Assembly: GCA_963758525.1 (NCBI GenBank) | Contig: CAVWVQ010000003.1 | Coordinates: 448,001 to 512,000 of the forward strand | Direction of reading: 5' to 3' | Length of the DNA: 64,000 nucleotides | Origin: an uncultured Phycisphaerales bacterium | GTDB taxonomy: Bacteria > Planctomycetota > Phycisphaerae > Tepidisphaerales > Tepidisphaeraceae | In this document: in pieces, positions 1 through 64,000 of the stretch | Numbering within the stretch: the stretch's first letter is position 1 | Layout of the letters: each line of letters opens with the position of its first letter | Translations under genes and position numbers: made by a program | Notes under the pieces: generated by a model | The model's input: the letters and a program-made list of their open reading frames with translations, nothing else | Told to the model about the DNA's origin: nothing | Databases searched by the model: none

Positions 1-1975
1 ATCGAGACTCGTCGTGTGCCCGTTGTAGGGGAAGGTGTCGAGGGCGATGTCGACGTGGCGGTACAGACTGAGGTAGTCGATGCGCGGCAACATCTGGTGA
101 AACTCGACGCGTTGTGAATCGACGCCGTTCTTCCCAAGCGACTCAGTCACCCACCGACGAGCCGATCCTTCGGGAGCGACGAGCCGGAGTCGTGACGATG
201 GCATTGCACGCAGCAGATCGCCCCAGAGCGAGAGCGTCCCAGCATTCAATTTGCAGAAGTTGTTGAGACAGCCGAACGCGATATAGCCGTTCCGGTCGGC
301 GGGAAGATCGTTGACGGGAAGATCGATCCCCATCGGATCGTAACACCAGAAGGTGTGCGGCAGCCGGATCGACTTCTCCGAAGAGAACTCGTCGGCGCAT
401 GCGTCAGGCGGATCGAGATACGGATCGCTGATGCGATAGTCGATCGTCTCCAGGCCAGTCGTTCCCGGATATCCAGCCCAGGTCATCTGTACCGGAGCGG
501 GCTTGCGCAAAGATCAGCAGGCGGTTGTGCGTGAGATGCAGCGCGAGGTCGACGAGGATGTCGATGCCGTCGCTGCGAACCATTGCCGCGGCCTCTGCGT
601 CCGACACATGAGTGATGTCCCGCCAGCGGGAGGCGCTTTCTACAAAGCGTTCGGTGAACGAGTCGGGTCGCTGCACGTTGGAATAACAGAAGATCTCAAA
701 CCCGCTCGTGTCATGGTGCGTCAGCACGGGAAGCAGGTTTCGGCCCACGACATGATCGCGAAAGTCCGGTGAAACATAAGCGATGCGAAGCGGACGGTCC
801 GGAGATCGATCGTTGAGGTGCGGCCGAATCTCGCCTGCCAAAGGCTGGGCATGACGCCGGTTCCATCGCCGCAACTCGGCGAGCGAATGCCGGCAGTCGA
901 TCGACGGATCAAAGAGTTGCGCATAGACGAGATTGTCGTGCGCTTCGCGGTAATCCGGCTGAATCGCAAGCGCCTGTGCGTACGCCTGCATCGCATCATC
1001 GAGCCGGCCAATGTCTTTGAGCGCGGAGCCGAGATTGTTGGCGGCGGCGGCGAACTTGGGTTCAATCTCCAGCGCCTCGCGAAATCGAGTGATGGCGTCG
1101 TCGGGTTGCGAAGCGGAGTGCAGCGCGCAGCCAAGATCAAATCGCGCAACCGGCGAATTCGGATTGATGGCGATGGCGCGCACGTAGTGCTTGCTCGCGT
1201 CTAGCGGGGCTCCAGCTTTCATCTGCGCGTTGCCCAGGCGGAGCAACGCGTCGAAGTCGTCGGGATGCATCGAAACGAACCGGAGGTGAATATCAATTGC
1301 CTCGGGAAGTTGCCCGATCTCTTCCAACGCGTCGGCAAGCCGCGCCAGCACCTCCGAATGCGCGGGCTCAGTCCTGAGCGCCTGGCGGTAGAACTGGATT
1401 GCCTCCGCGATTGCTCCGGATTCGCAGAGGCAATTGCCGAGGTTATTGAGCGCTTCGACGTGATCAGGCCGCAGAGAGAGCACGCGACGATACGATGCGA
1501 TCGCGTCCTCGCGACGAGATCGGGCGTGATACGCGTTGCCAAGGTTGTTGTGCGCGCCAGCGAGATTCGGATCGAGACCAATCGCGGTTTGCAGGGCCTC
1601 GATGGCTTCGTCGAGTCTTCCATCCGCTCGGAGAGCCGCGCCCAGGCGATTGTGAAACTCCGCGCGGGTTGGCGCCAGGGCCAGCGCCTGGCGATAACAT
1701 TTGATCGCGTGATCGAGTTCGCCGCGCGCCTGCAGGACCAGCCCGAGATTGGCATATGCCTCGGGCGCATCTGGCTGCAGCGCGATCGACCGGGCGAGCA
1801 ATTCGCGGGCCGCTTCATTCTTGCCGGTCTGATGGGCGAGCACGCCGAGCATGTGCAGCGCGTCGGCGTGATGCGGATTTGCCGTAAGAATCTGGCGGTA
1901 GAGCATCTCGGCCTGCGGAAGCCGGCCTTGATTGTGGTTGCGGAGAGCGGCTTGGAGCGTCTCGGTGGGGTTCAC
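1..1975 (-). CDS. TPR + GT41 (SPINDLY/OGT-like) glycosyltransferase; frameshift near 505; runs off the window edge
   Basis: TPR repeats, then RIAYVSPDFRDHVV and DGIDILVDL. After the shift the frame continues KPAPVQMTWAGYPGTTGL...FGCLNNFCK...DIALDTFPYNGHTT to position 1. Confidence 0.9.
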
Positions 1976-2715
1976 GTGGAACGTCCGCTTTCTCTGCGCA
2001 GTTGCCGGGCCACATCCGCAAGGTGCTGATGCGCGAGTTCGCAGCCATAATCAACCGCGATGGTTTCGCGAAACAGCCGCATCTTTTCCAACGGATCGGT
2101 TTCGTTCTCCGCGCGGGCGAGAAATGGCGCGTGAAGCCGTTCCCAGAGAGCCATGGTCTGGGCGTAGGTTTCCACCGACCCCGCCCTTCTCCCAGCCGGA
2201 AGTTCCTCCGGCCGGAGTATCAGGGAGTTCTCCGGGAGCCTGCCTCGGAGATCTTCAAGCGTACGCGGGAGCGGCGCTGGGATCGGGTCATGTTCCCTCG
2301 GGACGATCACAACGATCCGCGCGTCTTCGACAGGATAGACAGCCGCCAGAAATGATTCGAGGTATAGCTTCTCATTGATTGCCCGGGCGCACACCCGCAG
2401 TGCCGGCACGGTCGTGCCCCAACCCGCGACCAGAAGCTGGCCCTGGGAAATTTCATCCGCGGCCCGCAAGTAAAAAGCGTCAGAATCAGATCGCGCCACA
2501 AGATCCAGGCATACTGTCCCCTCGCCACATCGCTGGCGGCGCTGACGGCGCGTTTCCTGCAAGGGCAGATACAGCCGCGAAAGAACATCCCACGCCCGCC
2601 CTTCCCAGGCCGCCGCCTCGGCGCCGGCCAACACCCGCTCCGCTTCCAGGTATTGCATCTCCATCAGGAGACGCTGGCCAAGCTCGCACTGCTCCTCGAT
2701 TTCCGCGAAGGACAT
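1972..2715 (-). CDS. Hypothetical protein (247 aa)
   Basis: Protein-like ORF with a 4-bp overlap onto the downstream start. Confidence 0.75.
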   Translation of the reverse strand: MSFAEIEEQCELGQRLLMEMQYLEAERVLAGAEAAAWEGRAWDVLSRLYLPLQETRRQRRQRCGEGTVCLDLVARSDSDAFYLRAADEISQGQLLVAGWGTTVPALRVCARAINEKLYLESFLAAVYPVEDARIVVIVPREHDPIPAPLPRTLEDLRGRLPENSLILRPEELPAGRRAGSVETYAQTMALWERLHAPFLARAENETDPLEKMRLFRETIAVDYGCELAHQHLADVARQLRRESGRST

Positions 2716-2751
2716 GCGATCAGGTTACGCACAAGGATTGGGATTGGAAAT

Positions 2752-3015
2752 GGGTTCAGGGTTCAGGGTTCAGGGTTCAGGGTTCAGGAAGAATCGTATT
2801 TCGCTGAACCCGGAACAGGAACACTCTTTACACTGCGCTCGTCGAACGGTTGAAGGTTTCAGGGAGGATCGTATTTCGCTGAACCCTGACACCCTGAACC
2901 CTCCCATGCTGACGCCCTGAACCCGAACACCCTTACGCTGCGCTCGTCGACCGATTCAAGCGTTCGGCGAGAATCGCATTTCGCCGAACCCTGAACCCTG
3001 ACACCCTGAACCCTG
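2752..3015. repeat. Heptamer inverted tandem element, (GGGTTCA)n / (TGAACCC)n
   Basis: Five GGGTTCA copies at 2752-2786, inverse copies up to 3015, and three GAATCGTATTTCGCTGAACC-like units. Confidence 0.9.
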
Positions 3016-3023
3016 CCGCCCTC

Positions 3024-3623
3024 TCATGCTGCGATCGTCGACCGGACGGCATCGAGCGCGGCGATCCAGCGCAAGGTGGAACGGCTCATCTCGTAGGTGA
3101 GCGTGTCGCTGAGCGTGACGAAGTCACGCATTTCTAGCGAAGATCGAATTTCGCGAAGCTGACCGGCAAATTCGGCGACGAAATCGTGGAGGGAGCATTC
3201 TTCGACGCGGACCTTTGCCAGATCGACACGAAGCAATTGGGCGGTTTTCCGCACGGATTCCTGAGCATGTTGCCAGGTGCTGAAGCAGCCGCTGAGGCGC
3301 TGCATCGCCCCCATCGGATTGTTGCGGCCCAGAAGCTCGACGGCTTCGGTCTTGAGCCGCTCGGCTTCGAGGAGTTGCTGTTCGACTTCATACAGCACGT
3401 CGAGGGCCATTTGCCTGGGCTCGACGGTTTCGATGTAGACGGTGTGACCGAGCAGCAGGGATTTGCGAACGCCGTCCACCTTGCTGAGGTCGGGTTCCAG
3501 GCCGTCGATGAGGAGATTCACGACCAGCCGGTTTTCCCGCTGGACATGGGTGAGCACCTCGCCCACCGTGTGCAGGCCAAGTTGTTCAGCGGCCAACTGT
3601 TCACGATCGACGGTAACAGACAT
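3024..3623 (-). CDS. Hypothetical protein (199 aa, predicted helical)
   Basis: Protein-like ORF with GGAGG upstream. Confidence 0.8.
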   Translation of the reverse strand: MSVTVDREQLAAEQLGLHTVGEVLTHVQRENRLVVNLLIDGLEPDLSKVDGVRKSLLLGHTVYIETVEPRQMALDVLYEVEQQLLEAERLKTEAVELLGRNNPMGAMQRLSGCFSTWQHAQESVRKTAQLLRVDLAKVRVEECSLHDFVAEFAGQLREIRSSLEMRDFVTLSDTLTYEMSRSTLRWIAALDAVRSTIAA

Positions 3624-3695
3624 AGCGGAACCTCCCGGTGGTCTGAATAGTTATCGGTCGTTGGCGCCCGGAAGCTTGAGAAGGTCCGATAAGGG

Positions 3696-3829
3696 ATTTG
3701 AAATCTGAGATATCTCTGAGATCCGAGATGTGATCTGAAATTTGAGATCTGAGATTTCAGATCTGAAATTTGAGCAAGGTGCGAGGCAGAGACCTTCTGA
3801 TCTCAAATTTCAAATCTGAAATTTGCAAA
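3696..3829. repeat. AT-rich heptamer element (ATCTGAG/ATTTGAA and inverse)
   Basis: 7-bp periodicity; same family as 52388-52553. Confidence 0.85.
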
Positions 3830-3834
3830 CCCGG

Positions 3835-4651
3835 CTACGTCCGCCCATTTGCTGGCAGGAAAATCGAAAACGTAGTCCCCTTGCCGATCTCCGACTCTAC
3901 TTCGATCCGTCCGCGATGCCCCTCGACGATCTCTTTGCAGATCGCCAGGCCCAACCCCGTCCCCTTCGCTTCTCCGCGCCGGGCGGTGCTCTTGGTGGTG
4001 AAAAACGGCTCGAAAATCCGCGACACCAGCTTCGGCGGAATGCCCGGGCCGGTGTCACTGACCTGCAGGCAGATTTCGCCGGCTCCCGTCGTGTTAGCCC
4101 GAATAATGATCGCCCCCCCGCGGCCGAGCATCGCCTGGCGGGCATTAATCAGCAGGTTCAGCAACACCTGCTCGAGTTGGATCGCATCGCCATATACCGC
4201 CAGGTCGGGCTGAACCTGCACGCGCAGCGCAATGCCGTCTTTCTGCGGGTCCCGCGCGAGCACGGCCAGGGTCTCCTCGACCAACTGCTGCACGCTCACT
4301 TGCGCCGGCGACGACTCGCCCCGCGCAAGACCCAGCATCGAGGAACAAATCCGGCCGGCCTTGGTGGCGCTGCTAAATGCCTTGCCCAGTGCCTTGCAGA
4401 TCAATTCCATGTCCGGGTTCTGACTCTGCGCTGGTGAGGGCAAATTGCGAATAGCTGACGATCGGCGTCAATAGATTGTTGAATTCGTGAGCGATGACGG
4501 CACTGATCGTGCCGATCGTGGCCAGACGCTGTGATTCGGTCAGTTGCTCGTGCAGGGAATCCAACTGGATTTGCATCTGCCCGATCTGATCGATAACCAC
4601 GTTGCTGGACGAGTCTGTGGAGGGACTGGGATCGCTCACCGTAACGAACAT
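3835..4651 (-). CDS. Histidine kinase (HisKA + HATPase_c, no obvious sensor domain); frameshift near 4420
   Basis: H-box AHEFNNLL in one frame; NLLINA, DTGPGI, FEPFFTTK, GTGLGL in the next. Confidence 0.88.
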
Positions 4652-4775
4652 ATCGGCGAGCGGGATGAACCGGCTTGACGATGCTTCGGCCAGGGCGGTG
4701 GCGGGGACTATCGGACCTGCATCAATTCGCGGCCGCTCAAGATTGCACGCGGCATCGTGTTCCCCTTCAAAGACA

Positions 4776-4798
4776 CGGCGGGATAAATCCCGCCCTAC
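4776..4798. repeat. GTAG-type REP (GTAGGGCGGGATTYATCCCGCCG family)
   Basis: Palindrome ending CTAC; related copies at 4903-4920, 45397-45417 and 46922-46989. Confidence 0.8.
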
Positions 4799-4909
4799 AA
4801 AATGCAACGCGTTTGTACGGTGTCGGGCGGGATCCGTGCTGCCCAGCCTGCATTCCGCACTGGCGCTCGATACGTTCGAATCATTCCGTTTCCAGCATAT
4901 CCGGCGGAT

Positions 4910-6021
4910 TCATCCCGCCGACTGCTCCGCTGCCTTGAGCAACTCGCCGGCGGCATATCGGATTTGCTCTTCGGTCAGTTCCGGATAGATCGGCATCGCG
5001 ATCACCTCCCGGCAGGCCCGCTCGGTTTCCGGCAGATCGCCTTCGCGGCAGCCCAGGTAGGCGAAGCATTCCTGCTGGTGCAAGGGGAGAGGATAGTAGA
5101 TGGCGCTGCCGACGTTCCGCTCCGTCAGACGCGCGCGAATGGTGTCGCGATTCTTCACGCGGACGACATACTGGTTGTAGATGCTGTAATTTCCCGGCTC
5201 GATCAGGGGCGCGACGACGGCGCTGCCGGCCAGGAGGCTGTCGTACAGCGCGGCATTCCTGCGGCGGGCTTCGTGCCAGCGGTTGAGATACTTGAGCTTG
5301 ACATCGAGCACGGCGGCCTGAATCGCGGCGAGACGGAACATGCCGCCGATCATCTTGTGGTGATACTGATGTCCGGAGCCGTGCACGCGCAGCAGCCGGC
5401 AGTTTTCGGCAAGTTCATCATCGCTGGTGCAGATGGCGCCGGCGTCGCCGAATGCGCCTAGATTCTTCGTCGGGTAGAAGCTGAGACATCCCGCCAGGCT
5501 CATTGAGCAGGCGGGTTTGCCGTTGCGCTGGCGCCGATAGCCTGGGCCGCGTCTTCGATCACCTTGACCCCATGCCGCTCGGCGATCGCATTGATCGCCT
5601 CCATGTTGGCGGTTTGGCCGAACAGGTGGACGGGGATGATGGCGCGCGTCTTCGGCGTAATTTTCGCTTCGAGGAGGCTCGAATCCAGATTGAATGTGCG
5701 CGGATCGATCTCCGCGAAAACGGGGATCGCGCCCAGCCGCGCGATGCAGCCGGCGGTGGCAAAAAACGTGAACGACGGACAGATCACCTCATCGCCGGGC
5801 TTGATGCCAATTGCCATCATCGCGCAAAGCAGCGCGTCGGTTCCGCTGCTGACGCCGATGGCGTGCTTCGTCTGGCAGTAAGCCGCCAGATTTCGTTCGA
5901 ACCGCTCAACGTGCGGCCCGAGCACCAGCGACTGGGCATCGCACACTTCATCAATGGCCCGGCGAATCTCGTTGCGGAGAGGGAGATATTGCCCCTGAAG
6001 ATCGAGCAGCTTGACTTGCAT
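4910..6021 (-). CDS. DegT/DnrJ/EryC1/StrS PLP aminotransferase; frameshift near 5530
   Basis: SSGTDAL, PVHLFGQ, IEDAAQA, SFYPTKNLGAFGDAG. Confidence 0.92.
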
Positions 6022-6200
6022 GATGATTAGGCGATCCGTTAGAGATGAACGATGGTCTGCATTTATTTCCTCGCCGCCGGCAGATGAGGCAACAAGCATC
6101 CATCTACCCGCCTGTGGGATGCAGGTCAATGATGACACGATGCCCGCTGACACGATGCCCGCAGTTGCCTCGAGCTCGACCGACGATACGATTCGCGGCG

Positions 6201-7088
6201 ATGGCTCACACGCGAACCGGAAGATTCCCGATCGGCTTTCGTCCCCGCGGCGCGGCCTGGGCGAGCGATCTCGATGGCGTCATTCGCTTTGCGCTTGCAA
6301 ACGGATTTGAGGGCATCGACGCCACGAATCCGGATGAGGGAGATCTGAGGCGAATTCGCGACGCGGGACTTCGCATCGGATCGGCAGACCTGAAGCAGCC
6401 GTGGCCCGATCTGGCGTCCCCTTCGCGGGAGCTTCGGGAGGCTGCCGCGAAAATGAATGCCGATTGGATTTCGCAAGCGGTTGCCGTCGGGGTGACGAAC
6501 TTCTTCGCCGTGATGATCCCGGCAGAGCACGATGGCGCGCGGAGCGAGAACTTTGCATTTGCCGTCGACGGCTACGCTCGCCTGGCCCGCGCGATCGAAC
6601 CTTTGGGGGCCAAGGTGGTTCTGGAGGGCTGGCCGGGCCGGGCCCCGCAATACAGCTCGCTAGCATGCACGCCCGCGGAATTACGGACTCTGTTCAAGGC
6701 CATCGATTCAAACGCCATCGGAATCAATTTCGATCCGTCGCATCTGGTGCGCATGGGGATCGATCCAATGCGATTCCTCGATGAGTTCGCTTCCCGCGTA
6801 TTTCACGTACATGCAAAGGACACTCTGTTCCTCGAAGAGGAGTTGTACGAGCTCGGAAATCTTCAGCCGGCGACCTTCACCAAGCCGCATGTGTTTGGCG
6901 GCCATCACTGGCGGTACACGATTCCCGGACGAGGGGTGGTGCCGTGGACGCGGCTTTTCTCGCGACTGGAACGGGCAGGATATCGCGGGCTGGTCAGCGT
7001 GGAATTGGAAGATGAGGACTTCCACGGATCCGAGTCGGCCGAACAAAGCGGACTGATCGCATCCCGCGATTTTCTGGTTGGCGTTTGA
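6201..7088 (+). CDS. Sugar phosphate isomerase/epimerase (xylose isomerase-like TIM barrel)
   Basis: NFDPSH, HVHAKD, PGRG, SVELED. Confidence 0.88.
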   Translation: MAHTRTGRFPIGFRPRGAAWASDLDGVIRFALANGFEGIDATNPDEGDLRRIRDAGLRIGSADLKQPWPDLASPSRELREAAAKMNADWISQAVAVGVTNFFAVMIPAEHDGARSENFAFAVDGYARLARAIEPLGAKVVLEGWPGRAPQYSSLACTPAELRTLFKAIDSNAIGINFDPSHLVRMGIDPMRFLDEFASRVFHVHAKDTLFLEEELYELGNLQPATFTKPHVFGGHHWRYTIPGRGVVPWTRLFSRLERAGYRGLVSVELEDEDFHGSESAEQSGLIASRDFLVGV

Positions 7089-7158
7089 TATACCTCGCAC
7101 CCAACGGATACTCGCTTGATCCGGCCATCTAAGGCATAATGTCTGCCCGAGGTCTGCA

Positions 7159-8364
7159 ATGGATCGACACACCATTCTTGTCGTTGACGATGAGCCGGAT
7201 GTCGTCAAGAGCGTCAAGGATCTGCTGCGCCTGGATTACAAGGTGCTGGGCGCAACGCGCGCTTCGGAGGCAGTGGAAATTCTTCGCAAGCAGGAAGTGC
7301 ATCTGGTCATGACCGACCAGCGCATGCCGGAAATGACCGGCGTGCAATTTCTCAGCAAGGTGCGCGGCGATTATCCGGAAGCGATCCGGCTGCTCTTCAC
7401 CGGCTACGCGGACATCCGCGCGGTGATCGACGCGATCAATCAGGGGAATGTATACCGTTACATCACCAAGCCGTGGGACCCCGATGAGCTGCAGAGCGTC
7501 ATTCGCGAGGCATGCGAACGATACGATCTGCTTGTGGAGCGCAAGCGCCTGTTCGCATTGCTGCAGACCAAAAACCAGGAGCTGGAGACGGCCAACAATC
7601 AGCTTCGCACCGCCAATGAACTGAAGACCAACTTCATTCAGGTCGCCAGCCATGAGTTGCGCACGCCGTTGACCATCCTGCTGGGCCTCGCCGGGGTGGC
7701 TCAGCGTCCGACCACTCCGCCGCCGGAGCAGAAGCTGTGGCTGAAGAAGATCGAGCAGGCGGGGACGCGGCTGCAGCGGATCGTCGATCAACTGGTCTCC
7801 ATGCTGACCGCCAATCAGTTTGACCGGACACTGGAGCGCAAGCCGACCGATATTTCCTGCGTGCTGCGCGACGCGAGCGAAGACATCCGGCCGTTCATCG
7901 AATTGCGAAAGCAAACGCTCTCGCTGGACATTCCGGATCTGGGCGAGGTGTCGGTCGATGCCGGAAAGGTGCGGGACTGCGTCAACCATCTTTTGCTCAA
8001 CGCGATCAAGTTTACTCCCGATGGCGGGCGCATCACCCTGAGCGCCCGCGGCTCCGCCCGCGAAGGCGTCGAAGGTTTTGAAATCAACGTCAGCGACACC
8101 GGCGCCGGGATCGATCCGCAGGCACAGCCGCGGCTCTTCGAGCCCTTCTTCACCGGGTTTGACGTCTCACATCATTCGTCGGGCTATTTCGAGCATGGGA
8201 AAAAGGGGATCGGTTTGGGACTGTCGATCGTCCGGGCATTCGTTGACTTGCACGGAGGGACGATCCAGGTCAAAAGCGAGGTTGGGCACGGCAGCACGTT
8301 CACGCTCTGGCTTCCATCAGCGGCGCCGGTTGGCGCGCCGGCCTCGTCGGCTACGGGGAAGTGA
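7159..8364 (+). CDS. Hybrid receiver-histidine kinase
   Basis: ILVVDDE, DQRMP, YITKPW; SHELRTPL, NAIKF, GIGLGL. Confidence 0.95.
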   Translation: MDRHTILVVDDEPDVVKSVKDLLRLDYKVLGATRASEAVEILRKQEVHLVMTDQRMPEMTGVQFLSKVRGDYPEAIRLLFTGYADIRAVIDAINQGNVYRYITKPWDPDELQSVIREACERYDLLVERKRLFALLQTKNQELETANNQLRTANELKTNFIQVASHELRTPLTILLGLAGVAQRPTTPPPEQKLWLKKIEQAGTRLQRIVDQLVSMLTANQFDRTLERKPTDISCVLRDASEDIRPFIELRKQTLSLDIPDLGEVSVDAGKVRDCVNHLLLNAIKFTPDGGRITLSARGSAREGVEGFEINVSDTGAGIDPQAQPRLFEPFFTGFDVSHHSSGYFEHGKKGIGLGLSIVRAFVDLHGGTIQVKSEVGHGSTFTLWLPSAAPVGAPASSATGK

Positions 8365-8367
8365 TTC

Positions 8368-10929
<2,562 letters not shown>

Positions 10930-10933
<4 letters not shown>

Positions 10934-11331
10934 GCGGGCGATCGCCCGGCTTCAATCCGATTTTGATATTTGCCGAGCGTGGCGATCAGCCGATCCGGGT
11001 CGAAGGGCTTGGTCAGATATTCGTCGGCTCCGCAGGAAAGTCCCTTTTGCCGGGAGGCATCGTCCGCGAGCGCCGTCAGCATGATCACGATAACCTTCTT
11101 GCCGCTCTGTTCGGCGCAAACGCGCCGGCAGATTTCGAATCCGTCCAGATCGGGGAGCATCACGTCGAGAATGACAACGTCAGGCTTGTGCGAACGGTAT
11201 TCGCGCAGGGCGGAATTTCCGTCCAGGGCGGAGCGATAATGGCAGCCGGATATTTCCACGTACGCGCCGACGAGGCGGTTGATCTCTGCGTCATCCTCAA
11301 CGACCAGCACATCCGCTTGCAACATATTCAT
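10930..11331 (-). CDS. Single-domain response regulator
   Basis: VVEDD, LDVMLP, MLTA, YLTKPF. Confidence 0.93.
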
Positions 11332-11402
11332 GCTCCCAAACGTCTGCGGAAGTTATAATCGAATTCCGCAGGCAGGTCACCGTTCCGAATGAAGGAGAAC
11401 CG

Positions 11403-11876
11403 ATGCCACCGTGGAACCGGCCCGCACAGGCGCAGCTGTGGAGCGCAATCGAGATCTATCTTTCGCACGCCTACGGGGAGCCCCCGCCGCCCGCTGTCCG
11501 CGCGCGGCTCCAGACGCTGCGCGCCACCGTCGGCGAAGATCTGTTTGTCTCTCCCCTGTTCGAGCGCACTCACGACGGCGGCGCGATCATCCGCTACAGC
11601 CTGCGCCTGGGAAATCGCTTCTATCCGCACATGAAGCTGGCAATTGAGCGTGCGCCGGCGGGATCGCGTCATCTGTTCCGCGTTGATACCCACGACCGGC
11701 ACGTGAGACCCCCGGCCGGCTCGTCCGAGGAACAGGCCTTCGCGAATCTGCTGGCCAACAATCAAAGCAGCGCCGAAGCAATTGAGGCGGCCTGGGAACA
11801 CGCGGGGATACCCACGTTCAAGGCCTATCTCCGTGAGGATTTGGCCCGCCGCGGCGATACGCAGCAACACCATTGA
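11403..11876 (+). CDS. Hypothetical protein (157 aa)
   Basis: AAGGAG RBS; protein-like composition. Confidence 0.75.
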   Translation: MPPWNRPAQAQLWSAIEIYLSHAYGEPPPPAVRARLQTLRATVGEDLFVSPLFERTHDGGAIIRYSLRLGNRFYPHMKLAIERAPAGSRHLFRVDTHDRHVRPPAGSSEEQAFANLLANNQSSAEAIEAAWEHAGIPTFKAYLREDLARRGDTQQHH

Positions 11877-11924
11877 TCGTGCCGCATTTCACGCCCGCGC
11901 GTTTCGCCGTATTCTTCTCATCCG

Positions 11925-13226
11925 ATGAGCGATATTGCTGTCGAACCGATCGAAGGCGCGTTTGCGGTTTCGATCACGCCGCCGGGCTCCAAGAGTCTGA
12001 CCAACCGCGCGCTGGTTCTGGCCGCGCTTGCCGATGGTGAGTGCGAGCTGTCGAACGTGCTGTTTGCTGATGACACGCTGGTGATGCTCGAATGTCTCCA
12101 GATCCTCGGCTTCGCTCCCGCCATCGACCGTGAAGCTCGCCGGGTAAAGATCGTCGGGCGTCGCGGCGAGATTCCCGAATCATCCGCGCAACTGTTTTGT
12201 GGAAACAGCGGAACGACCATTCGCTTCCTTGCCGCGCTCTGCTCATTGGGGCGCGGCAGTTTCACGCTCGACGGAATCCCCCGCATGCGCGAACGCCCCA
12301 TCGGTGAACTCGTCGATCTGCTCCGCAGTCTTGGGACGCGCATCAACTACGCCGGGGCGACCGGATTCCCTCCGATCGCAGTCGCCGCTGACTCGCTGCC
12401 GGGCGGACTGGCGCGCTTTCACACCGCGCGGTCGTCGCAATATCTCTCCGCCGTCCTGCAAGTCGCCCCCTACGCACGGCATGAGGTGCGCATCGATCTC
12501 CTGGGCCCGCAGACGAGCTGGCCGTACGTCGCGATGACCATGCGGCTCATGGATGAATTCGGCCATACTCCCGAACTGGTCCGCGACCGCGACACCGGCG
12601 ATCCCAGGCAAATCATCATTCCCCGCGGCAACTACGCGGCAACGAGCTACGCCATCGAGCCTGACGCGAGCAACGCCACCTACTTTCTGGGCATCGCGGC
12701 CGTCCATCCCGGCGCAAAGGTGACGATTCCCGGTCTCGGCAAACACAGCCTCCAGGGAGATGTCGGATTCGCCAACGTGCTCGGGAAAATGGGAGCGGAG
12801 GTGCGGATCACCAGCGATTCCATTGAGCTGACCGGCCCCGCCCAACTGAAAGGAATCGACATCGATCTGGCCGCGATGCCCGACACCGCCCAGACGCTCG
12901 CGGTCGTTGCGCTGTTCGCGGAGGGAACGACGACCCTCCGCGGGCTTCATACACTGCGCGTCAAGGAAACCGATCGCATCGCGGCACTCGCAGCCGAACT
13001 TACAAAGCTCGGAGCGATGGTGCGCATTGAGGACGATGATCTGATCATCACCCCTCCGCGAGTCGTCACGCCCGCATCGATCGGAACGTACGACGATCAC
13101 CGCATGGCCATGGCCTTCGCCATAGCCGGCACCCGCATCCCGGGAATCACAATTCAAAACGCCGAATGCGTGAATAAAACCTACCCGGAATACTTCCTGG
13201 ATTTGGCACGTTGCTGCAGCCAATAG
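11925..13226 (+). CDS. aroA: 3-phosphoshikimate 1-carboxyvinyltransferase (EPSP synthase)
   Basis: PGSKSLTNRA, GNSGTTIRF, SSQYLS, LRVKETDRI, DDHRMAM. Confidence 0.97.
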   Translation: MSDIAVEPIEGAFAVSITPPGSKSLTNRALVLAALADGECELSNVLFADDTLVMLECLQILGFAPAIDREARRVKIVGRRGEIPESSAQLFCGNSGTTIRFLAALCSLGRGSFTLDGIPRMRERPIGELVDLLRSLGTRINYAGATGFPPIAVAADSLPGGLARFHTARSSQYLSAVLQVAPYARHEVRIDLLGPQTSWPYVAMTMRLMDEFGHTPELVRDRDTGDPRQIIIPRGNYAATSYAIEPDASNATYFLGIAAVHPGAKVTIPGLGKHSLQGDVGFANVLGKMGAEVRITSDSIELTGPAQLKGIDIDLAAMPDTAQTLAVVALFAEGTTTLRGLHTLRVKETDRIAALAAELTKLGAMVRIEDDDLIITPPRVVTPASIGTYDDHRMAMAFAIAGTRIPGITIQNAECVNKTYPEYFLDLARCCSQ

Positions 13227-13236
13227 CCGCCGCGGT

Positions 13237-13446
13237 GTGATTCTGATTCTGGCGCTGGTTCTCGACCGCGCCATCCTGGAACTGGTCAACATCGATCCTG
13301 CCAATCCAGTGGAGATTTCCACCGATGACGGCCGGCGGCTCATCGTCACGCCAGTAAGGGATGCCAAAAGACGGGACACGGTCCGTGCGACCCTCGCGGC
13401 AGTGAACAAAAAACACGGCGGCGCGCTGAAACGGCTCGCGGAGTGA
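13237..13446 (+). pseudogene. AbrB/MazE-like antitoxin remnant, 5'-truncated, no toxin partner
   Basis: ALVLDRAILELVNID...LIVTPV...GGALKRLAE; the usual N-terminal GNS segment is absent. Confidence 0.6.
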
Positions 13447-13456
13447 CGCGTCATTT

Positions 13457-14815
13457 CTACTCGAGTTCGGATTCGCCGCCGACCAGGTAGATCGAGTTCT
13501 TGCCGGCTTGCTTGGCGCCGAACATGAGGACGCCATCGGCCGCTTTAATCAGCGTGCCGGCGTCCGATGCGTCATACGGATAGACGGCCATTCCGGCGCT
13601 GATGCCCAGGGTTCCGCGGCCGGCAGCGCCCAGGTTGACGAAGTCAACTCCGTTGATGAGCCGGCGAAACCGCTTGAAAATCTCGATCGGAGTCTGCGGA
13701 GCGCGCGACGGGCCGTTGAGCTTCGGCTCGCGCGGCTGGCGGGGACCTTCTTTGTCCCAGAAGACCACGGCAAACTCGTCGCCGCCGATGCGGGCCACCA
13801 GGTCGTGATCGCGGCAGCAACGCTTCATCAGGCCGGCGGTCTGCTTGAGAATCTCATCCCCGACGCCATGACCAAATTGATCGTTGTACTTCTTGAAATC
13901 ATCGATATCGAACAGCAGCAGCGTCACGGGGAAGCGCATAACCCTTCCGCGCTCGATGATCCGCGAGAGAAAATGCCGGAAATAGCGGGCATTGTAGAGG
14001 CCAGTGAGCTCGTCGGTAATGGCGAGCCGCTGCAACAGATTGTGACGCTCCTGCAGGCTCGTGAGCTTCATCAGCAGATGCGCAAGTTGGGCCAATGCAT
14101 GACGGGCGGCGGATTCGTCCTGATCCGCGGGAATCAGCAGATGCAAAGCGCCAGCCTCCTCGTGCTGATGACGCAAGCCGTGAGAGAGCAGAACGCGGCC
14201 CTCGTCGATCTGAGGATGCGCTTCGCCGGGACGGGCAAAGAAGAGGCGGGCCAGTCGCTCCGGCAGCCTGGCGTTCATCGCGGAGACGGCGGCGGCGGGC
14301 GAATCGTGCGGATGCTGGATGATCGCGTCGAGCAGGAGATCGGCGTTGTTGAGCCGCTCGAGCGCGTCAGCGGCCGCAGTCGACGACGCGAGCGCATCGA
14401 CTTCCTCCGCTGCCAGCTCCTGCGGGTGATGATCGCCGGCGGCAATCCTCAAGGGAGCAGAGCCGAAAACCTGCTGCAACTCGACGGCGCCAACCGGCGT
14501 GACCACGTAGTCGTCCGCCCCGAAGCTCAGCATTTTTCGCGAGAGCAGTTCGAGCGTCGGATGCCCGAACAGAATCAGGCGGCTGTCGCCGGCGAGTTCG
14601 CGGAGCGTGCGGACCGCCGCTTCAGGCCGACGCTCGATCGGCTCCGCCGCGGCGACCACTGCCGTGTACGCGCCGCCGGCCAACTCCGCAATACCTTCGA
14701 ACACGCTGCCGACGCTGGTGACCTGCGCCGCCGGAAGCGCCTGGGCCAAAGCGCCGTAGACTTCCCGCCGGGGGTCGCCGATCAGAAGGACACGATGTTG
14801 AAGCGGTCGGACCAT
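13457..14815 (-). CDS. Diguanylate cyclase with degenerate receiver-like N-terminus
   Basis: DELTGLYN, DIDDFK, RDHD I-site five residues before GGDEF. Confidence 0.93.
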   Translation of the reverse strand: MVRPLQHRVLLIGDPRREVYGALAQALPAAQVTSVGSVFEGIAELAGGAYTAVVAAAEPIERRPEAAVRTLRELAGDSRLILFGHPTLELLSRKMLSFGADDYVVTPVGAVELQQVFGSAPLRIAAGDHHPQELAAEEVDALASSTAAADALERLNNADLLLDAIIQHPHDSPAAAVSAMNARLPERLARLFFARPGEAHPQIDEGRVLLSHGLRHQHEEAGALHLLIPADQDESAARHALAQLAHLLMKLTSLQERHNLLQRLAITDELTGLYNARYFRHFLSRIIERGRVMRFPVTLLLFDIDDFKKYNDQFGHGVGDEILKQTAGLMKRCCRDHDLVARIGGDEFAVVFWDKEGPRQPREPKLNGPSRAPQTPIEIFKRFRRLINGVDFVNLGAAGRGTLGISAGMAVYPYDASDAGTLIKAADGVLMFGAKQAGKNSIYLVGGESELE

Positions 14816-14822
14816 CGTCGGC

Positions 14823-15398
14823 TTATCCTTCTTCGCCCGGCGGACTGAAGGTTTGCTCCTGCAAGAGCGCCCGTAATTCGTCGGCGGTCAACACCGGCTC
14901 GGTGAGCGAGCGTTCGAATTCCAACGATGCCGCGGTAGACTCGGCCATCGCTTCCGCATGCGCCGCTTCCCCGGCCACGAGCGGCTCATCTCCTCGGGCC
15001 GACGCAGCGCTCTCGGTCGAGGCGGCGCCTGGAACCGCAATCCGATGCAGCCCGTCCTCCCCCAGCAACCCATCGGCCCCGAGCCGCATGCCGTCTGCCA
15101 GCGCGGCGGCGCGCCCGTCGGTCTGGGTGAGCCAAATATCGATATGGGGAAACCGCCGTTTCACGACCGCGATCAATGGGAGTTCTTCACGGTACAAGCT
15201 CCCAAGACTCAGGATCAGCGCCCGGTAAATCAGCGGATGGCGGCACAATTCCATCATCGCGGCATACGGATCATCTGCCTCGGTGCTGGCAAAGCCGAGC
15301 CGTTCCAGCATCCCCCCCGCCTCGACGCGCGAAGCCGGGCTTCCAACGAGCAATGCCCGCCCTGCTGGCCGCGTTACTGGAAAACTCACGCCGGACAT
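14823..15398 (-). CDS. Hypothetical protein, degenerate receiver-like
   Basis: Ends 7 bp before the GGDEF gene; TATAAT 8 nt upstream of its ATG. Confidence 0.7.
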   Translation of the reverse strand: MSGVSFPVTRPAGRALLVGSPASRVEAGGMLERLGFASTEADDPYAAMMELCRHPLIYRALILSLGSLYREELPLIAVVKRRFPHIDIWLTQTDGRAAALADGMRLGADGLLGEDGLHRIAVPGAASTESAASARGDEPLVAGEAAHAEAMAESTAASLEFERSLTEPVLTADELRALLQEQTFSPPGEEG

Positions 15399-15571
15399 AG
15401 CACGTTATTATAGCGATTATCTTGTTCGCCGTTAAGCGTGGGCTGCCGTGGTGATGCGAGGATGCGAGGAAAAGATGAGGGGCTGATGGACCGCAATGAA
15501 GAGAATTTTGGCGAACCGCTTTGAACGATACCCCATCGCCGAGGCGCGACTTCTTGGGCTAAACTCAGTTG

Positions 15572-15844
15572 ATGCCGCAATCTGCAACGACAATCAGCGT
15601 GGACCTCCAAGCTGCGGAAATCCTGCGTCGGGTCTCGCAGCGTGCATTGGCGAATGGCGAGACTCTTGGCGCATACCTGTCGCACACACTTCCGGCCGAG
15701 TCATTCGAGGCGCCGAAATCGACCTCTCAACGCGACGCGTGGGAGGCCTTCGTGGCGGGAATGGTGTCTTGGTCAACGGCGCACTTGCCGCCCGGCTACG
15801 TCGCCGACGACAGTCGTGATGCGAGTTACGACGACCGATCCTGA
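15572..15844 (+). CDS. Putative antitoxin (VapB-like)
   Basis: Ends ADDSRDASYDDRS; stop overlaps the start of a PIN-like fragment. Confidence 0.6.
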   Translation: MPQSATTISVDLQAAEILRRVSQRALANGETLGAYLSHTLPAESFEAPKSTSQRDAWEAFVAGMVSWSTAHLPPGYVADDSRDASYDDRS

Positions 15845-15867
15845 TGCGGACCCTCCTTGATACGAAA
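15844..15867 (+). pseudogene. PIN/VapC toxin N-terminal stub
   Basis: MRTLLDT after a TGATG overlap; similarity lost immediately afterwards. Confidence 0.45.
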
Positions 15868-15966
15868 TGTTTCCGAGGCGTTCGGCCGTGGGTTTCCGAG
15901 CGTCGTCAATCCGAGCGCGAGTTCTTTGCTGCACCCGTCAGATCTGCAACTTTTGCAGCAGGTTGG

Positions 15967-16587
15967 TTAAAAAAAAAGTGCCGCCACTTGCGCGATCAGC
16001 GTCCCCGCAAAATCGGCTTTCGATCTTGATTCCAATGCCTCCTCCTTGCCAGACCGCCATAGCAGAACCGACTCAATCGTGGTGCTGTTTAGCGTCTCGA
16101 TGGGGTTGTAGACGATCAGATCGAGATTCTTGCGGAGAAGCTTGTCCCTCGATCGGGCGAGGTTGCCGGGCGATTCGAGGCTGAAGCCGACGGTACGTTG
16201 ATGGGGCGCTTTGATCCGGCCGACGGCTTCGAGAATGTCCGGCGTGGCCTCGCACTCGATCGTGAGCCTTCCCTCGCGGGCAAGCTTGTCGCCGGTAAGT
16301 TTCGCCGGTCGGAAGTCCGCCACGGCGGCGGCCATGATGAGAAGATCGTGGCGGGGAAATTCCAGAAGGACGGCAGCCTGCATCTGTTCGGCGGTTTCGA
16401 CATCAACTCGCCGGATTGCCGATGGCATCGCGATCTGAATCGGCCCGAGAATCGCCGTAACCTCATGACCCGCCGAAAGGGCGGCGCGACAAAGCGCGTC
16501 ACCCATCTTCCCGCTGCTGCGGTTCCCGATGTAGCGAACGGGATCGATCGGCTCGCGCGTCGGTCCTGCCGTGATGAGAATCTTCAC
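15967..16587 (-). CDS. coaB: Phosphopantothenate-cysteine ligase (stand-alone CoaB/DFP domain)
   Basis: ITAGPTREPIDPVRYIGNRSSGKMG, MAAAVADF, VGFSLE. Confidence 0.9.
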   Translation of the reverse strand: MKILITAGPTREPIDPVRYIGNRSSGKMGDALCRAALSAGHEVTAILGPIQIAMPSAIRRVDVETAEQMQAAVLLEFPRHDLLIMAAAVADFRPAKLTGDKLAREGRLTIECEATPDILEAVGRIKAPHQRTVGFSLESPGNLARSRDKLLRKNLDLIVYNPIETLNSTTIESVLLWRSGKEEALESRSKADFAGTLIAQVAALFF

Positions 16588-16618
16588 GTCAATCGCCTGA
16601 AACTACATGACCGCTTGC

Positions 16619-17185
16619 TTACTTCGCGGGCTCTGTGGGCGGCGTTGTCGCCGGAGCGGGCGCGGCGTCAGTCGTGGGCGAAGCGGCCGGTGCGGTTGCC
16701 GGCTCGGTCGTCGGTCCGGTCGATGGTTCCGTGGACGGCTCTGCCATGGCCTCGGCGCCGCTGAGTTCGATTCCGGCGCCATGATCGACCACGACGAAAT
16801 CGTTCTTCCCCGGCTTGAGCGTGACGTCGATACGATCCGGTGAGCCGGGGCCGATTTTCAAGGCTTCGCCCAGGTTTAAATCGCCGCTGTAGATGCGCAG
16901 ATACGCATTGGCGGATTTGTCGAAGTCGCCGGTGACTTTCGGGTTCGACGCGGTCTTTCCGGCCGGAACGACGCCGAAACCCCATTGACCGTCGCTGGCC
17001 GTCCCAGCCTGAATCACATCCTCGGGCGTCGCCCAGAGGGGATCCTTCGAGGTTCCGTCCCTCGCCAGAACAAGCGTCAGCGGCTTGGTCGAGTTGTTGT
17101 GAACGGCGATGTCATAGGTACGAGACTGGCTGGCGCAGCCCACGACAAGCCCAAGCAACGAAAGAAGCGCAGTTCGGGTTAGCAT
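16619..17185 (-). CDS. Lipoprotein with Pro/Thr-rich tail
   Basis: Signal peptide with lipobox VVGC. Confidence 0.8.
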   Translation of the reverse strand: MLTRTALLSLLGLVVGCASQSRTYDIAVHNNSTKPLTLVLARDGTSKDPLWATPEDVIQAGTASDGQWGFGVVPAGKTASNPKVTGDFDKSANAYLRIYSGDLNLGEALKIGPGSPDRIDVTLKPGKNDFVVVDHGAGIELSGAEAMAEPSTEPSTGPTTEPATAPAASPTTDAAPAPATTPPTEPAK

Positions 17186-17343
17186 TCGGGCATCCTAACC
17201 AAGATTTCCCGCGGAAGGTAGCACCGTCGAAACGCGCGACAAGCGCAGTTATTTCCGACACGGTTATCAGACCCGCGGTTCGACCACCGGTCATTCTGGT
17301 CCACCACCGCGGATCTTCGATTTGATCAGGCAGCGTGTGCCGT

Positions 17344-19577
17344 TCACGGCACTGTCGTCGGATCGCTCTTGGAAAATCCGTGCAGGCGGGCCATGTTCAT
17401 CAGCGTCTGCTGAGTTCCGATGTCACCTGGCTCGGGCTTGCGCTGCTCGTAGGATCCGTCGCTGCGCATCTCCCACGCCTGACGGCGGTCGCGCAGCATG
17501 ATGTTCAGAATCTCCCACAATCTCTCGCGCAGGTGACGCTTCTCGATGGGGGCGGCGGCCTCCACGCGGGCCAGCAGATTGCGGTACATCCAGTCGGCCG
17601 AGCCGATGATGAACTCTCCATCCAACTCGTCGGCCGCGCCGTTGCGGAAGTAAAAGATCCGAGAGTGCTCGAGGAATCGGCCGATAATTGAAATCACCGA
17701 AATATTTTCACTCAGCCCGTTGACGCCAGGCCGCAGGACGCAGAATCCGCGGACGATCAAGTCGATCTTCACGCCGGCCTGCGAAGCGTGGTAGAGCACC
17801 GGCAAACCTTGCGGTCTTCCAGGGCGTTCATCTTCGCGACGATCCGCGCGGGTTTGCCGGCTTTCGCATTGGCCGCCTCGCGATCGATCAGCTCCAGAAA
17901 CCTTGCCTGCATGTTGACCGGCGCGACAAGCAGCTTGCGATAGTCGCGCTTGAGCGATCTGCCCGTGAGGTAATGAAACAATTCGATCACATCGTGCGTG
18001 ATGCCCGGATCGCAGGTGAACAAACCGAGATCGGTGTAGAGCTTGGCGGTGCCGGAGTGATAGTTGCCGGTGCCGATGTGCACGTAGGAGCGGATCCCGT
18101 CCAAATCCTGACGCACCACGAGCGTGGTCTTCGTGTGTGTCTTGAGCCCGACGATGCCATAAACAACATGCACCCCCGCCTTTTCCAGGGCGCTGGCCAG
18201 GTGGATGTTGCGCTCCTCGTCAAAGCGGGCCTTGAGCTCGACGAGGCAGACCACCTGCTTGCCCGCCTCGGCAGCGCCGATGAGCGTCTGAATGAACGAG
18301 CTTCTGTCGCCCGTTCGATAGAGCGTCATCTTGATCGCCAGCACGTTGGGATCGGCGGCGGCGGCGCGGACGAATCGCTCGACGCTGCCCGTGAAGCTCT
18401 CATACGGAAGATGCACCAGCACGTCGCCATTGTGGATGACGTTGAAGATATCCGCGTCCTCATCGGCGAAAGGCGCCGGGACCATCGCGCTCCAAGGCTC
18501 AAACCGCAGGCGCGGAATGTTCAGGTCGGCGATGCTTCGCAGATCGTCGTAATCCAGCTCGCCGGACATCTCGTACAAATCCTCGGGCACCAATTGCAGC
18601 TCGCGCATCAGAAATTCCAGCACCCATTGGTTGGTGTTGGGCCCGTATTCCAGCCGAACCATCCGCGCGAAGCGACGCTGGCGGATCTCCTCTTCCATCA
18701 GCTCCAGCAGATCTTCCGCCTCTTCCTCGTCACGCTCGAGATCGGCATTGCGCGTGACCCGAAACGGCATCACGTCCACCACCGCCATGTCCGGAAACAG
18801 GTCCTGCAGATTTTGGCGGATCAGCGTGTTCAAACTGACGAACCGCATCGGCCCGCTGCCGGCGACATTGTGCAGGCCGACCCATTTCGGCAGCACTTCC
18901 GGCACTTTCACGCGCGCGAACAGGTTCTCGTGTTTGTCGGGATGGTGCAGGACGACCGCCAATGAAGTTGAAAGGTTGGAGATGAACGGAAATGGAATGC
19001 CCGGATCGACCGCCAATGGCGTGAGCACCGGAAAAACCGTTGCGCGGAAATAGCGTGTGGCGCTTTCGCGATCGGTCTCGCTCAGGTCGGACCATTCGAG
19101 CAGATGAATCCCATTTTCCGCCAACGCCGGCCGCAGGACATTCTTGTAGCACGCGGCCTGCTGCGCGAGCATCGGCACCACCGCCGCGCGAATCGACGCC
19201 AGTGTGTGGGCCGGGGTCATCCCGTCCAGCGACTGCGCCACGACGCCCGCGGCAATCTGCCGCTTGAGACCGCCGACGCGCTTCATGAAATATTCGTCGA
19301 GATTCGAGGTGAAGATCCCCAGAAACCGCACGCGCTCCAGCAAGGGCGTGCGATCGTCCAACGCCTCGTGCAGCACCCGGCGATTGAATTCCAGCCAGGT
19401 CAGATCTCGGCTGAGAAACTCGGAGGGCCCTGCCGCCGCTGCACCTGCTCCAGTGACAGACACGCTTGCGGCGACCGCGCCGTTCCCGCTGGCGACGATC
19501 TCGCTGAGCGAAGCGGTGGAGCGCTCCACCACGTCCGCTTCCTGCCGGCCCCCGAAGTTGCGTCTCGATTTAGCCAT
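17344..19577 (-). CDS. ppk1: Polyphosphate kinase 1; frameshift near 17800
   Basis: RDLTWLEFNRRVL, ELKARFDEE, KTHTK, GTGNY, GRFLEHSRI, GSADWM. Confidence 0.95.
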
Positions 19578-19592
19578 CCCGTCGCTCTTCTT

Positions 19593-20534
19593 TTAGTTTG
19601 TCGAATGCAGCAGTTCGTCGCGCTGAACGATTTCCATGACCGGCTTTCCATCAATCGCGGGATCGACCGCAATTCCCATCAGGTAGCAGACCGTCGCGAA
19701 CGTGTCCTCGGTATTCACCACCAGATGCGGATCGATCGTCAGATCCAGGTCGTGAAAAATGCCTGGCCCCATCGCGATCCACGGGATATGCCGCGACCGC
19801 GGATCATCCGGCCCATGCGCCCGCCCTGCGCCGCCATGATCGGCCGACAGAATCACAAGCGTCGAGCCGGTGAGACCTTCCTTGTCGATTGCGGCGAGCA
19901 CACGCCCGACCGCGGCATCCGCCAGTGCAACAGCCGCGCGCTGCTGGCGCGTGCCCCAGCCGACGGCATGACCCACGTTATCGACGTTGGGCAGATGGAC
20001 GAACAGAAAGTCCGGATGATGCTCGTGAATGATCTGCTCGGCGTGCTCTGCCACTACATCATCGGTTATTGTCGTCGCTTCCGGGATAAACATCCAGTCG
20101 ATCGATCCCGGCTTTGCCAGCGCGCGGAACTTCGACTTCCCGGCGGCCATCCCCGTCGTGAAGCCCCCCTGCTTCATCAGTTCGAAGATTGTCGGCACAT
20201 TCGGATATTTCTGCGGCACTCCCGCCGGAAGCGGGTCATTCCACGTGACGCCGTGCCGCTGCGCGGTCACTCCAGTGAGCATGCTCGTGTGCGACGGGAG
20301 CGTAATCGACTCGGGGATCGTCCGGGCCCAAAAGGTATAGCTCCCCTCATCCATCATGCGATGGATCACCGGCGTATTGGATCGCAGCAGAACATCCGGG
20401 CGCAAACCGTCAATACTGATGACAACCGCGTGTGTGATTGCCGCAACGGGTCGCGTCGTCGGCTCCGCAGCCACGCCGCACCGGGTTAGAAATGTACAGC
20501 TCAGAAAAAGCAGCCCGATAGTGGTTCGTCGCAT
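19593..20534 (-). CDS. Secreted alkaline phosphatase-superfamily phosphodiesterase
   Basis: ISIDGLR, TLPSH, DNVGH, ADHGG. Confidence 0.9.
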   Translation of the reverse strand: MRRTTIGLLFLSCTFLTRCGVAAEPTTRPVAAITHAVVISIDGLRPDVLLRSNTPVIHRMMDEGSYTFWARTIPESITLPSHTSMLTGVTAQRHGVTWNDPLPAGVPQKYPNVPTIFELMKQGGFTTGMAAGKSKFRALAKPGSIDWMFIPEATTITDDVVAEHAEQIIHEHHPDFLFVHLPNVDNVGHAVGWGTRQQRAAVALADAAVGRVLAAIDKEGLTGSTLVILSADHGGAGRAHGPDDPRSRHIPWIAMGPGIFHDLDLTIDPHLVVNTEDTFATVCYLMGIAVDPAIDGKPVMEIVQRDELLHSTN

Positions 20535-20570
20535 GAGACCTCCGCCTCGATCTGATCTTCCCCGGGCTTT

Positions 20571-20635
20571 GTGTAGCCGCCGAGCTTGCTCGCCGTTTCA
20601 TGTCCAAGAGAAAACCGCGAGCTCGGCGGCTACAC
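20571..20635. repeat. GTAG-type REP inverted pair
   Basis: GTGTAGCCGCCGAGCTTGC...GCGAGCTCGGCGGCTACAC. Confidence 0.85.
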
Positions 20636-20672
20636 GAAACAACCGGTTGTCCGCGTTCGCTGACTCGCTCCT

Positions 20673-21179
20673 CTACTTTCCAACCACTCGCAAATGTGAC
20701 GCCTTGAGCGACCAGAGCAGTCGCCCGTGTCCGGGCTTCACCTCATCGGCCAGTTCCACCAGCGCTGCTCCCCCTTTTTTGATGTCGATAAACGATTCCT
20801 GTAATCCCGTCATCAGCCACGCTGCAAATGTGCTTAAATGCGGCTCATGCCCGATGAGGGCGATAACGCTGTCCGGCTTCTGGCTCTGCAGCCATGTCAG
20901 CAGTCCCGCCAGTGGCTTGCGCGGCAGGAGCTGCGGGAGCTGCACCGGCTCGATCGAAGCATAATCGCGCGCGACGATTCGCCCGCTCTGCACTGCTCGT
21001 CGAAGCGGGCTCGTTGCCAGCACCGTGATCTGCGGCTCCAGCACGCGCAAGCCTTTGCTCGCCTGTCGCATCTTTTTCCTTCCCGATTTCGTCAACGGCC
21101 GCAGATTGTCATCCTTCCCCGTTGCCGCAAATTCGTCCCGGTCCTCCGCGATGCCGTGTCGAATCAATAAAATCCGCAT
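20673..21179 (-). CDS. sixA: SixA-like phosphohistidine phosphatase
   Basis: RHG, RPLT, SPLRRA, GHEP. Confidence 0.88.
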   Translation of the reverse strand: MRILLIRHGIAEDRDEFAATGKDDNLRPLTKSGRKKMRQASKGLRVLEPQITVLATSPLRRAVQSGRIVARDYASIEPVQLPQLLPRKPLAGLLTWLQSQKPDSVIALIGHEPHLSTFAAWLMTGLQESFIDIKKGGAALVELADEVKPGHGRLLWSLKASHLRVVGK

Positions 21180-21770
21180 GTGCCATTGGATAGTTCATGC
21201 CACGGGGAACGGCAACGCGCGGCGGGCGAGGTTCATCGAATCTGAATCTTGGTAGAGTCACTGCCCCGTTTTTCGTAATGGTAATCTTCCGCCAGATCAC
21301 CACCGATGTTTTCCATGGCCTTGGCCCGGATGACCTGCCGCTGGTCCTGGTCCAGATAGAACCGGCTCGGGATCAAATGAGAGAAAGTCTCGACAACGAA
21401 GAGCCCGGCCCGAGGAACCCAAGCAATGCCGCGCGACTTTGAACCACGGGGCTGCTACGGGGCAAACAGCCGCTTTACAATCCGGGACAACGCGAATGAC
21501 CGCCGGGCGGTCAACCCTTGTTTGCCGCTCGGAATCAGCGGTTCGCTTGACACAACTTTACAGAATTTTACGTATTCGAGTGGTGCGTAAATACCGAAAA
21601 CTCGCTTGCGTTACGACAACAGATGAGCGTTGCCGCTGATTCGGTGCTCGAATCCATCCGACAGTTGCCGCGATTGAGCAGATGAAAGACCGGACCGCCG
21701 ACCGAGGACCGCAGCCTTCGAGCCATGGGAACGCAGCGAAAACCGTAAAACTTGGAGCTTCAATTGAGAC

Positions 21771-22196
21771 TTACGTTCTCCTCAACGCAGGCGTATGGGT
21801 TATCCCGACAAGTAGCCCTTCGGGTCCCAATAGCCGCGTGACGATTTGCCCCCAAGGCTCGGTTCGCGTCGCAACCAGCACCTTGTAGCCTTGCGACTTA
21901 AGTTCCGCGGTGGCCTTTTCCACATCAGCAACGTCAAATTCAACCCATGCCTGGGGGACGGGAAAATTGCCGGGCCAATCCTTCGAGCCAAAGCAGGAGT
22001 CCGCTGCTTGCGCCAATGGCCACAATGCAAAATGCTTCACACCATCGAGCTCGCCCGTATGCAGGTAACCGGTGGCATCTTCTTTAAAGCGCAGGCCCAG
22101 TGTTTGCGAATAGAACTTTCGGCTTGCTACCGGGTCGCGAATAATGGGCCCAAAACCGGCGACAAATAGAACTTCAATGTTTCTTGGCGTCTTCAT
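21771..22196 (-). CDS. VOC/glyoxalase family protein
   Basis: FYSQTLGL, WVEFDV, EPWGQ, PEG. Confidence 0.88.
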   Translation of the reverse strand: MKTPRNIEVLFVAGFGPIIRDPVASRKFYSQTLGLRFKEDATGYLHTGELDGVKHFALWPLAQAADSCFGSKDWPGNFPVPQAWVEFDVADVEKATAELKSQGYKVLVATRTEPWGQIVTRLLGPEGLLVGITHTPALRRT

Positions 22197-22205
22197 GTCC
22201 GGTTC

Positions 22206-22943
22206 CTATGGTTGAGACCCTTTGCTGCGTCCCTTGGGCGCGCGGTCGAGCCAGGGATACTTGCCCCAGATGGCGTCTACTCCTCGCGCATAGGTGGAAT
22301 ATGTGTGGTAGACGACGCCGTCCTCAAGCGCGAAAGCGCTCATGCCCTCCCGCTCGCGCGAATAAGTACCCACATCCGTTCCGGTTGTGGCTGCGTTATT
22401 GGCAGGAGCGGAGCGCGTCGCTTCGGACCTCGCAATATTCATCACGGGGTCGTCGCGGCGGAAGTTGTAGTTGGCGCCATCGCGCACTTGCTCAGCCGTG
22501 AAGGAGACGTGGAAATCGAAATTAAAGTCGCTGCCGAACGACGACGCCCAGGGAAAGGTCCAACTTTTTTCGCGCTTGTAGTCTTGCAGCTTTGCCAAAG
22601 GGCCCCGTGACACGGCCCAGAGCGTGACGTCATGATTTGCCAGGTGGGCGGTAATGCCGTTGAAGCCGTCCGCGATGGATGAGCACGACGGGCAACCCTT
22701 CGAGTATTCCGGTCCGAACATGAAGTGGTAGACGAGCAGTTGAGAGCGCCCTCTGAAGAGATCAGCCAGCGATGCTTTTCCTTCCTCCGTGTCGAATCTG
22801 TATTCCTTCTCTATCGGAACCCACGGCAACTCTTGCCGCCGCTGCGCTACTTCGTCTCCACGCCGCGTCAGCTCCTTCTCCGCCTTGAGCAAATCAAGCC
22901 GAGCTGACAGCCACTCTTCGCGCGTTCCAGTCTTATGATTCGG
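22206..22943 (-). pseudogene. DUF899 thioredoxin-like protein lacking its native start codon
   Basis: TREEWL, LFRGRSQLLVYHFMFG, CPSCS, YHTYS. The frame begins CCG-AAT-CAT directly against the repeat, with no ATG. Confidence 0.75.
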
Positions 22944-23037
22944 GGAAGTGAAACGGGGACGGAAGTGAAACGGGGACGCAGCTAGTTAATTAGCGGGAAG
23001 TGAAACGGGGACGCAGCTAGTTAATTAGCGGTAGCGA

Positions 23038-23719
23038 TCACATTTTCGCGCCTTTCTGAACCTTCTCCGGGCGGCCTTCGCGGCGGACGGTATGGCCCAG
23101 ACCCAGCTCATGGGCCATCTTGGCCGTCCAACCGGCGTTCCCCAGCGGCCGGCCACGCCGCTCGCTGGTTGCGACCGCCTCCCGCTCGGCGTCGGTCGGG
23201 GGCCGGTTTACCAGTTCAATCCAGTCCCGTCCACGGCTCGACCGGCCAGGGAGACAGAATCGATTTCTGCTGCTTGGTCCCGTGTTGCCGGACCCACAGG
23301 CTCGACCATCGCCACTGCTCCGCCCGCTCCACCAGATTGGCCGCCAGGGCGTTGCGTTCCACATATCGGCAGACGCTCAGCAGATGCCCGTCCCGTGCCA
23401 CCGGAAAGCTCTTGAACCGGCCCTGGTAGAGATGCCCGTAGCCGACGGTGTGATGGGACACACGCCAGCGCATCGCATGGGTATGGGTCAGCCAGCGGAA
23501 GACGCCGTCACTTCCCCGTCCCGCTCCGGCCAGACGACAAAATGCCAATGGTTGGACATCAGGCAATAGGAGAGGATACGGATCGGATGCCGTTCATGAG
23601 CTTCCTGCACGATCCGCTCGAACGCCTCGAAGTCGCTCTCCCGGCGGAGCATCACCATCCGTCCCACCGCGCGATTGAGCGACGAGGCCGCTGGGAGCGA
23701 CGCGAGGAGGACGGGGCAT
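23038..23719 (-). pseudogene. HUH tyrosine (Y1, RAYT/IS200-like) transposase with three frame breaks
   Basis: MPRPPR, LNRAVGR, YCLMSNHWH (HUH), GHLYQGRFKS, RYVERN (catalytic Tyr), WRWSS. Confidence 0.88.
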
Positions 23720-23726
23720 GCAAACG

Positions 23727-23754
23727 AAGGTAACTTTAAAACGCCGCTCGTCAA
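23727..23754 (-). promoter_or_regulatory. Sigma70-like promoter of the transposase, probably leaderless
   Basis: TTGACG-N16-TACCTT, 7 nt before ATG. Confidence 0.55.
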
Positions 23755-23996
23755 CAACTAGTTGCGTCCCCGTTTCACTTCCCTAGTTGCGTCCCCGTTT
23801 CACTTCCTCCAGTCCCGCTCGTCAACAACTAGTTGCGTCCCCGTTTCACTTCCTCCCTAGTTGCGTCCCCGTTTCACTTCCTCCTCGGTCAGAGAGATGA
23901 CGCGTTCCCGAACCAGCAGTTGCTCCCCGGGAGCAAGCTTGTCGAAATCGTTCAATAATCTGGCGGCTACGAGTGGGCAAGCGATTCGGAAGGCTC

Positions 23997-24806
23997 CTAT
24001 TTGCCGTCCCCCGGAGAGACGGTCTTGAAGAACTCGACCACGCGCTGGCCGATGTCTTTCGGCGGAGCATGCCCGCCATCGGTGATGATTGTGGCCAGCG
24101 GCGTTGCGGCATCGGACGGGTACCATGTGCCGTCGCGACCCCAAGGTTTGCCTTCGGCGGCCACGTGGTTCAGCGATTTGAGCTTCTCGATCATCTGGCT
24201 CTGCCAGTCGAACTTCACGAGCGGATCGTTGCGGCCGCTGGACATCAGCGCGGGCTTTGGCTTCAGCAGCGGCCAGGTTTTCGGCACCGCCAGGCTGCTG
24301 GATGCCGCGACGGCCGCGAGCGTATCGCCGCGATACGCCCAGAGCGTGAACGAGAAGCCGCCGCCATTGGAATGCCCGGTGCTGAAGACCCGCCTGGCGT
24401 CGATGTGCTGGTGATCGGTCAGATCCTTCAGGACCACATCATAGAACGCAATGTCCCTGTTCCTCCCCGGCTCATCCGTTGAATCCCAGCCGGCAAGACG
24501 GCCCTGCGGGTCGGTCAACTGCCCGACCGTCGGCAAGCCCTGCAGGTAGACCACCACCGCATCCGGCCACAGCGTATCAATCTGAAATTGCCGTCGGATG
24601 TTTTGGGCACTCCCGCCGTGGCCGTGAAAGACAAAGACCAACGGCCAACCCGCGGCGGGTTGCTGAGCGCTCGCATCGGGAATGCAAACAATGCCGGTTC
24701 GCTTCGCGCCGGCAACATCCCACTCGCGATGATTGTCCGCAGCGTGAAGGGACGCGGCGCAGCCGAGCCATGTCAGCAGAGCTAGAAGATAGATCTTGGA
24801 TTTCAT
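23997..24806 (-). CDS. Secreted alpha/beta hydrolase (PHB depolymerase/LpqC-like esterase)
   Basis: FHGHGG, GHSNGG, DPLV, GGH. Confidence 0.85.
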   Translation of the reverse strand: MKSKIYLLALLTWLGCAASLHAADNHREWDVAGAKRTGIVCIPDASAQQPAAGWPLVFVFHGHGGSAQNIRRQFQIDTLWPDAVVVYLQGLPTVGQLTDPQGRLAGWDSTDEPGRNRDIAFYDVVLKDLTDHQHIDARRVFSTGHSNGGGFSFTLWAYRGDTLAAVAASSSLAVPKTWPLLKPKPALMSSGRNDPLVKFDWQSQMIEKLKSLNHVAAEGKPWGRDGTWYPSDAATPLATIITDGGHAPPKDIGQRVVEFFKTVSPGDGK

Positions 24807-24907
24807 CGATCTATAAACGACGTGGGCGAGCATATTATTTCGGGGTTTGGTATTGAGGATTCGCGTTATTCAGCCCTCCCGTGTCCGTGGGTTGAGCGAT
24901 TTTTCGG

Positions 24908-24956
24908 TCCGCGACGACGCGAAGCGGATCCCGCCACCCTTGGCGGATCACCGCGC
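24908..24956. repeat. Dispersed repeat, TCCGCGACGRCGCGAAGCG family
   Basis: Degenerate match to 30522-30570. Confidence 0.6.
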
Positions 24957-25123
24957 TTCGACCTTGGAGGCGCGGAGGTGTGTGAATGGCGCAAATCTGG
25001 CGGGCGTCTAAAACAGTCGAGTTCGCGGAAAGCGGCGAACAAATGATCTCGTAATCGACCAAGTCAATCGGCATCTGACTCTCCTTCCCGCGTAACGATC
25101 CTCAATGTGTCCCGCGGGTTTAT

Positions 25124-26353
25124 TCACTGCCGCGCCTGTCCCGCCGACGTCGGCGCCGGCCCCGAAACAACACAACGGAACCCGGTGTGCGACAGGCTCG
25201 TATCGGGACTGGTCCCCCGACGGGCGCTGACGCGGTAGCTGGCGCAGTACTGATGCGCTGCAGAGAAAGGACCCGCCGCGCGTGACTCGTTTGGGGGTAT
25301 ATGGTTCGCCCGGATCGAAGCTCTTGTCTGGGCCCTGGGGATCGATCACCGCCTTTGCGCCGGACGCTTTTTCCCCCGTGCGGTAGGCCGAGACGTCATA
25401 CCAATCCGCGCACCACTGCCAAACGTTGCCGGCCATGTCGTATAACCCGAAGCCGTTTGGCGGGAAGGATTTTACGGGGGAGGGGCCGGGATCTCCGCCG
25501 GTTTTGTCGCTCCGATACGGGAAGATTCCGTGCCAGATGTTGCATCGCGGGCGCGGGGTCATCGGATCATCATCGCCCCAGAAATATCGCTTGCCTTCCA
25601 GGCCGCCGCGCGCGGCGAATTCCCATTGGGCTTCGGTCGGGAGCCTGCGCCGGCCCATCTCGCGTAGTGGCTCGCGTCATCCCAACTAACTTGCACGACG
25701 GGGTAATCATCCTTGGCTTGGATTGAGCTTCCCGGGCCTTGTGGATGACGCCAATCCGCGCCAGGCGTCCAGCGCCACCATGCCGATACGTCATCCAGCG
25801 GAACGGGATGATCCGGCGCGACGAACACGAGTGATGCCGCCACCAACTGATCGTCAGGCGGCTTTGCCGTTCCCGGTGGAAGCTGCTTTTTCATCTCCTG
25901 CCAGTCCGGGGAACGCTCGGCCGAGGTGATGTAGCCGGTCGCTTCCACAAACCTGCGGAATTGGGCGTTGGTCACGTCGGTGCGATCCATCCAGAATCCG
26001 CTGACGCGAACCCGATGCGCCGGCCTTTCCTGCGGCTCGGCATCTTCGGCATCGCTGCCCATGGTGAACTCGCCGCCGGGAATCCAGACCCGATCTGCCT
26101 GCATTCGATTTGGCGATGGTGCATCGGATACGGAGCTGACGCTGGGAAGCGTCGACGGTGGAAATCGGCTCGGCAGCCTGCAGCACAGCGGAGTGGATGA
26201 AACTGCCGCGTTGGTGCCGGCGCTGGGCGACGCTGCTCTGGAGCCGGCGCGATTGTGGCCCCCTACTGCAAACAGCGCGGCCCCTAATCCTGCGATCAGG
26301 GTTACGCCGACGACGGCGGCGTGACGTGCTTTCAACGGAGGAATGTGCCGCAT
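25124..26353 (-). CDS. Formylglycine-generating enzyme (SUMF1/FGE family); two frameshifts
   Basis: IPGGEFTMG, PVVQVSW, RLPTEAQWE, GLYDMAGNVW, RGGSFLC..YC.SYR, GFRC. Confidence 0.92.
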
Positions 26354-26579
26354 TGAAGTCTCCGGAGAATTCGGGGAAGCTCTGGGCATCCGCGGGCCGC
26401 GACGACGCTGGCGCGGAGGCGACGGTGCTCTCCGGACGCCACTCAGAAGGTTCCGTGCAATTCCTCATCAAAACCGTACGGTTGCTCGAAACGGGCGCGT
26501 TCAGCCGAGAAGTTTATCCGCGCGAGTCGACGAGCGAATTGGGGATCGCTTCGGCGACCGGTCCGGGCGATCCCGAGCA

Positions 26580-26620
26580 GCCCCCACCCCAGCCCTCCGC
26601 CGGAGTACCAGGGGGGGAAG
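26580..26620. repeat. Half copy of the CCCTCACCCC/CCCTCTCCC REP family
   Basis: CCCCCACCCCAGCCCTCCGCCGGAGTACCAGGGGGG resembles 34278-34317. Confidence 0.55.
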
Positions 26621-26777
26621 GAGTTGCGACAAAGCTGGTTACACGCTCGCTGGAAATCGGGCACGCCCGATCATGTATTCCATGATGCGAGTCGCGAGTG
26701 AACATCTTTTATTTCACAATAATCCCGGCATTGCTGCGTTTGTTAGGCTCTGTCTCAACTGCGTGGGGATGGTCAAT

Positions 26778-27320
26778 ATGCCGTTCATGACATCAACTCA
26801 GCGACGACGGGTGGTTCGGTGCGGGTGCTTGGCGGCGGTTGCGATATTGCTCCTTGCGGGCAGCAGCATGGCCGAGAACACGCCGCGGCGACAGAACCTC
26901 GCCTTGAACAGGCCGGCGTCGGCATCGTCAATTGAAAACGATGATCAGAGCGCCGCCAAGGCAAACGACGGCGATGACGACTCGCGCTGGTGCGCCGATG
27001 ACGAACCGGAGAATGGCGCGGAGTGGTGGCAAGTGGACTTCGGAAAGCCCACGGACCTGACTGGCTGCCAAATCACCTGGCCCTACGATGGCAAGCGATA
27101 CCTATATAAAGTGGAAGGGTCGTCTGATCGCAAGGCCTGGACTATGCTGAGCGATCAGACGCAAACCGCCGCGAGGACGCGCGTGCAGGAGTTGAAGTTC
27201 GAGAAGGCGAGGGGGATCAGGTTTGTGAGGATCACAGTAACGGGGTTTGAACAGGGATGCTGGGCAAGCATCTCTGAGGTACAAGTCTTTGGGCAAGAGA
27301 ATAACGCCGGAGGGCGATGA
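26778..27320 (+). CDS. Secreted F5/8 type C (discoidin) domain protein
   Basis: NLALNRPASASS, ANDG..SRW, WWQVDFG, RFVRI, SISEVQVFG. Confidence 0.88.
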   Translation: MPFMTSTQRRRVVRCGCLAAVAILLLAGSSMAENTPRRQNLALNRPASASSIENDDQSAAKANDGDDDSRWCADDEPENGAEWWQVDFGKPTDLTGCQITWPYDGKRYLYKVEGSSDRKAWTMLSDQTQTAARTRVQELKFEKARGIRFVRITVTGFEQGCWASISEVQVFGQENNAGGR

Positions 27321-29094
27321 TGAAGATCGCGATTGCATTGGTGGTGACGTTGATGGGCGCGATGTGCGGCACTGTCCGCGCAGCGGAGGTGGCTAAGCCA
27401 AACATTATTTTTGTCCTCGCGGACGATCTGGGCATCGACGGCGTCAGTTGCTACGGGGCCGACAAGCACCAGACTCCGCATATCGATGCGCTGGCGGCTT
27501 CGGGCACGCGGTTCCAGACCTGTTACGCTGCGCCGCTTTGCGGACCGTCGCGCTGCCTGTTGATGACGGGCCGGTATGCGTTTCACACCGGCGGCTTAAC
27601 CAATCAGTCGTGGCGCGGCGGAGGGCCAGGCGCCAAATCCGCCAACGAATACCCGATGGCAAAGCTGATGAAGGATGCCGGCTATGCCACGGGGCAGGCC
27701 GGTAAATGGAGGCAGATCGGCGAACTGCCGGGGAATTGGGGGTTCGACGAATTTCTCACCGACAACACTGCCAGCGGTTGGTACTGGGAAACCCACTACA
27801 ACAAAAACGGACAGGAACTGGATCTGCCGAGAGGCGCTTATGGTCCCGATGTCATTCAGGAGTTCACGTTTGACTTCATCCGCCGGCATAAAGACAAGCC
27901 GTTCTTTTTTTATTACGCGATGCACCTGGTGCACAAGCCGACGGTGCGCACGCCTGATTCGTCGCCCGGCACGACCAACGTCAGCGAACTGTACGACGAA
28001 AATATCAAATACATGGACAAGCAGGTGGGAGCATTGATTGACGAGCTGGAGAAGGATGGAATTCGGAACAACACGCTGATCCTTTTTGCCGGAGACAACG
28101 GGACCGCCACGGGGTACCCCAGTTCCGTCCACGGTCGAATGATCAATGGATGGAAGGGGAGCATGCTTGAAGGCGGCGCTCGCGTCCCGTTCATCGCGAG
28201 CTGGCCGGGCGTGACGCCGGCCGGCAAGGTCCTCGATGACATCGTGAGCTTTGCCGATCCGTATGTCACTTTCTCCGAGCTCACCGGCGCCAAGCTTTCC
28301 GATACGGTGAAGCCCGACGGCCAGAGCCTCGCTCCGCAGCTTCGCGGCGAGCCGGGCACGCCCCGCAAATGGGCATACGTGCAACTCGGCGAGAAATGGT
28401 ACCTGCGCGAGCCGGGATACAAGATGAACCAGTCGGGCGAGCTGTTTGACATGAGTGACGCTCCCTTCGTCGAAAAGCCCCTCGCGCCCCAAGCCGACAC
28501 CGACCAAAGCAAAGCCGCTCGTCAGCGCCTCACGACGGCTCTGGCGGAGCTGAATCCCGCCGCCGGCAAGACCGACAAGGAAGGACGAAAGGTCGGCCGC
28601 GGAATGAACGCCACCGCCAAGGCTTCGGAAGGGAAGCGTCCAGCCGGACCGTGGAAGACGGGTGATACCCTGTTGAACACCGAGGCTCCCCTGATCGCTG
28701 AGAAGGCGCTGGAGATATCGGCCGAGATTGACGCGAACGGAGCCGACGGTGTCATCGTTGCGCAAGGAGCGCCGCGGAGGGTTATGCCGTGTATGTGACG
28801 GGCGGGAAGCTGGCCTTCGCCGTCCGGGAGAAGAAAAAGCTGACGACGATCATTGCAAAGGAACCATTGGGTGGCGGCCATTTCACCGTGCGGGCAACTC
28901 TCCATAAAGATGGGGCGATGGCTCTTTTGGTCGACGAAGAACCAGTGGCCGAGGGCAACGCCGGCGGCCCGATTCCCCAGCAGCCCAAAGGCAGGTTTTC
29001 GGTGGGCACAGCTAACGAAACCGCCATCGGCGACTACGATCCGGCTAATGTGTTCAAAGGAAAGATCACGAACGTGACGGTCGCGGCGGAATGA
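27317..29094 (+). CDS. Formylglycine-dependent sulfatase with C-terminal LamG-like domain; frameshift near 28770
   Basis: PNIIFVLADDLG, CGPSR, GKW, DNG, EGGARVP. Confidence 0.9.
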
Positions 29095-29207
29095 CGCGGC
29101 AACGGACATCGCACTCGTCCGGTCCGTTAGACGAGCCAGCGTCTGAACCGGTCGTCCGTTGATCTCATAACCGGGCGTTCTGCGGTGAAACCGAAGTGAC
29201 TATCCAT

Positions 29208-30428
29208 TCACACCATCAAAATGCTCAGCACCGATTCCGCAAAGGCGGCCCGCAGCTCCATTACATCAGCCGGTGAGAGATCGCGCATGGCGGACGGAAG
29301 CTTTTTCTCTCGCTGAATGCCGTAGCGGAATGCCGAGAGAAACAGCTTCGGCTGGTCCTCAAACTCCACTTCGACTGTTTCTGGAAACACCGCGTCGAGG
29401 ATCGTCACGCCTTGGTCGGACACTTCCATCAGCTCCTCCACCCAGCGCAGGACCACGTCGAGCGGCGCCTTGCGCGGAAACCGCTGCGCCACCAGCGCCA
29501 TCAGATCGCGGCGCGTCGGAGCGTTCATGAGCAGCGCGAGGAAGAGCCGATGCTCCGGCTCGGTGATCGTGCTCCGCAGGCTTTTGATGACGTTGCGCCG
29601 GACCTCTTCGGCGAGAGTCGCCGCGACACCCTCAGCCAGGACGCGGTGCTTCTTTTCAAAAGCCTTGATCGCCGGCTTCCAGGCATCCAGCCGCTGCAGA
29701 TACTCCATGCAATGCTGCAGCACGGCGAACCCGCGCTCGAAATCCAGGTCGGCGATCATCTCCATCACCAGATCCGCGTAGCCCGAGTCTTCGACTTGCT
29801 CGAGCACATCGAGCAACTGCTTGCGACGCATCGTCAGCAAGTCGCTGTGGAGCGGATCAATCGCCATGTGCGGCGGCAGATAGTTCAACTGCGCCCCCGT
29901 TCCCGGATCGTGCTGCGTGCGGACCACGACGGTGACCGAAGGCGAATCCAGATGGAACAGCGAATGAATGGTCTGCTGTCCCGAATCAATCGGCACTGTG
30001 CTTCCCGCCTCGAGGATCGTGATTTTCTTCATTCGAAGATTGCCGACCTGCACCGCGGGGGTGACCGGCCGGGCATTTTCAAACGTGTAGTGCGCGTGAA
30101 TGCTCGACCCATGCATGACATGGAACGCGCCGGAGAATGCGTGCTGATGGATGGCGGTCGTCCCGTCCAGCCAGAAAAGGAGTTGGATGTAGAAGCGAGG
30201 ATGGCTGTACACCACCAGCTCGGGCTCGCCGAAGGGGGAATCGGTCTGAAAGGGATGCTCCTCGCGGAGCAAAAAATCGCGCATCAGCGCCGCAAGCTCC
30301 ACCCGCTTTGAGGGCGGCCGCTCCGCCAGCGCCGCACGGGCGATCCGCGGGAACTTCGCGAGAGAAAAATTCTCCCGCTTCCATCGCTCCAGGACGGTGT
30401 CCCCGAGCTTCTTGAAAAAAGCGTCCAT
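29208..30428 (-). CDS. Hypothetical protein with cupin-like N-terminal domain
   Basis: TAIHQHAFSGAFHV...IHSLFH. Confidence 0.7.
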   Translation of the reverse strand: MDAFFKKLGDTVLERWKRENFSLAKFPRIARAALAERPPSKRVELAALMRDFLLREEHPFQTDSPFGEPELVVYSHPRFYIQLLFWLDGTTAIHQHAFSGAFHVMHGSSIHAHYTFENARPVTPAVQVGNLRMKKITILEAGSTVPIDSGQQTIHSLFHLDSPSVTVVVRTQHDPGTGAQLNYLPPHMAIDPLHSDLLTMRRKQLLDVLEQVEDSGYADLVMEMIADLDFERGFAVLQHCMEYLQRLDAWKPAIKAFEKKHRVLAEGVAATLAEEVRRNVIKSLRSTITEPEHRLFLALLMNAPTRRDLMALVAQRFPRKAPLDVVLRWVEELMEVSDQGVTILDAVFPETVEVEFEDQPKLFLSAFRYGIQREKKLPSAMRDLSPADVMELRAAFAESVLSILMV

Positions 30429-30521
30429 CGGGGCACTCTACCATGAGCGAAGTGCCAGGTCGGAGAACTCAATTCGATGCCAAGCGGGACTGACGATTGA
30501 ATCGCCGCTCCCCGTCCGCGA

Positions 30522-30645
30522 TCCGCGACGGCGCGAAGCGGGACCCGGCAACCCTCGGCGGACAGCGCGCCCGGACTTCCAGAATGAGAAGCGATGGAGC
30601 GCGCTTTCGCCGGGGACCGCGCGATTCGCTTCGCGTCGTCGCGGA
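30522..30645. repeat. Inverted repeat pair (TCCGCGACGGCGCGAAGCG ... CGCTTCGCGTCGTCGCGGA)
   Basis: 19-bp inverted arms with one mismatch; related to 24908. Confidence 0.7.
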
Positions 30646-30675
30646 GCGATCGCATCGCCGCCACCCAGGCGTCAC

Positions 30676-31287
30676 TCACAGCCCGGGTTTTTCCCAACTG
30701 CTGAACACAAACTCACTCAGCGGCTTGCGCGAGCGAGGCTGGCCTTCCATCTTCTGAAAATGCTCCGGCAAAGTCTGCGGATCTCCCAGGTAGCCGACTG
30801 CCCAGCACGCCACCGGCTCGAAGTCGTCGGGAACTGCGAGCGCGGCATGGAGCGCGGGCTTGTCAAAGCCCGCCATTCCGTGCGCGTGCAGTCCCAGAGC
30901 CGTCGCCTGCAACGCGAGGTTCGCACACGCCGCCCCGACATCGTGCTGGGCCACGCTGTTGGGGCTCTTGTTATGGCTGAACGTTTTTTTGGCGAAGGTC
31001 GCGAACAGCACCGGCGCGCTCTTCGCCCACATTTGATTCATCTGCATCAGCGCGTTGAAAATCTTCGTCCACGTCTCATCCCCTTGGCGGCCCACCACAA
31101 ATCGCCAGGGCTGCTCGTTAAACGACGACGCCGCCCATCCGGCGGCGGTAAACATCGTCTTCAGATCCGATTCGCTGATCTGCTTGTCGGCAAATGCCCG
31201 CGGACTCCACCGCCGGAGAATGAGGTCTTCGACTGGGGTGTCGGTTACGCCGTGTTTGAGTTGATCGAGCGGGGTCAGTTCTGCCAT
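30676..31287 (-). CDS. Nitroreductase family protein
   Basis: RRWSPRAF, AASSFNEQPWRF, QATALGL, MAGFD. Confidence 0.93.
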   Translation of the reverse strand: MAELTPLDQLKHGVTDTPVEDLILRRWSPRAFADKQISESDLKTMFTAAGWAASSFNEQPWRFVVGRQGDETWTKIFNALMQMNQMWAKSAPVLFATFAKKTFSHNKSPNSVAQHDVGAACANLALQATALGLHAHGMAGFDKPALHAALAVPDDFEPVACWAVGYLGDPQTLPEHFQKMEGQPRSRKPLSEFVFSSWEKPGL

Positions 31288-31528
31288 GAGATTTTGCACC
31301 GTAAAAGAGGGTGGGTTTCCGTTCTTGAAGACGCAGGTGATGATAGGCCGGTGCTTTTGTGGTCGGAAACAAACGCCAATTTCAGCCGCGGAGGACACTG
31401 GTTGGACATGTCTTTCTGGCCAACCGTTTTCTCGCCAAGCCTCGGATTTTCTTCGGAACTATGCACGAGCCTCAACGCTCGGGTACCCACCATTCGCCGT
31501 GCGGTGAACGGTGTGGATCCTTCAATCC

Positions 31529-31832
31529 TCAGGAGCGCGGTCTTCCATTGGCGATCGTGCCTTGCGGTATGAAGAACGCGGAACACAACAATGGCGTCTG
31601 GTCTGAGAACAAAAAATATGCGGTAGGGGAAGTGTTTTGTGAGTACGCGCCTCACCTCCGGTCGGCGGCGGAGCCGTCGATGCTGACGCGGATTGGCTGC
31701 CGCGGCTTGAATCGCAGCCTGGATCTCAGCCAGGAATCTGTGTCCCAACCCTGTTTGCCGCGCGTTGTACCAGATTGCAGCGTCAGTGATATCCGCTTCG
31801 GCCTGTGCGCGAATGATGAGCCGGTAGCTCAT
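31529..31832 (-). CDS. RelE/ParE family toxin; probable frameshift just before the stop
   Basis: AEADITDAAIWY, GLGHRF, FPYRIFF, VLHTAR. Confidence 0.85.
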
Positions 31833-32062
31833 GGACGGAGTTTGTCCTGAATGCGGGCTTTGACCTGCTCCCACGGACTTCCGGCGTCAGGGTTCTGTTG
31901 ATAATCGGTCAGAGCAGCGTCCAGGGCAGCGGTATCGGCGTCGCTCAACTCGCCGTTGTCAATCCAGGCTTCACCAAAGAGTTCGTCCAGCTTTGCTTGT
32001 ATCTCCGCCAGGTCGGTGGGGGCAAGCTTGGGCAGCTCTGCAAGTATTTCGGTCTTGCTCAT
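31829..32062 (-). CDS. Addiction-module antitoxin
   Basis: ILAELPKL...SPWEQVKARI; 4-bp overlap with the toxin. Confidence 0.85.
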   Translation of the reverse strand: MSKTEILAELPKLAPTDLAEIQAKLDELFGEAWIDNGELSDADTAALDAALTDYQQNPDAGSPWEQVKARIQDKLRP

Positions 32063-32124
32063 GGTGTTAAGTATATCCGGGTTGTGCCGGCCGCGAAAAT
32101 ACGCGCCGCCCGGCTCCCCTTAGC

Positions 32125-33009
32125 TCACCCTTTCACGCCCGTCGTTGCGATGCCGGCGATGAACGTTCTTTGCGAGAGGAAGAACAGCACGACGATCGGC
32201 AGGCAGACCAGAACCGAGGCGGCCATGAGGAGGTTCCATTCGGTGCCGCCGTGCTGGCTTTGGAAGGAGAGGAGGCCAAGGGCAAGGGTGTATTGCTCCG
32301 GGCGCTGAACGTAGACGAGGGGGCCGAGGAAATCGTTCCAGGCGGCCATGAAGCTGAAGAGGGCGACAACTGCGAGCGCTGGGCGGGCGAGGGGAAGGAG
32401 GATGCGCAGGAAAATTCCGAATTCGCCGCAGCCGTCGAGGCGGGCGGCTTCGGAGAGTTCCTTCGGCACGGTCATGAAGAACTGCCGGAGCAGGAATATG
32501 CCAAAGGCCGATCCGAACCAGGCGGGGAGCCAGAGCGGCTTGAAGGTGCCGAGGATGCGGAGCGGGTTTTCGGGGCCGAACCAGCGGATCGTGTGAACGT
32601 CCATCCAGCGGTACATGCAGAACAGCGGTGCCATCGTCACCGGAAACGGGACCATCATCGTGGCCAGCATGATCCCGAAGAGCAGATTGCGTCCGCGAAA
32701 GGTGATGCGGGAGAAGCCGTAGGCTGCGACGGCGCTGGACGAGGTTGCGCCGACGACGCTCAGCATCGCGATCAGCAATGTGTTGCGCGTATAGAGCACG
32801 AAATCGAGATTGGGGTGGTGGAAGACCTGGGGATAGTTGGAAACCAGGACGGGACTGGGCACAAACCCGGGCTCGCGCACCTGGGCGAGGGACTTGAGGC
32901 TTGTGGAAACCATCCAGAGGAATGGGAGGATGAATCCGGCGCAGACGGAAAGCAAAGCTAGATAGATGAGCGCTTTGTCTCGCCAGGATGTGCCGTGCAC
33001 GCGTGCCAT
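32125..33009 (-). CDS. Carbohydrate ABC transporter permease
   Basis: LRQFF..VPKELSEAARLDG, WNDFLGPL. Confidence 0.95.
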   Translation of the reverse strand: MARVHGTSWRDKALIYLALLSVCAGFILPFLWMVSTSLKSLAQVREPGFVPSPVLVSNYPQVFHHPNLDFVLYTRNTLLIAMLSVVGATSSSAVAAYGFSRITFRGRNLLFGIMLATMMVPFPVTMAPLFCMYRWMDVHTIRWFGPENPLRILGTFKPLWLPAWFGSAFGIFLLRQFFMTVPKELSEAARLDGCGEFGIFLRILLPLARPALAVVALFSFMAAWNDFLGPLVYVQRPEQYTLALGLLSFQSQHGGTEWNLLMAASVLVCLPIVVLFFLSQRTFIAGIATTGVKG

Positions 33010-33060
33010 AGGTTATGTTGGTGCGATAGGAGATCGCGCGCCCGAACGCGTGCCGGAAGA

Positions 33061-33275
33061 GTTGCAAATTGCGGATTGCAAATATTGCAAATTGCAAATT
33101 GCAAATTGAAGGAGTGAGTTCGTCTGCCACGTGCACGCGCCATCCCATGACGTGAGCTGCGCTACGCGTTGGCGGCTCCGTCCCCATTTTGCAATTTGCA
33201 ATTTGCAATTTGCAATCCCCAACTCCCCGGCGTTGCTTTCCCTTGGTGCCTTCGTGCCTCCGCGCCTTCGTGCCT
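33061..33275. repeat. (TTGCAAA)n/(TTTGCAA)n heptamer inverted element followed by GTGCCTTC octamers
   Basis: Direct reading; lies between the two permease genes. Confidence 0.88.
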
Positions 33276-33283
33276 CTCCTGTT

Positions 33284-34156
33284 TCACCCATAGTGCACCC
33301 ACTTCCGGCTCGACCAGAACGCGATTGCGGTGAGCGACAGAATGATCGCGAGTTGAATCCATGCCATGGCGCTGGCGTAGCCCATGTGGACGTATCGGAA
33401 GGCGTTGTCGTACAGATACATCGTATAGAAATAAGTGGCGTTGTTCGGGCCGCCCTGAGTCATGATGTAGGGGATGGTGAGCATCTGCACCATGCCGATC
33501 AGGGCCATGATGAGATTGAAAAAGATCACAGGTGACAGCAGCGGCAGCGTCACGCTCCACAATCTTCGCCAGCGGCCGGCGCCATCGATGTCGGCGGCTT
33601 CCATCAACTCCGTTGGCACATCCTGCAAGCCGGCCAGGTAGATGACCACGGTATTCCCAACGCCCCACAGACTCATCAGCGCCAGCGAGGGCAGCGCCCA
33701 GCGCGCGCCGAGCCATTGCGGGCCGTCGATGCCGATCGTGCCGAGCAGGTGATTGAGCAGCCCGAGTTTTGAATTGAAGATCCACAGCCAGAGCATTGCC
33801 GACGCGACGGCGGGGATCAGCGAGGGGAGAAAGATGATGGTGCGAAAGATTCCCTGACCCCTGATTTTCGCGTTGAGCAGCAGCGCCAGGCCGAGCGAAA
33901 CGACCATGCCGCCGGGAAGGGCCATGGCGGCGTAGCACGCGGTGTTGCGAAGGCTCCGCCAGAAGAGGGGATCGTGGAGGAGCCAATGATAGTTTTGGCC
34001 CCCGATGTACATCGGGGGCTGCGCGAGCGGGTAGTCGCAAAGGCTGTAATAAAAGGATAAGCCGATCGGCACCGCGAGGAAGAGGCCAAATCCGATGAGC
34101 CAGGGACTGACAAAGGCAAGTCCCTTGGCGAGATTGCGGAATTCGTTGCGGGTCAT
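33284..34156 (-). CDS. Carbohydrate ABC transporter permease
   Basis: YLAGLQDVP.EL.EAADIDGA, MGYASA. Confidence 0.95.
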   Translation of the reverse strand: MTRNEFRNLAKGLAFVSPWLIGFGLFLAVPIGLSFYYSLCDYPLAQPPMYIGGQNYHWLLHDPLFWRSLRNTACYAAMALPGGMVVSLGLALLLNAKIRGQGIFRTIIFLPSLIPAVASAMLWLWIFNSKLGLLNHLLGTIGIDGPQWLGARWALPSLALMSLWGVGNTVVIYLAGLQDVPTELMEAADIDGAGRWRRLWSVTLPLLSPVIFFNLIMALIGMVQMLTIPYIMTQGGPNNATYFYTMYLYDNAFRYVHMGYASAMAWIQLAIILSLTAIAFWSSRKWVHYG

Positions 34157-35781
34157 GACTTGCGCCCAACATCGACATTCTGCGTGGCGATGTTTTGTCT
34201 TCCCCCCTCTCCCGGTAATGGAGAGGGTTGGGGTGAGGGTGATTTGAGCAGTCGAATGCCGCTGGTGTTCGAAGTCACCCTCACCCCGTCCCTCTCCCGG
34301 AGTACCGGGAGAGGGGGAAGACGCACTGGGCAGTTCTCGCTCAGTTGCATCTGCTCATTGCGAAGCGCGTCGATGCGCTGCTGGCGATCCCATTTTTCCT
34401 GGAGTCGTTCCTGCGCAGCCTGCAGCGCCGCTTGCGGATCACTGTCGAGCCGGCTCACGCTCTGGGCGGCGTCGTCGAGTTCCTTCTTCAATTGCTCCCA
34501 CATCGGCGTCTGCGGTGCAAACCTCGCATTCGGGCTGGCGGAAAGCTCCTCGAACACACTGATGTACGGATTGGGATGACGGTCGAGAAATGCCTGGCTG
34601 ACGAGCCGGAGCGGCGAACTTTTGCAATGGAGCGTGCAGAGTTTTTCCATGACATCCTGCCGGGCGAGATAGGCCATGAATTCAAAAGCCGCATCAGGGT
34701 GACGGGCGGCGCGAGGGATCACCAGCGTATCGACGGAGCAATAGCTGACGTTCGCCACTCCCGCGACGGCCGAGGGGAATGGGGCAACCGCCCATTCAGA
34801 GTTGTCGCGCCGGTCGGGAAGTTCATTCTCCCGCTCGCGCGGCACTTTCGCCTCACAGATCGACGGCCCCCACGGCGTCGTGTGAGTCAATCTGTAGAAG
34901 TAATTCGCCATCCACGGCCCCTGCTGCTCCATCGCCACTTCACCGACAAGAAATGGATTCTGCGGCGAATCGAATCCGCCGGCGGCATCGTGGAACTCGA
35001 CGGTGGCGCCGGACCCAAGCCGTTGGGAATAGTCGGCGATCCATCGGAAGGCCGCAATGTTGGGCGCGGAACCGAGCGTGAAGCGATTGGATGAGGAATC
35101 AAACCAACTGCCACCGAACCAGACGGGCGCGAAGTCGATGTACCAGCCGGGCTCCATCGGCAGATATCCTGCCCGCTTGATGCGCCCATGCTGGTCGATC
35201 ACGTCCAGCGCCTTTGCGTATTGATCCAACTCGGCCAGCGTGCGCGGCGCGCGATTCGGATCGAGTCCCGCGGCGACAAGCTTTGCCGCGCTCTGGCGGA
35301 AAATCCGTTTGTTCCAGTAGAGGGCCACGCAGGCCGGCGTATTCGGAAGCGCCCAGAGCTTTCCCTCATACCGGCATGCGTTCCAATAGACCGTTTTGTA
35401 AGTCTGCGAGTCGATCCCGTACTTTCGTGCCAGCTCATCCAAAGGTTGCAACGCGCCGAGGCTCGCGAACTCGGCCGTCTGCGGGTCCCACAGCCCCGCG
35501 ATGTCCGGCGGCACGCCAGCCGCGGAGGCGATCAGCAGCTTCTGATCGAGCTTGCTCATCGACAGGTAGCGGACGTAGATGTGCTTTTGCGACCCGACGC
35601 TTCGATTGAAGTCGTCGACGATCAGCCGCATCTGATCCGCTTCGGCGCCGACCCATTTTTCCCAGTATTCGACGACGATCACATTGGGTGGAATTGCCGG
35701 CCGGTGATGTGCGCCGAAGACCAGGAACCACGCGGCGAGACCGAGAAGCAAAGTGAAGATCAGGCGTTTGACGAGAATCAT
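34153..35781 (-). CDS. Sugar ABC transporter solute-binding protein with REP-derived C-terminal extension
   Basis: GVPPDIA, GKLWALP, ALYWNK, GEVAM..QGPW. Confidence 0.9.
   Translation of the reverse strand: MILVKRLIFTLLLGLAAWFLVFGAHHRPAIPPNVIVVEYWEKWVGAEADQMRLIVDDFNRSVGSQKHIYVRYLSMSKLDQKLLIASAAGVPPDIAGLWDPQTAEFASLGALQPLDELARKYGIDSQTYKTVYWNACRYEGKLWALPNTPACVALYWNKRIFRQSAAKLVAAGLDPNRAPRTLAELDQYAKALDVIDQHGRIKRAGYLPMEPGWYIDFAPVWFGGSWFDSSSNRFTLGSAPNIAAFRWIADYSQRLGSGATVEFHDAAGGFDSPQNPFLVGEVAMEQQGPWMANYFYRLTHTTPWGPSICEAKVPRERENELPDRRDNSEWAVAPFPSAVAGVANVSYCSVDTLVIPRAARHPDAAFEFMAYLARQDVMEKLCTLHCKSSPLRLVSQAFLDRHPNPYISVFEELSASPNARFAPQTPMWEQLKKELDDAAQSVSRLDSDPQAALQAAQERLQEKWDRQQRIDALRNEQMQLSENCPVRLPPLPVLRERDGVRVTSNTSGIRLLKSPSPQPSPLPGEGGRQNIATQNVDVGRKS
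34202..34317. repeat. CCCTCACCCC/CCCTCTCCC REP pair inside the coding sequence
   Basis: Inverted arms; sister copy at 39945-40061. Confidence 0.88.
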
Positions 35782-35896
35782 CCGTGAGCCGTCCGCAGGG
35801 CAGCTTGCCACGAGCTGTGCAAGTCAAACTGCTCGGAGAGGCTGAACTCCTGACACTGCGAGCCGCGGCATTCAGCACCGTTTCAGCAGTTGCGAT

Positions 35897-36926
35897 TCAT
35901 ATTTGGACGCTCGGCAGATTCGGAAAGAGCTCGCCCGCTGGTTCGGCAATTCGTTCTAAGACGCGCTGCGCCAGTGCAGTAAACTGCCGCTTGCAATCCA
36001 ATACGGCGCCGGCGTGGCCGCCGATAGCACCGTCGGCAGCGGTGAGGTGAAACATCGGCTTGCGCATCTTGGGCCATTGGCATCAGGCTCTTAAAATGCT
36101 TGAGCATCGCAAGCTGGTTTTGATCATCATCAGCTGATGCCGGCTGCCCATGATTTTCGAGGACCTCCTCCGCGTACGTGCTGGGGATACGATTCGCCCA
36201 CTTCAAATAAGATTTCACCGGACGATTCTCGCGAACTGATGGATTCAGAAGGACATACCCCAGTGGCATCATCCTCCCCAACGGGGTCGGCAGGCCACGC
36301 GGTATTTTGCCAGCCAGCCGTGTCTTCCACCCCAGTCTCCAATCCCGAAGAGTGGGCCCGAGGTTTCGCAGGCCCTGTAGGGAAAACAAGTCCGCGCCCA
36401 ATGGAATTACAACAAAATCCGCAGCGACCAACGCGGCGCGGTTCATGGCGCCGATATTCGGCCCTACGTCGATCAATACCAGATCGCTTTCGTTCTTTTC
36501 CGCAGCGGCTTTCATCACTCGATGAAAGGCTGTGACAACGCGGAAGCCATCACCAGCGATCGGAGCCTTGTCATCAAGGCACTTTCCCCATGCCTCGGAC
36601 AACCGATCTTCGAACGTGCTCAAACCCAAATCCCCTGCAATGAGATGAAGGCGTCGGTCTATGGTGATGGGTTTGGGTTCGCGGATGTCACCGAGACTTT
36701 CGATGAGCGGACTGATCGAACCCAATATCGTGTCGGAATGATCGCCTTCCGGCCATAATTTCTCTATCTCATTCTCATTCAGGAATATGCTGGTTAGATT
36801 GGATTGAGGATCCAGATCAACAGCGAGCACGCGCTTTCCCATGTCGCGAAACATCCACGCAAGATGATATGCCATAGACGTCTTTCCGACCCCGCCTTTG
36901 TTATTGAAAAAGACGATCGTTTTCAT
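35897..36926 (-). CDS. Orphan ParA/Soj-family ATPase; frameshift near 36062
   Basis: FNNKGGVGKT, DLDPQSNLT, IDVGP; corrected C-terminus KPMFHLTAADGAIGGH...QI*. Confidence 0.9.
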
Positions 36927-38101
36927 TGACGTTTCCTCACGATCATGGCCAGATGATTTTCTCCGACGATGTAGTCGAGGTTCGGGCTCCCATTCTTCTT
37001 TAAGACGTCCTTCGCAAGAACAATTCCGCGCCCAAACCTATTGGCAAATCCTAATGTCTTCGCTGCCTCAGCCAGCACAGGATTTCGGTACGAAGTCCCG
37101 TTTGGAAACTGATCCGCTGTCAGATCACCATAAAGTGAGCCGGGATTCTGGATTTCGATCCTGTCTGAGAAATGATTGATCGATATGGGCGTAGTCGAGG
37201 TGTCGTAATTCCGATGAATCACCGCGTTGACAAATAGTTCATGGAGCGCCAAGTGAGGATAATCCGCAACTACCGCGTCGGTCAGGTCGTCGCGACGCAC
37301 TGGTCTATATTTTGCGAGTTCTTTCGCGAGAAAATCCAAGTCCCTCATTACAGTGATCAGATCACCCGTAATCCTCCGCTCTGTGATCGGGGAATCGGCT
37401 TGCGTCAGACCATCATATTCGACGTATTGTATGTAAGCACCCGGAAAAAAGGACATCGGGTCCTTTCCGAAGAGGAGAACGGCACCGTTAGTCGGTGCGG
37501 AAGTGTTTCGATTGTAGAGACGCAAAGAGCCGAGCTGCTCCTCCGTCGTCCGCCCATTTTCTTGCATGACCGTCTCGGAAACGGCGGACGGAAGATAGAC
37601 TAGCTTAAAAAGCACCAAGGCGAGATCGTCAAGAGATGCCCCCACACATCCACGCGTGTCCCAGGTTCTCGCCTTGTCAACTCGGCGCTCTTCCAAACGC
37701 CGCTCTTGCTCGAGGGTAGCGACGCTGGCCGTCGGACCAGTGCGAATCCACACTGTCTGTTTGTAGCGGACCGGTGGCATACTGCTAGGGCGGACCTCGA
37801 CAACCGCGATGTCCTTGCCAGAATGCGTCGCCTTGAAGACATGCATGTCAGGCACTGGCAAAATCTGGCCGTTGTTTCGATGGCTAGCCAATGCTTCGAG
37901 TAGTCGCTCGTCTATTCGAGCACCGGATGGACTCCCCTTCTTGTCCACCCCCACGAAGAGATACCCGGAGAGTCCCGAACTCGGCATATCGTTGGCAAAC
38001 GCGCAGATCGCCTTGCAGAACTTATCGCTGTCATCGAGCGATATGGTTCGTTCGACCCGGAAGGACTCGATGTCGGCAAGCAGGTTTGCAAGGTCGGTCA
38101 T
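36923..38101 (-). CDS. Schlafen/AlbA_2 domain + HATPase_c_4 (GHKL-like) protein
   Basis: ESFRVE, AFAND, GYLFVGVD; ELFVNAVIHRNY, RIEIQNPG, YRNP, GRGI. Confidence 0.88.
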   Translation of the reverse strand: MTDLANLLADIESFRVERTISLDDSDKFCKAICAFANDMPSSGLSGYLFVGVDKKGSPSGARIDERLLEALASHRNNGQILPVPDMHVFKATHSGKDIAVVEVRPSSMPPVRYKQTVWIRTGPTASVATLEQERRLEERRVDKARTWDTRGCVGASLDDLALVLFKLVYLPSAVSETVMQENGRTTEEQLGSLRLYNRNTSAPTNGAVLLFGKDPMSFFPGAYIQYVEYDGLTQADSPITERRITGDLITVMRDLDFLAKELAKYRPVRRDDLTDAVVADYPHLALHELFVNAVIHRNYDTSTTPISINHFSDRIEIQNPGSLYGDLTADQFPNGTSYRNPVLAEAAKTLGFANRFGRGIVLAKDVLKKNGSPNLDYIVGENHLAMIVRKRQ

Positions 38102-38341
38102 TTCAATACTCCGAGCAACGCAGTCTCCGTGTCACAAGCGGCGGAGCGCGGCGTGCATTGAGTGTGCTAGCCTGGCAAAACGAAATGAAAACGGATCAAG
38201 CATACAGTTTTGATCTTATGCGATTCGGGTGAATGGGCAAGGTCGCCTCGGCGGTGCGGCGGTGCTTTCCACCAAAAAATACTGAACGAAAGCTATTCAC
38301 CTGATCCACCGATCTGCGCTCGGCTGTAAAATAAAGTCGTA

Positions 38342-38779
38342 ATGCCCTACCGCTTCCTAGCCGACGCCCTTGTGGTCTTTCATCTCTCGTTCGTCGGTTT
38401 TGTCATCTTCGGAGGACTGCTGGTCGTGCGCTGGCCGCGGATGGCGTTCGCGCATTTGCCGGCGGCGGCGTGGGGCGTGTTCATCGAGTGGTCAGGGCTG
38501 ATCTGTCCGCTGACCTATCTGGAGAATAATTGGCGCAGGCTGGGCCACGTCGAGAGCTACCAGGGCGGGTTCATCGATCATTACATCATGCCGGTGCTCT
38601 ATCCCGACGGGCTGACGCGCAACATTCAGTTCATTCTCGGCGGGGGAATTCTGGTTCTGAATATCACCCTCTACGTGATCACCGTGCGGCGCCTGCGCCG
38701 GATACGCGGGGATTCGAGGGGCTTTGCGATCGGGCCTCAGATAGCGCCAGATCGGCCAGTGCATCAGCCGCGAAGTTGA
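38342..38779 (+). CDS. DUF2784 family membrane protein
   Basis: LADALVVFHLSF, ICPLTYLE, GGFIDHY. Confidence 0.88.
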   Translation: MPYRFLADALVVFHLSFVGFVIFGGLLVVRWPRMAFAHLPAAAWGVFIEWSGLICPLTYLENNWRRLGHVESYQGGFIDHYIMPVLYPDGLTRNIQFILGGGILVLNITLYVITVRRLRRIRGDSRGFAIGPQIAPDRPVHQPRS

Positions 38780-39905
38780 CGTCCTGGGGGGAGAGGAATG
38801 GCCCGAAGCTCAAGCGAGTGGTGCCGCCGAGATCGGCGGTTCCGATGGCCTTGTGCGCGAGCGGAGCGCAATGCAGACCCGAGCGGGTGAGGATTCCGAA
38901 GCTGGCTTCGAGCGCGGCGGAGAGTTCCTGCGGATCGAAGCCGTCGATCCGCACGGAGAAGACGCCGGCGCGGTCTTTCACCCCGCGGGGGCCGAAGAAA
39001 TGCAGGCCTTCGACGTCGGCCATTCCGTCGAGGAATGTGCGCACGAGATCCATTTCATGGGCGGCGAGCTTTGCGATGGTCTGATCGAGCACCCACTGCA
39101 CGCCTTGCGACAGGCCAATGATTCCGATGGCGTTGTGACTGCCCGGCTCGTATTTGTCGGGCATGAATTCGGGCTGGCGATCATCCTCGCTGACCGATCC
39201 CGTCCCTCCCTCGCGGATGGTGCGAAGCATTTTTTCGATGCCGGGACGGATATAGAGAAATCCGGTGCCAAGAGGGCCGAGCAGACCTTTGTGACCGGGA
39301 GCGGCCAGCAGATCGATCATGTCCGCCTGCACGTCGATCGGCAGATGCCCGGCCGACTGAGCGGCATCGACGATGAACGGCACGCCTGACTCGCGGGCGA
39401 TTTTGCCGATCTCCCGGATCGGCTGCACCGTTCCCGTCACGTTGCTCACATGCGTGATCGCGATGAACCGCGTGTCGGAACGGATCGCGCGGCGAATGTC
39501 TTGCGGATCGACGAGGCCGCTGGCGGGATCGACCTCGATGCGCGTCTGCGTGATCGCGCCGCGCTCCTCGAGGGCGCGAAGCGGACGGAGAATCGAGTTG
39601 TGATCGATGTGCGTGCAGATCGCGTGGCCGCCGCCCGCATCGGCCAGACCCTTGATCGCGAGGTTCAGTGCATCGGAGCAGTTGAGCGTGAAGATGAAAT
39701 GCTCAGGGCGCTCGCCATTGAACAGACGGTTAAGCCGTCGACGGCATTCAGAGATTTCCGCGCCGGTTTCGGTCGCCTCCTGATACGCCCCGCGTCCGGC
39801 GCTGGCGCCCAGTTCGGTCGCGTAGCGCTGCATTGCCTCCAGCACCTCCCGCGGCTTGGGGAAGCTGGTGGCGGCATTGTCCATGTACAAACGGCGGGGA
39901 GACAT
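38679..39905 (-). CDS. Cysteine desulfurase-like class V aminotransferase
   Basis: YMDNAATS, HNSILRP, DAAQSAG, PGHKGL, RSGLHCAP. Confidence 0.93.
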   Translation of the reverse strand: MSPRRLYMDNAATSFPKPREVLEAMQRYATELGASAGRGAYQEATETGAEISECRRRLNRLFNGERPEHFIFTLNCSDALNLAIKGLADAGGGHAICTHIDHNSILRPLRALEERGAITQTRIEVDPASGLVDPQDIRRAIRSDTRFIAITHVSNVTGTVQPIREIGKIARESGVPFIVDAAQSAGHLPIDVQADMIDLLAAPGHKGLLGPLGTGFLYIRPGIEKMLRTIREGGTGSVSEDDRQPEFMPDKYEPGSHNAIGIIGLSQGVQWVLDQTIAKLAAHEMDLVRTFLDGMADVEGLHFFGPRGVKDRAGVFSVRIDGFDPQELSAALEASFGILTRSGLHCAPLAHKAIGTADLGGTTRLSFGPFLSPQDVNFAADALADLALSEARSQSPSNPRVSGAGAAR

Positions 39906-39944
39906 AGAAATTCCTGTAGCGGCCTCAGATCTTCGGACACCCTA

Positions 39945-40061
39945 CCCCCTCGCCCGGTACGCCGGGGGAGGGCGGTGGTGAGGGTGATTGGGAACGACGA
40001 TAGCGTCTGGTGCTCGAAATCACCCTCACCCCAACCCTCTCCCGGATTACCGGGAGAGGGA
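39945..40061. repeat. CCCTCACCCC/CCCTCTCCC REP pair
   Basis: Sister of 34202-34317. Confidence 0.85.
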
Positions 40062-40077
40062 GTAAGAGCGCCGCGCG

Positions 40078-40764
40078 TTACCAAAAATACCAGTCGCCGG
40101 ACTTTAATACATAGAGGCCCAGCAGGAAATTCGTGACTCCGTGCATGATGATGCAGGCTCCGAGGCTTCGCGTCACGACGAGCAATCCCGCTATCAAAAG
40201 GCCCCACACCAGCGCGGTCATCCACTGCACGTGCACGGAGCAGAAGATCAACGATACGAGCAGAATTGCCTTCCAGTCTACTTCTCCGACTTGCGCCAAC
40301 TGGAAATCCGCCGGAGCGACGATGCTCCGCCAGGCAAAATCCCGCCAGAAGAGCTCTTCCATGACGGGAACCACGAGCGACGCGGTGCCCAGCCGGATTG
40401 CGATAAACGCCCATCGCCAGGCTGGCGAGGCGATTGCCTGAAACGGATTGTAAGGATCGACCTGCGGATGAGGGTAATGGGGTGCGACGTGAAGCAGCAA
40501 CTTCTCCATTCCCACCCACTGCACGACGCCGACGACGCCCATGATTGCGCCGAGCCACCAGTAGTTCCAGCGGATTTTCGTGTAGCTCCGGCGAAATGCG
40601 ATCAGCAGCACGGCGGTGAGAATCGCCTTGATAACGTAGCTGGCGGGGAAGACCGCGGGCCACCAGACGCCTGCCTGCGTGAGAATCAGGAAGACAGCGA
40701 TCGGCAGCACGTAAGCGACTTCTTCACGAGCAACGCGCGCTTCGCGTGGCTGAGTGGGGATCAA
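40078..40764 (-). CDS. CAAX prenyl protease-related (CPBP) intramembrane protease; start uncertain
   Basis: PVMEELFWR, SVH, HGVTN. Confidence 0.88.
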   Translation of the reverse strand: MIPTQPREARVAREEVAYVLPIAVFLILTQAGVWWPAVFPASYVIKAILTAVLLIAFRRSYTKIRWNYWWLGAIMGVVGVVQWVGMEKLLLHVAPHYPHPQVDPYNPFQAIASPAWRWAFIAIRLGTASLVVPVMEELFWRDFAWRSIVAPADFQLAQVGEVDWKAILLVSLIFCSVHVQWMTALVWGLLIAGLLVVTRSLGACIIMHGVTNFLLGLYVLKSGDWYFW

Positions 40765-40772
40765 GGACGCAC

Positions 40773-41963
40773 TCAAGGGGTCGCCGAATCTTTCCCGCGC
40801 GGGCGAAACAGCGCGAAGCTGGCGGTGTGACCGTGAATGAAGTTTCGCCCTCCGACCGGCCCCAGCTCCCCTGCCGCAAAAAATCCCGCGACGGGCATGC
40901 CGGGCATCGCCTTGTGAGCTGCATCGATATCGTGAGACGGGAGCGTGAACATCCGCGTCCCGCGGCCGTTGCAACTGAACAGCAACGCACCGGCCGGTGG
41001 TTCACCCGCGTTCTGCGCATCGAGCAACAGTGACAAATCCTCGTCGGCAGTCGCCGCGTCGCGCACTTGAAATTGGATGGTCTGTCCGGTTTTCACGTAT
41101 TCCGCGACGGCGATCGCGCTCTTCTCTTCATCCGCCCCCATCACGTTGCGCACCAGAAAATCCCCGCGGCCGAATCGCTCCTTGAATTCGCTGATCGCCC
41201 GCCCGATGAACAGGCCGTTGGCGAGCTGCTCGCGCTCGGATTCTTCCATCTCGTTGATCATCTCCTGGAGAACCTTCAGCGCAGGTTTGCCGCCGAGCTG
41301 CTCGATCATGTTGTCGTGCGACTTAGTGATGATCATCGGCTTGCCCACCGGCCGGCAACCCTGGCTGACCACCGTTTGCACGTCGACCAGCCCGCTGAGG
41401 CAAAGCCCGACAAAACCCTGCTGATACGCCTGATCGTTGCGGAGCAGAACATTCTCGCCCGGTTGACGCCCGCTGCTGGCCATGCCGCCGATCAACGGCG
41501 CCAGCGGCGCCGCCGCGTCGAGCGCCGGAAGGAATTGCGTCATCGGCGCGGTGAAGGGATCGCCGAATCCGATGATCGCCCGGCTGTCGGGGCCGTATCC
41601 GATCCGGGCCCGCAGGGCGTCGGGATCGGTCAGCACTTCGCGCCAGGCGCGTTCGCCGGTGATGTGAAACGGATGGACGCGCACGCCCGGCAGTCTTGCG
41701 ACCAGCAGCGACAATCCCGCGGAGCGTTCGACTTCGCGATCCGATCCGATCACTCCCTCGGCGGAGCACCCGATCAGCGTCTGCGCGTCCAGCTCGAGCC
41801 AGAGGCTTTCGACGATGGCCGAGGCATCCTCGGAGAAGTCCCCGGTGAAAAACGCGAAGACGACGTCGATCTTCCCTTCCATTGCGGTGCGCGCCGCCTC
41901 CACCACTTCGGCGACGGCTTGGGAAGATGTTTCGCGCTCGCTGACAACAGAAAAGAATTTCAC
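40773..41963 (-). CDS. FIST domain protein
   Basis: GGMAS, VSQGCRPVG, FSCNGRG, GFFAAGELGP, HGHT. Confidence 0.92.
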   Translation of the reverse strand: MKFFSVVSERETSSQAVAEVVEAARTAMEGKIDVVFAFFTGDFSEDASAIVESLWLELDAQTLIGCSAEGVIGSDREVERSAGLSLLVARLPGVRVHPFHITGERAWREVLTDPDALRARIGYGPDSRAIIGFGDPFTAPMTQFLPALDAAAPLAPLIGGMASSGRQPGENVLLRNDQAYQQGFVGLCLSGLVDVQTVVSQGCRPVGKPMIITKSHDNMIEQLGGKPALKVLQEMINEMEESEREQLANGLFIGRAISEFKERFGRGDFLVRNVMGADEEKSAIAVAEYVKTGQTIQFQVRDAATADEDLSLLLDAQNAGEPPAGALLFSCNGRGTRMFTLPSHDIDAAHKAMPGMPVAGFFAAGELGPVGGRNFIHGHTASFALFRPRGKDSATP

Positions 41964-42042
41964 GCCGGCTTACCTCTGCCGCTATCTTCCCGCGTCTGCC
42001 GCGGCCGGGCAAGTTCCCAACCCGATTCGCTGTACAAAACTT

Positions 42043-42164
42043 CTCCCCGTGGCATGGGCGTCCCGCCCATGCTGGCGACGCTGGAGATGAACGAACCCTG
42101 CTTTCGAGAGATTCTGTTGAGCTCTACGGATCCAGCATGGGCAGGATGCCCATGCCACGGGGAG
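42043..42164. repeat. GTGG-type REP pair (GTGGCATGGGCGTCCCGCCCATG)
   Basis: Inverted arms; sister copy at 58043-58179. Confidence 0.88.
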
Positions 42165-42171
42165 AGCGTTC

Positions 42172-42837
42172 CTACGAAATGCTTGGGGGCGACCGATCGG
42201 GCCTGAAGGCGGCAATGAGTTGCGCCGCAAGACCCTCGCGCACCGCCCCCATTTCCGGCATTCGGTCGCCCAGCAGCCGCTGCAGAGACGTCGCGGATTT
42301 TCCGGGCAAACCACAGGGGACGATCAGATCGAAATAGCGCAGATCGGTTGTGACATTCAAGGCCAGCCCGTGCAGTGAAATTCCCCGGCTGATGCGAACC
42401 CCGATGGCACAAATCTTTGCCACAACGTCGCCGTCGTCCAACCAAATTCCCACGGCGGCGGGATCCTTTCGGGCGGCGATTCCGAACTCGGCCAGCAGCG
42501 TGATGACGGCATCTTCCAACCGATGGACATACGCCCCGACGGACAAGCGATGGGAATTGAGCCGGACGATCGGATACGCCACGATTTGGCCCGGGCCGTG
42601 AAAAGTGATGTCACCGCCGCGATCGCTCTTGACCAGTTCGACGCCGAGTTTGGCGAGCTGCTCCTCAGATGCCATCAGATTTCGCTCGCCACCGTCGCGG
42701 CGTCCGAAGGTGATCACCGGAGGATGTTCGACCAGGAGGATTTGCTCTTCGCCCCCCGCGAGAACCTGCGCGTGCGCTCTCTCCTGCTGCGCCCAGGCAG
42801 CGCGATAGTCCAACTTTCCAAGGTCATGGACTTTCAT
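42172..42837 (-). CDS. lipB: Lipoyl(octanoyl) transferase
   Basis: VEHPPVITFG, RGGDITFHGPGQ, KICAIG, HGLALN, IVPCG. Confidence 0.96.
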   Translation of the reverse strand: MKVHDLGKLDYRAAWAQQERAHAQVLAGGEEQILLVEHPPVITFGRRDGGERNLMASEEQLAKLGVELVKSDRGGDITFHGPGQIVAYPIVRLNSHRLSVGAYVHRLEDAVITLLAEFGIAARKDPAAVGIWLDDGDVVAKICAIGVRISRGISLHGLALNVTTDLRYFDLIVPCGLPGKSATSLQRLLGDRMPEMGAVREGLAAQLIAAFRPDRSPPSIS

Positions 42838-43038
42838 GTAAAACGGGTTTCCAACCCGTTCTGGCGATATCGCAGTAGCAAGCCCGCAATCCGCGCAACG
42901 AGCCAACGTTCCGAGGTCCTGGACCCTTCAAGTAAAACGGGTTTCCAACCCGTTCTGGCGATATCGCAGTAGCAAGCTCGCAATCCGCGCGATTCGCCGT
43001 TCCAGTTGCTCTACGAACGGGTTGGAAACCCGTTGTAC
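42838..43038. repeat. REP cluster GTAAAACGGGTTTCCAACCCGTT (two ~58-bp direct copies and one inverted copy)
   Basis: Copies near 42838 and 42931, inverted copy at 43016-43038. Confidence 0.88.
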
Positions 43039-44722
43039 AACGAGAGGTCCAGTTCGGCGAAGACATCGTCGTGCGCGTCCATCTCGGCGATCTGAATCTG
43101 CTCGAGTGATCCCATTGTACCTCCGGCGGCGAGTGACTCGGCGATGGTCGTTGCCCGGTCGAATCGGGTGGCGTGTCCGCTGAAGCGTTGGATGCCGTAA
43201 TCTGCCGCGCCCTTGGAGTGAACGACAAAAGGCCAGTCGCTGGCCTGCAGGAGCAGCAATTCGCGGGCGCCTCGCTGCAGCATCTGGCGGATCGAGTCGT
43301 TTCCCCGCCAGGGAAGTTGCTGGAGCATCGCGAGCAACCGCGTTTCCGCCCGATGCTCGGTTTCCCACATCCATCGGGTCTGCTCATTGAGCCAGACGCC
43401 GTGGTTTCCCTGCTCGCCCCAGCTTCCTTCAGGCAGTCGCATGACCTTGTCCGGCGGCGGATCGCGAAGCGCTTCCTCGGTCGTGGCGAGCGTGACGGAC
43501 CGGTCGTGGCTGAGCGTGAAAATCACGTCGCGCAGAAACTGGGGACCTTCGAACCACCAATGGCCGAAGAGCTCGGCGTCGAACGCCGCCACGCAAACGC
43601 CGGGTTTCCCTGCCAATGAGCGGTGTTCCCGTAGCGACTCTCGCACGATCTGGCAAAAATGCTGCGTATGCTCGAACAGGGTTGCGTGAACGTCCTGGGG
43701 AACGTAGGGCTCCTTGTCGCCGAGCGAAGTGCCGTGGTCCGTCACCCGGTGATAGCGCAGGCCGTGATCGGCACTTTTGCGATGAAAGTCCAAATACGAG
43801 GCCGCGCCAGGATATCCCACGGCCCCGCTCCACACCTGCTCGCTGATGATGGGCTGGCGGGCCAGCGCATAGCAACTCGGCGGCCCCGGCTCGCTTGCCA
43901 CGCCAACCGGTTCCATCGGATTGCGCCAGCCGCGGCCCGCGTCCCAATGCAGCTGCGCTTCGCCCACCGCGGAGAAACGCTTGCCGTGCATCGTTCCCAG
44001 CGGTTGGCCCTGCCTCACCAGGTCGGAGTCAACGCAAAAATGCGTCAGCCCGGCACCGGCGATCAGAGTTTCGAGGCCTTCGCGAGATCGCGGGCGATCA
44101 TCCAGCACCGGCGGCATCCAATGCGTACAGCCCGGGCGATAAGCGCACTCCGGAAGCCACATTCCAGTGCTGACCGCCTCACCGAGAATACGCCGGCTCG
44201 TCGCAGCGCCGATGGCCAATTGGCGCGGATCATTTCATCGTTGCGCAACAGCGGCAGGTAGGGATGCGTCGCCGGCCCGGTGAGGATCTGGATGTGTCCC
44301 TCACGGCTGCGGGCGGCAAATTCAGCGGGAATATCGCGTTTGATTCTCTCGAAATGGGCGGCTTTGCGCTGGAACCAGCTTTCCCAACGCTCCGCCAGAT
44401 GCGCGAATTGCTGCTGACCGGCGCGCTCGAAGTCGGCACGGTCGCGGGCAGCTCGCGCATGTTGTTCGGCCAGATACTTCGGGAATTGCTCTTTGAACCA
44501 TGGATGAGCTAATTGCTCCAGAAGCACCGGCGTCAAGCCGACGGTGAATCCCGGCCGGCATTTGTGCAGCGCGAGTTCGCCGATCAAATCGAGCAACGGG
44601 AGGTAGGCTTCCGCGGCGGCTTCAAAGAGCCAAGCCTCGCCATGAGGCGTCACGCCGTGATGGAGCACGTAGGGAAGGTGCGCATGGAGAACGATGCACA
44701 GCTTTCCGAGCGACTCGCTCAT
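43011..44722 (-). CDS. GH57 1,4-alpha-glucan branching enzyme; frameshift near 44220
   Basis: HAHLPYV, WLPEC, FDAELFGHWWFEG, ASDW. Confidence 0.92.
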
Positions 44723-44741
44723 CGCCGTGAATCGTAATGGG

Positions 44742-45104
44742 TCAGATGAGTTGCGTCATCCTCAGGATGACAAACGCGCAGAGCAGTCCGGTGACCGCCG
44801 CCGCGAGATTGCGCTCGCGCCGGCTTGCGGAAAGGGTTCCGCCGACCAGGGCCAGCACCACTCCCGCCTCGGCCAGGGGCACGAGGAGCACGCGTTCGAG
44901 CATCGCCAGCTCCGCGTGCGATCCGGCCAGCACCCTTGCGCTTTGCGGGCTGAGCAGCGCGGGTCCCAGAATCAGGAGCAACATCGTCCCAAAGCAGACA
45001 GAGGATGTCGCGTTCAGCACGCACCGCGTGCCGCTTCGCAGCACGCCGTCATTCGCCCGTTTTCCCGGAAAACTCATATAGGCCGCTCCAGTCCCCCATC
45101 CCAT
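44742..45104 (-). CDS. Small hypothetical membrane protein; start uncertain
   Basis: Three hydrophobic segments. Confidence 0.45.
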   Translation of the reverse strand: MGWGTGAAYMSFPGKRANDGVLRSGTRCVLNATSSVCFGTMLLLILGPALLSPQSARVLAGSHAELAMLERVLLVPLAEAGVVLALVGGTLSASRRERNLAAAVTGLLCAFVILRMTQLI

Positions 45105-45482
45105 CGGCAGGCCGTTCGTGAGGTTTAATCCCCTATGGAACTGGATTCGCGGCTGAATTGCGAAAGCAGCTCGTTCCCGACGAATTAAATGTCATAAAGC
45201 ACACAGCGTCGCTTATTCGCGGGAGAGGACGAACCCCGTCGCGTATCTTCCGTGCGTCGCGGCGCAGGGTCTCGCTTGACCCATCCCGCGCGGGCCAGAT
45301 ACTCTCCGCCGCTGGCGAATCGTTTTGAACTCCTGTCGGCGGCGTAGTAGGGGTTTTGATGTGTGGCGCGGGTTCACCCCGCGCCTCGCAATCGATCGGC
45401 GGGATGAACCCCGCCCTGAAGCGATAGCAGTAACGACGATCTGTGCCCAACGGGGAAGCGGAATTCGCTGGAGGCCTGCATT

Positions 45483-46877
45483 ATGGGCGTGAGCACTGAT
45501 TCACCTGAAACCGCGGCTGTTGGGGAACTGGCCTGGTGGCGACTGCTGGAGCCATATCACTGGTTTGTGCTGCTCGTCGCGTCGGGAGCATGGTTCTTCG
45601 ACTGCCTCGATCAGCGGCTTTTTTCGCTGGCACGGATTCCCGCGCTGACATCGCTGATGCAACTGCCCGCGACCAACGTCGAGGTGCAATCCTTCGGAAA
45701 GGTCGTAACCGCGTTCTTTCTCATCGGTTGGGCGATCGGAGGCATGATCTTTGGATCGTTGGGAGACAAGTTCGGCCGGGCACGCATGCTCACGCTGACG
45801 ATCCTGACGTATTCCATCTTCACCGGGTTGAGCTTCTTCAGCCGCACCAAAGGCGATTTCACACTTTTTCGCTTCCTGACCGGGCTGGGCGTCGGAGGCG
45901 TATTCGGACTGGCAGTTGCGTTGATTGCTGAAACCGTTCCGACCGCCGCGCGAGTGCAGTCGCTGGGATTGCTGCAAATTCTCTCTACGTTCGGAAACAT
46001 CGCATCGGCATTCATCAAGATGGGGATCGACTCGCTGGAGTCGTCGCACATCATCGCGAACGGCCAAAGCTGGCGCTGGCTGTTTCTCGTCGGGGCGGCC
46101 CCCGCGCTCATGGTTGTTTTCACCGCCTGGCGGTTGCGCGAGCCGGAACCGTGGCTGAGACTCAAGGCCAGCGGCCTGCTGCCCAAGGGCGGCATTTTCG
46201 CGCCTTACGGCAAATTGCTTCGGCAGGAACTGTGGCGGAAGAATCTGATTGTTGGCGCGTTGATCGCGTCGACTGGCGTCGTCGGGCTGTGGGCGATCGG
46301 TGAATACGCTGTCGACCTGCAGCGCGCGGTCTTCAAAACCTACTATGAGGCACGGGTCAGCGCTGATGCCGCCAAACCGCTTATCAACGCCGCGATCAAC
46401 AGAGCCTTCCTGCTCAACATGCTCGGCGCAGCAGCAGGAATGTGGCTCTTTACCCGCCTCGCCGCGGCCACGGGGCGCCGGTTTGCCTTTGCGTTCGGGT
46501 TCTCCGCCGCGCTGGTTGTAACGTTTCTGGTCTACTGGAAGCTGAATTCTCCCACCGACGCGTATTGGATGATGCCCTTCATGGGAGCGGCCCAGCTTGG
46601 ACTGTTCGCAGGATTTTCGATCTACCTGCCGGAATTGTTTCCAAGCTCGCTGCGGAGCACCGGCGTGTCGTTCTGCTACAACGTCGGGCGGCTTGCGGCG
46701 GCGGCGGGAAGCTTTTTCTCCTCGATGCTCACGCACAATGTATTCGGCAAATACGCTTCCCCTTTGCCGCTCCGCTACGCCGCCATGACGATGTGCGCAA
46801 TTTTCCTGGTCGGACTCGCCACGCTCCCCTTCGCGCCGGAAACGCGCGGCCAACCCCTGCCGGAAGAAACTCAGTGA
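45483..46877 (+). CDS. MFS transporter
   Basis: GSLGDKFGRAR, RFLTGLGVGG, PELFP..LRSTG, PETRG. Confidence 0.95.
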   Translation: MGVSTDSPETAAVGELAWWRLLEPYHWFVLLVASGAWFFDCLDQRLFSLARIPALTSLMQLPATNVEVQSFGKVVTAFFLIGWAIGGMIFGSLGDKFGRARMLTLTILTYSIFTGLSFFSRTKGDFTLFRFLTGLGVGGVFGLAVALIAETVPTAARVQSLGLLQILSTFGNIASAFIKMGIDSLESSHIIANGQSWRWLFLVGAAPALMVVFTAWRLREPEPWLRLKASGLLPKGGIFAPYGKLLRQELWRKNLIVGALIASTGVVGLWAIGEYAVDLQRAVFKTYYEARVSADAAKPLINAAINRAFLLNMLGAAAGMWLFTRLAAATGRRFAFAFGFSAALVVTFLVYWKLNSPTDAYWMMPFMGAAQLGLFAGFSIYLPELFPSSLRSTGVSFCYNVGRLAAAAGSFFSSMLTHNVFGKYASPLPLRYAAMTMCAIFLVGLATLPFAPETRGQPLPEETQ

Positions 46878-46921
46878 CAGGGGTGTAACTTTTATTTGTG
46901 GCGATTGCAGATTTTGCGATC

Positions 46922-46989
46922 GTAGGGCGGGATTCATCCCGCCGTTTTCTCAGCCGGCCAACAAATCGGCGGGATGAATCCCGCCCTAC
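46922..46989. repeat. GTAG REP inverted pair
   Basis: GTAGGGCGGGATTCATCCCGCCG...CGGCGGGATGAATCCCGCCCTAC. Confidence 0.9.
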
Positions 46990-47179
46990 TCGGAGCCGAT
47001 CGCCACTTTCGAGCGCCACACCCCAGTGACAGACCGGCAGCGCCCCGGGCTTGTCAACACGTCCGATCACGCTACCCTTCGCCGCGGAGTGGCGACTGGC
47101 GGGCAGTGATTTGAGAGCCGGGGCTACAGCCGGTACCATCTGGCCCCACCGTTAAAACCACTCGTTACCGGAGATTGAT

Positions 47180-47638
47180 ATGGGACTGGCGTCTGGCATC
47201 AAGGGCCTATTGAATGAGTTCAAGCAGTTTGCCTTGCAGGGCAACGTGATGGATCTGGCCGTCGGTCTGGTCATCGGATCGGCATTCACCTCCATCGTCA
47301 CCTCGCTGGTGACGAACGTAATGATGCCGCCCCTGGGCCTGCTGATGGGCGGAGTCGACTTCTCCAACAAGGTCGTGGTGCTTCGAGAATCGCATGTCGT
47401 CAATGGCAAAGAAGTTGCCCCGACACTGCTCAGCTATGGCAAGTTCATCAACAGCGTGATCGATTTTCTCATCATTGCCGCGGCGGTGTTCGCCGTCGTA
47501 AAGCTGATGAACATGGCGAAGCGCAAGCCCCCGGCAGGACCTGTATCGACCAAGGAATGCCCGTTCTGTGCTTCAACCATTGCGATCAAGGCAAAAAAGT
47601 GCGCTTACTGCACGGCTGATCTGCCGGCAGTGGCTTAA
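47180..47638 (+). CDS. mscL: Large-conductance mechanosensitive channel with C-terminal zinc ribbon
   Basis: EFKQFALQGNVMDLAVG, YGKFI; CPFC..CAYC. Confidence 0.95.
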   Translation: MGLASGIKGLLNEFKQFALQGNVMDLAVGLVIGSAFTSIVTSLVTNVMMPPLGLLMGGVDFSNKVVVLRESHVVNGKEVAPTLLSYGKFINSVIDFLIIAAAVFAVVKLMNMAKRKPPAGPVSTKECPFCASTIAIKAKKCAYCTADLPAVA

Positions 47639-47735
47639 TTTTGTTTCAGCGGTAATGCTCGCGGCGTCAATGGACGACGCCTGAGGTGCAGCGTCGCGTT
47701 TTCAATTTTGCTTCTGCGAGAGAAAGGAGTCTGCG

Positions 47736-48761
47736 GTGATGCGAGGGTTTAATGTTCTGATTGCGTGCGCTATTGCGGCCGGCCTGTCCGCGTATGCGAA
47801 GGGTGATGAGGTCTTTTTCAACAACGGTGATCATCTCACCGGAAAAATTGAAGGCCTCACCGACAACAAGCTGAGTATCTCGTCTGCGGTTGCCGGAAAG
47901 ATAGCCGTCGATCTGAAAGACGTGAAAACGTTCAGGACCGACGGCCCGATCACGCTGCAACTGAAGGACGGCACCGTCATTCATCAGCGCGTGGTTGCGG
48001 GCCCCGACGGGCAGTTCACCGCCGCCCCAGGCGGTGAGATCGCCCCGCAGAATTTCCAGATCGCCCAGATCAAGAAGGTCAATCCGACCCCCGACCGGTG
48101 GACCGGGAACGTGGTGATCGGCGGATTTATCGCCCGTGGCAACACCGACATCGACAGCTTCACGGCCAGCGGTCATGCGGTGCGCCGCACCGAAACAGAT
48201 CGGCTCACCCTCGATGCCGGATATCTCTACGCCCGCCAGAAGCCCAATGACGGCGGAAAGAAGCAGCGCACCGAAGACAACTGGTTTGTCGAAGGAACCT
48301 ACGACCACTTCTTCACGAAAAAGTTCTACGCGTACGCCAACGCCAGGGTCGAACGCGATCTGATCGCCAACCTGAGTCTGCGCCTCACGCCCGGCGTCGG
48401 TCTGGGCTACCAGTGGTTCGACAATCCCAATGACTTGAGCTTCAGCACTGAAGGCGGCGTTTCGTGGCTTTATCGCGACTACAACAACGACGGCAGCGAT
48501 GAAAGCGTTGCCGTGCGGCTCGCGTATCACCTGAAGAAGAAGATCAACGAGCACTTCACGATCTTCAACGACTTCGAATATTTCCCAGGGCTCGATTCGA
48601 TCGACGACTTCTATTTCAACACCGACGCCGGCATGCACGTTGCGCTGACGGATTCGCTGTTCACGGAGTTCAAGATCGAATACCGCCATGACGAACGGCC
48701 GGCCCCGAATTCGCAGAAGGATGATGTGCGTTACACGATGGGCGTAGGCTGGAAGTTCTAG
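47736..48761 (+). CDS. DUF481 outer-membrane beta-barrel protein
   Basis: NGDHLTG N-domain, amphipathic strands, terminal GVGWKF. Confidence 0.85.
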   Translation: MMRGFNVLIACAIAAGLSAYAKGDEVFFNNGDHLTGKIEGLTDNKLSISSAVAGKIAVDLKDVKTFRTDGPITLQLKDGTVIHQRVVAGPDGQFTAAPGGEIAPQNFQIAQIKKVNPTPDRWTGNVVIGGFIARGNTDIDSFTASGHAVRRTETDRLTLDAGYLYARQKPNDGGKKQRTEDNWFVEGTYDHFFTKKFYAYANARVERDLIANLSLRLTPGVGLGYQWFDNPNDLSFSTEGGVSWLYRDYNNDGSDESVAVRLAYHLKKKINEHFTIFNDFEYFPGLDSIDDFYFNTDAGMHVALTDSLFTEFKIEYRHDERPAPNSQKDDVRYTMGVGWKF

Positions 48762-49009
48762 AGGGAAGAGGGGGAGGAAGGCACGAAGGGGGAGGAAGGC
48801 ACGAAGGGTGAGGAAGGGGATTTTGATAAAAGCATTCCGCCGCGCAGCGTCCTTCCCTTCGTGCCTCCGTGCCTACGTGCCTTCGTGCCTGCCTTTCTCC
48901 GTGCCTTCGTGCCTGCCTTTCTCCGTGCCTTCGTGCCTGCCTTCCCCCGTGCCTTCGTGCCTGCCTTCCCCCGTGCCTTCGTGCCTGCCTTCCCCCGTGC
49001 CTTCGTGCC
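48762..49009. repeat. Octamer element (GGCACGAA/TTCGTGCC) including a 24-bp tandem array of about 5.6 copies
   Basis: Unit CGTGCCTTCGTGCCTGCCTTYCYC at 48876-49009. Confidence 0.92.
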
Positions 49010-49033
49010 ATTCTTCATCCCCCTCCCCCCTCC

Positions 49034-49261
49034 ATGCCTGACTACAACGATCCGGATCCCGACGAAACGGACTGGAATCCTGATCCCGCGACCGTTCCCT
49101 GCCCCGAGTGCGGCGGCGAAGTCTTCGACGACGCCGACCGCTGCCCCGAGTGCGGCCACTACTTCTCGCCCGGCAAAGCGAACGCGAGCCGTTTGTGGTA
49201 CAAAATAGCGGTTGCGTTTCTCGTCGGACTGCTGGTCTGGACGCTGATTGCGTGGTGGTGA
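49034..49261 (+). CDS. Small zinc-ribbon membrane protein
   Basis: CPEC...CPEC with a C-terminal TM helix. Confidence 0.8.
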   Translation: MPDYNDPDPDETDWNPDPATVPCPECGGEVFDDADRCPECGHYFSPGKANASRLWYKIAVAFLVGLLVWTLIAWW

Positions 49262-49272
49262 AGGAGAAGCTC

Positions 49273-50223
49273 ATGCCTCGAAGGTCACGCCTTTTGTTGT
49301 TTCTGCTTGTCGTCTCGTGCGGCATCCCAATCGCCGCCGCGGGTGAGCCGACGACTCGGCCGGCTCTGCAACATCCCAAGCCGCCCGCGGATGTTCACTT
49401 TGAACCCGATGTTGTCTACGCAACCGTGGACGGTGAACCGCTGCTGCTGGATCTTTCCTCGCCGGCAAGCGTTGCCGGCCCGCTTCCCTGCATCGTTGCG
49501 ATCCACGGCGGCGGGTGGAGCGGGGGCAATCGCAAGCAGCATGACGATCTCACGTTCCAGTTCGCTCGCCACAACTACATTGCCGTGACGCTTGAATACC
49601 GCATGGCCCCGCAGCATCGGTTTCCCGTTCCCGTCCAGGACGTCAAGGCGGCCGTTCGTTATTTGCGCGGCAACGCCGAGAAGCTTCACATTGATCCGCA
49701 ACACATTGGCGCCGTCGGGTTCTCCGCCGGGGCGCACCTGTCGATGATGCTCGGCACGATGGACAAAGCCGACGGGCTCGATGATGTCGGCGATTTTCCA
49801 GACCAGTCGAGCAAGGTGCAGGCGGTGGTTTCGTTTTTTGGTCCGACCGATCTCACTGCGGAGTATCCGCAACGGTCGAAAGCGATCGTCCGCAATTTCA
49901 TCGGCGGCGACTTCAAGGAGATGCCCGACGCCTATCGCCGCGCGTCCCCCATTACCTACGTGAACGCCGGCGACGCGCCGATGCTGTTATTCCAGGGCAC
50001 CGCCGACGTGCTTGTTCCTTACAATCAAGCCTATCTGATGGCCGGCGCCATGCAGAAAGCCGGCATCCCCGGCAGAGTGGAGCTGATCATCGGCGCCAAC
50101 CACGGCTGGGGCGGCCCCGAACTGCTCCGCACCGCCAGCGAAACGATGGAGTTCTTCGACAAATATTTGAAGGGGGATGAAGGAAGGCACGAAGGCACGG
50201 AGGCACGAAGGCACGGAGGGTGA
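49273..50223 (+). CDS. Secreted alpha/beta hydrolase (lipase/esterase)
   Basis: IHGGGW, GFSAG, QGTAD, NHG; AAGGAG RBS. Confidence 0.92.
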   Translation: MPRRSRLLLFLLVVSCGIPIAAAGEPTTRPALQHPKPPADVHFEPDVVYATVDGEPLLLDLSSPASVAGPLPCIVAIHGGGWSGGNRKQHDDLTFQFARHNYIAVTLEYRMAPQHRFPVPVQDVKAAVRYLRGNAEKLHIDPQHIGAVGFSAGAHLSMMLGTMDKADGLDDVGDFPDQSSKVQAVVSFFGPTDLTAEYPQRSKAIVRNFIGGDFKEMPDAYRRASPITYVNAGDAPMLLFQGTADVLVPYNQAYLMAGAMQKAGIPGRVELIIGANHGWGGPELLRTASETMEFFDKYLKGDEGRHEGTEARRHGG

Positions 50224-50503
50224 GGAAGGGGGGACACGGTCGGCGCGACTTCTCCCCTTGCGTTCCCTTGCTACTGCTTCGTTCCCCTTCGTGTTTTTCC
50301 CTCTCCCTTCCTCACCTTCGTGCCTCCGTGCCTTTGTGCCTTCGTGCCTTCCTTCATCCTCCGTGCCTTTCTCCGTGCCTTTCCCCCTCCCTTCCTCACC
50401 CTTCGTGCCTTCGTGCCTTCGTGCCTTCCTTCAAACCTTCCCTTCCCTCTCCCTTCCTCACCCTTCGTGCCTCCGTGCCTTCGTGCCTTCGTGCCTTCCT
50501 TCA
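50178..50503. repeat. Octamer inverted tandem element overlapping both convergent gene ends
   Basis: GGCACGAA arm at 50178-50220 and many TTCGTGCC copies up to about 50500. Confidence 0.9.
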
Positions 50504-51144
50504 TCCTCCGTCCCATCCTCACGACGCTTCTGGGCCGCCACCGCGTAAAACGGCCGTCCTTCTCTCCGATACTTCCTCTCAAAATTCGTCCCGACGAATT
50601 CCCCGTCGGCAGCGGAGCCGGGGCGGTTGTATTCGATCACTTGCAGCGGTGACGCGGTGACGACCGCTTGAATCTGCTCGAAATAATCGTGATGGTCGGT
50701 GACGATCTGCAGCCGGCCACCCGGGATCAGCGAGCGATGCACCAGCTGCACAAACGGCGACTGGATCAACCGGCGTTTGTTGTGCCGCTTCTTGGGCCAG
50801 GGATCGGGGAAATAGATATGGACGACAGAGAGGCTCTGCTCCGGAACGAACTCCGCGAAGAAAAAAGCGGCGTCCGCACGGACGGTGCGCGCGTTTTGTT
50901 CGCAATGATTTCGTCGCAGCCGATCGCTCGCGTAGCGCCAAAACCAGCGCGCCCACTCAAGGCCGACGAAATTGACATCGGGCCGGGTTCGCGCCTGCTC
51001 GGTCAGGAAAGTTCCCTTCCCGGTGCCGATTTCCAACTCGACTGGGTGATCGTTCCCAAAGAGCTCGTTCCAGCACAACGGGCGTGGCAGCGCTTCCACG
51101 TCCAGACCCACCGGTTCCACGATCAGTTCGCGTGTTGACTGCAT
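50458..51144 (-). CDS. trmB: tRNA (guanine-N7) methyltransferase
   Basis: LEIGTGKG, FPDPWPKKRH, TDH, TNFERKY. Confidence 0.95.
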   Translation of the reverse strand: MQSTRELIVEPVGLDVEALPRPLCWNELFGNDHPVELEIGTGKGTFLTEQARTRPDVNFVGLEWARWFWRYASDRLRRNHCEQNARTVRADAAFFFAEFVPEQSLSVVHIYFPDPWPKKRHNKRRLIQSPFVQLVHRSLIPGGRLQIVTDHHDYFEQIQAVVTASPLQVIEYNRPGSAADGEFVGTNFERKYRREGRPFYAVAAQKRREDGTEDEGRHEGTKARRHEG

Positions 51145-51600
51145 CAGCCTCCGGCATGCACCATATCGCAGGCAATACAAACCGCAAACCGGGAAGCGGC
51201 GACTGCAGGGAAGACCGATCGCGCGACCCGCTCCCGGACTACTGCGTAAGCGGGGGACGCGCAACGAGGTGGTGCACCCGCGGCAGCTCATCGAACTCCA
51301 CCGTAGAACTATTTCGTCAAGCGCCCGCGGATTTCGCAGCGTGGCTTTTGACGCTCCTTTGCAAGCGCGATTCGGATGGTCCGAGCGGTGATGGATCGGA
51401 ACTGGCGGTTCACAATGGCTTTCCAGCGGGCTTGGTTCCCGGGCGATTAAGCGGCCGGTTTTGTTTGACTGATTCCGTTGCCGTGATTGCGAAAAAAGCG
51501 ATGCCCGGGCGGGCGTTTCATTGGGGAAGTTGACATCAGTTTGGCGATAGAAGAGCAGAAGTCCGATATTTGTCCATTTGTACCCTCAAAGGAGTGAGCA

Positions 51601-52287
51601 ATGCCTCGCAAACCAACCAGAATCGCCTCCGCCAAGAAGTACACCACCGCTGCCCCCAAGGCCGCGCCGAAGCCGGCCGCGGCCTCCCCGGCGACGGTCG
51701 CGGTCGCGGTCGAACGGGTGAAAGAAACCGTTGCCGCGCCGGTCGAGCAGTTGAAATCACCAGTGGTTTCATGCAATACTGCAATTGTGGAGCCCACAGT
51801 GTCCGTACAATCGTTGATTCAAGCCCTTCGCGACCCGTCCGCCGACGTCGCTCGCGACGCTGCCGTCGAATTGGGCGGCGCCAAGGATGCGTCGGCCGTC
51901 GCGCCGCTGATCGAAGTGATCACCAATGACGACGGCTACTACCACGACGTTGTCCGCGCCGCCGCCGCCGAGTCGCTCGGCCGGCTTGGTGACGCCCGCG
52001 CCGTTGAGCCGCTGCTGCTTCTGAGCCGCGACACCATGGCCGAGGCCAGCGCCGAAGCCGTCCGCGCACTGGCGCTGCTCAATGACCAGCGCACCGTCGG
52101 CCCGCTGATCGACATCGTCCGCAATAGCTACGGCTTTTTCCTCCCGATCGTCCGCCGCGCCGCGGTGATCGCCCTGGCGAAGCTGGGCGGCCCCGCCGCC
52201 AAGGCGGAACTGAAGAACGTCTCGTCGAACACCAGCGAAGATCCGGTGATTCGTCAAGCTGCGACAAGCGCGATCGCCTCCGCCTGA
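51601..52287 (+). CDS. HEAT-repeat protein with Lys/Ala/Pro-rich N-terminus
   Basis: Repeats such as VRAAAAESLGRLGD; AAGGAG RBS. Confidence 0.88.
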   Translation: MPRKPTRIASAKKYTTAAPKAAPKPAAASPATVAVAVERVKETVAAPVEQLKSPVVSCNTAIVEPTVSVQSLIQALRDPSADVARDAAVELGGAKDASAVAPLIEVITNDDGYYHDVVRAAAAESLGRLGDARAVEPLLLLSRDTMAEASAEAVRALALLNDQRTVGPLIDIVRNSYGFFLPIVRRAAVIALAKLGGPAAKAELKNVSSNTSEDPVIRQAATSAIASA

Positions 52288-52313
52288 AGCGACTAAAGCG
52301 TGATGAACAAGCC

Positions 52314-52348
52314 AGCCGCGCGCTCTCCGGAGCGCGCGGCTTTTTTTT
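52314..52348 (+). terminator. Rho-independent terminator
   Basis: AGCCGCGCGCTC-TCCG-GAGCGCGCGGCT followed by a T-tract. Confidence 0.9.
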
Positions 52349-52387
52349 GCCCGCAATGCCACCCGGATTCGCTGGCGTCCCAGACGC

Positions 52388-52553
52388 CTGAGATGTCCGA
52401 GATTTTCAAATCTCAGATCTTCCCCCTTCAAATTTCAGATCTCAAATTTGAGATTCTCCTTCAATTTCAAATTTCAAAATCTGAGATCTCCATTCAAATT
52501 TCAAATCTCAAATCTGGGATCTCCTTTCAAATTTCAAATCTCAAATCTGAGAT
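52388..52553. repeat. AT-rich heptamer array (ATTTCAA/ATCTCAA)
   Basis: 7-bp periodicity with a higher-order unit of about 34 bp. Confidence 0.9.
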
Positions 52554-52864
52554 CCCCCCTTGTCCACCTTCAGCAACCCATAGACCGCCACCACGGTTCC
52601 GAACGGAATCATCGCCAGCAGCGCAATATTCAGCGCCGCCGCGGCGACCCTTCCCGCTCTTGGCCTGGTCGCTCGCAAGATGAGTGTCAGCACGATCGCA
52701 ATGACGTAGACGCCATACATCACTTCGATGAAGTTCAGAACGACGATCCCCCGCGGCGCCGTCGCGAACCTGGGCCGAAGCAAGACCATCTGCCCGCAGG
52801 CGAGCAGGATAAAGATCAGCAGCACGATCAGCATGATCGTGTAGACGCGATTGATCTGGTTCAT
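52541..52864 (-). CDS. Small membrane protein
   Basis: Hydrophobic helices, IPFGT..AVYGL; stop lies inside the repeat. Confidence 0.75.
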   Translation of the reverse strand: MNQINRVYTIMLIVLLIFILLACGQMVLLRPRFATAPRGIVVLNFIEVMYGVYVIAIVLTLILRATRPRAGRVAAAALNIALLAMIPFGTVVAVYGLLKVDKGGSQI

Positions 52865-53059
52865 CCGGGACGAGCGTAAGGGGATTTTTCAGCGTCCGCA
52901 AACGCCTCCGATATTTACGATGCGGCAGCGATCGCCGCGGGGTACAATTCCCGCTCGCTTAAACAACCTCGAGGGTTGTCTGTATCGTTTTTTGGCGGAA
53001 AGTTCTCCGGCACGGAAGAACTCAATATTTCTGACTTTCACTGCCCCTCAGGAAATTCT

Positions 53060-56000
53060 ATGCATCAACGCGGCATCGCCCCCGGACGATTCTTCTGCTG
53101 CATCATTCTTGCAGTCTGCTCACTGACAATCAGCCACGCGAAAGCCGACCCGTACTCGGTGGTCTACGAGCCGAAGGGAACGCCCAACGGCAAGCACATC
53201 GTCTTTCTTTCCGGCGACGAGGAGTATCGCAGCGAAGAGGGTCTGCCGATGCTCGCCAAGATCTTGAGCCAGCGGGATGGGTTCAAGTGCACGGTGCTCT
53301 TCGCGATCGATCCCGACGGAACGATCAATCCAAATAACCAGACGAATCTTCCCGGGGCCGAAGCCCTCGACTCGGCTGACGCCATTGTGATGTTGCTGCG
53401 ATTTCGCGCGTGGCCGGACGATCAGATGAAGCATTTCGTCGACGCGGTGGAGCGCGGCGTGCCGATCATCGGTCTTCGCACGGCAACGCATTCGTTCGCG
53501 TTCAAGAGCGGCACCTACCAGAGCTGGAACGGTTTTGGGAAGCGCGTGCTGGGGGAACACTGGGTGAATCACTGGGGAAGTCATAAGAAGGAAGCCACGC
53601 GGGCGATCATCGAAGCCGCCAACAAGGACAATCCGCTGCTGAATGGCGTGGGGGACATTTTCGTCACGACCGACGTATATGAGGGTTACCCCCCCGCCGA
53701 CGCGACCATTCTCCTGCGCGGGCAAGTGCTCAAGGGAATGAAGGCAACCGACCCGCCGGCCGATTACAAGAAGAAGCGATCAACGGATCACGTTGAACAA
53801 GGCGTGAATGATCCGATGATGCCGATCGCCTGGTCGCGCATCTACAGGGATGAAAAAACTGGAAAGACGAACCGGGTCCTTTGCACGACGATGGGCGCAT
53901 CCACGGATCTGCTGAGCGAAGATCTGCGCCGGCTGATCGTCAATGGCGTCTTCTGGGGCTTGGAAATGCCCATACCCGCCAAGGCGGACGTGGCGTTCGT
54001 TGACGAGTACAAGCCTCGCGATTTTGGCTTCAATGGATATCAAAAAGGACTGAAGCCGGACGATTTTGCACTCGGCAAACCCGCCCCGACCACCGAGAAA
54101 GCGGCAATGCCGGCGCCCATTCTCCGGCCCGTCAGCCGCGTGTGCGCGTCGTCTGGCGGCGCGGCTCTGGAACTGAAGCCGGGCGATCACATCGCAATTA
54201 TCGGCAACACGCTGGCAGATCGCTTTCAGTTTGACGGGTATCTGGAAACCCTCATTTACGCGCAAAATCCACAGGCGAATCTGGTCTTTCGCAATCTGGC
54301 CGTCTCCGGAGACGAAGTGGTCAAGCGTGCCCGCTCGCTGAACTTCGGCACGCCCGACGAGTGGCTGACGCGCGTGAAGGCGGATGTGATTCTCGCGTTT
54401 TTTGGATTCGACGACTCCTTTGCCGGGCCCGCGGGGCTGCCGCAGTTCAAGCGGGATTTGGACAAGTATCTCAAGGATACCTTGGCGCAGAACTACAGCG
54501 GCAAGGGGCCGCCGCGGATCGTGCTCTTCTCCCCCATCGCCAATGAGAAACTGCCGGACCCCAACTACCCCGATCCGTCAGCGAACAATGCCAACATCAA
54601 GCTCTACGCCGACGCGATGCGCGAAATCGCTGCCGCAAATCACGTGCAATTTATCGATCTGTTTGAGCCGTCGCAAAAGCTCTACGCCGAGGGCGCCGCG
54701 CGACATCAGCCGTTGACCATCAATGAGATTCATCTCTCGGAATACGGCGACAAGCTCCTGGCGCCGATCATGTTTCAGTCGATGTTCGGCACCGACGCCC
54801 CCACGGGCGATTTCGAGAAACTGCGCGCCGCGATCAACGAGAAGAACTGGCAATGGCACGCCCGCTACCGGACGGTCGACGGATTCAACGTGTATGGCGG
54901 ACGCTCGTACGAAGCATACGAATCTCCCAAGGGCGGCCCGAAGGTCACGAATAACAGGATCATGCAGGAGGAAATGACGCGCCGCGACGTCATCACCGCG
55001 GATCACGACCCGGCGGTCTGGGCCGTCGCCCAGGGGCGCGATCCGGTGGTGAGAAATGACAATCTTCCGCCCGTGGAGAAGATTCAATCCAACGATCCGG
55101 GAACCAAGCCGGACGGATCGTGGGTCTACACGGGCGGTCAGGCCGCGATCGCGAAAATGACGGTCGCCGAGCACATGAAGGTGAATCTCTTCGCCAGCGA
55201 AGAGCAGTTTCCCGAACTGGTGAATCCGGTGCAGATGGCGTGGGACACGAAGGGCCGGCTTTGGGTTTCCGCGTGGCGCAATTACCCGGAGCGCACGCCG
55301 GACTCGAAAGTCGGCGACAGCATTCTGATCTTCGAAGACACCAAGGGGACCGGCCACGCCGACAAATGCACGCATTTTATCGACGACCTGAACTGCCCGA
55401 CCGGGTTCCAGTTCTATAAAGACGGCATTCTGCTCATGCAGGCGCCGGACCTGTGGTTCGTTCGCGACACCACCGGCAAAGACCACGCCAACTGGAAAGA
55501 GCGCATCCTGATGGGCATGGACTCCGCCGATTCGCATCACACCACCAACTCGATGGTTCTCGACCCCGGCGGCGGAACGTATCTCAGCGACGGCGTCTTC
55601 CATCGCTCGCAAGTGGAAACGTTTCTCGGCCCGGTGCGCAACGAGGACGCCTGCATCTACCGGTTTGAGCCGTCGACCGGAAAATTCGAGCGCTATGCCG
55701 CCTACGGTTTTGCCAACCCGCACGGCCGCGTGTTCGATTACTGGGGCAACGATCTGATCACCGACGCCACGGGAAACAACACCTACTTCGGCCCCGCCAT
55801 CAGCGGACATATCGACTACCCGTCAAAACATGAAGCGGTCAAGCAGTTCTGGGATCGGCCGTCGCGTCCTTGCCCCGGCACGGCGCTGCTGACGAGCCGG
55901 CAGTTTCCCGACGAATTCCAGGGAAATTTCCTCGATTGCAATGTGATCGGATTTCAGGGGATCTACCGCGTCAGAGTTGACGAAGAGGGATCGGGCCTGG

Positions 56001-58042
56001 CGGGAACGACGCTGGCGCCGATCATCTCCTCTCCCGATCCAAGTTTTCGCCCCAGCGGCGTGAGCTTCGGGCCGGACGGGGCGCTCTACTTCATGGACTG
56101 GTCGCAAACGCTCATCGGGCATCTGCAGCATAATCTGCGCGACCCGAACCGCGATCACGCGCACGGGCGCATCTATCGCATTGTCTACGAGGGCCGTCCG
56201 CTGATGAAGCCGGTGAAGATCGACGGCCAACCGATTCCGGCATTGCTCGAACTGCTCAAAGAGCCGGAAAACCAGACGCGAACGCTCGCCAAGATCGAGT
56301 TGGCCAAGCACGATCCCGCGGAGGTGATCGCGGCGGTCGATCGATGGGCCGCCGGGCTGAACAAATCCGACGCGGCATATGAGCACAACATGACCGAGGC
56401 GTTGTGGGTGCACCAGTGGCTCAATGTCGTGGACGTGAACATGCTCGATCGCATGCTGCGCTCGCCCGAGCCGCATGCCCGCACGGCGGCAACGCGAGTG
56501 CTCTGCTACTGGCGCGACCGCGTCGCCAATGCCCTGGCCCTGTTAAAAATCCAGGCCGATGACGAGAACCCGCGCGTCCGGCTTGAAGCGGTGCGCGCGG
56601 CAAGCTTCTTCTCCTCGCTGGACGCGGTGAACGTGACACTGACGGCGGTGAAGCATCCGACCGACTATTATCTCGACTACGTCTTGCGTGAAACAATGCG
56701 GCAACTGAGCCCCATCTGGCGGCACGCGCTGGACACGGGCGAGCCGATCGCGGCGGACAATCCTGCCGGGGTGACGTATCTGCTCAAGGAGACCCCCACC
56801 AACGAGTTGCTGAAGCTCCCGCCGAGCCACGCGACGCTGATGGCCATCCTGATGCGGTCGGAGGCTTCCGATGCCGCCCGCAGCCAGGCGCTGGCGGGGC
56901 TTGCGACGGAGCAGAAGATTTCCGGCGCCGCGGTGCTGCTGAACCTGATCGATCACCAGGAAAAAGAGAAAGAAGGTTCATCGACGGCGTTTGTGCGGTT
57001 TCTCAGCCTGCAAACCCCCGAGGATCTCAAGGCGGTCCGTCCGCGTCTGTTGCAACTGGCGACAACCAGCAAGATCGCAATGCTGCGCGAGTCGGCCTGG
57101 GCCGCGATCGCAACCGGAGACCAATCCTTTGATGCCGCGTGGGCTGCCGCACGATCATCCGCGGCGGAGGCAGACCTTTTGAATGGAATTCCCCTCGTCT
57201 TCGATTCGGAGCTGCGCGGCACTGCCGAGGCAAAAGTGCTTCCGCTGCTGGACGCGCATGCAAAGGAATCGGATGACATTCGCCGAGGCGCGATTCAGGC
57301 GGCGGCGAGCATGCCGCATAACCAGAAAGCGATCTTCGCCGCGTTCATCCAGTTGATCGATAGCGGCGTCGCCGTCCCGGATGCCTGCCGCGGGATGGGC
57401 GGTCTGCAGCGGCGCGCCTGGAACAACGCCGACGCGGGCAACGCCTCCAAGGCGATCGTGCAGTGGGCGCGGGCCGTGCCGAAAGATCAGCGGACCGACC
57501 AGGACTACGTGCAGACCGTGCAATCCGCCTCCGATCTGGCGGGGCTGCTTCCGGCGGAGGAGGCGGGCCCGGTTCGAAAGGAACTCAAGAGCCTCAAGGT
57601 CGCCGTCTTTGTGATCAATACGCTGCGCGAGCAGATGAAGTATGACACAACCCGGATCGTCGTGGAGGCTGGCAAGCCGTTTGAGATCATCTTCCAGAAC
57701 AACGACTTCATGCCGCACAACATTGTGTTCGTCAAGCCCGGCACGCGCCCGCAACTGGGAGCCGAGTCAGGGCGAATGAAGCCCGATCAAGTTGACAGCA
57801 AGGGGCGCGCGTTCATGCCCAAGTCGAAGAATATTCTGGACGCGACGAAGCTCGTCGAGCCGGGCCAGAAGGAAATTCTGAAGATGACCGCCCCTAAAGC
57901 GGAGGGCGACTACGAATATTTCTGCAGCTATCCGGGCCACTGGGAACGAATGTGGGGCCGGCTGGTTGTGACGAACGACGTCGATGCATATCTGGAAGCC
58001 CATCCGACCGCGGAGCCTCTTGCGGCCAGCGCTGCGAAATGA
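53060..58042 (+). CDS. Large PVC-type multidomain protein: ThuA-like + SGNH + dehydrogenase-like beta-propeller + HEAT + blue-copper domain
   Basis: GDEEYRSEE; IGNTLA..IHL; VNLFASEE, NPVQMAWD, GRIYRI; PRVRLEAV; MPHN...YFCSYPGHWERM. Confidence 0.88.
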   Translation: MHQRGIAPGRFFCCIILAVCSLTISHAKADPYSVVYEPKGTPNGKHIVFLSGDEEYRSEEGLPMLAKILSQRDGFKCTVLFAIDPDGTINPNNQTNLPGAEALDSADAIVMLLRFRAWPDDQMKHFVDAVERGVPIIGLRTATHSFAFKSGTYQSWNGFGKRVLGEHWVNHWGSHKKEATRAIIEAANKDNPLLNGVGDIFVTTDVYEGYPPADATILLRGQVLKGMKATDPPADYKKKRSTDHVEQGVNDPMMPIAWSRIYRDEKTGKTNRVLCTTMGASTDLLSEDLRRLIVNGVFWGLEMPIPAKADVAFVDEYKPRDFGFNGYQKGLKPDDFALGKPAPTTEKAAMPAPILRPVSRVCASSGGAALELKPGDHIAIIGNTLADRFQFDGYLETLIYAQNPQANLVFRNLAVSGDEVVKRARSLNFGTPDEWLTRVKADVILAFFGFDDSFAGPAGLPQFKRDLDKYLKDTLAQNYSGKGPPRIVLFSPIANEKLPDPNYPDPSANNANIKLYADAMREIAAANHVQFIDLFEPSQKLYAEGAARHQPLTINEIHLSEYGDKLLAPIMFQSMFGTDAPTGDFEKLRAAINEKNWQWHARYRTVDGFNVYGGRSYEAYESPKGGPKVTNNRIMQEEMTRRDVITADHDPAVWAVAQGRDPVVRNDNLPPVEKIQSNDPGTKPDGSWVYTGGQAAIAKMTVAEHMKVNLFASEEQFPELVNPVQMAWDTKGRLWVSAWRNYPERTPDSKVGDSILIFEDTKGTGHADKCTHFIDDLNCPTGFQFYKDGILLMQAPDLWFVRDTTGKDHANWKERILMGMDSADSHHTTNSMVLDPGGGTYLSDGVFHRSQVETFLGPVRNEDACIYRFEPSTGKFERYAAYGFANPHGRVFDYWGNDLITDATGNNTYFGPAISGHIDYPSKHEAVKQFWDRPSRPCPGTALLTSRQFPDEFQGNFLDCNVIGFQGIYRVRVDEEGSGLAGTTLAPIISSPDPSFRPSGVSFGPDGALYFMDWSQTLIGHLQHNLRDPNRDHAHGRIYRIVYEGRPLMKPVKIDGQPIPALLELLKEPENQTRTLAKIELAKHDPAEVIAAVDRWAAGLNKSDAAYEHNMTEALWVHQWLNVVDVNMLDRMLRSPEPHARTAATRVLCYWRDRVANALALLKIQADDENPRVRLEAVRAASFFSSLDAVNVTLTAVKHPTDYYLDYVLRETMRQLSPIWRHALDTGEPIAADNPAGVTYLLKETPTNELLKLPPSHATLMAILMRSEASDAARSQALAGLATEQKISGAAVLLNLIDHQEKEKEGSSTAFVRFLSLQTPEDLKAVRPRLLQLATTSKIAMLRESAWAAIATGDQSFDAAWAAARSSAAEADLLNGIPLVFDSELRGTAEAKVLPLLDAHAKESDDIRRGAIQAAASMPHNQKAIFAAFIQLIDSGVAVPDACRGMGGLQRRAWNNADAGNASKAIVQWARAVPKDQRTDQDYVQTVQSASDLAGLLPAEEAGPVRKELKSLKVAVFVINTLREQMKYDTTRIVVEAGKPFEIIFQNNDFMPHNIVFVKPGTRPQLGAESGRMKPDQVDSKGRAFMPKSKNILDATKLVEPGQKEILKMTAPKAEGDYEYFCSYPGHWERMWGRLVVTNDVDAYLEAHPTAEPLAASAAK

Positions 58043-58179
58043 CCCCGTGGCATGGGCGTCCCGCGCGTCCCGCCCATGTCTGGTGCGCGGTGGGAAAAGA
58101 AGCGTGGAAAGCAAATAGATAACTTGATTGGTTTTACTTCTGATGCAACCGACATGGGCGGGACGCCCATGCCACGGGG
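58043..58179. repeat. GTGG-type REP pair
   Basis: Sister of 42043-42164; begins immediately after the stop codon. Confidence 0.88.
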
Positions 58180-58230
58180 AGGCGGTTGGCAGGAAGAAAT
58201 TTCCGTCGCTTCGTTTGCAGGGCGGAAGGG

Positions 58231-58841
58231 CTATGCCGCGCCGGCGAGGCGGCGCAGTTGGATGCGCTGCATGAGACTGGTGATCTGCTGAAGCGAGCGT
58301 CGGGCGTCGCTCTTTTTGTCGGGGGCGAGAAAGCCGTAGCGGAACTTGCCGTCGGGGCGGGCTTTGATCGTCTGAATGCGCGCAGCGCGCTGACGATATG
58401 GTTTGCGTGCTGAAATTCGACCGGCACGAGCGTCCCGACTTTCAGCTCGGCCTTGGCGATCGCGCCAAAGCCTTCGGGACTGATATCGACGATCGGGCAA
58501 TTCTTTTCCTTGCCGACTTTCGCAACAATGTTCGCGGAAATGACCGAGACCCGGAAGGTCTGACGATTCTCCGCCGAGACCGGCTCGCCCGCTCGCGTGA
58601 AGGCGATGATCGCCTTGGGCGCCGCCTCGCGGATCGCCGCAACCTTGGCGCCCTGCTGGAAAAACTTGCCACGGACTTCGCCGTAGGCGTTGACGTCGCT
58701 GCCGGGCGGCGGCGCGATCGCCGTATCGAACTGGACGACATAGCTGGTCGCGTCAGATTCGATTACTTTGCCAGGATGGAGAATCCGCCCATTGGCGTCG
58801 TCGGGGATGAACAGAAACATCTCGGTTCCGGCTGCCAGCAT
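58231..58841 (-). CDS. PilZ-domain protein; frameshift near 58390
   Basis: RQTFR (RxxxR) and DISPEG (DxSxxG). Confidence 0.82.
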
Positions 58842-58940
58842 GGGTCAGTTCCTCGTATTCGTCGGTTGGGTTTCGCACTCCAACTGATCTCTTTTCGGCA
58901 ACGACTTGCGACCACTTGACGCGATCTGGCAAAGCGGCGG

Positions 58941-59602
58941 TTATCGGGCGATCCAACGATCAATTGCCGGCGATAGCTGCCAGGCAAGATGATGGACGTA
59001 AAGCGCGGTCATCGCCCCGGCAAAGACATCCATGGTGTAGTGCGCGCGGAGGACCAGAACGGCCGTAATTTCAAAAAGGGCGATAACCACCCCCGCGGCC
59101 ACGCCGATCGGCCCAAAGGCGGTCGCCAGGCAAAGTGCGCCAAAGACCGCCATCGCGGTGTGCCCGGAGAAGAACAGATCCTCCGACGTTCCGTATGTCA
59201 CCAGCAGCGCGGGAAAGCCAGGATTCCGCCAGATCATTCCTTCCGGGGGCGGGACGCGCAAAAAGCCTGGCAGACCTGCCGCAGGGCAAAGAGCATCATC
59301 AGCCCCAGAAACGGCTGCATCGTCGGTCCGAGAATCGACGTGGCGAGCATCCAGATTCCCACCGCATCAATCACCAGGGAGCTGGCAATCAGCAGAGCAT
59401 TCGCTCGGCGCGGATGATCGAGAAGCCCGCGATGGAGCTTCGCGGTCAGACGATGAATTCCGTCGCCAATCGCACCACCGGCCGACGGTGCCGCGATGCG
59501 CCGGCTGAGCAGCCGTTGCGTCCAAAACCAGACGCCCAGCGAAGCGATGACGATCGCGACGCGGATCAGGATGACGGAAAGTTTTGCGAACGCGAGGGAC
59601 AT
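58941..59602 (-). CDS. PAP2-related (sphingomyelin synthase-like) membrane protein; frameshift near 59260
   Basis: DLFFSGHT, RAHYTMDV. Confidence 0.85.
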
Positions 59603-59672
59603 GAGTGCAAGGGTTCACGAGTGCATCGGGACGCGGATACATAATACGATGATCGCAGTTACCGCGCATTCT

Positions 59673-59788
59673 CCCGGGTTAGCCGCGACGCGCAGCGGAG
59701 CGCGTGTTCGTGTGAACCGCAGAAGGGGCGAAATTACGCTGTTTCTCGTTCGAATACGCGCTCCGCTGCGCGTCGCGGCTAACCCGGG
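59673..59788. repeat. REP pair CCCGGGTTAGCCGCGACGCGCAGCGGAGCGCGT
   Basis: Perfect 33-bp inverted arms. Confidence 0.9.
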
Positions 59789-59829
59789 GGGAGATTGTGC
59801 GACGCAGGTTGTGCTAGGCAATTGACAGC

Positions 59830-61026
59830 TCATCCAGGACCGCTATCCAGATTCAGCATCGTCCGTAATTGTTCCTCGATTTTCACGAGCAGCGGATCGG
59901 CGGTGCCGCGGGCTTCGCGCTGCGGTGAGACTTCGATCGCCTCGCCGACGGTCACCGTCGCCGATATCGGACCGTGCAGGCGAACTTTGTCGGTCAGATC
60001 CTCCTCGAATCGCTCGACGGTTTCGAGCAGCCGCTCGGCGGAAGGGTTGGACCGCACGTAATCCGGCGGATAGTGCCACAGCTGCTGTGCGAGATAGACG
60101 TCGGCGAGCTGCCTCCAGCGCCGCGCGAGTTCGGCTTCGTCCAACTCCCCTTTAACGACATCGGGGAGAATCGCGGTGCGCAATCGCTTCACGCGCGCGG
60201 TGACCGAGCCATCATGCTTTCCCGCCGCCCATTGTTCTTCCAGCGGATTGAGGATCCGGTCGATCAGGTTCTGCAGCCGCTGGGCGATGTCGCCGGTCTG
60301 CGGCTGATCGGTGTATTCCAGTTCCTTGAGCGTCAGCAGCGCGGAACCGACCTTGTAAATGCGATCGAGCCGAGAGAGATGCCGCTGCGGCTGCCAGCTC
60401 AGACGCGCTTCGATCTCGTCGAGCACCGACGCGACGGCGGCGTCGATGTCGCCATGAAAATGGTAGCGGATCGCCACCGGGTGAACGACCAGCTTCCTGG
60501 GGGGTTCCTGTTTGGCCCGCTTCTTCGCGGCGGTGCGGGCAATCAGCGACACGCCTTCCATCAGCGGGTTCAGATGATCGTTGGTCCGGGCGATGATCCC
60601 TTCAGGAAACATCACCATGGGCCGCTCGGCTTTCTCCAGTATCTCAATGGCGGTGTCCACCGCGACGCGGTCGATCCCTTCGCGATAGATGCTGAACGCC
60701 CCCGCCCGGTTCAGCAGAAATGCGCTGAGCCGGTCCTGCATGAAGACGTGCCAGCTCGCCATGATGAAGAACGGCTTGCCTGCCGCGCGGGAGAGAGGGC
60801 CAAGCACCATCGGGTCTTCATCGCGGCAGTGATTGGGCGCCAGCAGCACGGCATGGCCCGCGCGAATCGACTCCTGCAGACGGCCGACATGCACGGTTTC
60901 GACTTTGACGATGCCGTATTTCTTCCGCAGCAATCGCGGAAGATAGAGGGAAAGGATCCACGGCCAGAATCGGCCGCGATGAGGGGGAACCGGAACATAA
61001 GGCTTGTCGATGACAATTTTTTGCAT
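59830..61026 (-). CDS. Phospholipid/glycerol acyltransferase (PlsC-like)
   Basis: NHCRDED (HxxxxD), FPEG. Confidence 0.88.
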   Translation of the reverse strand: MQKIVIDKPYVPVPPHRGRFWPWILSLYLPRLLRKKYGIVKVETVHVGRLQESIRAGHAVLLAPNHCRDEDPMVLGPLSRAAGKPFFIMASWHVFMQDRLSAFLLNRAGAFSIYREGIDRVAVDTAIEILEKAERPMVMFPEGIIARTNDHLNPLMEGVSLIARTAAKKRAKQEPPRKLVVHPVAIRYHFHGDIDAAVASVLDEIEARLSWQPQRHLSRLDRIYKVGSALLTLKELEYTDQPQTGDIAQRLQNLIDRILNPLEEQWAAGKHDGSVTARVKRLRTAILPDVVKGELDEAELARRWRQLADVYLAQQLWHYPPDYVRSNPSAERLLETVERFEEDLTDKVRLHGPISATVTVGEAIEVSPQREARGTADPLLVKIEEQLRTMLNLDSGPG

Positions 61027-61139
61027 GGCGAGGGCGTGGATCATCGAAAAGAAACCGGCGTCTGTCCAATCGGCAGTGGGTCAGCGTAAGATCATCTGAA
61101 TCGGGCGCCTGAACCGCCCCCGCGCGAAAGGATGTCTGT

Positions 61140-62102
61140 ATGTTCTGCCGAGCCGCCGCGGCCGCGACCCTGTTGGCTGTATTTGTCCCAGCGTGCGCAG
61201 CGCTTGCTGATGACGACGGCAGTGCCGTTCCAGACGAACAGGCCGTCCGCCAGCAGATTGACGCATTGCTCAAAGAGTTTCACGACGCAAAGAAAAGAGC
61301 GACTCCCGGCATGATCCAGCAGGCGGTCGCGCTGTCGATTTCCTTCGGCGCCCCGTCGTGGAACCAGGGGGATCACGCCGGCTGCTCGCGATTTTACAAG
61401 AAGACCGCGGAGTCGCTGATCACCCTGTTTGCCGACAAAAGCGCCGCAACCCCGGCGGCACGCGGCGCGCTGGACGATCTTCAGTTTGCCCTGGATCGCG
61501 CCCGCGCGTACGGCGACGACGATCGCGCTGCCTGGTCGATGCGCTATGCGTTCGACAAGAACCAGATCATGTGCGAGATGGCCGCGCAGAAAACGCAGTC
61601 GATGATCGCGCTGGGCGAGCAATACCTCAAACGCTCGCAACTGCAGGAGTCGGAAGACGCCCTGCGAAGTGCCGTGGCATCGCTGACAGATCTGGATGGA
61701 GAGCCGCCGGAGACAATACCGGTCACTGCCCGCTATGCGCCGCTGGCGCTGGCAAACGCATTATTTGCCGAGGAACAATTCGATGATGCCGCCGCGGCGA
61801 TCCTGAAGGGACTTGCATACATTCCCGAATGGCCCGCGGTGACGATCGATCTGCGGCAAGCCAACGGTACGCCCGCGGAATATCAAACCTATTTAACCGC
61901 CTTGGAGAACAAAGCCCGCGCCGATCCGAAGGACGCGTCAGTGCAGTTTCTGCTCGGATATCAGTATTGGTTCACGGGACGGCGAGCCGACGCGCTGGAC
62001 TGCTTCCATCAAACGCTGAAGCTCGACCCGGGCCACGTTGGAGCGCAGATCTTTCTGAACCCCGATGCCGGGAAAGCGGGTCCGCCGAAGCCCAAAGCGT
62101 GA
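61140..62102 (+). CDS. Secreted TPR-containing protein
   Basis: Signal-like N-terminus; FLLGYQY..LKLDP. Confidence 0.75.
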   Translation: MFCRAAAAATLLAVFVPACAALADDDGSAVPDEQAVRQQIDALLKEFHDAKKRATPGMIQQAVALSISFGAPSWNQGDHAGCSRFYKKTAESLITLFADKSAATPAARGALDDLQFALDRARAYGDDDRAAWSMRYAFDKNQIMCEMAAQKTQSMIALGEQYLKRSQLQESEDALRSAVASLTDLDGEPPETIPVTARYAPLALANALFAEEQFDDAAAAILKGLAYIPEWPAVTIDLRQANGTPAEYQTYLTALENKARADPKDASVQFLLGYQYWFTGRRADALDCFHQTLKLDPGHVGAQIFLNPDAGKAGPPKPKA

Positions 62103-62106
62103 AAAC

Positions 62107-63672
62107 TTACTTCACCACCGCAAGCCGGCGGGATCTGCTGACGGGAACCTCGGCCACCAAATCGTACGATTGGTAATCCGTCACCTTCACGTCGATCAGT
62201 TGCCCCGCATGCAATTCCTTCGCTGATCGTACAAACGTCACCGAGTCGATATCCGGCGCCTGGCTCTGGCTTCGCGCCACATATCCATCTTTCAGCTCGC
62301 GTCCCGCCTGCCGCTCGATCATCACTTCAATGGTCTTCCCCTTCATCGCTGCCGCGCGGGCGAACGCAACGTCCTGCTGGGCGAGCATCAGCTCCTCGAC
62401 GCGCGATTGCTTCACCGCGTCAGACAACTGATCTTCCATGCGCCCCATCGCCGTGCCAGGTTCCTGGCTGTAGGGAAAGACGCCCATCATGTCGAAGCCG
62501 AAGTCCTTCACGAACTGCACCAGTTCCGCGTGCTGCGCCTCCGTCTCGCCCGGAGCGCCGGCGATGAACGTGGTCCGCAAAGCGATCCCCGGCACGCGCT
62601 GCCGGAGCTTTTCCAGCAGCGTCACGATCTGCCCGCGCGTCACCCGGCGGCGCATCTTCGTGAGCATCTGATCGTTGATATGCTGCAACGGCATATCGAT
62701 GTACTTCACCACACGGTCGCTGACGGCAATTGCGTCGATCATTTCATCGGTGAAACAGGAAGGGTAGGCATACATCAGCCGGAGCCAATGGACGTCTTTC
62801 AGCTCGCGATCGAGCGTCCGAAGCAACCCGCTCAGCCCCGCGGCATAGGCGATATCCGTCCCAAAGCTGGTCGTATCCTGCCCGATGAGATTCAGTTCCA
62901 CCGCGCCGTCGGCCGCCAACTCCCGCGCCTCGGCCAGCACCTGCTCCACCGGCTTGGACCGCATCGGCCCGCGAATCGAAGGGATCGTGCAGAACGTGCA
63001 TCCCTGATTGCACCCTTCCGAAATCCGCAGATAAGCAAAATGCCGCGGCGTCAGCCGCATCCGCGCCCGATCGTCCTCAAAGGGCCGGGGCGCAGGAGGG
63101 ACGAGGGGACGAAGAAGGGACGAAGGGACGAAGGGACGAAGGGACGAAGGGACAGAGTCCAAATTCGCTTCTGCGCCTTCACCCTTTGTCCCTTCGTCCC
63201 TTTGTCCCTTTATCCCTTCATCGTCCCCTGGCCGCCCTGATTCACGCGAGAGATCATGATATTTCCCCAAATAATGCCCATGCTCCTGCCGCGGATTCGC
63301 CTGTCCGCGCACCGCCTCGACGATGTGCTCGCGATCGAAGACGCCAACCAGCCGATCCACCTCCGGCACGTCCGCCAGCAGCTTGGTCTTATGCCGCTGC
63401 ACCAGACACCCCGCCACGATCACCCGCTGGCACTTTCCCGAAGTCTTCTGCTCGATCGCCTCGCGAATCGCCTGGAGCGATTCAGTCTTGGACGCTTCCA
63501 GAAATCCGCAGGTGTTGATGACGATTGCATCCGCCCTGCTGGCATCAGAAGTGACCGTCAGACCGTCCGCCGCCAGCAGCCCGAGCATCCGCTCGCTATC
63601 GACGAGGTTCTTGGGGCATCCGAGGCTGACAAACGCCACGGATTCGATTTTCTTCGGCAAACGACGACGCAT
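62107..63672 (-). CDS. rimO: Ribosomal protein S12 methylthiotransferase with in-frame repeat insertion
   Basis: SLGCPKNLVDSE, NTCGF, CNQGCTFC, WLRLMYAYP, APDID. Confidence 0.96.
   Translation of the reverse strand: MRRRLPKKIESVAFVSLGCPKNLVDSERMLGLLAADGLTVTSDASRADAIVINTCGFLEASKTESLQAIREAIEQKTSGKCQRVIVAGCLVQRHKTKLLADVPEVDRLVGVFDREHIVEAVRGQANPRQEHGHYLGKYHDLSRESGRPGDDEGIKGQRDEGTKGEGAEANLDSVPSSLRPFVPSSLLRPLVPPAPRPFEDDRARMRLTPRHFAYLRISEGCNQGCTFCTIPSIRGPMRSKPVEQVLAEARELAADGAVELNLIGQDTTSFGTDIAYAAGLSGLLRTLDRELKDVHWLRLMYAYPSCFTDEMIDAIAVSDRVVKYIDMPLQHINDQMLTKMRRRVTRGQIVTLLEKLRQRVPGIALRTTFIAGAPGETEAQHAELVQFVKDFGFDMMGVFPYSQEPGTAMGRMEDQLSDAVKQSRVEELMLAQQDVAFARAAAMKGKTIEVMIERQAGRELKDGYVARSQSQAPDIDSVTFVRSAKELHAGQLIDVKVTDYQSYDLVAEVPVSRSRRLAVVK
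63096..63228. repeat. (GGGACGAA)n/(TTYGTCCC)n inverted octamer element within rimO
   Basis: Arms at 63117-63153 and 63182-63219. Confidence 0.9.
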
Positions 63673-64000
63673 GGAGACTCCGCAGGGGGAAAACCGTGTA
63701 CGTTACGCGTTTGGGCTGGAAAGTAAACGGTTCATGTATTGATGCATTATTTTGACAGGTCCGCTAGCTTTGACGAAGGTCAAAACTCAACCGGTATGAT
63801 CCTATGGCACATCCCGCATCGAAAAGGGCTTATGGCAGGCAAAGTACCTGGAATCGTCAAGAAGGCCGGATGGAGGCTTCTGAAGTGGCTGGGCTTCGGA
63901 ATTCTGTTCGCCGTCGTTCCATTCTGCTTCACTTGGTGGAATGTTTCCCATCATGGTCACGAGAAATGGTGGTTTTACCAATTGTGGCCGCACGGAGAGC

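Follow-up and report, generated by a model that had tools for sequence, protein, structure and literature searches.

An inactivated TIRYT element from a Tepidisphaeraceae bacterium with end-anchored terminal arrays that may be scars of nicking outside a non-palindromic repeat

TIRYT genes and TIRtron elements were named by Di Nocera, De Gregorio and Rocco (2013; PMC3733652) together with a GGGGWSAS motif. According to the accessible part of that text, the motif is common to many, not all, terminal inverted repeats (TIRs), and the repeats were noted as dimers or clusters. In the available text of Quentin et al. (2018; PMC6006769), 20 of 26 TIRYT examples fall in TnpA-Y1 subclass 2.1, the second-largest Y1 group (14.9% of species). 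Subclass 2.1 equals RAYT group 1, which is described, in the part of the preprint consulted, as the most IS-like RAYT group, with 6.3% duplicates and 1.2% on plasmids (Bertels et al., 2017; 10.1101/119735). The searchable papers gave no substrate, cut site or mechanism for this subclass. HUH enzymes leave a 5'-phosphotyrosine and a free 3'-OH which is able to prime synthesis or to attack the link (PMC8266576, in part). A model of BIME amplification uses this chemistry: a nick, priming from the 3'-OH and rejoining to the tyrosine-held end add tandem units (PMC3333891, Fig. 7B, as excerpted).

The window, i.e. the whole stretch of 64,000 nucleotides analysed here from an uncultured Phycisphaerales bacterium (contig CAVWVQ010000003.1), carries a Y1/HUH transposase pseudogene of about 229 codons on the reverse strand (23038..23719). 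The NHWH and YVERNA motifs are intact. Compared with the intact relatives L005 and L089, to which the DNA is 81-83% identical, the gene has an 8-nt deletion at about 23680, a 1-nt deletion at about 23500 and a 1-nt insertion at about 23236. The first-pass annotation of a Y1/HUH transposase enclosed by inverted termini was right as to class and enclosure, and the gene copy itself is broken by three indels. The 8-nt loss is probably no read error, and it removes conserved residues. A 224-nt contig of read run X1 lacks the additional base at 23235 and otherwise has a single mismatch.

Intact copies in the source genome (G000) match PF01797 with E values of 6e-11 and 3e-14, as does one fragment in the window, and Y1_Tnp was the only Pfam family found in them. 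Against the NCBIfam family REP_Tyr_transpos (NF047646) they scored 48.7-64.1, below the cut-off of 80. The protein has 231 residues. NHWH was present in 125 of 147 intact open reading frames, YVERNA in 70 and YVERNP in 51; over 113 sequences H60 and H62 were invariant and Y122 was conserved in at least 90%. A structure model built on 113 sequences (pLDDT 93) matched E. coli TnpA-REP 4ER8 best (Z 15.8, rmsd 2.9, 159 aligned), a match also obtained by HMM (E 7e-8) and Foldseek (E 1.6e-6). The IS608/ISDra2 enzymes came next, with Z 9.1 to 2VHG. The C-terminal tail matched no Pfam family, helix-turn-helix families included, and the same was true for longer 2.1.2-type relatives. In the full model this tail contains three helices; modelled alone it reached pLDDT 58. 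Alignments of the tail to NHVH/YIELNP proteins from Rhodospirillum, Iodobacter and Skermanella plasmids covered 95-100% of the query (26-28%). In the three of 13 plasmid matches that were opened (L199-L201; Rhodospirillum, Iodobacter, Skermanella) the TIRYT gene adjoins a type II toxin-antitoxin pair. A 25-row tree placed the clade with motif-defined 2.1 proteins (99/99), in a group which includes one short outlier and has no internal resolution. Judged from its sequence, the window element is an inactivated member of TIRYT/TIRtron, a named class, and it probably belongs to TnpA-Y1 subclass 2.1. The earlier proposal of a poorly described class was correct in that little is described; the class had already been named and appears in two papers (PMC3733652, PMC6006769). 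A match to a characterised element was half found: the class is catalogued, without biochemical characterisation in the searchable papers.

The true left TIR comprises 27 nt (22996..23022, forward strand). Its GGGGAC starts 11 nt inside, and the boundary at -11 derives from 89 left/right comparisons. The true right TIR, also 27 nt, lies on the reverse strand (23756..23782) and differs from the left at one position, as had been seen before. The termini had been given as 25 bp; presence and place were right, and pairing sets the length at 27 nt. Repeat comparison reproduced the left copies starting at 22944, 22961 and 22996, and the inverted right 25-mers at 23758, 23783, 23829 and 23857 were recovered likewise; of these, the innermost on each side (22996 and 23758) is the true end itself and no copy. 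The window motif GGGGACGC agrees with GGGGWSAS at 7 of 8 positions, and relatives have exact GGGGACAG or GGGGTCAG.

Outside the left end, repeat comparison found a copy of its first 35 nt (22961..22995) and, outermost, a copy of its first 17 nt (22944..22960), both on the forward strand; on the inward-reading strand the flank is followed by the 17-nt copy, the 35-nt copy and then the true end. Beyond the right end, on the reverse strand, lie a 25-nt copy with a 3-nt tip copy at 23808-23810 (together 23783..23810), then four unstranded nucleotides without a match to end or inner sequence (23811..23814), a 39-nt copy with a 3-nt tip copy (23815..23856) and, outermost, a 25-nt copy with 3 nt which are either tip copy or flank (23857..23884). 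The 39-nt unit consists of 25 nt of end and 14 nt of inner sequence, in agreement with the first-pass annotation. Read inward, this side runs flank, 3, 25, 3, 39, 4 unmatched, 3, 25 nt, true end. The additional GGA which precedes three of the four right copies equals the first three bases of the end. All array copies have a common outer start and a variable inner length, as initially noted, and each array retains the diagnostic base of its own end at the mismatch position. The termini had been called non-palindromic, and indeed five of six stretches folded no better than shuffles (z 0.15 to -1.03); one 39-nt stretch had z -2.0. Hairpin ends, considered for this element, were unsupported by folding against shuffles and were discarded. 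At the right repeat a TTGACG (23754-23749) was inspected as part of a sigma-70 promoter, and the promoter scan gave no site.

The left flank is a DUF899 gene on the reverse strand without a start codon (22206..22943; PF05988, E 6e-86), and the end of the element abuts its codon 2. The orthologue in congener G002 starts M-P-S-H-K-T-G; in the window P-N-H-K-T-G follows right after the repeat. The right flank (23885..23971, reverse strand) is the front part of a small gene, cut at the element end, and is not the DUF899 upstream region. It is 84% identical to G000 C3:4057408-4057494, where the frame runs about 35 codons further. The element has likely cost its host the DUF899 start codon and part of the small gene. 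A 4-nt TCGG direct repeat beside both ends was rejected as a target duplication because among 81 relatives no such duplication rose above a permuted null and because the flanks come from different genes. A staggered duplication of 6-7 nt within -11 to -5 was dismissed as well (direct matches 1.37 of 7 against 1.43 in the null, 89 elements). For 12 of 14 two-ended elements in the source genome a flank had a homologue reaching the junction. In none of the 12 did the homologue, in some cases a paralogue or repeat (50-90%), continue into the other flank. The flanks of two elements in single-contig genomes were adjacent in congeners in neither case. A search for the empty site of the window element matched the left flank in one of 40 other genomes (69% identity), with no adjoining match to the right flank.

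Elsewhere in the window, a dispersed repeat of about 300-370 nt (21386-21756) recurs in the genome as 16 further blastn pieces (76-95%), and on its right side it contains a decayed TIRYT gene start, 1.2 kb from the element. The polyphosphate kinase gene (about 17500-19577, reverse strand; named from sequence reading) changes its reading frame near codon 595, probably through an assembly indel. Two overlapping reading frames at 25008-26389 (reverse strand) look like one gene split by a frameshift, which we take to belong to the formylglycine-generating-enzyme family.

The source genome (6.47 Mb, 6 contigs) contains 23 Y1_Tnp matches and at least 34 tblastn loci in several families, each with its own repeat. 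The 25-mer of the window element has 16 matches at up to 4 mismatches. A sister family comprises 7 near-full-length copies of 86-100% DNA identity on two contigs, which counts for mobility. Arrays were found at 15 ends among 89 pattern matches, many of which are chance matches of the loosest pattern, and the units ranged from 3-4 nt to about 110 nt. A gene-less miniature of 139 nt (C3:819724-819862, L008) has both ends of the window family and a left array; on its right there is an 8-nt flank repeat, and its right flank copies C3:814494-815204. At C1:198746-209534 the right flank of a TIRYT element (205196-205990) copies DNA 7 kb leftward and is followed by more duplicated sequence; this resembles a tandem duplication that has decayed, one of its breaks lying at the element end. 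A second kind of short repeat (7-9 nt) begins inside GGGG(A/T)CA at C3:1698240, 2872505, 5031745 and 307260, where several remnants start as well, and might mark a second break point. Islands of TIRYT copies occur on contig C3 at 221-228k, 303-307k, 2841-2845k, 3467-3475k, 4292-4300k and 4613-4615k, and further at C1:312-320k and C2:450-456k. The copies there are nested in one another and abut other mobile or repeat-rich genes, presumably IS66-like, ISAzo13-like, RHS-like and integrase-like.

We then asked how far this geometry extends among relatives, represented by the best 80 loci out of 237 from genomes and the best 80 out of 387 from metagenomes. All of them are kin and cannot be counted as independent. 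The closest among those listed are from Planctomycetota genomes, with Tepidisphaeraceae bins first. By profile search the motif was recovered at 232 of 320 ends (1 false match in 927 shuffles), 217 of them distinct; of the 143 relatives with at least 80 nt on each side, 88 had it at both ends and 41 at one. Relative to GGGGAC, left/right identity was 0.76-0.99 at -4 to +14, about 0.55 at -11 to -5, and at background from -12 outward. An upstream partial copy of the end was present at 79 of 217 distinct ends compared with 14 of 175 control windows; the terminal arrays are not confined to the window copy. They also adjoin longer 2.1.2-type genes. In several sets (L135, L138, L145, L148-L151; L042/L043; L034/L036) element copies have one flank in common and differ in the other; this fits independent ends, and short-read mis-joins are possible.

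In 43 of the 79 array ends the nearest copy was a clean tandem duplication; in the other 36 it was not clean. Of the clean duplications 39 start at -9 to -13 and run inward, and the other four are three-copy arrays. In 34 of these 39 the start window includes -11 or -12; their inner breaks lie anywhere between -2 and +24. At the inner break no last base was preferred (G 19, A 8, C 6, T 6; null 16.5, 10.4, 8.1, 4.0). Where the origin of a copy could be assigned, it was the same end in 30 of 34 cases. Opposite-end copies were seen three times (L126U, two in L120D); a fourth listed, L068U, was a mis-set reference. Duplications on the flank side abutting the end were at chance level (1 of 209 against 2.2 expected). 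At 11 of 213 ends a stretch of flank recurs 40-537 nt further inward; an example of 430 nt is in the single-contig genome G070. Long outward duplications occurred at 2 of 213 ends, and both were further array copies; at 4 ends the stretch lay on the opposite strand. Copies that are nearly identical but sit in different flanks part at -10 to -12 in most families. The G070/G152 families diverge at -3 to -8, and their outer 7 nt differ between copies of 94-98% identity. Further exceptions are the long duplication L097D, which joins at about -2 with 9 nt of common sequence, and two loci in G000: at C3:819862 8 nt are repeated on the flank side, and at C3:303692 a duplication of 83 nt takes in 71 nt of flank.

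We lean, by a modest degree, to the view that the arrays are scars of a nick in the inward strand about 11 nt outside GGGGAC, followed by polymerase extension and rejoining of the tyrosine-held end. The conserved core from -4 to +14 would be the putative binding site from which the distance to the nick is measured. The enzyme would nick the inward-reading strand at -11, so that the 5' end of the element is presumably linked to tyrosine and the 3'-OH of the flank is freed. A host polymerase could then extend this 3'-OH by n bases into the element with displacement. Rejoining of the tyrosine-held end to the new strand would duplicate the first n bases of the end, and homology is unneeded. If this end were instead joined to a 3'-OH further away, long duplications directed inward and deletions next to the element might result; each end would then act alone, like a rolling-circle origin without a terminator. 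The fixed start, the inward long duplications, the absence of target duplications and the non-adjacent flanks were counted for this scheme; ordinary IS-adjacent deletion or recombination between copies also leaves non-adjacent flanks. The strand is assigned from scar polarity. Counted against it were the duplications that include flank, the L097D junction, the outer 7 nt in G070/G152 and the 36 of 79 copies that were not clean; so were the opposite-end copies, because local fill-in cannot make them. The movement of a whole two-ended element is also beyond its account. The idea in the first-pass annotation that repeated cleavage and rejoining at one fixed site builds the arrays is supported as to origin; the cutting position holds only to within about ±1 nt, from -10 to -12 according to family.

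Three other explanations were weighed. It is very improbable that the arrays at the window locus arose as artefacts when a long-read metagenome bin was assembled. The assembly does contain single-base frameshifts, such as the one in ppk, the X1 contig is without the additional base at 23235, and the two read runs (shares 0.08 and 0.06), available as contigs only, cover neither array. However, the same geometry is present at about 14 other ends in the source genome, and each array keeps the diagnostic base of its own end. Arrays also occur in short-read contigs with k141 or NODE names (L021, L022, L023, L025, L027, L053, L083), in single-contig genomes (L173, L183, L185, L186, L202, L208), in long-read bins and in the RefSeq plasmid of Skermanella rosea (L201). 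Because of this recurrence across short-read, long-read and single-contig assemblies and a plasmid, the terminal arrays are, as far as assembled sequences can tell, biological and family-wide. Slippage may create tandem copies as well, either after a nick in the outward strand whose 3' end slips back and re-primes, or without a nick when a repeat-bound protein stalls forks. It would likewise give a fixed outer and a variable inner limit; at least 1 nt of microhomology exists at 25 of 39 clean junctions, and many units end in the G run. Yet junctions with 0/1/2/3/4/5 nt numbered 14/10/7/5/2/1 against 16.9/10.4/4.8/3.8/1.7/0.6 in a null built from the same ends; the distribution is that of the null, and 14 of the 39 junctions have no microhomology at all. 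An outward nick predicts flank-side fill-in duplications or an obligatory microhomology; the former were at chance, and the latter was not seen. The IS66-type ends of the same genome have no copies (0 of 9). Slippage in either form thus appears quite unlikely. Duplication polarity, microhomology at the null and chance-level flank duplications together made an inward-strand nick the preferred reading.

The remaining alternative retains the same nick on the same strand and ascribes the duplication to strand transfer between two copies of the end instead of local fill-in. Candidate partners are sister chromatids at the fork, the other end of the element or another copy. It would accommodate the opposite-end copies in L126U and L120D, outer copies which are often unlike the inner ones in the outer 7 nt, and the right flanks at G000 C1:205990 and C3:819862, which copy DNA 5-7 kb away on the inward side. 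It also fits the link between IS608-type transposition and lagging-strand DNA that is reported in the accessible text of PMC6006769. On the other hand, a second cut by the enzyme, in the acceptor, ought to show as a base preference where the copy breaks off inside, and none was seen; units of 3-14 nt are common, and same-end copies prevail (30 of 34). We regard strand transfer as unlikely, less so than slippage.

If the scheme of nicking, extension and rejoining is carried further, TIRYT may constitute a third mode of Y1 transposition, in which a double-stranded non-palindromic repeat is bound, the nick is placed 11 nt outside and each end is a terminator-less, rolling-circle-like origin. This extension is tentative, and we give it slightly less credence than its negation. 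If true, the elements would spread by successive one-ended events with clean insertions being rare, they would be local engines of duplication and deletion in islands of clustered elements, and the arrays would record within the genome where and on which strand the nick falls and how far fill-in proceeds. The scars predict the strand and the phosphodiester that is cut, with a hairpin unneeded, and intact homologues exist, such as G000 C3:1093985-1094677 and L089. The scars also speak for a mobile, rearranging element, and against a domesticated single-copy gene, at least in this Planctomycetota clade.

How does the locus compare with described systems? Like a TIRtron it has a RAYT-like Y1 gene, inverted repeats at short distance which are not REPs, and a GGGGWSAS-type motif; the TIRtron text, in the part available (PMC3733652), contains neither end-anchored partial reiterations nor an analysis of boundary, target site or mechanism. 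In open-licence PMC and bioRxiv text, with figures and one supplement outside this scope, no published account was found of the arrays, their polarity, the boundary at -11 or the non-adjacency of the flanks. With subclass 2.1, as far as its description was accessible, the element shares a length of about 230 residues (median there 238), a conserved serine, a C-terminal extension and the absence of REPs. The consensus of the subclass is NHVH or NH[YF]H and Y---NP, and the NHWH and YVERNA/YVERNP of our clade are close to it but outside. TIRYT examples of subclass 2.1 are listed there with an HTH-like tail (Bac_DnaA_C, HTH_23, HTH_28), whereas Pfam detected none here. In contrast to RAYT group 1/subclass 2.1 as portrayed in these texts, the window clade is multi-copy within genomes. 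Unlike RAYTs/REPtrons of groups 2 and 3 it lacks palindromic, GTAG-footed REPs abundant in the genome, yet E. coli TnpA-REP is the closest solved fold. REPs form hairpins with a GTAG foot and are cleaved at C|T in many places, and the BIME scheme, as given in the excerpt of PMC3333891, comprises the same nicking, priming and rejoining and needs a second site-specific cut in addition. TIRYT arrays, by comparison, start at a fixed position of a non-palindromic substrate and stop without base preference. IS200/IS605 elements (IS608, ISDra2) have the Y1 HUH fold and the lack of a target duplication in common with the window element. They are characterised, in the portions of PMC6006769 and PMC3333891 at hand, by subterminal hairpins, two different ends on one strand, an enzyme of about 152 residues with Y---Q, and precise excision and insertion; the hairpins, the non-identical ends and the short Y---Q enzyme are absent from the window element. 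The functional analogue of the proposed scheme is the one-ended transposition of IS91. The IS91 transposase is a larger Y2 enzyme. Common to both, according to the accessible text of PMC13181058, are an HUH enzyme, one fixed and one variable end, no target duplication and the mobilisation of adjacent DNA, whereas in IS91 the oriIS and terIS ends are distinct, inverted repeats are lacking and a tetranucleotide serves as target. In the window element, by contrast, both ends are one and the same repeat and both carry arrays; both look like origins.

Follow-up and report, generated by a model that had tools for sequence, protein, structure and literature searches.

What might a Schlafen-GHKL protein and a ParA-like ATPase, encoded by two overlapping genes on the same strand, be doing together in the genome of an uncultured Phycisphaerales bacterium (Tepidisphaeraceae)? 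The window, which is the whole stretch of DNA that was analysed, covers 64,000 nucleotides of contig CAVWVQ010000003.1 (assembly GCA_963758525.1, positions 448,001–512,000, forward strand), and all coordinates below refer to it. An earlier, sequence-only reading regarded the pair as a candidate defence module that belonged to no named system. The feature is real and conserved, but both the pairing and its fused protein have names in the accessible text of two preprints: it is a member of the predicted ParA-effector kind, as subtype (iii) (Li, Burroughs and Aravind, bioRxiv 10.64898/2026.10.19.760177), and its fused protein is of the type called Schlatpase (Kuzmenko et al., bioRxiv 10.64898/2026.05.29.728809). 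Because the pairing has already been predicted in print, the credit here is for refinement and not for discovery. The one new, testable point is a covariation of two residues, T19 and K27, in the Schlafen active site. The features of the locus are:

36923..38101, minus strand: Schlatpase gene, 392 aa; AlbA_2 domain (residues 13–124), linker and GHKL/HATPase_c_4 domain; E12-x4-E17-x-T19 and K27; GHKL E288/N292
36923..36926, minus strand: ATGA stop/start overlap of 4 bp, closely preceded by GAGG, which resembles a ribosome-binding site
35897..36926, minus strand: parA, coding for a ConB1-type ATPase that resembles ParA/Soj; the intact form has 343 aa, and the assembly shows a frameshift near 36061
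36060..36063, minus strand: site of the 2-bp parA frameshift, inside a GC dinucleotide run
38021..38068, minus strand: variant Schlafen active-site stretch, codons 12–27, with E12, E17, T19 and K27

The upstream gene encodes a Schlatpase, with PF04326 and PF13749 in one chain. Pfam recovers SLFN_AlbA_2 at residues 13–124 and HATPase_c_4 at residues 305–386, each with an E-value of 9e-15, and the confident AF2 model (mean pLDDT 91) matches the folds of DIP2311 (PDB 3lmm), SLFN11 and PDK4 or PDK-type GHKL proteins. No HTH was found in the 392-aa protein, the last element of the model being a GHKL strand, and the earlier description of an AlbA_2-GHKL gene lacking a C-terminal HTH therefore stands. 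The SAFAN-like Schlafen box (C33-A-F-A-N37-D38) is present together with G46 and G51 of the Gly/hydrophobic core strand, and so is the GHKL catalytic E-x3-N (E288/N292), which recurs in 120/120 close rows.

The downstream frame, opening at 36926, matches AAA_31 (Pfam, E 1.5e-28), so the orphan ParA that had been described as running to 35897 is real, but the description passed over a frameshift near 36061 that is taken up below. Its motifs are intact: N9, Walker A K10-G-G-V13-G-K15-T16, D37-x-D39-x-Q41 and Walker B D148...D153. Among pair members, K10 is kept in 102/106, K15 in 103/106 and D153, N9, V13 and Q41 in all 106, while two basic C-terminal positions are also retained (R232 is R or K in 100/106, and K276 is K or R in 106/106). 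The Asn before Walker A, the Val within it, the Lys that is not Arg and the Gln two residues after DxD are the marks of PriB1/ConB1 proteins. The AF2 model is confident (mean pLDDT 93.5) and matches DIP2308 and Soj. With ParA/Soj of ParABS it shares the fold (Foldseek, Soj 2bek, E 9e-13), the deviant Walker A, DxD and Walker B; however, it is ~80 residues longer, scores 66 bits against an NCBIfam ParA_partition cut-off of 180, has the uncharacterised DIP2308 (3pg5) as its closest solved structure, and is adjoined by no parB. ParB_N has four matches in this genome, all distant from the pair (the nearest ~1 Mb off), and the Pfam scan of 25 flanking ORFs found no mobility gene, as the sequence-only reading had supposed on both counts. 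Among solved structures, the two proteins best match DIP2311 (3lmm) and DIP2308 (3pg5), whose locus numbers within a single genome differ by three; crystallised but uncharacterised, these may be a remote and less tight form of the Schlafen-ParA association.

Li, Burroughs and Aravind predicted the coupling of ParA to a histidine-kinase/Schlafen fusion, and the accessible text of their preprint reports no experiment for this subtype. The locus resembles their subtype in its ParA gene and Schlafen-GHKL gene, which form a conserved two-gene neighbourhood with a Schlafen/GHKL-fold effector, in its ConB1 marks, in its wide spread and in the bias of the closest loci towards Planctomycetota and Myxococcota. 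It differs in that no upstream wHTH gene is seen at the pair here. Thr/Lys variants, an HTH-bearing offshoot without ParA and insertion into BREX or Hma operons go unmentioned in that accessible text. No experimental test of a Schlafen-ParA pair was found in the mostly open-access literature searched.

Within the Schlatpases, RzAgo (SLFN-pAgo) likewise combines PF04326 and PF13749, its E314/N318 corresponding by spacing only to E288/N292 here. RzAgo carries an Argonaute core that is absent here, and the sensor would therefore be the separate ParA. 'ParA' as a whole word has 0 occurrences in the text of Kuzmenko et al. The PADLOC pAgo model matches Schlatpase residues 26–325 (E 2e-19), but the PADLOC check proposed earlier yielded no catalogued system: no system in v2.0.0 was matched by both proteins over their length, and the partial matches were to pAgo/Aga and to ~40 residues of PDC-M28B. 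The domain architecture is also that of the pSlfn-HisKinase class, the commonest at 34%, for which the available text mentions no ParA partner (PMC13056530). Cash and other defence-linked Schlafens are similar in that Schlafen-ATPase genes are tied to BREX and RM and, in Cash, tRNA is cleaved by an E-D-K centre; Cash differs in its activation by cA4 through Csx15, and ParA is not named in the part of that source available to us (PMC13462974). Schlafen-GHKL proteins form the largest bacterial Schlafen class, 58.6% of 103,533, according to the accessible text of Kuzmenko et al., and the published work compared, as far as its text was accessible, reports activity for no stand-alone member. The compact pair with its obligate-looking partner is a reason to suspect that screening genes singly can overlook a partner that is needed.

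That the two genes belong together, on which the earlier proposal depended, is borne out by scans anchored on either gene, each comprising the best 80 loci and not a random sample. A Schlafen-GHKL gene lies directly upstream of ParA in 77 of the best 80 ParA-anchored metagenome loci, and ParA lies directly downstream in 53 of the best 80 Schlafen-anchored genome loci, in 14 named phyla and hence at least 14. The same arrangement was found in 1/11 viral Schlafen loci. The 4-bp overlap, confirmed here as ATGA at 36923–36926 as first described, is kept in 102/131 pairs among the matches listed. Near-duplicates (L090, L158 and L166) were dropped before counting, as were four 'neighbours' that proved to be pieces of the Schlafen gene itself, and the 26/131 pairs that were too incomplete for alignments A3 and A4 were left out of them. 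A taxonomically drawn sample of the class agrees with the best-80 scans on pairing: the spread is patchy, with this ParA type in 22/301 genomes of the class and in 1/46 others of the same family, and a Schlafen sequence lies directly upstream at 23 of the 24 ParA places in the sample, at full length in 19, this copy included. Between loci, the identities of the Schlafen gene and of ParA are correlated (r 0.63; 0/999 permutations as high), and both genes have the same nearest neighbour in 58/106 pair members. On the ParA tree, T and K partner types are mixed (11 changes), which indicates that partners have sometimes been swapped.

No conserved third gene was found, the largest neighbour cluster covering 9/131 loci among the matches listed, and the flanks vary by locus. 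The pair has a lower GC than its flanks in 38/41 long loci, which together with the varying flanks fits a horizontally moving two-gene cassette. The low GC reported earlier for this copy also holds: G+C amounts to 27/60 bases at 36721–36780, and the pair as a whole has 0.540 against a genome mean of 0.607, a value equally low in 0.4% of 12,920 windows of equal length. GC3 is 0.60 and 0.59 in the two genes compared with 0.73–0.81 in four flanking genes. The pair had been described as inserted among housekeeping genes, which is only loosely true, its flanks being a sugar ABC solute-binding protein, DUF2784 and a cysteine desulfurase. In both genomes of the same genus the best matches of these flank genes are widely separated or fall on separate contigs, and for that reason no empty site could be shown; none was found in the five relatives examined (G004 among them), nor was a terminal repeat or target-site duplication found around the pair. 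Elsewhere, the order gyrA/pair/serC at L040 and L090 places the cassette inside a housekeeping operon, and the order aroA/parA/cmk at L103 (aroA and cmk named by eye from translations) places ParA alone in another; a mobility gene is the first neighbour in neither case.

The link of the pair to defence genes is real but moderate. First neighbours were PADLOC-positive (E<=1e-15) for 26/191 ORFs at 119 loci, among the matches listed, against 4/101 control ORFs, giving a Fisher p of 0.008 that is overstated by kinship between loci, which makes related loci non-independent, and by a control drawn from one class only (7 of the 101 ORFs from G004). The four control matches were all partial and generic, and six neighbour matches were dropped as helicases, methyltransferases, a RidA-like protein or unchecked. 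The remaining 20 proteins are encoded by BREX, Hma or RM genes and adjoin the pair in 15/119 loci. At some of these loci the pair stands between core defence genes, for example PglX/pair/PglZ (L128), PglX/pair/BrxC (L163) and HmaA/pair/HmaB (L057). The association with defence islands that the sequence-only reading proposed to check is thus found in a minority of loci but not at this copy, where the sole PADLOC match among 22 window ORFs is the generic cysteine desulfurase. In the wider flanks of the 12 closest loci (124/182 ORFs scanned), a complete candidate system (HEC-01) was found at 2. In operons of BREX- or Hma-like make-up, at L057, L121, L151 and L170 and at L108, L119 and L120, the pair was also seen to follow immediately on an HmaA-like helicase or an HmaB/PglXI-like methylase.

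Homologues without ParA offer a comparison. Among the best 80 genome loci, 27 are unpaired, and 22 of these are Bacteroidota proteins with a C-terminal extension of 34–156 aa; the paired Schlafen proteins terminate at the GHKL domain. Ten extensions were tested (nine from genome loci and one viral), and an HTH family was found in 6 and Fic-like_C in 3. On the tree the ParA-less Bacteroidota homologues group in a single clade that lies within the paired forms (FastTree support 88, and 99 for the inner 22 rows). The alternation is consistent with two alternative modules that face the DNA, either ParA or a fused HTH, the exchange of HTH for ParA being essentially one event. Intact HTH-less Schlafen genes are also found without an adjacent ParA, at L083 (with 8 kb of room) and L042 (607 bp).

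We assign a rough probability of 0.45 to the reading in which the pair is a conserved, translationally coupled anti-phage or anti-plasmid module whose ParA senses DNA and switches on the Schlafen-GHKL protein. To the domains, motifs, pairing, overlap, patchy spread, minority placement in defence operons, T19–K27 covariation and HTH-versus-ParA alternation seen here, this activator model adds properties of related proteins, namely the tetramerisation and tRNA cleavage of the Schlafen-GHKL part of RzAgo and the non-specific DNA binding of ParA. By these analogies, the ParA-like ATPase would sense foreign or abnormal DNA in trans via its basic C-terminal surface, and the Schlafen RNase would stay off until that sensor fires. 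ATP at the GHKL domain may then build a tetramer that forms the two-lobed Schlafen RNase, in keeping with the ATP-driven tetramerisation and tRNA cleavage described in the accessible text for Schlatpase (Kuzmenko et al.). The predicted direction of regulation is that ParA, presumably in physical contact with the Schlafen-GHKL protein, switches on the latter, which in its active form would likely cut tRNA using a relocated K27. The outcome would be abortive infection via tRNA cleavage, serving as a back-up where the pair sits in BREX, Hma or RM operons. Against the activator model stand the 104/119 loci (among the matches listed) that, like this copy, have no BREX, Hma or RM neighbour, the several pairs in housekeeping operons (gyrA-serC, L040), the swapped partners on the ParA tree, the Thr found here in place of the essential Lys of Ex4(E/D)xK, and an E. 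coli test of four architectures including Slfn-HisKinase, in which, according to the available text, the two protecting genes were DUF262 and Ig-like fusions and not members of the Slfn-HisKinase class (PMC13056530).

Li, Burroughs and Aravind proposed the opposite regulation, as far as their accessible text goes: ParA would be a first line that coats invader DNA and restrains Schlafen, the effector being released as a suicide back-up. The retained basic C-terminal positions of ParA favour this proposal, as do loci with an intact ParA and a missing or truncated Schlafen gene (L099, L103, L205, L215 and L219), which are expected if ParA is useful alone or acts as an inhibitor. We nevertheless consider it rather unlikely, given that HTH-less Schlafen genes occur without an adjacent ParA (L083 and L042), that a whole clade lacks ParA, and that the RzAgo Schlatpase is described in the accessible text as off by default and in need of activation (Kuzmenko et al.).

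For the Schlafen active site, an acidic triad of E12, E17 and D53 had been put forward, and this assignment has to be corrected: the functional triad is E-E/D-K, D53 occurs in just 27/106 pair members, and the position of the lysine is taken by Thr19. The stretch reads E12-x4-E17-R18-T19 and departs from Ex4(E/D)xK, the motif being Ex4(D/E)xK in RzAgo and Ex4ExT here. E12 is conserved in 106/106, E17 in 104/106 and the GHKL N292 in 106/106 pair members. The acid of the family is at column 54 (77/106), where this protein has Lys and 107/120 close homologues have K or R. Thr19 is found in 120/120 close rows and in 73/106 pair members, and at a mean lineage identity of 51% it is, judging from the alignment, fixed and not drifting. 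Mutants of related proteins, as given in the accessible parts of the sources, indicate that the lysine is the residue that matters and that the third acid is dispensable: in SLFN11, K216A is inactive and D252A retains activity (PMC9482658), in Cash, K24A abolishes cleavage (PMC13462974), and in RzAgo, D72A raises protection (Kuzmenko et al.).

Lys27 is present in 74/74 non-K19 rows compared with 13/32 K19 rows of the paired set. Among representatives of 50%-identity clusters it is present in 30/31 T19 compared with 13/52 K19 proteins, the remaining T19 protein having Arg; these figures come from the 86 representatives that could be scored with a T-rich alignment profile, 64/150 being without a scored column. 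On a tree built without residues 18–30, the T/K state changes 9 times, at least 5 of the changes being forced by well-supported branches. The AF2 model has a strand at residues 16–19 and a helix at 25–37, so that K27 starts the helix after the catalytic strand. Taken together, these patterns suggest that K27 is the relocated catalytic lysine of the Thr19 proteins. The covariation predicts that activity may be present in many Schlafens that look dead when judged by Ex4ExK. We found no mention of the Thr19/Lys27 variant in the accessible text of the literature searched, the ParA preprint and PMC13056530 included.

An alternative is that the Thr19 lineage is nuclease-dead or non-defensive and forms an ATP-dependent RNA- or DNA-binding module for stress or regulation. 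The essential Lys is lost, the column-54 acid is lost in most close homologues, close relatives are seldom beside defence genes, and, according to the available text of PMC13056530, defence neighbours are absent for 30.4% of prokaryotic Schlafens. These points are opposed by the invariance of E12 and E17 in all 74 non-K19 rows together with the fixation of Thr19, by K27 following each switch to Thr, by T-type pairs in BREX/Hma operons (L057, L094, L121, L151, L163 and L170), and by the dispensable third acid in the accessible accounts of SLFN11 (PMC9482658) and RzAgo. On balance, we judge a dead or non-defensive module unlikely.

More speculatively, and in our view doubtful though possible, Schlafen RNases may repeatedly have evolved a second design, Ex4ExT-x7-K, in which the lysine has left the first strand for the beginning of the helix that follows. 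A stand-alone ParA would replace the fused HTH as a DNA sensor in trans, and the tRNA cleavage that it gates would back up BREX, Hma or restriction, with the K19/Q288 and T19/E288 subtypes non-redundant. Non-redundancy would follow from the two genomes that carry both subtypes: G141 (L209 and L221) and G229 (L204 and L222) each have one T19/E288 and one K19/Q288 pair, 36–40% identical. The sister lineage combines K19 with Q288, and GHKL E288/N292 is intact in the Thr19 lineage. A rule of 'reciprocal inactivation', by which K19 goes with Q288 and T19 with E288, was considered for this pattern. The paired set comprises 71 T/E/N and 31 K/Q/Q of 106 members, and the class loci 11 T/E and 8 K/Q of 19; the rule was rejected because these counts reflect essentially one tree split and because it fails family-wide, where K19 occurs with E288 in 29/52 and T19 with Q288 in 5/31.

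Whether this copy of parA is intact bears on the locus itself. In the assembly the open frame runs from 36926 to 35883, departs from the ParA sequence after residue 288 and ends in an unrelated tail of 59 aa, while the conserved ParA C-terminus sits in another frame, ending at 35897. A Logan record, P0122, holds an intact 343-aa ParA with the conserved C-terminus, and a short-read contig from run X1 (315 bases, depth 3.1) has two extra bases behind 36061 that restore the frame. We observed that a sulfatase (27317–29094, plus strand) and a GH57 branching enzyme (43011–44722, minus strand) also each seem split over two frames. The X1 run has two further single-base indels relative to the assembly, one of them an extra base at 28768 in the split sulfatase, and with the split genes this suggests that indel errors are common in the assembly. 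The parA frameshift is very probably an assembly error. The contrary reading, a decaying pseudo-operon with a real frameshift, can point to a break that is present in the assembly itself and to restoring evidence that consists of one depth-3.1 contig and one protein record, the record differing from the X1-implied residue at the site, so that the two may come from different strains. It is quite unlikely, since the X1 contig agrees with the assembly over 313 matched bases with zero substitutions, the further X1 indels include the one at the split sulfatase, and the conserved C-terminal motif is kept in 117/120 homologues.

A toxin-antitoxin (addiction) cassette in which ParA is the antitoxin, and which spreads selfishly and brings the host no gain, would account for the tight coupling, the GC below that of the flanks in 38/41 long loci, the unrelated flanks with no conserved third gene and the ParA-only remnants, but it is very unlikely, because Schlafen genes persist without an adjacent ParA, the pair occurs in just 1/11 viral loci and the putative toxin gene stands first. 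More generally, each gene is found intact without its partner beside it, which argues against a plain toxin-antitoxin pair. The ParA-regulated Schlafen module of the sequence-only reading thus survives as a conserved pair with a plausible defence role, while the HTH-less homologues without adjacent ParA (L042 and L083) weaken the version in which a ParA antitoxin keeps a toxin in check.

Around the genes themselves, neither a sigma-70 promoter (1 promoter-like site versus 1.9 expected) nor a terminator signal (5 terminator-like sites versus 2.8 +/- 1.9) rose clearly above shuffled sequences. A joint of 34246 to 40009 in X2, with a side of 23 bases and 17 further letters in the middle, was put down to a repeat artefact. 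Short interspersed intergenic repeats were noticed, from ORF translations and two-place X2 contig matches, at ~34250–34320, 40010–40060, 33013–33291 and 42800–43390. A 406-aa ORF (29208–30428, minus strand) has no Pfam or PADLOC match at the thresholds used. A ParE-family toxin gene (31278–31874, minus strand, E 4e-9) lies ~4 kb from the pair, and a short ORF just upstream of it may be its antitoxin. Finally, the source genome contains a second, distant Schlafen+GHKL locus (L010, G000:C3:1559967-1561065), in which the two domains are in separate open frames.
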